From the NCBI GenBank assembly GCA_951406725.2, contig OX597838.1, positions 1,488,001-1,552,000 of the forward strand: 64,000 bases of DNA, read 5' to 3'. The DNA is from Octopus vulgaris. Taxonomy: Eukaryota. Positions 1 to 64,000 of this stretch are shown piece by piece. Within the stretch, counting starts at the first letter, position 1, and each line of letters starts with the position of its first letter. Position numbers and translations under genes: made by a program. The notes below the pieces were generated by a model. The model ran no database searches. It had not been told where the DNA came from and worked only from the letters and a program-made list of their open reading frames with translations.

Positions 1-611
1 CCCCACCACTGCCTCCACCACCGCCAACACCACCACCATCATTACCACCAACAACAACAGCACCACCGCCACCACCACCACTACCACCACCACCTTTCAC
101 ATCTCTATAGGTTTTTCTTTCTCTATATGATTGTGTGTAGGTGCGCGCGCGCATGTGTGTGTCTGTGTGTCTTTGTCTGTGTACATATATATATGTATAC
201 GCTCACTGGCAGACTCACACACATAGGTTATTACGAGCGTGGAATGATGTTTAATGAGCGTACGTGTTTTAGAAGTAAGGATGTGATCCATTTTTGTTAC
301 TATTTGGTGAAGGAGGGCAACACCATAACCGTCTCTTCTTCAGGTGTTTCCTGATCAGACTCAGGGAAAGAAAAAGAACTTATCGTCACGCCGGAAATAT
401 GTTCTGAACGTTTACACGAGAGGAGCAGCCATGAGCCAGGTGGTGGGGATGGTGGGGTAGATCACTAAGCAACACACACACACATACTACAATATGCAAA
501 TACGCACCGACAGACCCACATATCGCATACTCATTATACACAAACGCACACATGCCACATATATACTAAGCATATACGTACATACAAAACACACACGCAC
601 GCACACACACA

Positions 612-654
<43 letters not shown>

Positions 655-1309
655 GGCAGGCGTCGTTCATCCCTTTCTCTCTGCTAAAGTTCACTTTCTT
701 GACAGGAACCCCGCTCGTCACAATTCACTAAACAGACACACACAAACACTCGGCAACTATAACAACCTACTCATCACCTGTTCGTAACACATGAACGCAC
801 ATCTCCCACACGTTCACTCACTAAACACTTACACATAACGAAACATACACACATACACACACAAACTTGATAAAAGTCTCTCGATATAGTCTTCACACAT
901 CCTAACATGAAAACAAAACATTGTTAACGCATCAATAGTTTTGTGAAGAAACGCGCTTTCAAGAAAGTGTTGTTTATGCAAATTAGTCTCTCCAGTTTAG
1001 TTCAGCCCTTAGGACGTATTATAGCTTTATAAGCAGTGTCTCCATTGAGAGATAAAGAAAGATACTACTCGATCATTGGTGAATTCTCAATGCAGGCAAG
1101 ATCTTTACGAATGTTTGTACATAAAGTATTGAGCAAAAATCAAAACATATATTCTCTAGTTTATCATTGCAGCAAAACACTGCCATCACAGTTTATATAC
1201 GTGTGTGTGTGTGTGTGAGAGACATACACATTTATTTATGTAATTATTTACATAAATATTTATATATTTATGTAAAGAGGATAGAGATCATTCGCAAGTC
1301 ATATAGACT

Positions 1310-1450
1310 TCAAGGACAAATTCCTCTCTGGAAAGGAACGTTGGTCCGTTGCAGGATTACTCATTTTTGCCAGCTGAGTCGAGTGGTGTAACGTGAAATG
1401 AAGTGTTTTGCTCAAGAAAAGGAATCGAAACCAAACTCCTACGATCATGA
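1310..1450 (-). mobile_element. Degenerate tRNA-derived CORE-like SINE fragment (family C)
   Basis: Reverse strand reads ...cttgagcaaaacacttcatttcacgttacaccactcgactcagctggcaaaaatgagt..., matching the copy at 61002-61325. Confidence 0.65.
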
Positions 1451-1494
1451 CTGAAACACAAAAGCACGCGTCTTCACTATATATATATTATGTG

Positions 1495-1695
1495 AAAGCG
1501 CATGGCTTAGTGGTTTGGGTGTTGCTCTCAAGATTGCAAGATCGTGGTTGTGTTCTTGGACAAAGCACTTCATTTCACGTTGCTTTGCGATCATTTCATC
1601 GTCTGACATGTGGCACACGGTGCATCTGTACAGGTAATGTCGATTTGATGGAGGGAGTGAGCTCATGTCTACACAAACCTTTGATCACAATAAAG
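1495..1695 (+). mobile_element. tRNA-derived CORE-like SINE, internally deleted (family C related)
   Basis: Head gaaagcgcatggcttagtggtt (A-box like), then cttggacaaagcacttcatttcacgttgct as in 61002-61325. Confidence 0.65.
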
Positions 1696-1729
1696 AAATC
1701 TATAAATCTCTATATATAAATCTATATAA

Positions 1730-1834
<105 letters not shown>

Positions 1835-1871
1835 AAATGGAAGACGGAAAATGGAATATACGAGAAATTTT

Positions 1872-1991
1872 TTATTAATCACGACCATCGTTTCGACACA
1901 TCTAGCATCGGTTCCTCTGTTGTGGGAGACACTCAGCAACTGGTTCAGGAGCATCCGGTGGTGCAGATGTATTTCGTCGGGTGGTAAATAA
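1872..1991 (-). ncRNA. Type I hammerhead ribozyme motif with long stem II insert
   Basis: Stem I UUAUUUACCAC/GUGAUUAAUAA (9 of 11 pairs), core CCGACGA, stem II AAUACAUCUGCA/UGCUAGAUGUGUC, GAAA, stem III ACGAUGGU, GUC site (cleavage after 1883). Confidence 0.7.
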
Positions 1992-2355
1992 ATATAACCC
2001 GTTAAAACAACTGTTCAGCAATGTAACTTCCCGTTTTGTAGAAAGAAAACCAGTCAGGCTATCAAAAATAAAATCATCACAGATGGCAAAAAGAGGAACG
2101 AACACGCAATCTAGCGAGAAAAGTATTAAAAATAACCGTTAATAGATACGGATGTATAAACGCGCTCGGGCAAGCTGCATGGTGCGAGTCCACTCGCTCA
2201 TACAGGAATCCGCGAAAATGGCAGCATACGCACAAGTGAGGTTTGGTGCACCCATGATCACAAAGCGAGTTAGCTATTTACTTATTGTTTGCAAGAATGT
2301 TGAAGTTAAAAGTAAAGTCATGCATACTGTGAAATGAAATTATGTTAACGGTCAC

Positions 2356-2698
2356 TCAAAATTCATTCCCACTGCTTTGTGTGAAAGTACATTTATTTAC
2401 GTGTAGGCATCTCGGGAGTCGTTCAGAAATTCTATTAATGATCTTCCCGTTACTCCACAGAATAGACAGAAATTCTTTGGAGCAGAGATGGCATCTCCTG
2501 GAAATTATATTGTATGGTTTCGCGTACCTTACTATGGATCAATTAATGCTGTACTTCATTTTATACTCTTTCAGTCGCCATACAAAATCTGCCAAAGATG
2601 TTGAATGTCTCTTACTGATTGTCTTAAAGCTGGCAACATGGTTACGATAACGATTCTTAAATGAATCAGCCGCTTTCCCAATAAATTCTCGTATATTC
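2356..2698 (-). pseudogene. Penelope-like GIY-YIG endonuclease C-terminal fragment (one internal stop)
   Basis: Manual translation FIGKAADSFKNRYRNHVASFKTISKRHSTSLADFVWRLKEYKMKYSIN*SIVRYAKPYNIISRRCHLCSKEFLSILWSNGKIINRISERLPRCLHVNK fits the YIG..FKxRYxNHxxSF..WxLK..CxLC..N..CxH pattern of PLE endonucleases. Confidence 0.85.
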
Positions 2699-2790
2699 CA
2701 TCTTCCGTCTTTCATTTGCCATATACCTAACGATCACTTTGAAAGTGACCATGTTTTACCAGTAAGCTACCAGGTGTAAACCATTCGTTT

Positions 2791-2908
<118 letters not shown>

Positions 2909-3393
2909 TCATATATATGTTTGGGCCTGTGTGCTTTATAAGAATATAACCATCTATTTGATTTATATAAATTCATGCCAGCCTGTCACTTGAGTTTTCT
3001 TTTACTTAGCTGGCTTTGTGAAATCATGGGAATTATACAGACGTAGTTCTTTGTAACTTTTCTATGCAAACATAATCATTCATTGATCAAGGAAGGATTG
3101 AAAAGACTACTTCACCGATGAGGCATAATAAAACCGAAACAAGCCTTTAGTTCTGAACTTGTCCGCTAGCAGTGTGTAAACTCCCCAACTCTAAACCTCC
3201 AAATTTAATTTTCTGTGAAATCATTTCGTAATTGGAATGATTTCCCCCAGTCTTTGATCATCACTGGCAATTTCTGTTACGTTTTTACTTTCTGCCTCCA
3301 ATTAAATGGTAAATCGCAATGCATTGAGAATTGTTGTGTAACTCGCTCAGCATATCACTACCAGCCTGAATCATAAATACGTCTGTATTGAGT

Positions 3394-3573
<180 letters not shown>

Positions 3574-4585
3574 ATATACAGATACACATGCACATATATG
3601 TAGCAACACAAAGACAGAACGTAGAAGTGATAATAGTGGCGGCTACTTAATGGTGATAATCGGAGAAGCTGTGGTGAGATTTGAGAGAGAGAGTAAAAGA
3701 AAGACTCTATAGAACGGAAGTAGCGTGTGAGTAGGTAGTAAGGAAAGGAGGAGGGAGGTGGGTGGCTGATTGAGAAACAGTAATAAAGGTGAAAGGTGAG
3801 GGAATATAAAATAGATTTAAAAGGTTGAGTGGAGTAGTAGATATGAGAAGACTGGCCAGGTAAGTCAGGTGTTGTAGGTTGTTAGTATAAAAGTGTGAAC
3901 TCTGAATATGTGGGTGGGTTGGAGGATACCAGTGCTGGTTTTGAAGGAGGGAAGGGAAAAAACAAATAAATGGTAAAGAAGGAAGAAGATTTCTTTTTTA
4001 CACGATTATTTCTCATTTTAAAATTTTGCGACTTCTTCACTTACCCGTTTTTATTACATTAACCAATTTTCTCTGCACCCTCTTAATCTTCGATTGCATC
4101 TCCTTAGCTATAATTTATTTACATATATATATATATGTATTTTTTCATCTACTTAAGTCCCTCCTACGCTTCACGTTTCATTTTTTATTTATCTCCCAGT
4201 TGTCTTCTGATATTTCCTCACATGTAGTTCACCTCTCCATTTAAGAATTTTTCTTTTTCTTGTTTTCTTTTTCAATTTTTCTTTTTCTTGTTTTCTTCTG
4301 TTTTACTTTTCCTTGTATTTCTCATTTTTCAAAATTCCATACTTCTTTCTAATTTTTAATTTTTTCCATATTTTATTTTCCGCACCCAAATATTTTCTTT
4401 AGTTCTACATGCTTCCTTGTTTTCTGTTCTCACCTCCTGCAGCTTTTATCAAACTGGTATTTATAGGTTAAGAGTTAAAAAGGCAAAATATGGTTGGGTT
4501 GAGGGGAAAATAATACGGTTGAGAACTATGATATAAATATTTCAATGTGTATTCATAACACACTCATTTCATTACCCGCAGGGGT

Positions 4586-4633
4586 CTTTAGGACCCCCGG
4601 TGTTTCAACATCGTTGTGTCTCCTCAGCCAAAG
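4586..4633 (-). ncRNA. Type I hammerhead ribozyme motif, canonical core
   Basis: CUUUGG-CUGAGGA-GACA(CAACGA)UGUU-GAAA-CACCGGGGGU-C-CUAAAG, with 6-bp stem I, 4-bp stem II and a GUC site. Confidence 0.7.
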
Positions 4634-4980
4634 CTGCAAACGGACTTATGAATCGAACAAGAGTTTGGGATTCTTGTTTATAAATCGAGCAAATCATTTG
4701 ATAAACTCATTCATCTGAAAAGAGATGAAATACAACCTGCAGTTAGCATATTCACGTTCGAATTTGCCAGAATGTATTGATAATAAATATGTTTGTCCTC
4801 ATTTGAATTCTTGCTGTTCACCAAGCAGTTGACGAAATATTGTCGCTTGGCAGACAATCAACAGGCTTCAGCAAATGACATGTTTGCTGAATTTATAGAC
4901 AAGAGCTACAGCACTTGTTAGATTATCTAGCCTGGGGTGGCTTTGGCTCAGAAAGCATAAGGTATTGAAACACCGTCTGA
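4586..4980. repeat. Diverged inverted repeat (about 4595-4700 vs 4880-4978) with hammerhead-like outer ends
   Basis: The reverse complement atgatttgctcgatttataaacaaga...gctttggctgagga...ttgaaacacc aligns by eye with + strand atgtttgctgaatttatagacaaga...gctttggctcagaa...ttgaaacacc. Confidence 0.6.
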
Positions 4981-5427
4981 AAATGAAAAAAGCAATTAAC
5001 ATATTCACATTTGAATCTAGCGGAAGAATGAATATGTATGTCATCGTTTTAATTCATAATACAGAGGTTGACATTAACTATGAACATCAAAGAATAAAGG
5101 ATTTTTAACAAAAAATGGAGGTTTTGGTGAGAGGTCAAGGATATATGGTGAAAGATTTCAAATAATTATTCGAACGGATTAAGCAAAGAATGTTTATATT
5201 CTTTGAAAACAGATGTGTTCTATGAAAAATAAAATAGATGTGTTCTATATAAAACAGATAGGTTCTACGTGTTAAACAGATGTGTTATATGTCATACATA
5301 TATTTCTCTGTTTTTACTCATTCTCGAATATAAATCACCAGTCAAGGACTGGATTCAATGTAAGCATCAAACTGACTCCCTCTGAAATTGCTGGCCTAGT
5401 GCCCAAATTTGAAACAATCATTAAAAA

Positions 5428-5628
5428 GGGCAGAGGACTGTCGGAATCGTTGGTGCACCGGGAAAATGCTTGGCGGTTTTTAAGATCTTTTACCTTCTGT
5501 GTTGAAATCTTGCTGAGGTGATCTGTGCCTTTTATCCTTTCAAGGTCGATAAAATAAAAATTTCAAGTCGATGCTACAAAGTAGCCTCCTTCCGTCAAAG
5601 CTGCTCGCCTTGCACCTCAATCAGAAAC
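5428..5628 (+). mobile_element. Degenerate tRNA-derived SINE, Meta-domain-like (family A)
   Basis: tgccttttatcctttcaaggtcgataaaataa central motif after a tRNA-like head. Confidence 0.7.
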
Positions 5629-5646
5629 ATTATTATGATTATTATT

Positions 5647-5868
5647 GGTGGCGAGCTGGCAGAATCGTTACCACACCGGGTGAAACACTTTGCGGCATTT
5701 TGTTCACCTTGTCTTTCTGAGTTCAAATTCCACCGAGGTTGACTTTGCCTTTCATCCTTTCGGTGTCGATAAAATAAGCACCAGTTTCGCACTGGGGTCG
5801 ATGTATTCGACTGGCCCCCCACATCCACCTCAAAATTTCAGGTCTTGTGCCTGTAATAGAAACGATTA
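5647..5868 (+). mobile_element. tRNA-derived SINE, Meta-domain-like (family A)
   Basis: ggcgagctggcagaatcgtta...gagttcaaattcc (B box)...gactttgcctttcatcctttcggtgtcgataaaataagcaccag. More than 12 copies occur in the window. Confidence 0.85.
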
Positions 5869-7048
5869 TTATTAATGATTGATTGATTTAACATCTAAAA
5901 ATCTGTTTTATTCTTTTTGCTCCGGATAAGATTATTTAAAAATTTACCAAACAAAACATGTTTCTTTGGAGTACAATGAGGATTTAATTACCTGTGAATA
6001 TATGTCCTCGATCTCGGGGTTGGGTGGTAGGGGTATTAGGGAAAAAGGTTTGGTTTTGTAGATTTAGATTTTATTGGCTTTGAGATTTTGGCGACATTTC
6101 AACCTCAAAATCTTAAAAAAAAAATATCAACATTTAAATGAGCATTTAGTAGAAAAGAAAATATTTCGAACAGTCTAACAAGTATTTTGAACAATAATGG
6201 TAACAACTACAACAGTTGCACCCAAAAACTATGTTTGATAGAGAATATAGTAGTAGAGTTAAAGTCGTCAGTTTTGGCTGTGTCGTTACACGGATACGGC
6301 TTTTAGAGTTCCGAGGAGAAAAACGAATTAGGAGAAAATACCAGATGGTGTTCCTTTGTTCAAGGATCTAATCCAAGAGGGAGCAAAGACAAAATTAATG
6401 TATTTGGGCTTTAAGATGGATGGCGATCTAAACAGCTGTTAGAAGGAGCACTCCAGGAAAATCGGTGGTGAAAATCTCTTTTGAGTGGAGTAAACCGTAA
6501 GGAGTGCGTAATATATTTTGAGGAGCGAAGACTCAACAAAATTAAGGCTAAAATAAGTAAACATATTTTCGTCCATACATTTGTATCCCTGTATTTAAAG
6601 TAGAGAAAGACAAGGGCGGCGGTTAATCGCATTAGTAACGATGCTGGCTCGGGACTGGTAGTCATTCTTAGGTGGGGAGTTAATCCAGGGCTGAGAGAAG
6701 GTGACATGTGGCCAGGAGGAGTAAAGATGAACTTACAAATCCGTCGAAAGTTAGAAGGCCCAGTGAAAACTATCGCCAGTCGAGGGCACCGAGACGAAGA
6801 GTATGAGTCCGATGGTGCATGATAACAGGCTTTCTTGTTGTTCATGTGGTAGTAGAAGTAGAATAGGCGTGAGAAGGGAGAAAATTCCAGTAGGAAGATG
6901 TTCTGGGAAGAAAGGATTTGGTATTGTGGTTGGTGTGGGGAGGGGAAAGTGACGAGTGGGTGAGGAGTGTCTGAGTGCTGGAGGCATGGGACCAAGCAGT
7001 TCGAGGTGAAAGGGAAAGAGAGAGAAAGGGATATATATATATATATAC

Positions 7049-7205
7049 ACGACGGGCTTCTTTAAGTTTCCATCTACCAATTTCCGCCCACATCTACCAA
7101 TTTCCGCCCAATGCCACTATAGAAGACCTTGACAAGGTGCCACGCAGTGGGATTGAACCCGGAACCCGGAACAAAGCTTCTTACCACACAGCCACTCCTG
7201 CGCCT
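7049..7205 (-). mobile_element. CORE-like SINE, 5' half (family B)
   Basis: Reverse strand ggcgcaggagtggctgtgtggtaag...gggttcaatcccactgcgtggcaccttg...gaagcccgtcg. Confidence 0.85.
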
Positions 7206-7674
7206 ACATAACGACAACAACAACAACAACAATAATAATAATAATAATAATAACAACAACAATAATAATAATAATAATAAAATAAATAAGTAAGTAATTT
7301 GCACAAATAAGCACAAGTCGATTTATAACACACACGCACACATTCACATGTTTGAATACATAGTGACACACACACACACACACAACATGTATTCCACACA
7401 CGCGCGCGCGCATATATATTAGCTTAAATACATTGTTAGCGAAAAATCAAAGCACAAATAGGACGCCCGTTAAAAACCCCCGCTCCCGCCACGCCCCCCC
7501 CCACCCATAACCTCTACGTCACTCGAATAGAACAACAGAGCACATCCTCCACCCCCACCCCCGCCACCACACATCCCTCTCCACTACCTGACGCCGCAAC
7601 TATTTTATGGAATTCTCGTTATACGGAACACGCGGAATGGAGTGGAAGTTTTCCGTGAGTTCTCTCTTTCTCTC

Positions 7675-7679
<5 letters not shown>

Positions 7680-7767
<88 letters not shown>

Positions 7768-7931
7768 TATGTATTACATGTATCGATCTATGAATTTATT
7801 GATTTACGAGTAAATCATCACACTGATTTAATTGTTTAAATATCTATGAAACCCTCTATGTATTTAGAAAGAATCTCTCTCTTTCTCTCTCCCTATCTAT
7901 CTATCTGTCTGTCTGTCTCTCTCTCTATCTC

Positions 7932-8006
<75 letters not shown>

Positions 8007-8039
8007 GTCTGTGTGTGTGTTCCTCTGTCTATCTGCCTA

Positions 8040-8095
<56 letters not shown>

Positions 8096-8233
8096 TCCAT
8101 CCATCCATCCATCCATTCATCTATCTATCTATCTATCTATCTGTCTGTCTATATGTCTGTCTGTCTGTCTGTCTCTCTCTATCTATCTATGTGCCTGTCT
8201 GTCTGTTTGTGTGTTCCTCTGTCTATCTGCCTC

Positions 8234-8327
<94 letters not shown>

Positions 8328-8348
8328 CATCCATCCATCCATCCATCC

Positions 8349-8432
<84 letters not shown>

Positions 8433-8463
8433 GTGTGTGTGTGTTTGTCTGTCTATCTGCCTC

Positions 8464-8520
<57 letters not shown>
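7680..8520. repeat. (TA)n tract then compound (TCTA)n/(TCTG)n/(TCCA)n tract with an internal higher-order duplication
   Basis: Seen directly. The block gtgtgttcctctgtctatctgcct recurs near 8015 and 8210. Confidence 0.9.
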
Positions 8521-9442
8521 ATAGCTAGCTAGCTACCTTCGGTGTATATGTGTGTGCGTCCACCACAAAGTTATCCCTGGTAAAATTCGAACCTCGAGAA
8601 ACGCAACATGAATTTAATCAGCGACATTTGCATCGATTTTGCCGTTTAACTTATGTCGTGTTGTTGGCGAGTTTATTTGTGTTTACATTTACATACATAC
8701 ACACATACATACATACATACATACATACATACATACACACATACATGAGAATAACCTTCACATCCCATCTCAACACACGCCTAGACACGCTTATACATAT
8801 ATACTCCCCGACCCCCACATGCACACACACATGCACACACACACATGTAGATCGATAGACACAGACAGAGAGAAGCAGAGAGATAGTTGTGTTGATATCG
8901 ACAGCAACGTTATCGTTGTTTGTGGAGTTTACCAACAACAACTCGGTAAATCGAGGCTGTAATATATCTATGTAAGTTGTACCGTTTATATAATTCTTAT
9001 ATACACACTCACTCACAGACACATGCATACTTATACACACACGTACATACACGCATGCACACATGTAAATACCTACACACATACACGTAGATATACACTC
9101 ATACACGCATACATGCAGGCATAGAGACCCATATCTCTGCGGAATTTCCTTTCTGCAAATATTGAAGTGGAACATTAAGCGTGCCAATTTCATTGTTTCA
9201 CAAGGCTTATCCAAGGCTTTGGGCACTGTCCCTTCATCCAGACTAAGACAACAACAAATTCTCCCCCATCCCCAAACCATTCATGTTAATTGGTATTACT
9301 GAACTATAATTACGGTGGTATGATATTATATCGGCGTAAGGGTCTTCGCTATTTAGATTAAATATAAACAAAAGTTTGTTGCACTTTGGAGGATACCCAT
9401 CCATCCATAAATCTATCCATCCATCCATCCACCCGAACCCAC

Positions 9443-9551
9443 TTACCTACATACCTGCCTACCTACCTACCTACCTACCTACCTACCTACCTACCTGCCT
9501 ACCTACCTACCTACCTACATACCTACCTACCTACCTACCTACCTACCTACT
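9443..9551. repeat. (TACC)n microsatellite
   Basis: Seen directly. Confidence 0.95.
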
Positions 9552-9621
9552 TACGTATTTATGTATGTATGTATGCATGCATGCATGCATCTGTCTATCT
9601 ATCTACCCACTTATTTATCTT

Positions 9622-9652
<31 letters not shown>

Positions 9653-10244
9653 CTATTTCTCTCTCTCTCCCTCTTTCTCTCCCTCTATCTATCTCTATCT
9701 ATACGCACGGCCGGATTACGACTCAAAGAGACCTTAAGCACTAAAAAGATTTTGCTGCTCTTCCTCTGTATATAAAAACAAAATATAAACAAAATATAAA
9801 CAGTAACAATCTATGAAATAAAATGCAAAAATGTTTATTTCGGTATACTCTTCCACTTTATTTATATCTGAAAAGTTTTCTCCTACTTTGTTTAATTGCA
9901 AAGCATTTGATCGCATCCTCAAAATTAATCTTACGAAACACATCTGCTCCGATACTTAGTAGAGACAAGGCATCCACCCCAAATATTATTTTAGCAAGTT
10001 TCAAGTGATTTCTTTTGTGCTGTAAGCCATTTACTGTTTTTGTGTTGACTCCCCACCCAACTCCCTTGATACCCTAAGCACGTGCTTATTTTGCTTAATG
10101 ATAATCCATCGCTGTATATATACTTGTATGTATGTATACTCTAATATAAATTGTACATTTACTTACGCTTTTCTCTCTCTCGTTCTCTCTGTCTATTTAC
10201 ATGACATGTGCACTCACACAGTCACAGACAGGCAGACAGACAAC

Positions 10245-10312
<68 letters not shown>

Positions 10313-10420
10313 ACACATTCCTCTTTCTATTGAAACGTTAAACTAAACCGCATTTGTCAAACTTTGTTCTCCGGTGTTGACTTTTTCATTGTTTGTTGCA
10401 CATATATATATATATAAACA

Positions 10421-10455
<35 letters not shown>

Positions 10456-10456
10456 G

Positions 10457-10553
<97 letters not shown>

Positions 10554-10554
10554 C

Positions 10555-10948
10555 TTTCATTTGCTTAAGTCATTTGACTGGTTGAGGGCACCGCCTTAGT
10601 GCCTTTTTGTTTAATCGAACAAATTGACCCCAGGATTTACTTTTTTAAGCCTAGAACTTATTCTATCTGTCTCTTGTTAAGGGGATGTAAACACAACAAC
10701 ACCGGTTGTCAAGCAGTGATGGGGAAGGGACAAACACACAACGACATGCGCACATAGATATATGCACACACACACACACATACACACACACATATGACGA
10801 GCTTCTTTCAGTTTCCGTCAACCAAATCTACTCACAAGGCTTTTGTTGGTTATATTAGAAGACACTCACCCAAGAGGCCACGTAGTGAGACTGAACCCGG
10901 AACCATGTGGTTGGGAAGCAAGCTCCTTACCACAAAGCCACGCCTGCG
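10555..10948 (-). mobile_element. CORE-like SINE with central (GT)n linker, near full length (family B)
   Basis: Both halves match the copies at 15481-16288 and 61750-62160. Confidence 0.85.
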
Positions 10949-11093
10949 TTTATATATACAATATATGTATATATTATATGTATATATGTATGTGTCTGAG
11001 CGTCTATGGTAAATTTTAGACTCACTTTTTAAAAAATCTTTCCCCCAAAACGAGGCTCTTTCATTTGAATTGAAACATTTTGTGGGTAGTTAA

Positions 11094-11265
11094 GGCGGCG
11101 GGCAGTTTCGTCCGTCTTTAAGTTCTGAGTTCAAATTCTGCCGAGATCGACTTTGCCTTTTATCCTTTCGTTGTCGATGAAATAAATACCTGTTGAACAT
11201 TGGGGGTCGATGTAATCGACTTATCCTCTCCCCTTACTGGGTCTGTGTCAAAAATTTGAAACCAT
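11094..11265 (+). mobile_element. Family A SINE, internally deleted
   Basis: ggcggcg...gttctgagttcaaattctgccgagatcgactttgccttttatcctttcg. Confidence 0.85.
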
Positions 11266-11539
11266 TAACTGTGTAGTCATGAATGTATGTATATGTATAC
11301 ATGAATGTGTGTGTGAGTGTGTGTGTGTGTGTGGATTCATGCATGTATGCAAGCATGGTTGTCATTGCATAAGTGGATCTGTTTGTCTTGTCTTATGCAA
11401 GTATACCTCTCCATATATATCCATATTTACACGCTTGTATTCGCACATTTTTCATTCTAAAATTTTGGTATACTTTCATATTTTCGCAGTGCATTAAATG
11501 GCTTCGGTGATTTGCTAATTAGGCGTGTTCTTTCTGGTT

Positions 11540-13950
11540 TTGCCAACCCAGCTTATCAAGTAATGAAACAGTTTGTCACGTATTAATCTGCTCAAATAAT
11601 TATCGATAAATATCTAAAGTTATAATCCAGATGAAGCAACAACATTTCTTTTCTTTATTGTTTGACGTAGACATATTTTTTCTCTCACAAATCTTTAACT
11701 GAACAACTGTTTCCCTCTCCGATGCATAATTCCACCTTCCCCGCCACCAGATGCTTAGATCTAGTCTGTTATGCTTTCATTTCACTCAGGTTTTACAGGA
11801 ACAGTCCATCAGTATTGTTTGATATTATAAATGAATGAATCCGCCACCAGTCACTGTCATTTCTTACATTTCTATCCACAGGATTATCCTTTCTCTGAAT
11901 TCAATTTTTTTAAGCCACAACATCTTGCCTCATCGGAAGATAGTTTTGTGATGATATTTTCAGTTCCTTACTTATGGCATGAGCGACATCCTCTATATAA
12001 ATTACACACATTGTGCATCGCTTGTATCCAGACCATCTCCCCTGGACCCCTCTTCCTTTTTGCTTATCAGATATTTCGTTGTGAACTCCTATTCATGTAA
12101 TTCTAAAAGTTAACCTTCAAAATGACAGCTAATACCGTGCTGGTGTTGTTCCGAAACTACTTTGCTTATCTAGGTTGCTGTCACTTTCGAACTCTCTGGT
12201 AACAGAGTTGTGTGCGATCTTCTACTGATAGGCTGACAACTTTTTATCAGATAGCTTGCTGCGGTAGAATTGCACCGTCTTTGTGTGTGTGCACGTGTGC
12301 GTGCGCGCGCATGTGTGAGTGTGGTCCTCGGTCATCAGTCAAAGAATATTTTCTGTAAAACTAGTTTCCAACTCTTGAAACAGAAATGACGATAGAGATA
12401 TTATCGTGTTTTTTCTTTATTCTCTCATATTTAATAATCAGGTAGGAGTATGTATTATGACCAAAGCCCATCCTTATAACCTTTGAAAAGGCCGTGACTA
12501 GTCCAAGGTCTTCTTCATAGCCTCCATGTTCTTAGGATATTATAAGATCGTTTTAGAAAGAATGTTTCTGTTTACGTCTGGATCAGTTACGTTCCTTACC
12601 AATTTCTACAGCAAAAAAAAAAAAAAAACGTTTAGATTCCACTGAACCTCTTCGGAATTGTGACTCAGGACGAAGTCCTTTTGCCTATGATCTTGATAAT
12701 GGTAACTGGAACTTTAGCAGCCGTTTATGAGGATCAGAATCCAATGCCTTCTCATAATCCAGCAGGAGTGTAACTAAGTCCCCCTTATGTTGTCTCACTT
12801 CTGACATCAAGGTTTTTCTTAATCGAGATTCATTCAGCACAGCCCCAAATTCCTTTCTCTAAAGTTACGTGTCCAGCTGTGATGATGAAACCTGTTCAGC
12901 TGGCAGAAACGTTAGCACGCCGAGTGAAATGCTTAGCAGCATTTCGAGTGTCTTTACGTTCTGAGTTCAAATTCCGCCAAGGTCGACTTTGCCTTTCATC
13001 TTTTTGGGGTGGATAAATTAAATATCAGTTGCGTACTGTCGTCGATCTAATCAACTGGTCCCTTCCCCAAAAATTTTGGTCCTTGTACCTAGTGTAGAAG
13101 AGGATATTATTAGTGTCACAGGAATCTTGGAGGAATAGGTCCAGACAGACTATGAACTTTATACAGGAGATTCCGGTAGGTTTTCGCTAGCTTGGTATAC
13201 TTACATCTCTATTGGTATGTTGCTAAGAAAAGTCGATAAAATTCATTCAATAAAGAGTCAATTCTTTTATTCCAGTACCTCAGGCTCATGTGTTTTCCTG
13301 GAGAATATCTCTTCTATAGACCGGCTATTACTAGCTCTCTCTTAGTGCAACTAGTGAAGATCTATCCTTTCAGGTGAGATACAATCTCTTATTTATCACT
13401 GGCCAAGAGAAACTACATTTCTTGTTACTGAGGCAGTTATCCTGTTGTTTGCTGGAATCGTTTTAATGCATAAATTTTCGGGCGAGTATTTCTTTTCGAA
13501 TTTTTTTTAAGCGGGTTAGCTTTGTTATTTTTTGGATCACATGGAACAGTTGAGCTGCATTTTGAAGTTCTTCATCGGCTCTCAAGTTGTAAGTGTTATT
13601 ACTGGTCATTGCATGTAGGATGCACTTGTTTATCTCTATGGATTCATCAGCTGTTGTTTGGGTGATATGATGCGGCATTCAGAAGCCATTTAGACGGACC
13701 TTATACTTTTGCCTCCGCCCCTTCATTTAACATAGATCTTGTCAGTGTCTCTGCTGATGTAGAACTTACCATTGAGGTTAGCAGCTTTCTTGTCTTGATC
13801 TCTAAGATGTTGATTTATTCAAGAATCCAATTAAGTATCACAAGATGATACTGGTATCGTGAAAGTATTATGGGATATGGTCTTATTGAATGTCGATAAT
13901 TCTGGCTTCTATAAATTCCGAAGTTCATTGAAGTAGTAAAATCTTACCTG
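11540..13950 (-). mobile_element. Decayed restriction-endonuclease-type non-LTR retrotransposon (R4/Dong-like), interrupted by a SINE
   Basis: Reverse-strand peptides in the expected order: LVTLLLDYEKALDSDPH (RT DYxKAFDSVPH, ~12740-12790), LVTAFSKVIRMGFG (~12460-12500), YLPMRQDVVA (~11915-11943), KHNRLDLSIW (RLE NRPD motif, ~11746-11776). Many stops and frameshifts, and the ends are approximate. Confidence 0.75.
12897..13105 (+). mobile_element. Family A SINE inserted into the LINE remnant
   Basis: gctggcagaaacgttagcacgccg...gttcaaattccgccaaggtcgactttgcctttcatc. Confidence 0.9.
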
Positions 13951-14565
13951 TCATGTGACGTTTAACTTTGGAAGAATATTTTTTGCTACCATGAGCAATA
14001 TGAGGAAATATGGTATGCATATTGGCGCTTTTACAGAATGACGAGATAAATGCTAATTTTCAAAAGAAATATATTTATTACTTTAAAATAAAACTAAATA
14101 AAACAAATTCCTCATTTGTATATTTGCAATAAATATATGTTAGTATTTTTCGAAACTTTATCAACATAATCGCATTCAACTCCATGGAAAACCGATCTTT
14201 GCAAAATTTCATGAAATCTTTCAACTTTATCTTAATCCTATGAATATTGACTGACTACAAGAATATTACAGAATCATTGGTTGTGAGGTACAAATTATTA
14301 GAGACCAGCTGTTACCTTGGACTATTTCTGTCGATAACTTAATTCTGTTTGTTACTCTATTCATTGCTTCAGTAGTCAGACATAGTTGTGTAGACCATAT
14401 AGGCATGCATAGCATAGTTTCATTATTTGTTAATTATTTGAATTCTTTCTACGAGAAAGGAACTGGCTTCAATAATGAAACAAAGTTTCATCGCTGAAAT
14501 TTTTGTATACTAAACGCAATAGGCGCTGAACTTAGAATTCCTCTCACAAATTGTATCGTGAAGTA

Positions 14566-14740
14566 CCGTAATTTAACGTGTATAAGGAACCACTTTTTGT
14601 CAAAAATTAGGTTAAAAAATATGAAGTTTCTTATACATGCATAGCATTATAATCCTTTACAAAACTTTTTCCAAATTTTAAGCCCCCAAAATTAGGGGGT
14701 CCCTCATACACAAGGGTTCCTTAAATACGTTAAAATACGG
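14566..14740. mobile_element. Tc1/mariner-pogo-type MITE
   Basis: TIRs ccgtaatttaacgtgtataagg / ccttaaatacgttaaaatacgg, flanked by TA at 14564-14565 and 14741-14742. Confidence 0.8.
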
Positions 14741-15240
14741 TACTTGAAAATCCTAGGTTTTCGCGTTTATCATTTAAATATTTACCAACATTACAGATGA
14801 AATAATTCTTCGTATAAATATAAATTTCTCAGCAGAGTAGAGAAGATTCAGGTTGCGATGCAGCTGCTCGCAAATGTTCTCCTACTGGAAAAAAAATATT
14901 TACATGTACAAAATAACATCCCTTGTGTCTATAAGGATGCGTTCAATAACAAAAAAACTTCGTCTAAAGTGCAATTTACCCCAGGGTACTTTTTGTTGCA
15001 GATGGTGTTGAACATTAATAACATCGTAAGATGTTAGTACCTAAATGACATTTTTGAATGATTGTTGATCATATGTTATTACATGAGTTAATCGATATTT
15101 TCAGTTGCATCGTTGTGTTTGGTTCATGACATATTTCGTAGTTATCTTCTCATCTTGCAAAAACATAACCTTCGAAATATGGCGTGATGTAAATGTCACG
15201 AGTCCAAAAGAGGCCACACATCTTGTTAATATTATCCTCA

Positions 15241-15450
15241 AGCTGGCAGAATCGTGAGCACGCCGGACAAACTGCTTAGCGGCAGTGCGTAAGTCTTCAT
15301 GTTTTGAGCTCAAATTCCACTGAGGTCGACTTTTCATTTCATTTTTTCGGGGTCCACAGAATAAGTACCATTTGAACACTGAGATCGATGTAATCGACTC
15401 ACCCCACTCCCCCGGAATTGCTGATCTTCTGTCAAAATTTGATCAATCAA
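15241..15450 (+). mobile_element. Family A SINE
   Basis: agctggcagaatcgtgagcacgccgg...gaggtcgacttttcatttcattttttcggggtc. Confidence 0.85.
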
Positions 15451-15480
15451 TATTATCCTCAAGTTTACAGGAAACATTCA

Positions 15481-15665
15481 CAAGAGTGGCTGTGTAGTAA
15501 GTAGCTTGCTTACCAACCACATGGTTCCGGATTCAATACCACTGCGAGGCACCTTGTCTTCTATTATAGCCTCGGGCCGACCAAAGCCTTGTGAGTGGAT
15601 TTGATAGACAGAAACTGAAAAAAGCCCGTCTTCTATGTACACACACAAACAAACACACACAAACA

Positions 15666-15758
<93 letters not shown>

Positions 15759-16288
15759 AGTGGTTAGAGCGTCGAGGTTACGATCGTGAGGTTGTAGGTT
15801 CGAATCCCGGACTGGACTGCGTGTTGTGTTCTTGAGCAAGACACTTTATTTCACATTGCTCCAGTTCAATCAGCTGTAGAAATAAGTTGCGACGTCACAC
15901 GTGCCAAGCTGTCTGGGCCCCTTTGCCTTTCCCTTGGATAACGCTGGTGGCATGGAGAGGGGAGGCTGGTATGCATGGGTGCCTACTGGTTTTCCATAAA
16001 CAACTTGTGCCTGTGAGGGTAACTTTCTAGGTGCAATCCCATATTCAGTCATGACTGGTGGGGGGTGGGGGCGCTTCTCAGCATATATATGTATATGCAT
16101 ATGTTTGTGTGTCTGTGTTTGTCCCACCACCATCTCTTGAAACCGATGTTGGTGTGTTTACGTTCCCGTAACTTAGCGGTTCGGGTAAAGTTACCGATAA
16201 GTAGGCTTACAAAGAATAAGTCCCGGGGTCGATTTGTTCGACTAAAAGCGGTGCTCCTGCATGGCCACAGTCAAATGACTGAAACAAG
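15481..16288 (+). mobile_element. Family B CORE-like SINE with a second SINE nested in its microsatellite linker
   Basis: 5' half 15481-15635, (CA)n, inserted SINE 15757-16080, 3' half 16100-16288 ending cagtcaaatgactgaaacaag. Confidence 0.85.
15757..16080 (+). mobile_element. tRNA-derived CORE-like SINE (family C variant)
   Basis: A box tggttagagc, B box ggttcgaatcc, then CORE-like gtgttcttgagcaagacactttatttcacattgctc. Confidence 0.85.
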
Positions 16289-16463
16289 CTGTTGCTGTTG
16301 TTTAGAAGATGCAGACACCACATCCAGAACCTGTCTGTAGCAATCCGAAACCGCTTCCTTCCTCTTTGCTTCCGTTGATGTTAGCATTGTTGTGAAATCA
16401 GCATCTTGCGTGTTTTGATATCTGTAGGTTGGATTTCCAGTTTGGATGGCTCAAGATTTCCAA

Positions 16464-16540
16464 ATGTATGTATGTATGTATGTATGTATGTATGTATGTT
16501 TCTATGTCTGTATGATTGTATATATAGCTATGTATACGTA

Positions 16541-16612
<72 letters not shown>

Positions 16613-16626
16613 CGTACGTATATGTA

Positions 16627-16690
<64 letters not shown>

Positions 16691-16703
16691 CGTGTGTGTG
16701 TGT
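16464..16703. repeat. Compound (TATG)n/(TA)n/(TATC)n microsatellite
   Basis: Seen directly. Confidence 0.95.
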
Positions 16704-17406
16704 GTTTGGAGACTGTAGGTAGTCATATTATGCTAGAAACAGCTGGCAAATCTCCCTTAAATCACACTTTAGTATCTTAAAAAAGATGATATGTGAAAAT
16801 AAGGAAAGCAAAAGCTCAATGGAAGGCTAAGCTTTACCTCGGTGGGATTTGACCCCTCGATGTAAAGGGCCGAAGCAAATACCGCAAGGCATTTTGTGTG
16901 CGGTTGAAAGATTCTCAACCACAATGACAACATCAGCATCAAGAATGAGGGCCTCTGCCACAACAACAACAACAATGTCATCAGATGTGTCAACGATAAA
17001 AAAAGCAACAACAACATCAATACCTTCAAAAAACAGTATCAACAATAACAACAAACACAAAAATAATAAAAAAGAACACAATAACAGATCGACATCCAGA
17101 ACAGCATCAGTAAACAAGAACATCAACAACAATAACATTAATACAACCAACAAGAAAAACTGCAATAAAAGCAACATCAACAACTTCGACGACGACAACA
17201 ACAACAACAACAACTCTACAGTGACGGCCATTAAAATAGTAATTTGTGATATGAATAGTCCTCAAATATATTTAATGAAATTAAATGTATTTTGGCGCCT
17301 GTAGAGGTCACTGTGCGCTGTTTATAGGGCCAAATAGGTTGACATTGATGGGAGGGAAAACTATCTTGCTCCCCCCACTTTCACTCTTTTATAATTCCAT
17401 CAATCT

Positions 17407-17454
<48 letters not shown>

Positions 17455-17486
17455 CACTACCACTACTGCTGCTGCTGCTGCTGCTG

Positions 17487-17533
<47 letters not shown>

Positions 17534-17550
17534 GTTGCTGCTGCTGCTTA
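17407..17550. repeat. (ACT)n/(GCT)n trinucleotide repeat
   Basis: Seen directly. Confidence 0.95.
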
Positions 17551-18079
17551 CTGTGACTTCAGCATAAGCCTCTATCTCGATGTATCTATTTTGTCTGCTA
17601 GAAATAAGAGCCAAACCCGTTAATTCATACGTAAGCAGCAACAAGAGCTACATTAGACTGTGTCTAATGCTAAGAAGAAGTGGTCATAACTGGCATGTAT
17701 TTGGTCATAGCTTTTCTCCATGAAACTTAACCTGGAGTTATACAGCTGCTGTTTCCATCACCAACACAATCACCACAGAAACAACTTTCAGTGTGGCAAT
17801 AGTGACACCCCACCGCCGCCACCATCACCACCGACACTGCAGCCAATACAACCCTTCCCTTGAAGCAGATTCAAAGAACCACATGTCGTTGGCCCTACAA
17901 GAAATAGCAGCCAAGTTCCCACAAATCACACTATATCTTCGTAAAATTGGAAGGACAAGTTTTGGAGATACGAAAACGTCGGATGGTCACGATTGGAAAG
18001 CTTTTGATGAGGGTTGACCTAAGCATACACCTTTCCAAGGTTCATGTTTAAGAAAAAGGTTTAATACTATGATTGAGAG

Positions 18080-18632
18080 AGTTTCGACATGATTCATAGA
18101 ATTCTTCGTGGTGATCCTTTAGCGTAGTTCCTTCTGGTGGCTTTCCGTCTTAATGTGCTTCCTATTCAGGGCCCTTCTTTAACCCTTGTCCTTAATTATA
18201 TACTTCTACTATCAACAAACGGTAAAGGTCAACTAGTCATACCGAAACAATGACCATGCTGTCCATTCCATACATGGAACTAATACAGATATTGCTGATA
18301 GAATCAGTACTCGTTAGTTCCTGACTGGATTCACGAGACCTGCTAATCTCTCTGGAGACATCAACAAACTGTACAGGATCCAACATAAATGACGCTTACA
18401 CATGAATACACTTGTCTTTGTCATCAACCGAAGAACCATTAAGCGACAATATTCGAAACTATGAGGATTTATTATACCAAGATTCATGTATGATGAGCTC
18501 AGGAAAGGATGTTCCCATCCGGAAGGCAATGTTATGGTCAGCTTGCAGGACATTGACCAATATTTGGACAACTGATTTAAGCCGATCATTTAAAATAATA
18601 TTTCGTTTTTTTGCTGAACCAATTCTTTTGTT
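18080..18632 (+). mobile_element. Decayed RTE-clade LINE reverse transcriptase fragment
   Basis: EDLLYQDSCMMSSGKDVPIRKAMLWSACRTLTNIWTTDLSRSFKIIFRFFAEPILL resembles the RTE RT C-terminal pattern DFKYLGS..KDIxIRKAxAW..L.KIW..L.R.LK..FR..VE.ILLYG. The left end is approximate. Confidence 0.75.
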
Positions 18633-18711
18633 GCACCAATTCTTAACACTCAAATTCTATGTAGAGAGTAAAATGTTTCTGCTGTATGTGTGTGTGTGTG
18701 TTTGTGTGTAT

Positions 18712-18786
<75 letters not shown>

Positions 18787-19983
18787 TGAGGGGATACTAC
18801 TAATTTATCGAACTTTAGCAATGATCATCAGCAAATCATTGTAGAGCAGAGTTTGTTGGGTCTTGGAGACCTCAACTCACTCTGGTGGCTAGAGTCGGCA
18901 GTTCTCTTATTTAGATATCATGGTCAGGGGTTCGGGTAATGAAGTTTGAGTCCTTGGTGTGCTAGAAGATCTGGGGAGGTGTATCTTAACCGCTATCGGC
19001 CTTTGATGATGATGATGAGGATGATAATGATGATGGTGATATGTGTCTGTTATAGACATGCATACACAAGCATATAGACATACAGGTATGAAAGACAGAC
19101 GTAGAGCTAGAGTTAGAGCTCGCGAACATAAGAGCGTGGGTTCAATTCCTGTACCTGGCAGTTCAATGCCTCCTTAGACAAAGTACTTCATTTAACGTTT
19201 CTTCATTCAAAGCAAGCATACTAGTGTCTGTTCAACAGAAATAAGCAGTCGGTAATTATCCTTCAAACTATCGCGTGAAGAGCGAGAGGGCCAAGTAGGT
19301 GTCCATGGCTGGTCCCGGTCATCGAAAGCAATTACTGAATGCGTGGAACAAACCAACAAGTGATAATTGCTTTCAAGGGATGGCCTTGGTTTCTGCTTGT
19401 TTTGAGTGAACGGATTTATTTACTGTTTCTAGCATATCAAACGAACATACGCTCTCCTTATCTCGGATATTGACATGCAGATTAAGATAGCTATTGTACA
19501 GTGGAATGGCGATTGTAGGGGTCGTCAGTGTGTTGACTATAAGGTTTAGGATAACTATATCTACTGTTGTCAATATTGCATTATATTTCAGGTGTAGATT
19601 AGGGACAGACAGACATGGCTGACAGCCAGAAATGACCTACGCAGCAAAGGTGTTAAAACATGCCCTCATTAAATATAATAGTTCTCAGTTAAAGAAACAG
19701 TTAAACATTTTTGTAACGGCGAATATTCATACCGACACAGACACTTTTAAAATCTACTTCTACGATATTCAATTATGTTCACAGTTTTACTGACGTCATA
19801 GAAATATGTAAGATGTTATTTGGTTTTTATTTCTCCTTTTTAATATTTTAACCGTTGTTTTTAAAGTATTTCATTGTCGTTTAAAATTGTTTGTAATATG
19901 TAACTTGACATTTTCAATTATAATCGTGTTTAATAACGGTATCAGTGGATAGATTTTATACTATTTTAATTTGTAAGGTATAT

Positions 19984-20205
19984 GTACCTACCTACCTACC
20001 TACCTACCTACCTACCTACCTACCTACCTACCTACATACATACCTACCTACCTACCTACCTACCTACTTACCTACCTACCTACCTACCTACCTACCTACC
20101 TACCTACCTACCTACCTACCTACCTACCTACCTACCTACCTACCTACCTAGCTTCCTACTTACATACCCACACACCAAACTCCTTCCCTCCTTCACTCCC
20201 TACCA

Positions 20206-20284
<79 letters not shown>
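19984..20284. repeat. (TACC)n and (TATC)n microsatellites
   Basis: Seen directly. Confidence 0.95.
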
Positions 20285-20309
20285 GGTCGGTCTGTCTGTC
20301 TGTCGGATC

Positions 20310-20667
20310 TTTTGCTTGTTTCAGTCATTGGACTGGCACCAAGCTGGGGCATTACCTTGGAGGGTTTTAATCGAATGAATAGACCCCACTACATATTTTT
20401 AAAATCTGGTATTTATTCTAGCAGCTCCGTTTGCCGAACCGCTACGTTAAGGAAGCAAAGCAGCAGCAGGTGCCAGGAAGTGGTGATGGTGGGAGGGGAA
20501 AACACAAAGACACACATGCACATATACGTACATCTCTCTCTCTCTCTCTCTTTCTAAGAGCGTAGGCTCGAAACGTTAAAGACATTTTCACTTCCCGAGC
20601 GTTATACTAATACATCTGTTTGTTTTGTACACCACATGTCTTCGTCTTTTGTTTTTTTGTGAATTCT

Positions 20668-20745
<78 letters not shown>

Positions 20746-20822
20746 ACGATGGGCTTCTTTCACTTTCCCTTTACCAAATCCACTCACAAGGGTTTTGTCG
20801 GTCCAGGGCTGTAGTAGAAGAC
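20310..20822 (-). mobile_element. Family B SINE, 5'-truncated, interrupted by a hammerhead-like repeat and (TA)n
   Basis: 3' half at 20310-20520 and gatgggcttctttcactttccctttaccaaatccactcacaagg at 20748-20822. Confidence 0.75.
20556..20670 (+). mobile_element. Short (~160 bp) hammerhead-like repeat, 5'-truncated copy
   Basis: aagagcgtaggctcgaaacgttaaagac...ctaatacatctgtttg matches 20835-20990 (-) and 55322-55475 (+). Confidence 0.75.
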
Positions 20823-20834
20823 ATATATATATAT

Positions 20835-20987
20835 GGGGTGGGGATCCACAAAAAAAAACCAAAGACGAAGACAGGTGGTGTAGACAACAAACAGATGTAT
20901 TAGTTTAATGCTCGAGAAGCGAAAAAGTCTTTAACGTTTCGAGCCTATGCTCTTCCACAGAAAGGAACAGAAAGAAACAAGGAGAGA

Positions 20988-20990
<3 letters not shown>
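20835..20990 (-). mobile_element. Short hammerhead-like repeat, full copy (motif at 20929-20964)
   Basis: CUUU-CUGUGGA-A-GAGC(AUAG)GCUC-GAAA-CGU-U-AAAG. Confidence 0.75.
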
Positions 20991-21039
<49 letters not shown>

Positions 21040-21158
21040 GTATATATACATATATACACACGCATATACATATGAAGTGTATCTGTATATGTGAGGAGAG
21101 AGGGAGAGAGAGCGAGAAAGAGAGAAAGAGAGGGCGAGGGTTAATATCCCCACTTAAA

Positions 21159-21320
21159 CGTGGATGTTCCGTTAGAACAAACAATACTGCGGTATATAAC
21201 ATGAGAGGAACCCTGATAATGGCTTTTGCTGCAAAATGCACTGTTGTTTATGAGAGGTATTTTGAGTGTTTCCCTCGTGGTATCTACCACAGTATAGTTT
21301 GTTCTGAAAGAACATCCACG
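21159..21320. repeat. Foldback / MITE-like inverted repeat with ~55-bp arms
   Basis: cgtggatgttccgttagaacaaacaatactgcggtatata vs reverse complement cgtggatgttctttcagaacaaactatactgtggtagata. Confidence 0.75.
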
Positions 21321-21771
21321 GTGGTATCAATACTGCCTCTGTTGCTAATAAATATAAAAGAACATCGTCAAGAATGGAGAATATCGCTTTTTTAATTGTG
21401 GAACTCACCGTATAAGTCTAGCGATGATTTCTATTGCGTGAGCAGTTTTCGATACAGTAGCCAAAGCTACAAAATACAAATCGATCCCTGTTTGATCGAT
21501 TTAATGTATGTAAAATTTATGCGAACAGAATGTTATGAATGCAATCCATTACAGTCTGAATCCTAAAAGAGCTGATAATTGGCCATAAAATATGGAGGTA
21601 AAGAACGCAGCCGAAAAGAGCGTTAAGAAGTGTTTCTGCTAAGAAAGACCAGTTTGGATTGAAACTTACGATGACGTCAATGGTCAACGAAAGAATAAAA
21701 ATATAAACACAGAAAGACCGTATCCGTACATTTATTTATCTCGTTGTTTATTTATGTTAAAAATAAATTTT

Positions 21772-22147
21772 AAAATTAACGATTATCGCCAAGCTAATAT
21801 GGCAGTCCATAATTATAAGACTTAATCTGCCGTTGATTAGCTCCAAGAGGCCATTGCCTCTAGCTAGCTATATGACGCACAAACTTGTGTCCATTATAAC
21901 CTTCGAGCAGGGAAGGTCAGCCGCTTCCTGGCTACTCTGCATTGATAAAAGGGCAAATACCCTGAAACATGTCTGCAGATGTCTGACCAGCAAGGGGAAG
22001 CGGCTGACCTCCCCTGTTCGAAGGTTATAATGGACACAGGTTCGTGTGTCATATAGCTAGAGGCGATGGCCTGTTGGAGCTAATCAAGGCCAGCTTTTGT
22101 CTTGTAGTTATGGACTGCCATATTAGCTTGGCGATAACTGTAAATTT
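21772..22147. mobile_element. Long foldback element: ~150-bp inverted arms (21772-21928 / 21996-22147) around a hammerhead motif
   Basis: ttatcgccaagctaatatggcagtccataa...aggtcagccgcttcc is mirrored by ggaagcggctgacct...ttatggactgccatattagcttggcgataa. Confidence 0.9.
21936..21979 (+). ncRNA. Minimal type I hammerhead ribozyme motif (U3:A8 variant)
   Basis: UCUGCA-UUGAUAA-A-AGGG(CAAAUA)CCCU-GAAA-CAUGU-C-UGCAGA, with perfect 6-bp stem I, 4-bp stem II, palindromic ACAUGU stem III and a GUC site (after 21973). Confidence 0.8.
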
Positions 22148-22423
22148 CCAGTACTTCTGCCGTAGTCTCCTTTAGAGAAACTTAGAAATTTTAATATTTC
22201 TAAATTTTAAAATGTTTTTGGAAAATTACGCTTATTAAATAACAAGAAAAGCACTTGTAAGGAAAGTGAAGTTTACTTTTGAAATATTTAAAGTTTTTTT
22301 TTTTATTATCTAAATCTAAAAATGCTGACGCAATGAAAACGATCGTTGGACATGTATGATGTAAGCATGAAATAAAGATGTGAGGTTCTCCAGTCTTGTT
22401 ATTGTTATTAATATACTCTTTAA

Positions 22424-22630
22424 GGCGGCGTGCTGGCAGAATCATAAATAGACCGGGAAAAATGCTTAGCGGCATTTCGTCCGTCTTTATGCTGTGAGTT
22501 CAAATTCTGCCGAGGTCGACTTTGCCTTTCGGGGTCGATTAAATAAATACCAGTTACGCACTGGGGTCGATGTAATTGACTTACCCCCTTCCCCGAATTT
22601 TAAGCCCCCTGCCTGGAGTAGAAAGGTTAT
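22424..22630 (+). mobile_element. Family A SINE
   Basis: ggcggcgtgctggcagaatc...gagttcaaattctgccgaggtcgactttgcctttcggggtcg. Confidence 0.9.
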
Positions 22631-22843
22631 TAATGTATTAAGGATTTCTTGAAATTCTTCTAAGCAATCTTTCGATTTACTTATCCCACTGGAGGAATTA
22701 CTGTGATTGTTGAGTCTGTTTTTGATCTGTTGGCCTCTGATTTATGAAGTTGACTATGTCCGCCTAACCACTGAGTGCTTCCAAGATATCTTCCCGGATC
22801 CATTAATCCATATTACCCGATATGTGTGTGTGTACAGAGAGAA

Positions 22844-22884
<41 letters not shown>

Positions 22885-23256
22885 CAAAAAGACAGAGCAA
22901 GCTATATCACCTGCAATTTTATTTCTATATTCAATTTCTTTACATATTATGTATGTATGCATGTATGTATGTATATAAGTATGTATGTATGTTATTGTTA
23001 TCAACAACCCCGGGCAACGCTGGAGTGCATTTTGTGTGGTGCGTACGTTCTGCTTGAACTCGAAAACTGAGTGCATATATATATGCATACATATATATAT
23101 ATATATATGCATATATATATAAACGACCTCGAACACACAAGTGCAAAGAAGGGAGTCAGAGAAAGGCAGAATGCTACTTATATCTGAACACTACTACAGA
23201 AATATTCTTTTAAAAAAACTTTTCTTCTAATTTTTCTAAATTTAATTATTTAATCG

Positions 23257-23300
23257 TTACAGTTGAAAAGGTCTCAAAATGACCGAAACCGGTACTGAAA
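23257..23300 (+). ncRNA. Minimal type I hammerhead ribozyme motif (U3:A8 variant)
   Basis: UUACAG-UUGAAAA-GGUC(UCAAAAU)GACC-GAAA-CCGGU-A-CUGAAA, with palindromic ACCGGU stem III and a GUA site (after 23294). Confidence 0.75.
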
Positions 23301-23350
23301 GATTCACTATAAAATCATCTTAGCATTTTCTATTTTTGACTTGTTTTTTC

Positions 23351-23414
<64 letters not shown>

Positions 23415-23855
23415 ATATGTAATACAATGTGGCTGTAGGGCATAACTCCCGAGCAACTCCAAGGTGCATTGCTAGTTAGCAATAAAGAGATTAGCAACAA
23501 TCCTTGGATTTTACACATACCTGGCGATGATGGTGGGGTACTCTAAATGTTTTACGGGAAATAATAGAAGAAAATATATTGCGCATACATACATACATGC
23601 ATACATACATATATGTATGCATACATACAGGCATGCATGCATACATACTTACATACATATACTTACATAGATTAATATATATATACATACATGCATACAT
23701 GAATGGATGCAGGTATGCATACATGCATACATGTATACACATACAAGCATGTATACATTCATGCATACCTGTATACATGCACACATGCATACATACACAG
23801 ACACTCTCATGTATATATATATGTATATAAATAGATGCATATGTACGGACGCGCG

Positions 23856-23901
<46 letters not shown>

Positions 23902-24081
23902 CACACGCTAACATAAATAGCTATAGATACATGTATACACGTGCAAATATATATGTGTACATATATGTGAGTGTTTGTGTAAATACACACACACACACAT
24001 ACACACAAGTAAGGTTGCATAGATAGACAAATTCTTAACTACAGGAACCGGACATTTTACCCAGAATTTAATGTCATGTAT

Positions 24082-24082
24082 G

Positions 24083-24136
<54 letters not shown>

Positions 24137-24244
24137 GATTTGATGGCTTGAAGAAACTATCTGACCTAAATACGGAAATATGGAAATATAGTTATTAATT
24201 AGGTTGTTTAATATCAACAGTCACAAACAACATCAACAACAACA

Positions 24245-24282
<38 letters not shown>

Positions 24283-24338
24283 CTCTACCACTAGTACTAC
24301 TACTACCACTAGTACTACTGCTGCTGCTGCTGCTGCTG

Positions 24339-24382
<44 letters not shown>

Positions 24383-24390
24383 GCTAGTAC
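24082..24390. repeat. Two (ACT)n-type trinucleotide tracts
   Basis: Seen directly (24082-24137 and 24245-24390). Confidence 0.9.
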
Positions 24391-25596
24391 TAATACACGT
24401 ACAGCAAGGAAAAGAAAAAGAACAGTCGTAAACAACTACCTCTACCTGTGTCACCTCTTTGTATCATCTCTTTTTGATGCACAAAAGTGCATGATAGTCA
24501 CGGTTGGATTGGTAAGGGCAAGCCTTGGTGTTAAAGAAAAACACAGGCAACACACACCGTCACCACCTCCTCCACCACCACCCCTATAGTAGTAACATCA
24601 TCATCATCATCATCATCATCGCTATCAACATCATCACCATCATTATTATCATGAACAACAATTAAATACACTTTCTCCCACCCCCCAGCATGATTTCAGC
24701 AACCACCACCCTCACATCTACTCTCCCCTCTACCCCTAATCCTACGCCCCACATTCATCACCCACTCCGCCACATATACATTGCTACTACTTCTACTTTC
24801 GCTGCCGCCACCTCACCACCCACACTCCCCTCTTCCACCCCCACTCCCACTCTCATCCACCCCGCCACCAGCACCATGTTAGAGACGTTGTCGAATTCTA
24901 CACCTCACTCTCAATTTCTTTTATCGATCTATCGATCATTTACCCCCCTCGCCCACCTCTATCTCCCCCAACCTCTAACCTTTGTTCCTTAACACTTCAG
25001 AATTACCACACAACGCTAATTTCACCACCGCCTTCACTACCACCACCACCACCACCACCACCACCACCGCAACCATCACAACTACCATCACCTTCGCCAC
25101 CACCTCACCGTCACCGCCGCCGCCGTCACCACGTGACACATAATACTGTTAAAAAAAGTGGTGAATAAAAAAGCGAGGTGTATGGGAGGGTGGGTGTATG
25201 GGTGGTTGAGTGTGTATGTAGGTGAGTGGTGTATAGAATTTGGTGCTGGTTTAGTGGTGTTGATGGTTGTTGTGGTGAGGGTGAAGTAGGAATGACTGAA
25301 AGAGAGACGTGGCGGTGGAGGTCGTTGTGACGGGTTACACTTGTAGATCTTTCGGAAATGTATTATTATTATTATTATTATTAGTAGTAGTAGTAGTAGT
25401 ATTAGTAGTAGTAGTAGTGATAGTAGTAGTAGTTGGATGGTTGGTGTATTGTGTGGCAGTGGTAGTGGTGCTGGTGGTGATAGTAGTACAATGATATGTG
25501 TGTCTTTGCATGTGCCCCGGCATAAAAAGCGGACATAAAATGCTAGATATACATACACACACACGCACACACGCTCGCACACGCACACACACACAT

Positions 25597-25658
<62 letters not shown>

Positions 25659-26028
25659 ACGCGTGCGTGTGTACGAGTAAGGTGAGTGAACATGTGAAAG
25701 AAAGTGGATCTCAGCACATTTGATTAGACTCTTCATTAAAGTTACTTGGGTGTGGGACAAATCCACCTCATCTGTGTGCGCGTGAGCATGCATGAGTACT
25801 TGTCTATGTACTTGTCTATGCATATAGATATATGTATATATATGTATATGTGTGTGTGTACATATAAGTATGTGTGCGTATGTATGTGTATACATATATG
25901 TGTATGTAAATATATCTTGTATATGTACAGATACATATAGACACACGCACGCACGCACGCACACACACACACACAAACACACACACACAATTATACCCGA
26001 ATATGTGCTCAATATAAATAATGTCCAA

Positions 26029-26235
26029 GGCGGTGAGTTAGCACGCCGGGCGAAATGCTTAGTGGTATTTCGTCTGTCTTTACGTTCTGAGTTCAAATTC
26101 TGCCGAGGTCGACTTTGCCTGTCATCCTTTTGGGGTCGATAAATTAAGTACCAGTGGTGTACTGAGGTCAATCCAATTGACTGGCCCCCTTCCCCCAAAT
26201 TTTCGACCTTGTGCCTACCTAGAGTTGAAAACAAT
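26029..26235 (+). mobile_element. Family A SINE
   Basis: ggcggtgagttagcacgccgggcgaaatgcttag...gtcgactttgcctgtcatccttttggggtcgataaattaagtaccag. Confidence 0.9.
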
Positions 26236-26883
26236 ATAAATAATGCCCTTATGCAATTCAAATATGAAGGACTTTAGATTAATTAATTTAATATATGCAA
26301 AAATTTATATTTCAAGAGGTTAAATGAATGAATTTATTAGATTTCTAAATATATTTGTTCTTCAGATTCTTCGCGTTCAATATGTTTCACCGCCAAACGT
26401 TTCACAGCTGATGTTTCAGTTCTATTCTGATTCCCATCAGTTAATCTATCACACAGCTTATCTAAAAAGAGAGATTTAATCGAGCTTTCAGTCAACTTTA
26501 CAGAGTCATATAAAACAAGGTTAAAGAAATTTATTCTATCCGTAAATAAACAAGTCGAAAGTTTTCCATTGGTGACAATAAATATAATTATGAGGTTTCT
26601 AAATTTTATTCATGCATTCATTCTGCTTTATAAATCTAAATTATACACAATGATCAACATTAAAAATTGAAAAAAAAAAAAAAAAAAAAAATGGAAAAAA
26701 TACTTTGTAGTGATTCCCATTGAAGTCTGAGACTAATATCATTCTTTTTAAATTTGAAATTCTGTACTTCCTGTCTCGTCCCGTTTTCATGTTTGTTGTC
26801 ATTACGGTGTATATACATACACATAAACGCAGACACGTACACAAATTTATAAAAAAAACATACATATATATATATAAACCCAT

Positions 26884-26962
<79 letters not shown>

Positions 26963-26965
26963 CAT

Positions 26966-27164
26966 TGAGGGGAGGACTGAAGGGTTCCTGGTTTTGGGTA
27001 AAGGAAAATACAAGAGGATTATTTAATTATGATTTTATTCAGCATATTCCCCTCTCAGTGGTCCTTTAGTTTTTCTAAAGCTCTGTTAAAGAACCCGGAA
27101 GGTTAGGCCTAAAACTAGACCTTTCATAAAACTCTTAAAGCCAGGGAGTTTTCAGCACCCCTCG
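26966..27164 (-). mobile_element. Mariner-derived MITE (copy 1)
   Basis: TIR related to cgaggggtgctgaaaagttcctggct at both ends, next to TA. Opposite orientation to the two later copies. Confidence 0.8.
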
Positions 27165-27319
27165 TATATATATATATATATATATGCCGACATGCATTCA
27201 ATAGCAGGTATAATAAGAATCGCGCAAATACAGCAGAAACACTTTTGCGATACAAAACGTCTTTGCCAAAAATGAAATGAATTGATGACGTTCAGAACAA
27301 TCTTGCGACTGCTTCTTAC

Positions 27320-27525
27320 ATAGACACAAGGTCAAACATTTGTGGAGAGAGAAGGACTCGATTACATTGGCCAATACCTACTAGACACCAGCTAATGCAT
27401 TTCATCGAACCCCAGACATAAAAGGCAACATTCCTGACAGGATTTAATGCAGAATGTAAAGGGACAGAAAAAATAGCTCCAAGACAGTTTCTCCAGCATT
27501 CTAGCGATTCTTACACACCGTCATC
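27320..27525 (-). mobile_element. Degenerate family A SINE
   Basis: catcgaaccccagacataaaaggcaacattcctgacaggatttaatgcagaatgtaaag is a decayed reverse copy. Confidence 0.55.
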
Positions 27526-27994
27526 CTTTCATAGCAAGTGCTTACTCCTTTTTGTCCACCCATTAGGGTAGATAAAAACATGTGGAAACTAAAATATACA
27601 ATTATACCATATATATATTAAGGTAAATATATACGTGTATTAAACTGACCTTCTCCGGACACAAGTTCGTGTTTCCGTCACTCGCAGCAGTAAACTAACC
27701 GTGATGCCATCATCAGCGGATATACGAAGAGGATTACGTAACCTAAATTATTTCTTGTGTAGGAATGAGTGAAATATAGAAATTACCTGAAAATAATGGA
27801 AAAAAAAAACAGAACCTGATAATATCGAGAAGTCTGTTACGGTCTTTTTGCATTGAATAAAGAAAAAAAGGGAAAAAGTTAAACAAAGAACTCTAAAACT
27901 GGAAGTTAGCTTTAAAAATAATTTGATATCAGTTTACATAAATGTGCTTTGTTATAAGAATAGAAATAAATATCTAGCAAATATAACGGCAGAA

Positions 27995-28752
27995 CATACA
28001 TACACACACACACACATACATACATACATACATACATACATACATACATACATACATACATACATACATACATACATACATACATACATACATACATACA
28101 TACATACACACACATACATACATACAAGCATACATACATACATACATACATACATACATACACACACATACATACATACATATATACATACATACATACA
28201 CACACATACATACATATATACATACATACATACATACATACATACAAGCATACATACATACATACATACATACATACACACACATACATACATACATACA
28301 TACATACATACATACATACATACATACATACATACATACATACATACATACATACAAGCATACATACATACATACATACATACACACACATACATACATA
28401 CATACATACATACATACATACATACATACATACATACATACATACATACATACATACACACACACACATACATACATACATACATACACACACATACATA
28501 CATACATACATACACACACATACATACATACATACATACATACATACATACATACATACATACACACACACATACATACATACATACATACATACATACA
28601 TACATACATACATACATACATACATACATACATACATACATACATACATACATACATACATACATACATTCAAGCATACATACATACATACATACATACA
28701 TACATACATACATACATACATACATACATACATACATACATACATACATACA
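27995..28752. repeat. Long (TACA)n microsatellite, ~760 bp, with CA and AAGC interruptions
   Basis: Seen directly. Confidence 0.97.
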
Positions 28753-29189
28753 TAATACATATGTGTGTGTATATGTATGTATGTGTATATATATGCGTAT
28801 GTATCTATATACACAAATTCACACACATATACATCAAGCAAAGCATTGTATTGAAAACTTAAAAGCCAATATATGGTTATTGGTGGTGGTGGTGGTGGTG
28901 GTGGTTTTGGTGGAGACGGAGGAGAACGTGATGTAGATATGTGTGTAGATAGGTAAACGGGTGGAGGGGTTGATGGAAAGATTGATAGAGGTGTGTGGAG
29001 TAGATTTGAAGGTAGGTGGGGAAATGGGCTGTAGATGGCGTTTCTATCTATGTCTGTCTGTCTGTCTATCTATTCTTTCCTCGAGACTCTCCGAGAGTGT
29101 GAGAGTTGGGATATTTGTTGATGTGAGAGAAAGGGAAGAATATACATACATACATTCATGCACCATTTATGCATGCATACATAAATAGC

Positions 29190-29224
<35 letters not shown>

Positions 29225-29307
29225 TGTATGTATGTATGTATGTATGTATGTATGTGTGTATGTATGTATATGTGTTCACACACATCATTCAGATATAGAC
29301 AGGGTGG

Positions 29308-29339
<32 letters not shown>

Positions 29340-29799
29340 AAGAGAAAGAGAGAGAGAGAGAGAGAGTGAGATGGGGGGGGGATTGTTGGTGCTTTAATTT
29401 ACCATTCTTCTGCTAATAGGTGAGCAATGGAGTAAGGAAACATGAAACGGAAGTAGAATTGCTGTGAAGGGAAAAGTGAAGGTTGTCAGTAGTGAGATCT
29501 ATCTACAGGAGGAGGGCGCCACTGGTAGAGTGAGCGACAGGTAAACAAAGAAGGAGGTAGGTGGAGGCAGAAATAGACAGACGGAGAGAGACAGAGAGGG
29601 AGGGAAAGAGAGAAGAGGGGAGAGAGAGAGAGAAGGAGGGAGAGAGAGAGAGGGTGGGAGTTATTCCGAAGACGTTGGTAAATAAGAGGAAAATGCCGAT
29701 CTATTTAACTTGATAGAAGCCACAGGCACACAATGTTTGTATAACAATGTGCATACATTACAGTATTGTGTGTGATTTAATTGTATTATTAATTAGTAG

Positions 29800-30025
29800 A
29801 GCGCCGCGCTAGATTGGCAGAATCGATAGAGCGTCAAACAAATTGTCTTACGCTGATTGTTCTGGCTCTTTACGCTTTCAGTACAGTTTCCGCCAGAAGT
29901 GAACTTTCGCTTTCATCTTTCTCGGATTGATACAACAAGAGTACCAGTCAAATACTGGGATCGATATAATTGATCACCTCATCGCTCAATCTAAATTTTT
30001 GACCTTGTGCCCCTCTAAGAAATTA
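29800..30025 (+). mobile_element. Degenerate family A SINE
   Basis: ttggcagaatcgatagagcgtc...actttcgctttcatctttctcggattgata...gtaccagtcaaatactggg. Confidence 0.7.
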
Positions 30026-30257
30026 TTAATTACCAGATTATAAAAGTCCCAAATATACTAAATCTTGTAAGCAGCACAAGGACGGTTATGCGGTGCCTTG
30101 GGTTGTTCATGTGTGTGTGTCTCTCTCTCAAATGCAGCATCGATAATACTATTATTGTAGATTGATAATTTATTTATTGTAAGTAATAATATGTTTGTTG
30201 GTAATACAATAGTTGGTCTGTATATGTTGTAGGTTTTGTTGAAACTGTGGTCAGATA

Positions 30258-30475
30258 TAAGGGGTTGCAGAAAAGTTCCTAGCTTCAAAGGTATCACAAA
30301 AGGCCTGGCTGGAGGCCCAACCTTCCGAGTTCTTTTACAGGGCTAAGAAAAAGTGAAGGGCCGCTGCAATAAGTGTGTGAATCTGGGAGGGGGATATGTT
30401 GAATAAAATCCTAATTCACTGATCCTCCTGCTTTTTTCTTTTACCCAAAGCCAGGAACTTTCCAGCCTCGCCTCG
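30258..30475 (+). mobile_element. Mariner-derived MITE (copy 2) retaining the transposase C-terminus
   Basis: TA-flanked TIRs. The interior reads WLEAQPSEFF...RCNKCVNL..YVE*. Confidence 0.85.
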
Positions 30476-30493
30476 TATGCGTGTGCATGAGTC

Positions 30494-30569
<76 letters not shown>

Positions 30570-31633
30570 CTTATATATTTAGCTGTGGGACTGAGGACAA
30601 ATATAAACTCAGCTTCTGTTAAAAGTAATTCCTGTTTGTTCATTTAAGGCTCCCTGTTAAATCTTTTCTTTCATCTAAAATCATACAGGCTGTCATTGGG
30701 ATTCAAATATTCAAATCAAAAACCGACATAGTCTTGTGGTTAAGAAGTTTTCTCTTCGCAACCCCGTCTTTCCCTATCCGATATCATGGAGTGGCATTTG
30801 GTGTACATGTTTTCTGTTATACTTTCTGGTTATCGCACACCTTTTCAATTCAAAGACTCTTGATTGTACTCTCTCTGTCTTGAAAGTGGTTGTAGAATTA
30901 ATGTCACTCTACTGGACTTTGTAGATTTTAGCAGAATCCACTGTGGAGCAGGCCTCATATCAGGTCACCGATTTCTACTTGGAAGGTCTTGCAGTAAGAT
31001 CACAAGCACCACATTCCGTTTCATTTGTTAAAACAATAAAAAAAGAAGCCAAAGCAAAAGATCCGTATAAAACATAAATAAAAGTAAAATCCTATTTGTC
31101 CCTCTCCATTATAAAATGATGCTAACACGACGTAGGATTGAATGATACTTTGCAAGTGATTAAGATAAATACTTGACTGACGATGTTGTTCACCAATTCT
31201 TTTATGATTAAAGAGGAGTTGATTATACTTTTAGTAATTAGCAGCATAGTTTATCACTGTGGATATTGTCATTTTAATCTTCACCGATGTTTAAATCTCG
31301 CCTAAAAGAAAGTTTACAACGCTTCTGGTTGGTTGTTTGTTGTAACGGTAACGTTTAATTAAAATTCAATAGAAGTTTCTATAAAAAACTTTCTAAATTT
31401 ATTTGGAAGGGATCCGTTCATATGGTGGGTAACTACCAGCCCTTCACCTCTTTGCAAACTAATGTTTCAAGCAACAAATTTTCTTTTTCTTTTCGATTTG
31501 CGTTGAATAAAATTGAAAATGTGCTGCGACACGACATCTTTATTATAAAAACAATGACAGTTAGAATTGCTTCATAACAGTTCTAGGCACGCATTAACAC
31601 TTTACCACAAAGAGGTGCATATATTCTTGTACA

Positions 31634-31835
31634 CTAGGGGGTGCTGAAAAGTTCCTGGCTTTAAAGATATCACTAAAGCCCTGGCTGGAGTTCTTTTACA
31701 GGGCTCAGAAAAACTGAAGGATCTTTGCAATAAATGTAGGAATCTGAGGAGGGAATATATTAAATAAAATCATAATTAACTGATCCTCCTGTATTTTCTT
31801 TTACCCAAAACCAGGAACTTTTCAATACCCCTTCG
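31634..31835 (+). mobile_element. Mariner-derived MITE (copy 3)
   Basis: gggggtgctgaaaagttcctggct...ccaggaacttttcaataccccttcg followed by TA. Confidence 0.85.
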
Positions 31836-32968
31836 TAGTGTATTAAAACAATTAATCGCACACACACGCACACATACACGCACCTGGAACGCACCTGGAA
31901 GGCTTCAGGTCAAAGTTGTCCTCAGCGGCATTTGAACTCAGAACGTAAAGAACCGTACCAAGTGTCGCAATGCATTTTCCAACACTAACAATTCCATCAA
32001 TCCACCCTTCTCAGTAGAGAGGCTGCTGACGATGATGATAATGATGATGATGATGACAGCGACGACGACGATCATGAAGTTTTTTTGCGACGATATAATA
32101 ATGGTGACAGCTGGTTTTGATAGATTCGTGTTTGTGACCTTTTAAATAGAGATTAAGCAGAGAATTTGAGCACCTGCTACAGGTAGAGTTTCCACTTGCA
32201 GAAATGTGTGAAACAAACTATAGGAATAACGATGGTATTTTAGAGTGTGTGTGTCTGTTACATTATTGATATCAAAGGAGGGGAATGCGAGGGGAAAGGC
32301 TCCGCTACCTTTTAGACACGACCTGGAACAATACCAGTTTTCTTTGAACAATTACCGTATGGCAGCGAACATCTGTTTCAAAGAAGTAACGTGCACAGGT
32401 TTTTGCTTAGGTCACATCTAACTTATACACGCATATATTTACACATCCACACGCTCACACACACACACGTGCACACAGAGACACACTCAGAAACACACAC
32501 ACGTGCACATACACATACACACACGTGCGCGTACGCACACACGTGCATACACACACACTCACAGACACACACATACACATACTGACACAAACATGATTGT
32601 ATACAAATTAACATATGTGTGTGCATATGCTTACATACATAGATATGTACATGAACCATGTAGAGTAAATCTACTGAAAGTGCTCAAAGACAAATTAAGT
32701 TAGTAGAGGCTATGACCAATGTCTGTGTGAATGAAATAGATAGTAGTGTAGTTTAAACAGATTGTATTTAGGAGCACACTACCCAATGTGCTTCCTTTGA
32801 TAAGTCAGTTGTGGGTGATGAGAGAGATTTAGCTGCTATTACCAGCAGGTCGTGCGATTCCTTAGAAACGTTCTCCTTAACTTGTCATATACTGTTTTGT
32901 GTCACAACTGACTCCATGCTTCCTTGTAAAGTTCTTCTTTGTTTTTTTTTTTCTAAATATTGGATAAA

Positions 32969-33109
32969 TCTCTCTCTATATAAACGGCAGTTTGTCTGTG
33001 CGTGTTTCTGTGTGTCTGTTTTCTCGTACCCTCACTCTGACCACGGCTTTCAACCGATTCTATAGTTATTTCCCTTACAAACCTGAGCAACGCCGGGCGA
33101 TACTGCTAT
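32969..33109 (+). mobile_element. Small non-autonomous Helitron-like element
   Basis: 5' TCtctctctatataaa after A, 3' hairpin cctgagcaacgccggg, then CTAT (decayed CTAG) before T. Confidence 0.6.
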
Positions 33110-33549
33110 TAAATATAAACGCAATGTTTTATTGTGCTGCTTTGACGAGGCTGAAAGGGCTGTTTCCTGGATCGAATCAAACATCAACCCTTTCGAGTGT
33201 CACTTGTAACAGATAAAGTAAGAGTTGAGGGAAGGTGGGTGACTGTAATGAACTTGATCGTATGATTTGACTTGTACCACAGACTAACGATATGGTGTTC
33301 AATAGAGCGTGTTCGTTGGTGGCTGAGCAGCTTTGGGTGAGCAGCTATGTAGAGTACGCGCCCTAAAGGGATACCAGAGAGAGGGGATGAAGAGCACAGC
33401 TTTGATCCAGCTGGAATTCTCTCGCTTGTGTGTGTCTGGGTTGCCCTATTTTCTTTGCGTCATATTTAAAAAAAAAATTAAATTAAATGAATTTCGCTGA
33501 TTCAATTACTGCTAATAATTATATGCGTAATTATCAAAAGTTTAAAAAT

Positions 33550-33760
33550 ATATATTGATCTCAAAGTTTGGAACAAAGAGAGCAATTTTGGTGTGGAGAT
33601 AGTCGATTGCATCGATCTAGCGTTCAAATGGATCTTATTTTATTTTATGGATCTCGAAAGGAAAAGCCGTCCTCGACTGAATTTGATCTCAGAATGTGAA
33701 GATGGATTAAATACCGCTAAAAATTTTGTCCGGTATGATAACTCTGCCAGCTTGCCGCTT
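33550..33760 (-). mobile_element. Family A SINE, degenerate
   Basis: Ends ...ctctgccagcttgccgc, the reverse of the family head. Confidence 0.75.
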
Positions 33761-33823
33761 TAAATTTTTATAATATACATACATACTCACATACATACAT
33801 ACATACTCACATACATACATACA

Positions 33824-33855
<32 letters not shown>

Positions 33856-33859
33856 CATA

Positions 33860-35020
33860 TAGGATGACCCCAAAAATTGCATACACACTTTAAATACTTG
33901 TAAATTAGGTGTTTATTAAAATACATTTCATTTTCAAGATTTAATAAAATCTACAGACATTATTTTATTGTTTTGTCAACGCCTATTTTCAAATTGATGT
34001 CCGTTCTGGTCCAGTCTCTGCTGGCAATGCAAAGCAATGGAATCGCAAACATCACAAAACAATTCATTTGGTATTTGTGTACATTCTCGTTCAATGGCTG
34101 CTCTCAAATCAGCGACTGTTGCAGGTTTCATAGCGTAGACTTTGTCTTTTAGGTATCCCCATAAAAAGTATAGTGGTGTGAGGTCTGGTGAACGCAGAAG
34201 GTATTCAACGAAACCCCTTCATCCAATCCACCTGTTTGGCAGGATCTCATCAAGGAATGATCTAACATAGCGATGGTAGTGTGTGGGTGCACCATCTTGC
34301 TGAAAATAAAACTCCTCATCTTCAAAGTCTTCTCTAATGCTTGGCATGAGAGACTGTTGCAGCAAGTTCAAATAAACGGGTTCAGTCACAGTAGCGTCAA
34401 AACAGAATGGTTCAATTTATTCTCTTGATGATAAGCCACACCACACTGTAACTCCTGGTAAATTAACATGGTGCTCCACCATAACATGCGGATTATCAGG
34501 TCCCCAGTAGGTGCAATTGTGGCGGTTAATTGAACCATTTAATTTGAATGTGGCCTCATCCCTGCACACAATCTTTGCTGGTAAGTGTGCTTCTTCTACA
34601 CATCGTACCAATCACCGCACACAAAACTGCACTCTTCGCTCTGGATCATCGTCATTAATAGCAGGGACTAATCTTGGAACGTAACTTTTCCATTGACAAC
34701 GCTTCAAAATGCGTTGGACAGAAGATTTTGAAATACCTGCCTCACGACTCTCTTGCTGCACAGATTTTCTTGGACTTTGGTGATTCCTTTCCAGTACTTT
34801 TTCTTGGTTTGCAGGCATTGTTGTTGTTCTTGATCTTCTGGAATGCTTCTCATGAACATTCTGAATAGTTCCATCGGCTTCAAACTTATCTCTAATTCGA
34901 ATGACGGTGAGTCGCGTCAATGGATCTGATTGAAACTCTGTCCTAAACTGTCTTTGCACTTCAACTACGTTTTCTCACTTCTAGTAGTATTTTAGAATGA
35001 ATTTCCTTTCTTCAAAGCTT
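33860..35020 (-). mobile_element. Tc1/mariner superfamily DD41D (rosa/Visitor-type) transposon remnant with one TIR left
   Basis: TIR-like taggatgaccccaaaaattgcatacacact after TA at 33858-33859, followed by a transposase pseudogene. Confidence 0.85.
33976..35020 (-). pseudogene. DD41D transposase pseudogene with DUF4817-like N-terminal HTH
   Basis: [27 protein letters not shown]...[19 protein letters not shown]...[10 protein letters not shown]...WIG*RG...RSPDLTPLYFLWGYLKDKVY...QFENRR*. Stops and frameshifts. The third Asp codon appears mutated GAC>TAC. Confidence 0.9.
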
Positions 35021-35140
35021 AGTTATGGGGATGTAAACACACCAGCATCGGTTGTCAAGCGATGTTGGGGGTCAATCACACACACACGCACACAAACGTA
35101 TACATACGCACACATTCATACACAAACGCACACGCACACA

Positions 35141-35195
<55 letters not shown>

Positions 35196-35312
35196 TACGG
35201 GCTTCTTTAAGTTTTCGACTACCAAATCCACTTAGAAGGCTTTGGTCGGCCCAAGGCTATAGTAGAAGACATTTGCCCAAAGTGCCACGTAGTGGGACTG
35301 AACCCGGAACCA
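35017..35312 (-). mobile_element. Family B SINE, truncated at both ends
   Basis: ggggatgtaaacacaccagcatcggttgtcaagcg...(CA)n...cgggcttctt...gccacgtagtgggactgaacccggaacca. Confidence 0.85.
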
Positions 35313-35794
35313 TTTCTCATCACATTTCTCATGCCCACGCGATTTTGAATTTCTGTGTAATTCTTACTTTGTCTAAATGAATGAAATTCGTTTGACAAAA
35401 AAAAAAAAAAAAGAAAATGAAGAAAAAGGAAAAGAGAAATTAAATCATTATTATCATTGCTATTATTGTTATTGTTGTTGTTGTTGTTATTAGTGTGCTC
35501 AGGCGTCGACGACTGTGACTATGCCCTCACATCATATAATCTTCGTAATTTGAGGCAAATCAATTTGTATGACAGACAGAAATACATCACAGATGATGGG
35601 AAATGCCAGCTCAGTAATTGGCTTTTGTAAGTTATTGTTGCTGTGGTTGTCGTTGGAAGTGTTCTTGTTTTAATTGTGAGAGAATTGTTGTTGTTAGTGA
35701 AAGGTAAAGCACTTTCGAAACTATGCCACAGACCACGTCAACACGATGGAGACAACAATGAATCACTCGCACACACACACACATGACATATAAT

Positions 35795-36090
35795 ATGTGT
35801 GAGTGTGTGTGTATATATAATGTGTGCGTATATATATAACGTGTGTGTGTGTGTGTGTATATATATAATGTGTGCGTATATATATAACGTGTGTGTGTGT
35901 GTGTGTGTATATATAATGTGTGCGTATATATATAACGTGTGTGTTTGTGTGTGTATATATAATGTGTGCGTATATATATAACGTGTGTGTGTGTGTGTGT
36001 ATATATATAATGTGTGCGTATATATATAACGTGTGTGTGTATATATAATGTGTGCGTATATATATAACGTGTGTGTTTGTGTGTGTGTGT
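35795..36090. repeat. Minisatellite, unit about (GT)n-atatataatgtgtgcgtatatatataac, six copies
   Basis: Seen directly. Confidence 0.9.
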
Positions 36091-36115
36091 ATGCATGAGC
36101 ATGGCTATAGCGTTT

Positions 36116-36290
36116 ATTTTTTACTTGCTTCAATAATTTGACTGCGGCCATGCTGGAGCACCGCCTTGCACAGTTTTAGTTGAACAAATCGACTCCAGAA
36201 CGTATTTTTGTTAAGCCTAGTACTTATTCTATAGGTTTCTTTTGTCGAACCGCAAAGTTACAGGGAAGTAAAAACACCAAAACCGATCGT
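36116..36290 (-). mobile_element. Family B SINE, 3' half
   Basis: tttgactgcggccatgctggagcaccgcc...aagcctagtacttattctat...gaaccgcaaagttac. Confidence 0.85.
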
Positions 36291-37790
36291 TTTCTGAACA
36301 ACACTGCCACCCACCACCATTCCGACCTCTCCGACGGTTTTCCTGCTGGTGCTGTTGTTACGGCCATCACCGCCATCACCGCCACCACCGTTGCTATTTT
36401 TGCTGCATTCCTTGTTGTCGGTGGTGATGTTCCGACAGCTAGGGCTGGTTTTTTTCCCCAGCCTTTGTATTGGTGTCAGCAGAGGTCTACGGACCCCTGA
36501 ACTTTTTCGTTGAGGACAGAGTGCTTGTAAGTGTGTAGATTCACCACAAGCGAAGCAGTGTGGCCTTCTGCTCTCGGTGATCAAGGATAATTTCGTCCGA
36601 GGTGGACTTAGTCGAGTATGTTCTCCAAGTCTCGTGGTTTTATTTGGATTAGCATTTCCAAATCCATCCCAACCTAGTCTTCTCTTAGCGTCCGTTGGAC
36701 TAGTTGGACTTTTAGGAGGAGAGTGTCGCTGTCTTCTGCGATCACGCATCCCACGATCCACCATATGTTGATACCTGGTGGTATTCCGGGGACTCGAACT
36801 TTTATTGTTCTTCTACCCATGTAGGACTGGTACTTCATAAGCTGGTTAGTTTTAAGAGGTTTCATCGAATGCTTCATGGCCAGCTCTTCTGTTTTAAAAA
36901 GACCGAGATCGTACCAAGACTTCGGGCCCTTTGAATGAATTCGACATTCTCTCTGATTGATCTCAGTGCCATCTCCACTTGAAGGTGGGGTGGGGGTTGT
37001 TCTACTCTCCCAGACTGTACCGAGACGCAACTGTACTTTACTGTCCTCTTCTCAGTTTCCATCTCCCCTTCGGTTGGAATTACAAGGTTTGCTCGGGTTT
37101 TTTTCCTCATTTTATAAGTTTGTGGGCCAAGACTAGCATCTCTTTTTTGTTGGCGATGTCTATCTCACAGTACTTCTGTTGGCATTTCACAGTTGCTACT
37201 GCAAAAGTTCTTGTTCCGCTCTAACTGTTGATAGTGGTGGTGGTGGTGGAATCATTCCTGTTGTTACTATTATTGTTACTTCCAAATACGTCCGCCTCCC
37301 TCTTGCTGGTGTTGACGTTGGCATTGGTTGCGTTCTCATCGATGTCTTTGTTGTCGTTATTCGTTCTGTTATTGTTTCTTGTTGAGCTTCTCTGTTCCGC
37401 GTCGTTGAAGTTGTTATCTTCTGTGTTGATATCAGTTATCATGGTATTTCCCACAATATTTCTGTTTCAGGAGTTGGCAGTTACATTTTTGTTGTCTATC
37501 CACCAATCGAGTGTTAGTGTGTTCTCCACTGTGTCGCTTTTCTCTGTCGGAATACTTCTTTGCTCTTTGCGGTTAATTTTATCGCTCTCCATAGAGTCTA
37601 TGGTACTCTTGGATTCGTTATCAGTTTTGTCCTCGAAATTGTTGTTTGTGTCAGCGAAAATTACATTTCCGTGACTCTTCTTGTTGTCATAAGCTGGTTT
37701 ATTTTGCGTTAGAAAGTTACACCCATGCACGGCATTTTTTGCTTGCGAACATGTAAACATTTCGCAAATACTAATATTTGGGCCCAAGGC
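36290..37790 (-). pseudogene. Decayed gag-like / LINE ORF1 with a CCHC zinc knuckle and an Asn/Thr/Asp-rich N-terminal region
   Basis: Frameshifted ORFs 37467-37787, 37221-37454, 36874-37110, 36674-37030 and 36258-36764. CFACGESTHLQALC (C-x2-C-x4-H-x4-C) at 36516-36557, with YMGRRTIKVRVPGIPP upstream. Confidence 0.7.
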
Positions 37791-37869
37791 CCAAGTATCA
37801 TTTAGTTCTTTTCTCTGGGGACAAAGTCTATTATCTTATGCTCCTTTTAAACAATAACATCAACACGAA

Positions 37870-38052
37870 GACGGGGAAGGGGTTTAGTCGATTACATCGA
37901 TCCTAGCACTTGACTAGTCCTTAGTTTATCAACACCGAAAGGATAAAAGTTAAAATCAACCTCGGCGGAATTCGAACTCAGAACGTAAAGACGGACAAAA
38001 TGCCGCAAAGCATTATACCCGGCATGCTAACAATTCTACTTACTCGCCGCCC
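37870..38052 (-). mobile_element. Family A SINE
   Basis: cctcggcggaattcgaactcagaacgtaaagacggac...ctcgccgcc. Confidence 0.85.
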
Positions 38053-38162
<110 letters not shown>

Positions 38163-39382
38163 TATACATATATATATATAAAGAGAGAGAGAGAGTGAGA
38201 GAGAGAGAGAGAGGGTGGGTGGTAGAAAGACAGAAAAACATAGGTAGGAGGTATATTTATATGGAACACAAAATACAGGTCACAGAATAACGAAAAAAAG
38301 AAAACACAACAGAACAGAAAAAGTATGCAAAGTCTTACCTCGACAGCTGTTTCAAGACTGTCGTAATTTACGTAATAAACATATTGATGTGTAACATGTT
38401 CGTGATGTCATAGGTGTGTTTCCTGCGACAAGTCCGGATGAAATTGTAAAATGTAAGCTGGTTGTCCATTCTCAACAGCAAAATGGTAAATGAATATTTC
38501 GCAGAAGTTTTTAGAAATATAAAGAGAGTGGGAGGGAAGCCGATGGAATAGATGAATAGAAGTGGTGGCGGGTTTAAGAATAATCTATGTCATTCGATAT
38601 GTTCGAGTAAAAGATAGAATGCATTATAAGCGTTGCTCCGACATGACCGCATTCCAATGATCTAAATGCAGTAAAAATTGTGTAAAAGTGTGTCTGTCTC
38701 GGCAGCAAAGTATCGCTGACGAGTGTGCCATTGATTTCCATAAAGTCCTTCCTCTTATGTACTTGGCGACATACAAGCTCAGTTGGGTTAACTGCCTCCA
38801 TATTCAAAACATCGACATGAAACTCTCGCGTATTACCCTATAACCTTTTCGTCTTATAGGTTTACATAGAGAGTCTCTCCCTAAACAGTGTCACGTATTG
38901 ATTAAAGAAACACAAGACTTTATAATTCTGAGATATCAAGAAGCAGTCGCTATTTTATTCCCAATGGCTTTTCTTGTCGCCGTCAGAATTATGCTCTGAA
39001 ACCATTGTCATATCCAATTTTTTTGTTATAACTGTATTCACCAAAACGATTGTAGAATTATTTCAAAAGATTTAAGGTGGATCTGTCGTGGATTAGTGAT
39101 ATAAAACACACCCGCTTATCTGGTAGAGATTTGTGGATTTGGCACGTTCTCTTAATCTGTACAACATTTTAATTTAGAAGATGCATCCATGTTATACGCC
39201 AGGGTTACAAAGAGAAATGTTTTATATGTAAGCTGCAGGGTGTGTGCGGGGTGGGGTGGGTGGTGATTGTATGTGTGTGTATATCTGCGTGCGTTTTTAT
39301 GTATATCAAAAATATATACATATACATATGTGCTCATATAGTTATGCATATGCACATATATTTTAATACACACACACATATA

Positions 39383-39441
<59 letters not shown>

Positions 39442-39505
39442 GTATATGTATGTATGTATCATACATTTATACAAATATGCATACACAAACACACACACTC
39501 ATCTA

Positions 39506-39578
<73 letters not shown>

Positions 39579-39771
39579 ACATACATGTGCATTTATATAT
39601 ACGGGCAAAAACAGGCACATTTGAATATAAATACATATATATATATATAAATCCACATATAAGTATATAATCCTATAGAGATATATTTACACACGCACAT
39701 GTTTATGTATTTACATTTATAAGTATGTACACACACACACACGCACATACGCGCGCACACACATATATCTT

Positions 39772-39826
<55 letters not shown>

Positions 39827-40348
39827 ATAAATAGATACACACTGCACAACACAGACGCATAATATTTCCTATTAAGCTAATGCCATATATCTTTGCTACA
39901 TGAAAGAAACACGACATCCACCCTCTCACCTCCAAAAAGAAGAAAAGAACAACAACAGCAAGATTCTATAAAAGAGCTGGCATCTCCGTATTGAAGTGAA
40001 TCTGTTTGTTATCGGAAAGTGACGGAAAGTGACGGAAAATGACGGCCAAAATAGGTTTCTATTAGAGTTTGCCATTAGCGACAAACATAGCAGTACAATT
40101 GTTGATTTATAATCAAACAAATGGAGCTTATGTCAGTAATTAACTTGAGTGCTAACCTTCAAATGAAGTTTCAAAAAATTATTCCCACTCTCACTCACTC
40201 TGTTTCTCCCTCTTTTTCTCATTTATCGCTCTTCCTTTTTCTAAAGTTCTTTTTTCTTTTCTCTTTCTACCTCTTCACATCAATTTTACGCCATTTTAAA
40301 TCGCTACCCTCGATCACACGCGTTTTTCCGATGGAATGTTCCTCTCCC

Positions 40349-40409
<61 letters not shown>

Positions 40410-40765
40410 TACACATGTATGTATGCATGCATGTATGTGTGTATGTATGTATGTATTTATGTATACATATACACACATACGTGCGGGTATTTAAATCCAT
40501 GCATGCGAGTCAGTGTGTGCATGTGTGTAATGTACTTGATTGTGTACAGTAGAGGCGACCTTCCTTGCGTGTAGAAAGAGGCGCTTAAGTAGTGTAGCAC
40601 CTCCTTAAATATACGTGATTACATGTATACAGGCTGCGGTGTGTCTAGAGCAGAAGTCAGGGTGGTTAGATAAATGTATGCGTATATGTATGTATGTATG
40701 TATATGTGAGTGGGTCTGTACGTATGTGCTTCTATCTATTAATCTCTCAATCAATCAATCAGCCT

Positions 40766-40826
<61 letters not shown>

Positions 40827-40840
40827 CCATACATGTGTAC

Positions 40841-40873
<33 letters not shown>

Positions 40874-41031
40874 TGTATGTATGTATGTATGCATGTATGT
40901 ATGTTGCGGAGACGTAAACACAACAGCACGGGTAAGTCAAGCGGTGATGGGGTTGGGGAAAACACACGCAAAAGCACATACATAAATATATGCATATATA
41001 CATATACATACATATACACACACCTATACAT

Positions 41032-41085
<54 letters not shown>

Positions 41086-41094
41086 ACACGCACG

Positions 41095-41168
<74 letters not shown>

Positions 41169-41344
41169 CCACAATCCGATGGTGGATTGATTCAGACGAC
41201 GTACATCTGATGAAACCCATAGTTTCAGCCTTTATTCGTTTCGGCTGATTGAATTAAAGCATTCAATCTTTAGACTCGATGTTCATCACTTTTTCTTCCT
41301 TTCATGAGCGTTAATCTATTAACCTGTATGCGTGTACATGTGCA

Positions 41345-41401
<57 letters not shown>

Positions 41402-42019
41402 ATATGCCTATATATCTATATATATATATACATATATATGTGCATATTTTTATATATATGTATGTATGTTAATATATGTATATACACACACACACACACA
41501 CACACATATATGGATGAAAAGAGAGAGAAAGATGAAAGGGTGAGAGTAGGAGAAAGATGTTGTTGCTGTTGTTGTCGTTGTTGGTGGTTGTGGTGGTGGG
41601 GAAGTAGCTTAAGTGTGGCCATGTTATCAGTTGGCTGAAGACTGTAGCAGTTGTCTATAAGATCCTGCATCAGGAAATATCAGCAAGCTATTTTACATTG
41701 CCGTCAACAGTTTGCACTTAATGCATTTTCCAATTTGCACTCATTCAAATGCAACGTCTGTTAAATGAATCCATGATTTGCCTTACTGCAATTAGACTGT
41801 GTATATCTCTTTCTAGCCATTTCTCTCTATCTCTCTGTTCGCCGGCTTTCTGTCTGTCTATCTGTCTGTCTGTCTCTGTTCGCACATACTTTCCCTCATT
41901 CATGCACACACACTCAAACACCCAAACACACCTATCTACCTGTGTGCTTTTGGATATGTAAATATAGCTATCTATATAGATATTTTTCTTCTACTTATTC
42001 GTCTTTTGTGCTTACTCCC

Positions 42020-42129
<110 letters not shown>

Positions 42130-42544
42130 GTCTATCTCCATCTCAGTAAAAGTAAAGCTAGTGGCCGAGTCATTCGAGATGAAATGAAGATTAATGTGAA
42201 TTCAACAAAATTCTTTTGACGTAGATTCCTGATTGTACCAAGTCACAAGGCAGATGTTCTGCGTACTTGTTGCATTCAGATATAGTTTATCATATTTATC
42301 ATAGATGATTATCAGAGTTATTACCACTGAGCTATAGATTAATCACAGTTACTACACTGAGCTAGAGAGATTAACGCTGCCATTCCCATTGAACTGGAGA
42401 TCAGAACTGTTAATACAGCTCTTTAGCACTGACCGAATTCTCCTAAGTGCTGACAGTTACTTGTATCAGATTATTTCGGAATCAACTAGAGATACTGGTG
42501 CGAAATTTGACTCATATGCTAATGCATTTCTAGCTAGACTACTC

Positions 42545-42808
42545 TGTTGTTGTTTGTTCCTTCTCGAGCCATGCCTGGCTCATAAGGGCCGTTTTCACGG
42601 TTTCCTTGGCGTATAGTTTCCCCACCTGGACGGGACGCCAGTCCGTCGCAGGTGAGCTGCAAGATGCAGGAGGAAAGAGTGAGAGAAAGTTGTGGCGAAA
42701 GAGTCAGCAGAAGTTCGCCATTACTTTCTGTCGAAGCCGCATGGAGCTTAGGTGTTTTTCTCATAAACACACACATCGCCCGGTCTGAGATTCAAACCCG
42801 CGATCCCT
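42545..42808 (-). mobile_element. tRNA-derived SINE with V-SINE/HE1-like 3' segment
   Basis: Reverse strand B-box-like gggtttgaatctc, then cctgcgacggactggcgtcccgtccagg and an (AAC)-rich tail. Confidence 0.7.
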
Positions 42809-43996
42809 CTGGCCTGGGTTGTATGCATTCACCAAAATATCGGGTGAAATAACTACCAAAACACCCGAGAGAAGTTTTACAGTGATTTATCTGTTCCCCT
42901 CTTGGTGGAAAATTGGTATTATTATTATGTGCGAATGTGAGACAAAATACAGCAAGTATTTTGTCCTACACTCACACACGACAAGGTCAACTTTGTCTTT
43001 CGCGTTTTTGTGATCAACAAAATAAATTATCTGTTCAGGGCGGCGAAATTGTTAACGTGTCAAATAAAATGTCACATCTCTTGACCGTTTAAATATTGCC
43101 AAGGTCAGTTTTGCCTCTTTTCCCCTCTTGAGTCAATGAAATAAGGAACCAGTCAAAGAAATGCGTGTACAGTTTTCTTTCTCTGTGGGTGTCAAGTTGT
43201 TGAGGGTCCGACTAGGTCAAGGTACCCGAGTGAAGAGAGTGTATGTACTACTCGTATCTACAAGGTTATACTAGATGCCGAGTGATGGCCGAGTTCTGGA
43301 ATAGATTCCAGACTATTTAGAGGAATGTCACTTGTAGTAGGCTAGCGTTATATACAGGACCGCATTAGTCTCACTTCCAACCACTAAGAAATCGTATCGA
43401 AAAAAAAAAAACCCGCTTCTTTACTGCCGCGCCCCCAACCAAAGTAGTTTTAGAGAGCATTTACACGTCACAGGTTTACATTACAAACCAACAAAGTCTT
43501 TGTTGTCTGATGTATTGCTAGAAATAACTGCCATATCTCCTTCAAATCACTCCCTATCATCTTAAATTCCATTATAGATTATAAGTACACGCATGCATTG
43601 ACATGGGATTGACAAGGATGGAGCGCCTTTGATCACGTGTCTGACTTCAGACTTAGCAGCAACAACGATTACAGCGTTACAAGTGCCGTCCCAGTGACAC
43701 GAACTGAGGACCCCATTGTTGAGGATTGTGTTAAGTGATATCTTATTAACAATCTCTTATCGAATATCTATTGAATCTGTTTGATAGGTGGGGCGAGGTG
43801 GGAGCGGCGAAACTACTGTACTAAATATAGATTGTCAAACAATAATAATGTTCGCTACGCTGATCTAAAATTCCAATTACAGATGAATAGTTTTAGATTA
43901 AATTTATAGGGAGGCAGATAAGAATGAAGGCAAGATCATCATCATCATCTTCACTTATCGTTATCATCATCTATTATACATTGCTATAATTATTAC

Positions 43997-44031
<35 letters not shown>

Positions 44032-44204
44032 TTTGGTAGTGGTGTGTTTTGGTGGATTTTTATCTGTTTAGTTACAATAATGGAATTTGAGTGAAAGATT
44101 AAATATATCGCATTTTTGATAATTGTATCCGCGATATGTGTTGGATATCGTTAATACAACACAACAACAACAACAACAACAAATAACATCAACAGAACAA
44201 TAGC

Positions 44205-44605
44205 AACAAGGCCAGCGCATTTAGGAGTGAGGCTAAGTCGATTACATCAACCCCCACCCCTACCGCGAGCTCAACCGGTATTTATTTTATCGACCCCTAA
44301 AAGATAAAAAGTAAAACCGACCTCATTTGAACTGAGAACGTCAAGTACCGTAACTAAATAGCGCAAAGCAACTTGTCAGACGCTCCAACGATTTTGCCAG
44401 TCGACCGCCTAATTTGTTTCTTATATAAACACAAGGTCTGGAATCGAGGTCAGAGGTTAGATCGATTCCATCGACACCAATACTTGGCAGTTGGGGGCTC
44501 TACTTTATCGACCCCGGGGGGATGAAAGACAACACTGACCTCTGCGGCATCTGAACTCAGAAAACGGATAGCGTCCTAACTAAATATCACAAGACGTTGG
44601 ATCCG
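44205..44605 (-). mobile_element. Two adjacent family A SINE copies (44205-44410 and 44430-44605)
   Basis: Each has ttatcgacccc...gat(g/a)aaag...gacctc...tgaact(c/g)agaa. Confidence 0.75.
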
Positions 44606-44609
44606 ATGC

Positions 44610-44748
<139 letters not shown>

Positions 44749-45441
44749 TTTGTTTTACTTTTGAAATTTAAAATAGTTTCGTGATAAAAGAGAAGAATGA
44801 GATGAAAACTAAAAAACAAACAAAAGAAAAACGAAAACAAAAAGGGAGAAACCAAAAAATGGAAAATAACCCCATGAAAAAATCCATCCTCAAAGACTGG
44901 ATTCTGTTTAACCCTTTTGTATAAGAAACCTTTCCATGTTTATATTTGACGTTCAATTTGCATATATTTGTGGACTTTTAAATCGATTTGTGTACAGAGT
45001 GTGAAGTGACGCTTATTGTGATACAAATTTGACTGTAAGACAGTGGTTGTTGCTGTTGTTGTTGCTATTGGTGGTGGTGGTGGTGGTAGAGAAGGTAGGT
45101 GTTACGCATTTTGTGGTTTGGGGAGGAAACGAGCTGATGGAATGTCTTGTATGAGAAATGGCGTAATAATGTACTCATAGTAGATGAAGAGAGAGAGAGA
45201 GGGGGAGAGAGAGGGGGAGAGAGTGATGATGGAGAGAAGCGTAGGAAGGAAGATGGAGAAGAGAGGTGAAGAGGGGAAAAAGGAAACACTAAGAGGATGC
45301 TAGAGAGAATTATAAGGAGAAAATAATGCAAGGTAGGAGAGAGAGAAGGAGAGATAGAGAGAGAGGGGAGGATGTAGAAATGTGAAACATCCTTGATGTC
45401 TTGTGATGTGGTATTTGTGGTGGTCGTAGTGGTGGAGGAGG

Positions 45442-45490
<49 letters not shown>

Positions 45491-45687
45491 GACTGTTGAA
45501 ATTGTTTATAGACGAACGACGATGAAAAGCAAATATACAACATTACAACGTACAAAAATTGTAAAAAGCTAAAAACCAAAATCTCTGTCAAGTTACAAAA
45601 GCTACACAAATGCTTGTGTACACGAAATATATTTCTAGATGTGTATATAAAGCCACTTAAGTGCTCTCAACCTTCATACTTATACGG

Positions 45688-45788
<101 letters not shown>

Positions 45789-46300
45789 AACATACCAGTA
45801 AAAAAATATACAAAAGTTACGCCAAAAACTCAAGAATACAAAGAGTAATTATTTTGCAGTTATTTAACAATTGGCTCGCAATCTATTATAATGTGGAATA
45901 ATTGGTTAAACATTACATAAGTTGTTAGAATTATTGTTAGCATTATAGCATTGTAAAAATGATAAGAATTAAAACAGTCTCTAAAATTGGAAAATCGTTA
46001 TAATTGCATAAACGTATAACCACATCAATGAATAAATCAATAGAGAAATGAATAAATAAATATGTGTATATTTATTTATAAATATAGTTTGTGTAATAAT
46101 TACGACGGCCTTAACACCGGTAACGATTAAGGGAGGGCTTAGGAAGAATATCATGACAGAAGCAGAAATGACAATTACGTTTGCATTCGGATATTTATGT
46201 TTGTAGCGTGTAATGTGAAGAGTGGGAGGTTGGCAGCGGGTAGGGTGTGAAATGTAGGATACGAGCTGAGATGGTTTCGTTTTGTAGGAGGAAAGAAATA

Positions 46301-46348
46301 GAGGCTTCTGACGAACCGGTTATAATCAGGCGAAACTAATCGAGCTTT
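46301..46348 (+). ncRNA. Type I hammerhead ribozyme motif, canonical core, slightly decayed stems
   Basis: GAGGCUU-CUGACGA-ACCGGUUAUAAUCAGGC-GAAA-CUAAU-C-GAGCUUU. Confidence 0.65.
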
Positions 46349-46354
46349 GCTTCT

Positions 46355-46355
<1 letters not shown>

Positions 46356-46437
<82 letters not shown>

Positions 46438-46470
46438 TAGATAGAGAGGGAGATAGATAGATAGATAGAT

Positions 46471-46507
<37 letters not shown>
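46356..46507. repeat. (AG)n/(AGAT)n microsatellite
   Basis: Seen directly. Confidence 0.95.
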
Positions 46508-46508
<1 letters not shown>

Positions 46509-46567
46509 GCTGAGTGCACCCTTTTTTAAACTGTTTATATATATATGTACGTGCGTATGCTTGCATG

Positions 46568-46601
<34 letters not shown>

Positions 46602-46725
46602 GTAATCGTCATCGTCGTCGTCGTCACCATCATCATCATCATCGTTTAATGTTCATATTCCATGCTAGCATGGGTTGGATGGTTTGACGGGAGCTGGCCA
46701 GTAGAAGAGCTGCCTAGGCCTTTCT
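46568..46725 (-). mobile_element. 3' tail of a SINE/LINE ending in (GAT)n
   Basis: Reverse strand tcaaaccatccaacccatgctagcatggaatatgaacattaaacgatgatgatg. Confidence 0.6.
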
Positions 46726-46798
46726 CCAGCACTCACACACATGTATGTATGTATGTGTATGTATGTATGTATGTATGTATGTATGTATGTTTATGTCA

Positions 46799-46876
46799 GG
46801 TCACTTTCGAGTGCTAGTGGTAACATGTAACCCAGTACAATCTGCTGCATGATCGGGTCGTCGGCGACTAAACTGG
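46799..46876 (+). ncRNA. HDV-like ribozyme candidate
   Basis: P1 GGUCAC/AUGAUC, P2 CCAGU/ACUGG, P3 ACA/UGC with L3 AUCUGC, GGG, P4 UCG(UCGG)CGA, J4/2 CUAA. Confidence 0.5.
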
Positions 46877-47362
46877 CAACCCCTCCAAGCTTGCTTGGTG
46901 AGGAGGGTGTTTATTGGACACCCTGCGGGATGAAAAACAAAACCCGACGAAGGGCGGAGGAACTCTTGAGAGTCAACGGCCATCCAATAAATGCCTTAAG
47001 GCTGTATCAAGCGCGGGGACATAGAAATAACCGGACAGAATACCCAATCGCGCGGTTAAACCATTGGAAGTGAAGGACTCCTAGCCTTTGTTAGGGCATC
47101 CTTCTAAGAGAAGGTAACTCAGGTAACTGGGATAACTCCGAAATAAAACCTGCAGCTCAGTGGTTACCGATGATGTTGACTTGTTCTTCTTTTCGGATTA
47201 TAGCTGCTGTTGCTTAGTGAGTGGGATTGACTCAGTGCACAGCCTTTCCTCACTTAAAAAAAATCTTCTTGCACAGGCATTGCACGATTACAACATTGAT
47301 TAAGCTTTGTGCAATGGCCATACTCGATAACGAGGGTCAGTCACCATGTATGTATGTATGTA
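46799..47362 (+). mobile_element. Non-autonomous RTE-related retroelement with (ATGT)n tail
   Basis: gggcatccttctaagagaaggtaactc...aaataaaacc resembles the RTE 5'UTR motif GGGCAACC..CTAGGAGAAGGAAAACTC..AAACC. It has no coding capacity and sits within a (TATG)n tract. Confidence 0.65.
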
Positions 47363-48523
47363 TTTTGTCGTTTATTGAACTTCTAAATATTTAGATAAAT
47401 ATACAGCATTTGTTGTATTCTGTTTTGATTAGTTCAATGTTCAATACACGACACGAAACCTGGTTAGTTTCGACCAATTGCTTCCGTTGACAGATAGTCG
47501 TGAACTCGCCCGGCTAGGAACCGACCCGAGGTTAGGCAATGACAACTATGGCGTCAAACTAGAGAAACCCGAACCTCAAACGATCGTTAGACAGTGAGGT
47601 CTACTAATCCATGCGCCCTCCATGAGTTCTACTAATCCATGAGACTCCAAATCCATGTCCCCCTCCCTCTCTCCCTCTCTCGCACATACACCCACAGACA
47701 TATACCAATGGAGTTTAAAATTGACAACATCTGCTTTCGCAGTAATGTATTGATGACCATTTAGCTTACATCATGACTAAAATCTAAACAAATAATTAGA
47801 CAAGCAGAGATTTTAGGTTGATCGACTCACCAATACACTTGGCAAAAACTTCACTTGTTCTCGCCATGTATCCACATACATACGCTCACATAATCTTCAT
47901 AAACACACTCACATAATCTTCATAAACACACACATGCTTGCCCCCGCACACATACATAAAGCACTCGCCCATACACACACATATACACACGCATGCATTA
48001 TCTCCAAATACACACACTTGCTTGCGCATACACACTTTAGCCAGGTCACTGCTGTCTCTCATGCCACCCTTGTCTTCAGCCATTTCCTTCCTTCCGGTCA
48101 ATTCAATACGCGCCGTCGTTAATCCAGGTACATTTTTTTCTCTCTCCGTTATTTTTCCCTTTCATCTATTCTCTCTCCTCTTTCCTGTCCATAGAAGAGC
48201 GTGGACACGAAACATCAAAGACTTCTTCCATTTTTCCTGAGCATCAAACTAAACCACCTTCTTTGTTGCTCTCTCACCTGTCTCTGTCTTTTGTTTTTTG
48301 CACACAATTTTGAAGCATATCTAATATGGAGGAGATTCACCACACATATGCGAACAGCTGCACAAGTGGCTGACATTAACCACAAATGCTTTGGTTGTCG
48401 ACGGCTGCAGAAGTGTTTACTGCTCTTTAACACCCACACCCCCATCAATCATCGTAACCTTCAGTATCTTCGCCAACAAGTAGCAGTCAGTAAATGTATT
48501 GCTCTCCACCGCCATCACCACCA

Positions 48524-48524
48524 T

Positions 48525-48605
<81 letters not shown>

Positions 48606-48640
48606 GACGACGACGACGACGACGATGACGGCGATGACGG
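48524..48640. repeat. (TAC)n(GAC)n microsatellite
   Basis: Seen directly. Confidence 0.95.
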
Positions 48641-48787
48641 TCGTCGTCATCGCCACCACTACCACCGTTACTACCGCTGACGCCACTACTTCCACCACCA
48701 CCAGCGACAATTTAAATTTTGAATTCGACGATGGCGACATCCTCGCAACCTGCCATCACAACCACCACCTCGAACACTAACCCCACC

Positions 48788-49204
48788 TTTTTCTTTACTA
48801 CCCACAAGGAGCTAAACACATACGGGACGAACAAGCACAGACAAATGGATTACGTCGTTTATATCGACCCCAGTACGAAACTGGTACTTATTTTATCAAC
48901 CCTGAAAGGATGAAAAGCAAAGTCGACTTCGGTGGGACTTGAACTCAGAACGTAGCGGCAGACGAAATACCTATTTCTTTACTACCCACAAGGGGCTAAA
49001 CACAGAGAGGACAAACAAGGACAGACACACGGATTAAGTCGATTAGATCGACCCTAGTGCGTAACTGGTACATATTTAATCGACCCCGGGAGGATGAAAA
49101 GCAAAGTCGACCTCGGCGGAATTTGAACTCAGAACGTAGTGGTAGACGAAATTCCGCAAAACATTTCGCCCGGTGCGCTAACGTTTCTGCCAGCTCGCCG
49201 CCTT
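48788..49204 (-). mobile_element. Dimeric family A SINE (full copy plus 5'-truncated tandem copy, alternative tail)
   Basis: ctttactacccacaagg...aaagtcgac(c/t)tcgg...gaactcagaacgtag repeated twice. Head ctgccagctcgccgcc at the right end. Confidence 0.9.
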
Positions 49205-50584
49205 AAACCTACCACCAACCACCAACCACCACCACCACCACCACCACCACCACCACCACCACCAACCACCAACATCCTACCACCAACTACCTACCACCCA
49301 CCTACCACAACCACCTTAATTGTTATATTAAATTCCAAATCCCATTTATGCCATGAAATACCTTTCAAGAAGTCTCCATTTCTATTCCTAGCTTACCATT
49401 TTAGTCTTCCAGTTTTCATTAGAAAGAAACACATCTGTCCTCCTCGGGGACGTCGCTGTTATGTGTTGGCGGTTGGCGGGCTGGGGGGGATATTTGGTGG
49501 TGGGGTGTTAGTGTGGTGGTAATGGTGGTGTATGGCTGAGGTTTAGTATGGCGTGTTGGAGCTTTGTAGTGGTGGAGTTGGTCTGTCGGAGTGGTGAGGT
49601 ATAACGATGTATGACTGGTGTGGCGGTTTGGCGCTGTATATCTTATGGTTTCGTATGATGTGTTGGCGTGGCGGTGTTGCATTTATCGTAGACTGGTGTA
49701 GTGTCGGTATGGAGATGTATGTTTATGATTCGGAGCGGTGCAGTGGTGTAGAGATGCAGTGATGTCCGTGTGTTGCTGTAAGATTTTCCTTGATTTCAAC
49801 CAAATTCAATTTCTTCCCCCAAAGGAGTCCGCCATTGTTATATTTAAAACATAATTACTTTGTTAAAGTTTTAGTGAAATATATTTTAGACTGTATTGAT
49901 TGATTGATCGATTGATTGTTGCTTTTTTTGTTGTTGGTGGTGGTGGTCATGATAGTGGAGGTGGGGTGTTTGATGTTCTGTTGCTGCTGGTGGAGGGTGT
50001 GGTAGGTTAGTTGGTTGGTCGTTGTTGTTGTTGCTGTTGTTGGCTGCTGTGGTTGCGACTTTGTCTGGATGTAAACCATCATTATCATCAATATCAATAT
50101 CAATAAGCAAAAATACCAGATGTTTAATCAAAACCACCACCACCACCACCTGCCACTACCACCGCAGCCACTGCCAACAACACAACCTCTACTACCATCG
50201 TTACTACCATCACAACCACCAATCACCACCACACCTCGGCCGACGCCGCCGCCACCACAAACGATTCACAAATACATCATTGCAACAACAAAAACACCAA
50301 CATCCTCAGACAGCATCAGTTTCAAGTAGCCATTTGCACACAACATGTAGATCCACCGCAACAGTCGAAACAACAGGCGAATGTGACATTGAAACGAAAG
50401 AACAAATGTGACTTTCTGAACAAACATAAAAATCGCAATTTTGGAATCAACACATGAAAGGAAACGTTGAAAAAGGAATAAATAAATAAGAATAGAATCA
50501 AAAGGAATAAACTCATGTTTACCACCGAAAAAAATGCGTTTACAATTGAACACCAGCGTTAGCCGTTAGTTTGTAACTGACGCA

Positions 50585-51045
50585 ACAATAAAACGTAAAT
50601 TTATAATGAAAACGTGACTTGGAAGCTAATATAAAACGTGAGTTTTATAAGCGATGCAACAGTTAAATCTAATGCCATCCGCAACACAGAAATAAACGTA
50701 TATTTGCCAAGAGGACAGCAATAAAACATAAATTTGTAGTCACCACAAAAATTAATATTAGTTCATAAGGAAAACAATCAAAGTGCAACAAACTCAACAA
50801 CGCAAAAGATGTTTAGATGCACCAATAATAAACAAACGTAAGTTTTAACCAAAAAACAATGATATCAGACGTGACTCTGGCATTGTAAACGTAACTTTAT
50901 AACCTCACCAAAGTGAGCCATAACTTCAATCCAACACTCGAACGTAACTCAACAACAAACCAGAGCAATAAAACGTAACTTTGACACAAACCCAGGCAAA
51001 ATATTAATTCTATAAACGAAAACAACAATAAGACATATTTTATAA
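50585..51045. repeat. Highly degenerate tandem array with core aataaaacgtaacttt
   Basis: About ten variants, e.g. aataaaacgtaaattt, aaaacgtgactt, aaacgtaacttt, aataaaacgtaacttt. Confidence 0.6.
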
Positions 51046-51371
51046 CCAATTCAACGACAAAATAGCAACCAATACAATAATTTTAAGGGGATCAATAACC
51101 AATACAATTGTTTGAAGGAGGATCAATAACAAGCAACTCTACTGAAGACATAAAGAAAAAAAAACAAAAGAAATTTACAAGAAAAGGAAGAGAAACAAAT
51201 TCAAGAAAAACAAAATCTCTATTACAGACAACAATACGAATATCACAACAACAATAACAACAACAATAGCCACAACGTTTAAGTGTTCACGATAAAGTAA
51301 ACACAACAGCGAACACATGCGTGGAACGGAGTCATTAGACAACACAAAGAACACACTCACACACACACACA

Positions 51372-51412
<41 letters not shown>

Positions 51413-52493
51413 CACGCATTGGTACACATATATGACTCGAGGTATTTAGTGTATCACTCACACATATACGACACATGCACACACACACATGCAGAAACAG
51501 CGCACTATACAAACATACACACACACACACACACACGCACGCAAAAATGACAAACGAATTACTCAAGACACAAATACAACAGAACACATACACAAAACAC
51601 GCGCGCACACACAAACACACACAGGCATAGATACACACACGCACACAAAAGCGGACACATACACACGTGCACACACACACTCATACACACACACTCATAC
51701 ACACACACATATGCACACACACATAAATACACCCGTACCTGCCACGCACACATTCACGACACACACACACCTCCACACAAGACACAAAAAGATGTCCTCA
51801 TAAGTTTAGATTTCTCAAATTTTGACGTCAAAATTACAAAAATTGAAAACTTAAAACCGCAAAAAGCCCAATAAAGCCAAAATCTCTATAAATACAAATC
51901 GATAATCTGATTTCTTTGATTTATAATTTTATTGTTTTAATTTCATTTCCAATTTAATCAGTTTTATTCGTTTATTGTTCTCTGAGTGTTCAATCTTTGA
52001 TTTGTGTTCAGAGAGATCGATAGTCTCCCATCGATGACTATCTGCGCAGGATTTTGTTCTTTTCGTATTTCTGCTGATATTAATATCAGAGGGTAGGAGG
52101 GAGAGGGAAGAGGAGGGACAGATGGAGGAGAGGAAGAAAGAAGAGGTAGGATAGATACGAGGGAGGAGGGGGAGGAGGTGGAAGACGATCCTCTGTGGAG
52201 TCTTCCTTCCGTTACACGTTGTAGAAGGGAACCGCTTTTAGTGGGCCTGCTCATGTTTAATGTATGTATGTATGTGTGTATGCGTTTATGTGTGTGTGTA
52301 TGTACGTGTGTATATATGTGTGTATGTATGCATGTATGTACGTACGTATGTATGTATGTTTGTGCATATATAAACATGCGTTTGTAATTTATAAGTGCAT
52401 AAATGTATAATTTATATATATAGGTGTGTGTCTTTACGTGTGTATATATATATATATAAATATGTATGTATGCATATATGTATGTATGAATGC

Positions 52494-52617
<124 letters not shown>

Positions 52618-53258
52618 GCATATTATGTATATATGTATGTATGTGTGCATACATGCACACACACACACACATAATGTAAATATAAATCGAGAGAAATAAA
52701 TATGTCAGTAAGAAATACGTTTAGACATAGATGAACAGTCATGTAGAAAAAGAAATCATATCTATATACCTAAGCGTGTGCGCATAAACTCATGTTTTTA
52801 TATCCATGCAGATGTGTGGGTGAGTGTATGTGGTGTGTGTATGTGCATATGTGTATGTCGATATCAGCACATACACACATACCTACATGAATACACGCAC
52901 ACACAGCTCTGCGTATTTCCACGCATCTATACAACCCATCCGCATTCATCGCCAGATACTCACATTCAAGGCTACATTTGCATCGTATTCCTGCCTTGAT
53001 ATCCCAGTCACATTAAAACATCAATTTAATGTAAGGATAGAAATATCTTTCATTGATTTCTCTCAATGAAGAATTCGGTTGGAAGAAATGGTAAATACGT
53101 TATATCGTTTTGGGAATTGGCAGGCGTGTGTATATGCATGTGTATGAGTAAGTAGGCGTCTATGTATGCAGGCATGCTTGTATGTGTGCATGTATATGTA
53201 AGAAGGTATGTGCACTATATATATATATATTTGTATGTATACACACGCATATATGTAT

Positions 53259-53298
<40 letters not shown>

Positions 53299-53592
53299 GT
53301 ATATACACATATAGATATGAACATGTTCACCCATATCTGCATATTCTGTGCATATAAGGTTTTTATGTATCAATTTATTCATATGTATATAATTATATTA
53401 CAATATGCATGTGTATGTATGAATATATATAAGTGTATATGTGTGTGTATAACTATAAATACATACGCATATATTATACACATATTACATATGAATATAC
53501 AAAACATATATAATATCATATATATATATCTATATTATATATCCATATATATATATATATCGCTTTTGCATTTTTGGTCTTCAAAAATATTA

Positions 53593-53623
<31 letters not shown>

Positions 53624-53955
53624 TGTATGTATGTATGTATGTATGTATGTATGTATGTATTTCAAACGGGGAGGAAGGAAGAGGGTGATGTATGTAGGTG
53701 ATTATTGACGAAAACGCCAGGCCTCTAGCAGCGAGTAGACACTAGTTTCACGCCAATGTTCAAATCTACGCGCAATTATTCCGTGCCTCAGTTGAAGATC
53801 CTAACTAAAGGTCATTATATTTTGATTTCGATATTGGCTTCGATGAAAATTCGTTTTAAATGTAGATGGTGATTGAATAAAGCATACGTACGCCATTACA
53901 TAGTTCTGTAATACATATATAGGCATGTATCTATGTATATGCTTATATATATATA

Positions 53956-53996
<41 letters not shown>

Positions 53997-54029
53997 GTTA
54001 TGTTTCTGCCACTATATAGATGCGTGCGT

Positions 54030-54063
<34 letters not shown>

Positions 54064-54157
54064 TATCCTTATCGATACGTATTCATTAACCAGTATATGC
54101 ATCTCTGTTTCTCTGTCTCTCTCTGTCTCTCTCTGTCTCTCTCTCCCTCTCTCTCTC

Positions 54158-54203
<46 letters not shown>

Positions 54204-54455
54204 CATGTATACGTATATATATATATGTATATATGTATACATATATACATACATACATACATACATGTATATATATCCACTGTAACAGACATTTTCATAG
54301 GCATATGTATCTGAAAATGTGTGGCTGGCTGTATAAAAGCTTTTAAGTGTGTTTTCAAATTGGAAAACGTTTAAGTTTGTGTGTATCTATTAATACATCC
54401 ACACATACACACACATACACTCATATATAGTCGTATATACACTCATATATACATG

Positions 54456-54503
<48 letters not shown>

Positions 54504-54525
54504 TATATATATATACATGTATACG

Positions 54526-54558
<33 letters not shown>

Positions 54559-55321
54559 ATGTGTGTGTGTGTGTATGTGTATGTGTGTGTGTGCGTGTGT
54601 GTGTGGTTATATAGGTATAGTGTTACAGTATACGTATATGCACGACATGAAATCTATTAGAAGATATTGCCAATCAATTAATGGCATTATTCTTCAATAA
54701 AAACTCACTGGACTGTCAGAATTGATAAAGTGATGGACTAAATGCTCTATAAGAATGATTCAGTTAAGTATATTTTGTGTCTGGGTTCAAGTCCCACCTG
54801 AGTTGGTTGAATATTGAGTTGATTGTGTCATATAGTACAGAGCGATTTGTGTGTGCAGGTATGTATGTATAGTATATATACACCCACACAAACATACACC
54901 CACCATATATTAATTGCTGGTATGAGGTCCTCGTATACAACTGAGAGTAAGAAATGACTTTTCTGTCCATTTTGAGCAATCCCAATGCTTGATTGCCGAC
55001 ATTGACTACGAATTGTGCAATATGTGACTGAGTGTTCCGGACACATGCAACCGGTGCCTGTGTATTTTTTGTGATTATTCAAAATCTATGTGGCTCTGAC
55101 TATGAAGGGTGTAGATCCTGATGTCACAAGAAGTGTTCAGGCGATGGGCTTCTGTACAATTTCTGCTCACAAGACTTTCGTCGACCTGGGATTATATGGT
55201 ACGATGAGGGTAGAGTAATACACATGTGCACATTTCAACTAAAATGTAAAAAGCTCGCTAGGGGGATATATCCATATCCATATATATAGGATTGGCCACT
55301 AAATCCCCAAGTTTTTTTTTT

Positions 55322-55473
55322 CTCTCTCTGTTTATTTCCTCGTGTTCCTTTCCGTTGAAGAGCGTAGGCTCGAAACGTAAAAGATTTTTCTCATCTTCCC
55401 GAGCGTCAAACTAATACACCTTTGTTGTTGATTACACATGTGTCTGTCTTTTGTCTTTCTGTAAATTTCAACA

Positions 55474-55475
<2 letters not shown>
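55322..55475 (+). mobile_element. Short hammerhead-like repeat (motif at 55348-55383)
   Basis: CUUU-CCGUUGA-A-GAGC(GUAG)GCUC-GAAA-CGU-A-AAAG. Same family as 20556 and 20835, and it ends at (TA)n. Confidence 0.75.
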
Positions 55476-55543
<68 letters not shown>

Positions 55544-56335
55544 AAAACAGCAAAATTATCCCTGGATTGTTACTCACCGATTCACGTTCCCGTTCGTCGG
55601 ACAGGTGTGATAAAAGCTGAATTAAAAAAATTGTTCTGGTCTCATTTTGAATATATATATATATATATATATGTATAGACAGAGAGAGAGAGAGAGAGAA
55701 AGAGAGAGCATGAAAAAGATAGACATACCAGAGATAATAATCTATGCCTACAGCCTTTGTTAAGTCCTTCTCTACACACACGCCGAACATATGCAAGTGC
55801 ATCCATAAGCGAAAACAACAAGGACATCTGTACTTCAGGATGTAGATCTGCATTGAAGGCAATACATGTTATGTAAGTAATTCGTGTGTGTGTTTGTGTG
55901 TATTATGTATAAATTATTTTTCTGTTCTCTATATCTGTCATTTTTTCAGGCTATATTTGTTGTTTTTTTTCATCGAGTATTGTGGAATATTTTCAAACCT
56001 GCTTGCATGGAAAAGCTTCCACAAAGTCGTTTGAAAAGGGAGAAAAAAACCAATTTTTTCCTGTGTGAAGCATGCAACGTATTGCCTTCTGACTATTTAA
56101 AATATCCGATGCAGTACTTTATGTATTGGACTTTTATGCTATACATAAATTACTTCTTTTATTACCATCATAAACTTTCTCCACAAGATTCGTTTTTGTA
56201 GTCACATTATTTCTGAGGTTAAACTTTCATATATATTTTGACAATGATGTAATGTTAATGATGTCCCTGAATTGGAATGATTCAAAATGTTGTGTATATC
56301 TGCTTTCTGTTACTTCCCATTAGATTGTGACCCCA

Positions 56336-56372
<37 letters not shown>

Positions 56373-57204
56373 ATTCCAGTATAGTATATTTTCTATAGCT
56401 CTAAACATCCGCACCTTCAATAGAAATTTTCTATTAAGTGGACCGTTTCGTACAATCATAAGTTGAATTCATACTGATAGGTTCGTATGATATTCTAACA
56501 GTGCTGGTTATAGTGCAATATTTGGAAGCTTATATTATCCAAACGATCATGTCTCCATTTACAGTGTTCTTATTAAAGAACTTTTACGGTAGTTAATTGC
56601 AAATGTGTGCTTATTAGTCACGCTCCTTCTATATAGATGTTTGTACCAGATTTTATTCCACTCTTCTGTTTAATGTCTTTTGGTACACTTCTTACATTGG
56701 CTGCATTCCGATAGAATTGCAACTACTTTTAATGTCTAGCTATTTGATAAGTTTGATCTTCGTCCGCCGCCGAAGTTATTTGTACAGTTAAAGACCTCGA
56801 TCATCCCCCGACAATAAGATCAAACCTTATCGCTTACATTATACAGACAACGAAATTCCAACAAATACATTAAAACTTATATTACATACAGTACAAGGCT
56901 GATGGCCCAGTATTAATGCCTGCAGAGCCGATATGTGCCGTCGATGCGAACGAATGTAATAATGAATAGGTGTACAGATACCACAAGACTTTTCTTAAAT
57001 GACTTTTTGGAGTCACTGCTTTAATATAACACGTGCACACTTATGGCCCCGTTAGTCTGAACCAAATATTAGGGGACACACTCCAAAGTAGGGGGTAACA
57101 TACAAAAGAAAAAGACACAAACGAACTTTTAACTAGAAAATGAGTTTCATTGAGTAAACCAGGCAACCTATACATGGCCAGCCTGTATGAGATTTTTCTT
57201 ATGT

Positions 57205-57370
57205 AGATGCAGGCATGGTTGGATAGTTAAGAAATTGGCTCTGCAGGTAGGAAGTCGGTGGTTTCAATCTTACTCTACAGCATCAATGGACAAATTACTT
57301 GAACCTCTCCTGGGCCGATTCATGGCATATGAGCGAAAATGATTAAACGGCAACTATGTGGGAGCTCATC
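57205..57370 (+). mobile_element. Old degenerate family B SINE head
   Basis: gatgcaggcatggttggatagttaag...ggtttcaatcttact...gggccgattcatggcatatgag. Confidence 0.5.
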
Positions 57371-60189
57371 AGGTGAGATTATATTTGGAATTATCGGGAA
57401 TTCAGCCATGCCACTCATTGTGTTGCAGTGATTCTTCTTGAAGATTGCAACTAGGGTACCTTTATACGGAATACTCAGCTACGTACACGTTAATGTCACG
57501 ATTCGGTATTTCATTTGATCGAACAGCTGAATAATCTTCGTCGAAGTCGACGGAAGATCTATAATATAATTTTATTGAGAATTGTGTATAAATTGTATAT
57601 ATGTGTATGTATATAGATATATATGTATATATATAGATATGTGTATGTGTGAATGTATGTATGTGTGTGTATGTATAAATGTATGTGTGCGCGTATATAT
57701 AAATAAATATATATACACACACAGATTCATATGGATATAAATTAATATAATTTACGTATTTTATACACCTACACACCCACATAGATACACTCACACACAA
57801 ACGTCTGTGTGAGTGTGTGTATTGTCGAGCGTCATCAAACATATTGTTGGAGCTGGAAGAGAGTCGTTCGCATTTCTTCGCCAATCAGTTGGAGGACGTG
57901 ACAAGCACTGAAGCCAATTTCCTCACAGCTTCAGCTAATGAACCAATGTTACAACAACTTTAGATAATGAACTAATCAATGACGTCATCGATGATTACAG
58001 TATTGACTGTTTACCTGTTTCGGTTGTTAAATGGTATAGTGGTACGTTGAGATGGTGGCGTGTTGGGGTGGTGGTTGAAAGATGGATTCGCGATGTGGTT
58101 GATTAGTGATGTGGTGATTGGTGGGTGTTATGGTGGGTTGTGGGTGACATGGTGATGCGATAGATTCGGGTGCACTGATGGTGTATGGTGGCTGGGTTGT
58201 GGGGTGTAGAGCTATATTGGTGTGACTGGGTACTGCACTGGTTCGATGGTTGTCATTAGCCCCAACTCGATATCGATTGATTACAACTATCATAAAAAAC
58301 AATCCATTTGTATAATCCATTAAATTTGTTCTTTTCGTAAGACATTAGACTTTCACACGGTGGAAATCTGGTTGCTATTTTTAGCAAGTGGATCAACCAC
58401 ACATAGGCGTTCTCATTGGCTCATGGCCATATTTTCGTGACTCTCTCATATGTTGTAGTCACGTGTTTTAATGCATTGTCAAATCGATGGTTTCGCTGTT
58501 TTCAGGTTACGTTCTTTGATAATTTGCTCTCCTCCCTATTCACCGGTTTACTTGTTTCGTGTTCAGCATAGCTACATTCAAAGCGTTTCCGGTCGTGACC
58601 ATCACTGCTATATATACATTAGGTAGTATAATGCTCAGTGGAGAGGTTACATAAGGCAATAGGGTGGGATTTGAGGGAGACGTTATTTCTTTGTTGGTCG
58701 AAGGGGTTTCTGCTTCTTCTTCAAGTGGAAGGGAACCGAAAGACTTAGAGACGGATAAATACACTTACTTTTGGCGACCATGGCACACACACACACATAT
58801 ATATATATATATAAATGCACACATACATTCAAACACACATATACATGCATATATAAACATGATATATATGCAGGTATAGACACTCGCACACACATTTATA
58901 TACACGCACACGCATTCACATACACAGACTTATGAAACATTAAATACTAGCTATGACAATAAATGGTGGATAAACCACAGAAACCAATGAATGCAGTAAA
59001 TATGTAAGGCGGACATATTGCTTTGTATCTCGTGTGAGGATGGTAGTGAAATAAAGATGCACAAAATGATGAATAAAAAACTTCATTTTTTTTTCTAGTA
59101 TGTTCTGTTAGTGTTTGTCATCTAAGGCAAGGTTCTTCTGTTGTTGAACATTATATGATTAAATGGACGACGAGGGGTTATGAAAAAATATTAATTTTTG
59201 GCTTTGATAGATGACATGAATATGTATTCAACTAGGCGTCACTTTTCTAGTGAAGCCGCAACACTGCATGAGGTACGCGTACGTACATACTCACATACAT
59301 ACATACATGCATACATACATACATACATACATACATACATACATACATACATACATACATACATACATACATACATACGTACGTACGTACGTATGTATAC
59401 AGAAAGAAACAAAATCGCATACAGATGCACACAATAATCTCCACATCGGTGCGTATGTGTGTGTGTATGTGTATGTATGTATGTATGTATGTATGTTTGT
59501 ATGTATGTATGTATGTATGTATGTATGTATGTATGTATGTATGTATGTGTGTGTGCACGTATATATGTGTTTGTGTGTATGTATGTGTGTATGTATGTGC
59601 CTGTGTTTATGTTTCTGCGCATGCGCGGATGTGGACGCAGGCACGTGTCAGTGGAGCCATACTGCGCAACATAATTGTCACCGTTTATAGTATAAAAAAA
59701 TAGATGAATCTTGTTTGCATTTTGTGTCATGTTTTACTTTAGATACTGTTTATTCACCATATAACACACACACGCGCGCATACACACACACACACACACC
59801 ACATATATCTACATAAACGTTTATATATGTATATATTTTGTGTAGAGACATTTGCATACATACGCTTGTATACATAGCTTCTATGTTGTAGTTTATTAGC
59901 TGCAATACCAACTCTAAACCTTTACAGGCAATAATAACTGTAAGCTTAGCTTGAACAATTACGCATCACTGAACGGCCATTACTGACTCGACGTACACCG
60001 CTCACTTCAAAATGGCGGTATACAGGTTCTGACCTATATATTCCTTCTCCTCTACCTGTTACTTCCCCTTATTTTGTATGAGGCCTCTGATGCAAAAGAC
60101 TTTCCAACTATGGCCATAACATCTATTGAAAGACAACTGTGATTACATAATCCAATGATTTAATTTTTAAAGACAATAGGTGGGTCGTA

Positions 60190-60380
60190 TTTGCTCAAGA
60201 TTAGGCTGATGCGTCTGGTTAGCCACAAAACTACGTGGAGGCGCACTCTTTGAATGTTTCGCCCCAAATTAACCTTGCCAGAATAGAGCAAAACTATTAA
60301 GCAAGGCATTCCAGAAGCCATTATCCCCCATGTCGTAACGTTTTCGCCATGATTACACTTCATTATATTATGGCTTAAAA
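60190..60380 (-). pseudogene. Decayed Tc1/mariner (maT/DD37D-like) transposase fragment
   Basis: KCNHGENVTTWGIMASG...KVN...RVRLHVVLWL resembles KHPASVMVWGVVASDG...KVN...KVLRxHVLPWL. No catalytic motifs are left. Confidence 0.4.
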
Positions 60381-60957
60381 CAGGAAATTCATTTTTGTTT
60401 TTCAATATCGAACTTTTTGATTAGATGTTTTACAAAAACAACAACATATTTTCCCATATTTGTAAGATATTTAGTTCTATTACATATGTATCTATACACA
60501 CACACATACAGTCACACAAATACACACATACACAGGCACACGCACACACTTAATATAATGCATGTTTGTGTGTGAGTGTGCATGATGTGTATGGTTTTAT
60601 ACAGAAAAGAAAAGACCACTTCATTCATTAGAGTTTGTTTTCGTAGGAAAACAGTTAATGACTTGTACAGACTTCCCTCCGAGTTTCATCGGCGGAATGT
60701 CACGTGCCTAATGGATCACACGACGAGTCTACTTACATCCCCAGGAAACTGAGTAATGGCCGTCTGAATCATTAACTCTACCTACAAACAAATATGTGTG
60801 TGTGTGTGTATATACACTCGCACACACAAACAAACACACACTTATCTATATATATATATATCTATACATATGCAGTTATACACACACACGCACACAGGTA
60901 TATTTATATATAAATCTATATACATATTTATATAAATATTATATGTATATGTATTTG

Positions 60958-61001
<44 letters not shown>

Positions 61002-61325
61002 GAAGGCGTGTGGCTTAGTGGTTAGGGCATTCGGGTCACGATCATAAGGCTGTGAGTTCAATTTCCGGTGACGCGTTGTGTGCTTGAACAAGTTACTTTA
61101 TTTCACGTTGCTCCGGTCCACTCAACTGGCAAAAATGAGTTGTGCCTGTATTTCAAAGGGCCGGCCTTGTCACACTCTGTGCCACGCTGAATCTCTCTGA
61201 GAACTACGTTAAGTGTACACGTGTCTGTGGAGTGCTCAGCCACTTGCACGTCAATTTCACGAGCAAGCTCTTCCGTTGATCGTATCAGCTGGGAACCTCG
61301 TTGTCGTAAACGATGGAGTGTTCTC
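61002..61325 (+). mobile_element. Full-length tRNA-derived CORE-like SINE (family C)
   Basis: A box tggcttagtgg, B box gagttcaattt, CORE-like centre and a unique tail, embedded in (TA)n. Confidence 0.85.
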
Positions 61326-61410
<85 letters not shown>

Positions 61411-61749
61411 CACACACATATATGTGCGTGCGCGTGCGTGTTATATATATATTATATGTAAAAATCTTATATATTATATGCGCATATATGTGTATATATG
61501 TATACACGCACACACACTCGCACACACACACGCACACACACACACACATATACATATATATAGGTTATAATCAAGATTAAAATTCAGATATGAAATTTGA
61601 AAATTTTGTATCCAACCCTTATTGTGGGTCCAAACCTTATTTTGGGTATGTCCTTAGCGGTGTGTCGGAGGGCATGTCGCATTAGTGTGCCGGCAGAGTA
61701 TGGTCACCACTTATGGCTACCAGACGTCATCTCAAGAGAGTGATTTTTT

Positions 61750-62160
61750 AGGTGCAGAGGGGACTGTATGTTAAGAAGCTAGCTTCCCAGCTACATGGTC
61801 CTGGGTTCAGTCTCACTGCGTGACACCTTGGCCCAGTGTCTTCTACTATAACCTCGGGTCAACAAATGCCTTGTGTGGATTTGGCAGATGGAAACTGAAA
61901 GAAGCCCGTCGCAAGCATGTGTGGGTGTATGTGCCTTTGCGCCTGTGTTTGTTCACCGCCGCTAATTAACAACCGGTGTGTGTATGTTTACGTTTCCGTA
62001 ATCTAGCGGTTTGGCATTGAAGAACGATAGAATAAGTACCAAGCTTAAAAAAGAAAAAGAGTCCTGGTGTTGATTATTAATTCGACTAAAAAATTCTTCG
62101 AGGTGGTGCCCAGCGTGGCCGCAGCACGATCAATTAAGCAAGTAAAAGTTAAAAGATGAA
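61750..62160 (+). mobile_element. Full-length family B CORE-like SINE
   Basis: ggtgcagaggggactgtatgttaagaagc...gggttcagtctcactgcgtgacaccttgg...gaagcccgtcg...ggtggtgcccagcgtggccgcag. Confidence 0.85.
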
Positions 62161-62293
62161 GGATAAAGGATATATATATATATATATATATATAACAATT
62201 AATTAAATAGAAAGATTCAATTGACAATTCAATAATTTATTTATATGATAACATAATATGATATAAAATAACATAAAAAGTCTTTAAAAAAAG

Positions 62294-62383
62294 CAAAAGC
62301 CCCAACAGTCTGTTTCGACTTATATACATTATTTGATTTATAAACAACACATATCTGCTTCTATAAGTCTCTTCGGAGTTTTG
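62294..62383 (-). ncRNA. Type I hammerhead ribozyme motif with 8-bp stem II and 37-nt loop
   Basis: CAAAACU-CCGAAGA-GACUUAUA...UAUAAGUC-GAAA-CAGACUGU-U-GGGGCUUUUG. Confidence 0.65.
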
Positions 62384-63117
62384 GTTTAAAAACAGACGAA
62401 ATTTCCCGTGAAAGGACAGCTGGATTGTAAAAGAAAAATAATTCAAATGCTTATGTATTATGAGCGAGAGCGTTAACTTTTCAACTACATAACAATTACA
62501 ATTAAGAAACAACAAAATTATAACGGACAAAATAATTAAGTAAATAGAATCTACAACTATCGAAATATCTTTCTATATATCTCAAACGATATTAATCCAA
62601 ACTCGTTTGGGTCGAAGACAATCCTTGGCTATTTTAATAACATACAGCAACAATATAAAGTATATAAATTAAGTATCAGGGTCCTTCTTAATCTAGAGAC
62701 TGTAATAAAACGTGTAAATAAATATAAATGATGATATACTATTATTCTGGTAATATATAACAGCTCTTCTCTTTTATTTAAAGTTAGTGATAAAAAAAAG
62801 TTTAAAGTAACTAAAAAAAAATGTTTATTTACTTAATTTATCGGAGGGAGAATTCCGTAATAAATATGAAGATAAGCTTAGAGCTACAATGACTGCAACC
62901 TATATTATCCCATAGATATAAAGTTAGGCTATAATAATGGATATCAAAATATTACTAGTTTTTCAGAAGTAACCAGATTTGAAGTTATTTAAATAAGGAT
63001 TATTCACAGTAACTAACAAGTAAATGTCCCATTTGCATTTAACCCATATTTATGTGGTATTCGACTGACGTACAAGTGATTTTGATGTTTTACGCACCCC
63101 TTTGAAGGATCTGTTAC

Positions 63118-63162
<45 letters not shown>

Positions 63163-63308
63163 TTGTCATGGGTGATTCTTTCTTGTCTTGGGATTCACGG
63201 TCAAACGGCTGGGTGGTATTGCGCGAAAAATCACACAGATGTGTAGAATGATTCGGTGGTGATGCTGGGCTTTGTATTTTTCCATTGCTCCCATGTTTAC
63301 CGAGATAA

Positions 63309-63782
63309 TCTACTATAATAATACTCTTGTGTTTATGAATGAGAAAGGAAGGAAGGAGTGATAGATGAATAAGGAAGAAAGGGGTGATGTCATACTTGGT
63401 GGTGGGATGATGAAAATTGTACGATGAAAAATATAAATGAAACAGCGTTTCAACTCTGTGTGAACATATGTGTGTATGTAGAAGGGGATATGTGAATGTG
63501 TGTGCGTGTGTTCGCGCGCGCGCATTTGTGTGTGCGTGTGCGAGCGCAATAGAAGGGGGATGGTTCATCTTTGTTCGCTTAGTATTTGGGTTTATTTTTT
63601 GATTTGGTTGAATCTTGGTTTTTTTTCTGTTGGTCAGTTATTTTTAGCGTTTTCACAGAAAAAAGCCATTCTAAAATTGTTTTTTAACGTAAGCGTACCC
63701 AAACAAGTCGAATGCTTACACAGAGCAGGTTTTACAGCCACATCATCCAAACCGACCGGGTGAAATCGGGCTTAGCTGCTAG
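63309..63782 (+). mobile_element. Non-autonomous Helitron-like element
   Basis: A|TCtactataataa start, GC-rich hairpin ccgggtgaaatcggg and CTAG|T end, with no TSD. Confidence 0.7.
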
Positions 63783-64000
63783 TATATATTCATACATACA
63801 CATACATATATAAATATAACATGTTGCAGAATGAAATTCGATTCGAGACCTATTATTCGCCATGGAACCCATTTATTGAGGCGAGCAGTGTAAGTTTATT
63901 GAGTGAATCTTCCAAATTCTTCTGATTCGCAATACATTAAAGCCCTGACCACTTTCTCTACCTGCCATGGCCTTCATTCACGTACAATGACCTCCCGCCG

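Follow-up and report, generated by a model that had tools for sequence, protein, structure and literature searches.

A retrozyme-sized hammerhead repeat with Penelope-type insertion anatomy at a hairpin locus of Octopus vulgaris

Introduction

Penelope-like elements (PLEs) leave a recognisable insertion anatomy, which is described in the relevant parts of several reports. PLEs typically show partial tandems, a neighbouring inverted copy that is truncated at its 5' end, and a tail of 30-40 bp on one side (Craig et al. 2021, PMC8557442). Arkhipova et al. (2013, PMC3846280) described terminal repeats (pLTRs) that are inverted head to head, with duplications of 8-10 bp; they also set out trans-mobilisation by pLTRs and a model of self-priming. 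Frangieh et al. (2024, PMC11167929) reported that the tail spans two internal start sites of reverse transcription, that AT-rich sites are cut and extended on both strands, and that cleavage by the ribozyme is dispensable in vitro.

The minimal hammerhead ribozymes of PLEs have a U3-A8 core and a palindromic helix III, and occur as opposite-strand pairs 100-700 bp apart, according to the sections of Cervera and de la Pena (2014, PMC4209133) that deal with them. Retrozyme monomers are 170-400 nt long in the corresponding part of a later report (Cervera and de la Pena 2020, PMC7229834), and a preprint argues, in the portion relevant here, that animal retrozymes are non-autonomous PLE derivatives (Li et al., bioRxiv 10.64898/2026.07.22.740005). 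In the part of a recent octopus repeat annotation drawn on here, the main text mentions neither ribozyme nor retrozyme (PMC13282606).

Here we describe a hairpin locus in a window of 64,000 nt (the whole stretch of DNA analysed) and the repeat family to which it belongs. A preliminary description, made from the window only, had tentatively read the locus as a non-autonomous foldback element, other than a MITE, whose transcript opens its own loop by means of a hammerhead at the apex. We conclude that the hairpin is very probably a by-product of the PLE-type insertion of a retrozyme-sized unit.

Results

The inverted arms of about 150 bp and the 67-nt spacer first reported for this locus (L001 in our sample) were confirmed by inverted-repeat alignment and by fold prediction. 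The arms aligned in two stretches, 21773-21866/22054-22147 at 87% and 21864-21928/21996-22060 at 92%, with an arm divergence of 12.6%. The hairpin region was predicted to fold into a rod of -264 kcal/mol (z -28.9), and none of 100 shuffled sequences was equally stable. The extent originally assigned, 21772-22147, holds for the arms but not for the ends: the family tail carries the insertion past the end of the hairpin, and a target duplication of 13 bp, its two copies identical, had been missed. The insertion framed by this duplication spans about 21777-22200 (Table 1). Its forward copy was 88% identical to the reference monomer described below, and its two copies met at r140/r84 in the unit numbering with an overlap of 10.

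Table 1 Features of the insertion in the window.
Feature	Position	Strand	Remark
Target-site duplication, left copy, 13 bp, AT-rich	21764..21776	.	Identical 13-mer at 22201; mismatched-flank control 0.1 repeats/set
Inverted 5'-truncated unit copy, about r304 to r140	21777..21928	-	First fixed 3' site, untailed
Head-to-head junction	21928..21937	.	About 10 nt where both copies align
Forward 5'-truncated copy of the 362-nt unit, r84 to r361	21928..22200	+	
Type I hammerhead motif, U3-A8 core variant, palindromic stem III	21936..21979	+	Predicted cut after C21973
Tail, about 56 nt, between both fixed 3' ends	22147..22200	+	One side only
Target-site duplication, right copy, 13 bp	22201..22213	.	

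In runs X15 and X17, contigs from the unique flanks entered the element by 21-28 letters at either end, a reach below the 31-letter bridging rule, which does no more than suggest a shared insertion. No convincing gene candidate near the element was found by eye among open frames of at least 110 aa; an open frame at 34612-34974 on the minus strand is presumably a fragment like a Tc1/mariner-type transposase. A very high-copy short repeat lies just downstream of the element (about 22440-22600), and its contig depth was far above that of the element in all four of four runs. A second inverted pair at 20535-20661/20849-20975 (127 nt, 85%) consists of two tail-to-tail copies of another short repeat, which is abundant (1,274 first-look candidates), terminates at (TA)n, and carries the GAAAC half of a hammerhead-like motif without an intact first half. 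A minimal hammerhead-like motif with a UUGAAAA core and a palindromic ACCGGU was also observed at 23249-23313. It gave a weak match to Rfam HH9 (E 0.021, under the gathering score), and motifs resembling it were seen at PLE ends near loci L042 and L050.

The source genome was searched four times with different query parts, which gave 120 loci, and 109 were retained after 11 repeated places had been dropped. In the element search, the best 40 of 2,614 first-look candidates were scored, the latter figure not being a copy number. Because the best 40 candidates were scored per search, the sample leans to two subfamilies. The monomer was found to be 362 nt long and arranged head to tail (reference: L014, 1697-2058, cut site to cut site). 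Its positions are numbered here r1-r362; the core lies at r98, and cleavage is predicted at r128/129. The unit has a GC content of 40.9%, a fold z of -7.25, and longest open frames of 34 aa in sense and 62 aa in antisense; no open frame for reverse transcriptase (RT) plus GIY-YIG endonuclease was found in cis, and the unit is not classed here as an autonomous PLE. Its copies were solitary, arranged in partial tandems, or inverted head to head. Hammerheads were found in two consecutive units at L014, where the second motif has U at position 17, and at L119; arrays in the sample comprised at most about two units plus part of another.

The sequence before r1 was the unit's own tail, at a strict cut-off and in both subfamilies, in 50 of the 59 segments that extended this far; in the remaining nine it consisted of tail variants with indels, inversion junctions, or flank. 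No shared foreign flank was seen upstream of 95 5' ends. Since copies reaching r1 run into their own tail and have no common upstream sequence, the unit is self-contained and non-coding. As first proposed, the element is non-autonomous, and its family is one of retroelements. Contigs of presumed-RNA runs also cover the unit; such contigs are blind to ends, strand, and circles. In two such runs the unique flanks in the window had no coverage, which carries no weight in either direction.

The type I hammerhead was laid out in the window as originally read, including its predicted cut position. Stem I is formed by 21936-41/21974-79, the core UUGAUAA occupies 21942-48, and stem II (AGGG/CCCU) is formed by 21950-53/21960-63, followed by GAAA at 21964-67, the palindromic ACAUGU at 21967-72, and C17 at 21973. 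The extra A at 21949 is present in the window copy but is not a family trait, as the window is the only one of the 109 copies to have it. An Rfam hammerhead search, which had been suggested for this motif, gave no match at 21936-21979 with E up to 10; the part of PMC4209133 concerned states that minimal motifs are usually detected with descriptors.

The core is conserved across the family: at 12 core positions in the 109 copies, only 26 of 1308 cells (2.0%) departed from the majority, compared with 8.2% in the arm. Swaps between U-A and C-G and between G-C and A-U were observed in stem I, and between A-U and G-C and between G-C and A-U in stem II. In stem III, CAUG was changed to CUAG in a variant, and the palindrome was kept in 108 of the 109 copies. 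Covariation, a test of which the preliminary description had suggested, was seen. Compensatory changes affected both sides of five stem pairs spread over stems I-III, and among 45 of 70 distinct motifs 93% of cells paired, with 89 double-sided changes, a number reached in none of 500 shuffles. However, the number of double-changing pairs (five) was not above that in the shuffles (258/500), and the double-sided changes represent few events that are largely traceable to the two main subfamilies. The motif looks to be under selection, and the preliminary description was right to take it for a genuine hammerhead of the PLE/retrozyme kind.

Fold prediction indicated that the closing of stem III in a monomer costs about 6 kcal/mol. 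In the minimum-energy monomer fold, part of the core is paired with the cleavage triplet, and this predicted shape would therefore not be the active one. Both modelled features would fit the dimer-dependent minimal hammerheads, for which a single motif gave no detectable cleavage in the relevant part of PMC4209133. The lone copy in the window is likely inert both as a ribozyme and as a donor.

The 3' ends of the family were largely fixed. Of 185 such ends, 151 fell at two sites, 67 at r300-309 and 84 at r355-362, and the distance between the sites corresponds to an optional tail of 56 nt. The first site is a palindromic AT-rich 8-mer, and a TA run directly followed 87 of the 185 ends. The 173 5' ends, on the other hand, varied from r12 to r334. 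Only two of them lay near the predicted cut (r127-131), while 4 of 28 arm-only ends lay at r125-136. A suspected truncation hot spot, where the extended stem I has its base, found no support when the less biased sets were examined (6/57, p 0.41). Among inverted loci, 15 of 64 were flanked by a non-simple duplication of 10-19 bp, as were 4 of 45 loci that lacked an inversion, compared with a mean of 0.1 in mismatched controls. This stricter control counts non-simple repeats of at least 10 bp; a looser one, with TA-rich matches, gave 7-13 of 109.

These ends bear on whether the locus could be an ordinary MITE or foldback DNA transposon that contains the motif by chance or capture. Such an element would explain why the copies are small and numerous and have long terminal inverted repeats, but would be hard to reconcile with asymmetric ends, variable truncation, tandem units, 10-19 bp duplications, the lack of left and right arm lineages, and a conserved ribozyme core. 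We regard its probability as close to nil, and the earlier view that the element is not a MITE is upheld by its asymmetric ends, variable truncation, and variable duplications.

Head-to-head junctions numbered 63 in the 109 loci and were scattered in position, with an overlap of 1-5 nt or at least 9 nt in 44 of them. A single intact hammerhead occupied the apex of 25 of the 29 loci obtained with the hairpin query versus 9 of 80 others (3/29, 1/23, and 5/28). In the arm-only search with repeats restored, 5 of 28 places had an apex hammerhead, and 12 were inverted and 16 were not. The hairpin as such had been proposed as the unit, that is, a mobile or functional RNA in which the ribozyme in the loop opens the rod for self-priming or for siRNA/ADAR processing. 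The very stable fold, the recurrence of the apex layout at 34 of the 109 loci, and the dsRNA of about 150 bp that a read-through transcript would give are compatible with this proposal. However, the junction differs from copy to copy, the apex hammerhead is infrequent in the 80 loci not selected for a hairpin, the arms follow the haplotype of the locus rather than the side, those of the window have diverged, and the predicted monomer has a costly stem III and a sequestered core. We therefore consider a functional rod very unlikely. The actual unit is the 362-nt tandem monomer; the point of inversion varies, many inversions have no apex hammerhead, and many loci have no inversion.

One tailed and one untailed end were found in 43 of 49 classifiable inversions (p 3e-8; 44 with a looser walk). 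The others of the 63 comprised 6 like-ended inversions and 14 with an unclassifiable end. Of these 43 inversions, 17 had the tail on the arm that reached further and 26 had it on the arm with the shorter reach.

Next, the arms were compared with one another. No column separated left from right arms. The distance between arms was 0.064 within a locus and 0.106-0.117 between loci, but the closest arm belonged to the same locus in only 11 of 29. When 15 diagnostic sites were compared, the arms of one locus differed in 48 of 665 cells (7%) versus 46% when permuted, and 39 of 50 loci had at most one mismatch. Locus-private variants common to both arms gave a weak signal (3 versus a permutation mean of 0.47 and maximum of 3). 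Discordant arms were found at L026 (8 of 13 sites) and L027 (3 of 12 sites). As an observation in itself, L026 contains three unit copies of different haplotypes within one insertion, which points to a mixed template. As judged from these sequence comparisons, the mirror arm was likely made anew at each insertion, because both arms of a locus share a haplotype.

Such an arm could also be formed if the insertion proceeded as we propose but one cDNA or RNA folded back and primed itself, with one end subsequently trimmed by the endonuclease. Self-priming by fold-back was put forward for PLE palindromes in the relevant part of PMC3846280, and it is in line with rare haplotypes and deletions common to both arms, with the 44 overlapping junctions noted above, and with a first 3' end whose palindromic AT-rich 8-mer could be cut. 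A target-anchored fold-back, however, expects the tail on the further-reaching arm, whereas 26 of 43 tails were on the other arm, and the arms of L026 come from different subfamilies. A free hairpin trimmed at either end may be a further source of the mirror arm. Fold-back is in our estimation a somewhat unlikely origin, though one with an appreciable chance. Since the tail occurs on either arm, which a target-anchored fold-back does not predict, we favour priming at both internal sites.

Autonomous PLEs were sought in the source genome by a GIY-YIG search, in which 150 of 6136 candidates were scored and 40 PLE loci were drawn. The genome holds intact 781-aa RT plus GIY-YIG frames, with terminal repeats that end in (TA)n. 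UUGAUAA..GAAACAUGUA was found beside PLE sequence in 8 of the 40 loci (7 by pattern and L077 by eye), and the terminal repeat of L091 has the GAAACAUGUU form. The UUGAUAA...GAAACAUGU core, as in the unit, was present at several autonomous PLE loci. A partner with the 3' end of the unit was not found by blastn against the 40 PLE loci drawn from the 150 scored candidates, which returned one neighbouring unit copy and otherwise matches of at most 23 nt.

The unit might accordingly be the pLTR of an autonomous PLE outside the sample, with all copies being its truncated ends. The core variant is common to autonomous PLEs of this genome, and scoring was confined to the best 40 candidates of each search, both of which leave room for this reading. 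Nevertheless, copies reaching r1 continue into their own tail in both subfamilies, and tblastn with three PLE proteins matched only 4 of 109 unit loci, in none of which the PLE fragment was contiguous in sense with the 5' end of the unit. We consider a pLTR origin very unlikely.

Several PLE copies were observed in the course of these searches. L091 (1-385, 406-1485, 1745-4090, and 4788-5172) represents a young autonomous family. Its 781-aa RT plus GIY-YIG frame has a cysteine-rich linker, an open frame of 359 aa that could be assigned to no clear family lies upstream, and its terminal repeat contains a hammerhead. PLE terminal motifs at L082 (about 2500-2540) and L076 (about 2675-2705) have GCAA in place of GAAA after the UUGAUAA core. 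The PLE copy at L096 has a perfect inverted 5' copy of 766 nt (1321-2086 and 3718-4483), and its family terminates at a TATTAATA palindrome with an optional tail, like the unit; a copy of this family abuts the unit on the right at L030. At L042, a 98% inverted duplication (799-1036/1720-1957) contains part of the unit joined to the start of a PLE ORF, possibly as a result of a template switch or later rearrangement.

Discussion

Taken together, these findings make it highly probable that the window carries a truncated PLE-type insertion of a 362-nt non-coding hammerhead tandem repeat, the mirror arm of which was likely made during insertion. The preliminary description had taken PLE repeats to be normally direct; inverted head-to-head copies are in fact usual in the relevant parts of PMC8557442 and PMC3846280.

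In the mechanism that we propose, the enzymes of autonomous PLEs would copy the 362-nt unit into AT-rich DNA. Reverse transcription would begin at two internal sites, with and without the tail, one for each target strand. Both cDNAs would stop at variable points and then be joined head to head, often via short homology. A hammerhead would remain in the loop when one cDNA passed the motif and the other stopped short of it. The ribozyme is predicted to act in tandem transcripts as a dimer via the palindromic stem III, and the released monomers may circularise.

A more specific version is conceivable, in which a dimeric RT-endonuclease starts one cDNA per internal site on RNA units joined by the stem III palindrome. 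The points that can be cited for it are the one-tailed state of 43 of 49 inversions, the tail on either arm, and the common haplotype of the arms. In the parts of the literature concerned, Naiads, which lack canonical hammerheads, still make inverted insertions (PMC8557442), and ribozyme catalytic mutants insert normally in vitro (PMC11167929), both of which argue against a pairing role of stem III. We consider such paired priming quite unlikely; if true, the ribozyme would double as an RNA-pairing signal, and many copies of the family would preserve a record of the reaction.

Fold-back insertions of PLEs that contain hammerheads have been published before, and as a class the present locus is ordinary. 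Neither the family nor the one-tail count was found described in the literature searched, outside of which lay subscription journals, Repbase, and Dfam. A retrozyme-sized non-coding unit with the full PLE integration signature offers direct structural support for the recent proposal of animal retrozymes being moved by PLEs. Models of PLE inversion are also constrained by a countable regularity, the one-tail rule, under which either arm may carry the tail. Furthermore, long inverted repeats are dispersed by the family and might, if transcribed, give rise to dsRNA.

MITEs and foldback DNA transposons are short, have long inverted repeats, and occur in many copies. The present family differs from them in that neither symmetric fixed termini with a fixed-length target duplication nor separate left and right arm lineages around a fixed spacer were observed.

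Insertions of endonuclease-positive PLEs resemble those of the unit in 5' truncation, partial tandems, and a head-to-head inverted truncated copy, in a one-sided tail arising from two 3' ends and a hammerhead within the repeat, and in AT-rich or (TA)n targets with variable target duplication. The unit differs in lacking an RT/GIY-YIG ORF and in having a tail of 56 nt instead of the usual 30-40.

With the minimal PLE hammerheads, as described in part of PMC4209133, the motif shares the U3-A8 variant, a short palindromic helix III, predicted dimeric activity, and close opposite-strand pairs. In contrast to these, position 9 is usually followed directly by 10.1 in the unit family, A-U is found at 10.1-11.1 in one subfamily, and stem I extends imperfectly over about 45 bp.

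Finally, the metazoan non-LTR retrozymes, in the relevant parts of PMC7229834 and bioRxiv 10.64898/2026.07.22.740005, have in common with the unit a type I hammerhead in a non-coding monomer that measures 150-450 bp and is repeated in tandem, low GC (41% here), a compact fold (z -7.3 here), and a proposed dependence on PLEs. The unit is distinguished from them by its occurrence mostly as dispersed truncated copies. Inversions and tails of the PLE type are evident in the unit, and the relevant parts of these two reports mention neither for retrozymes.
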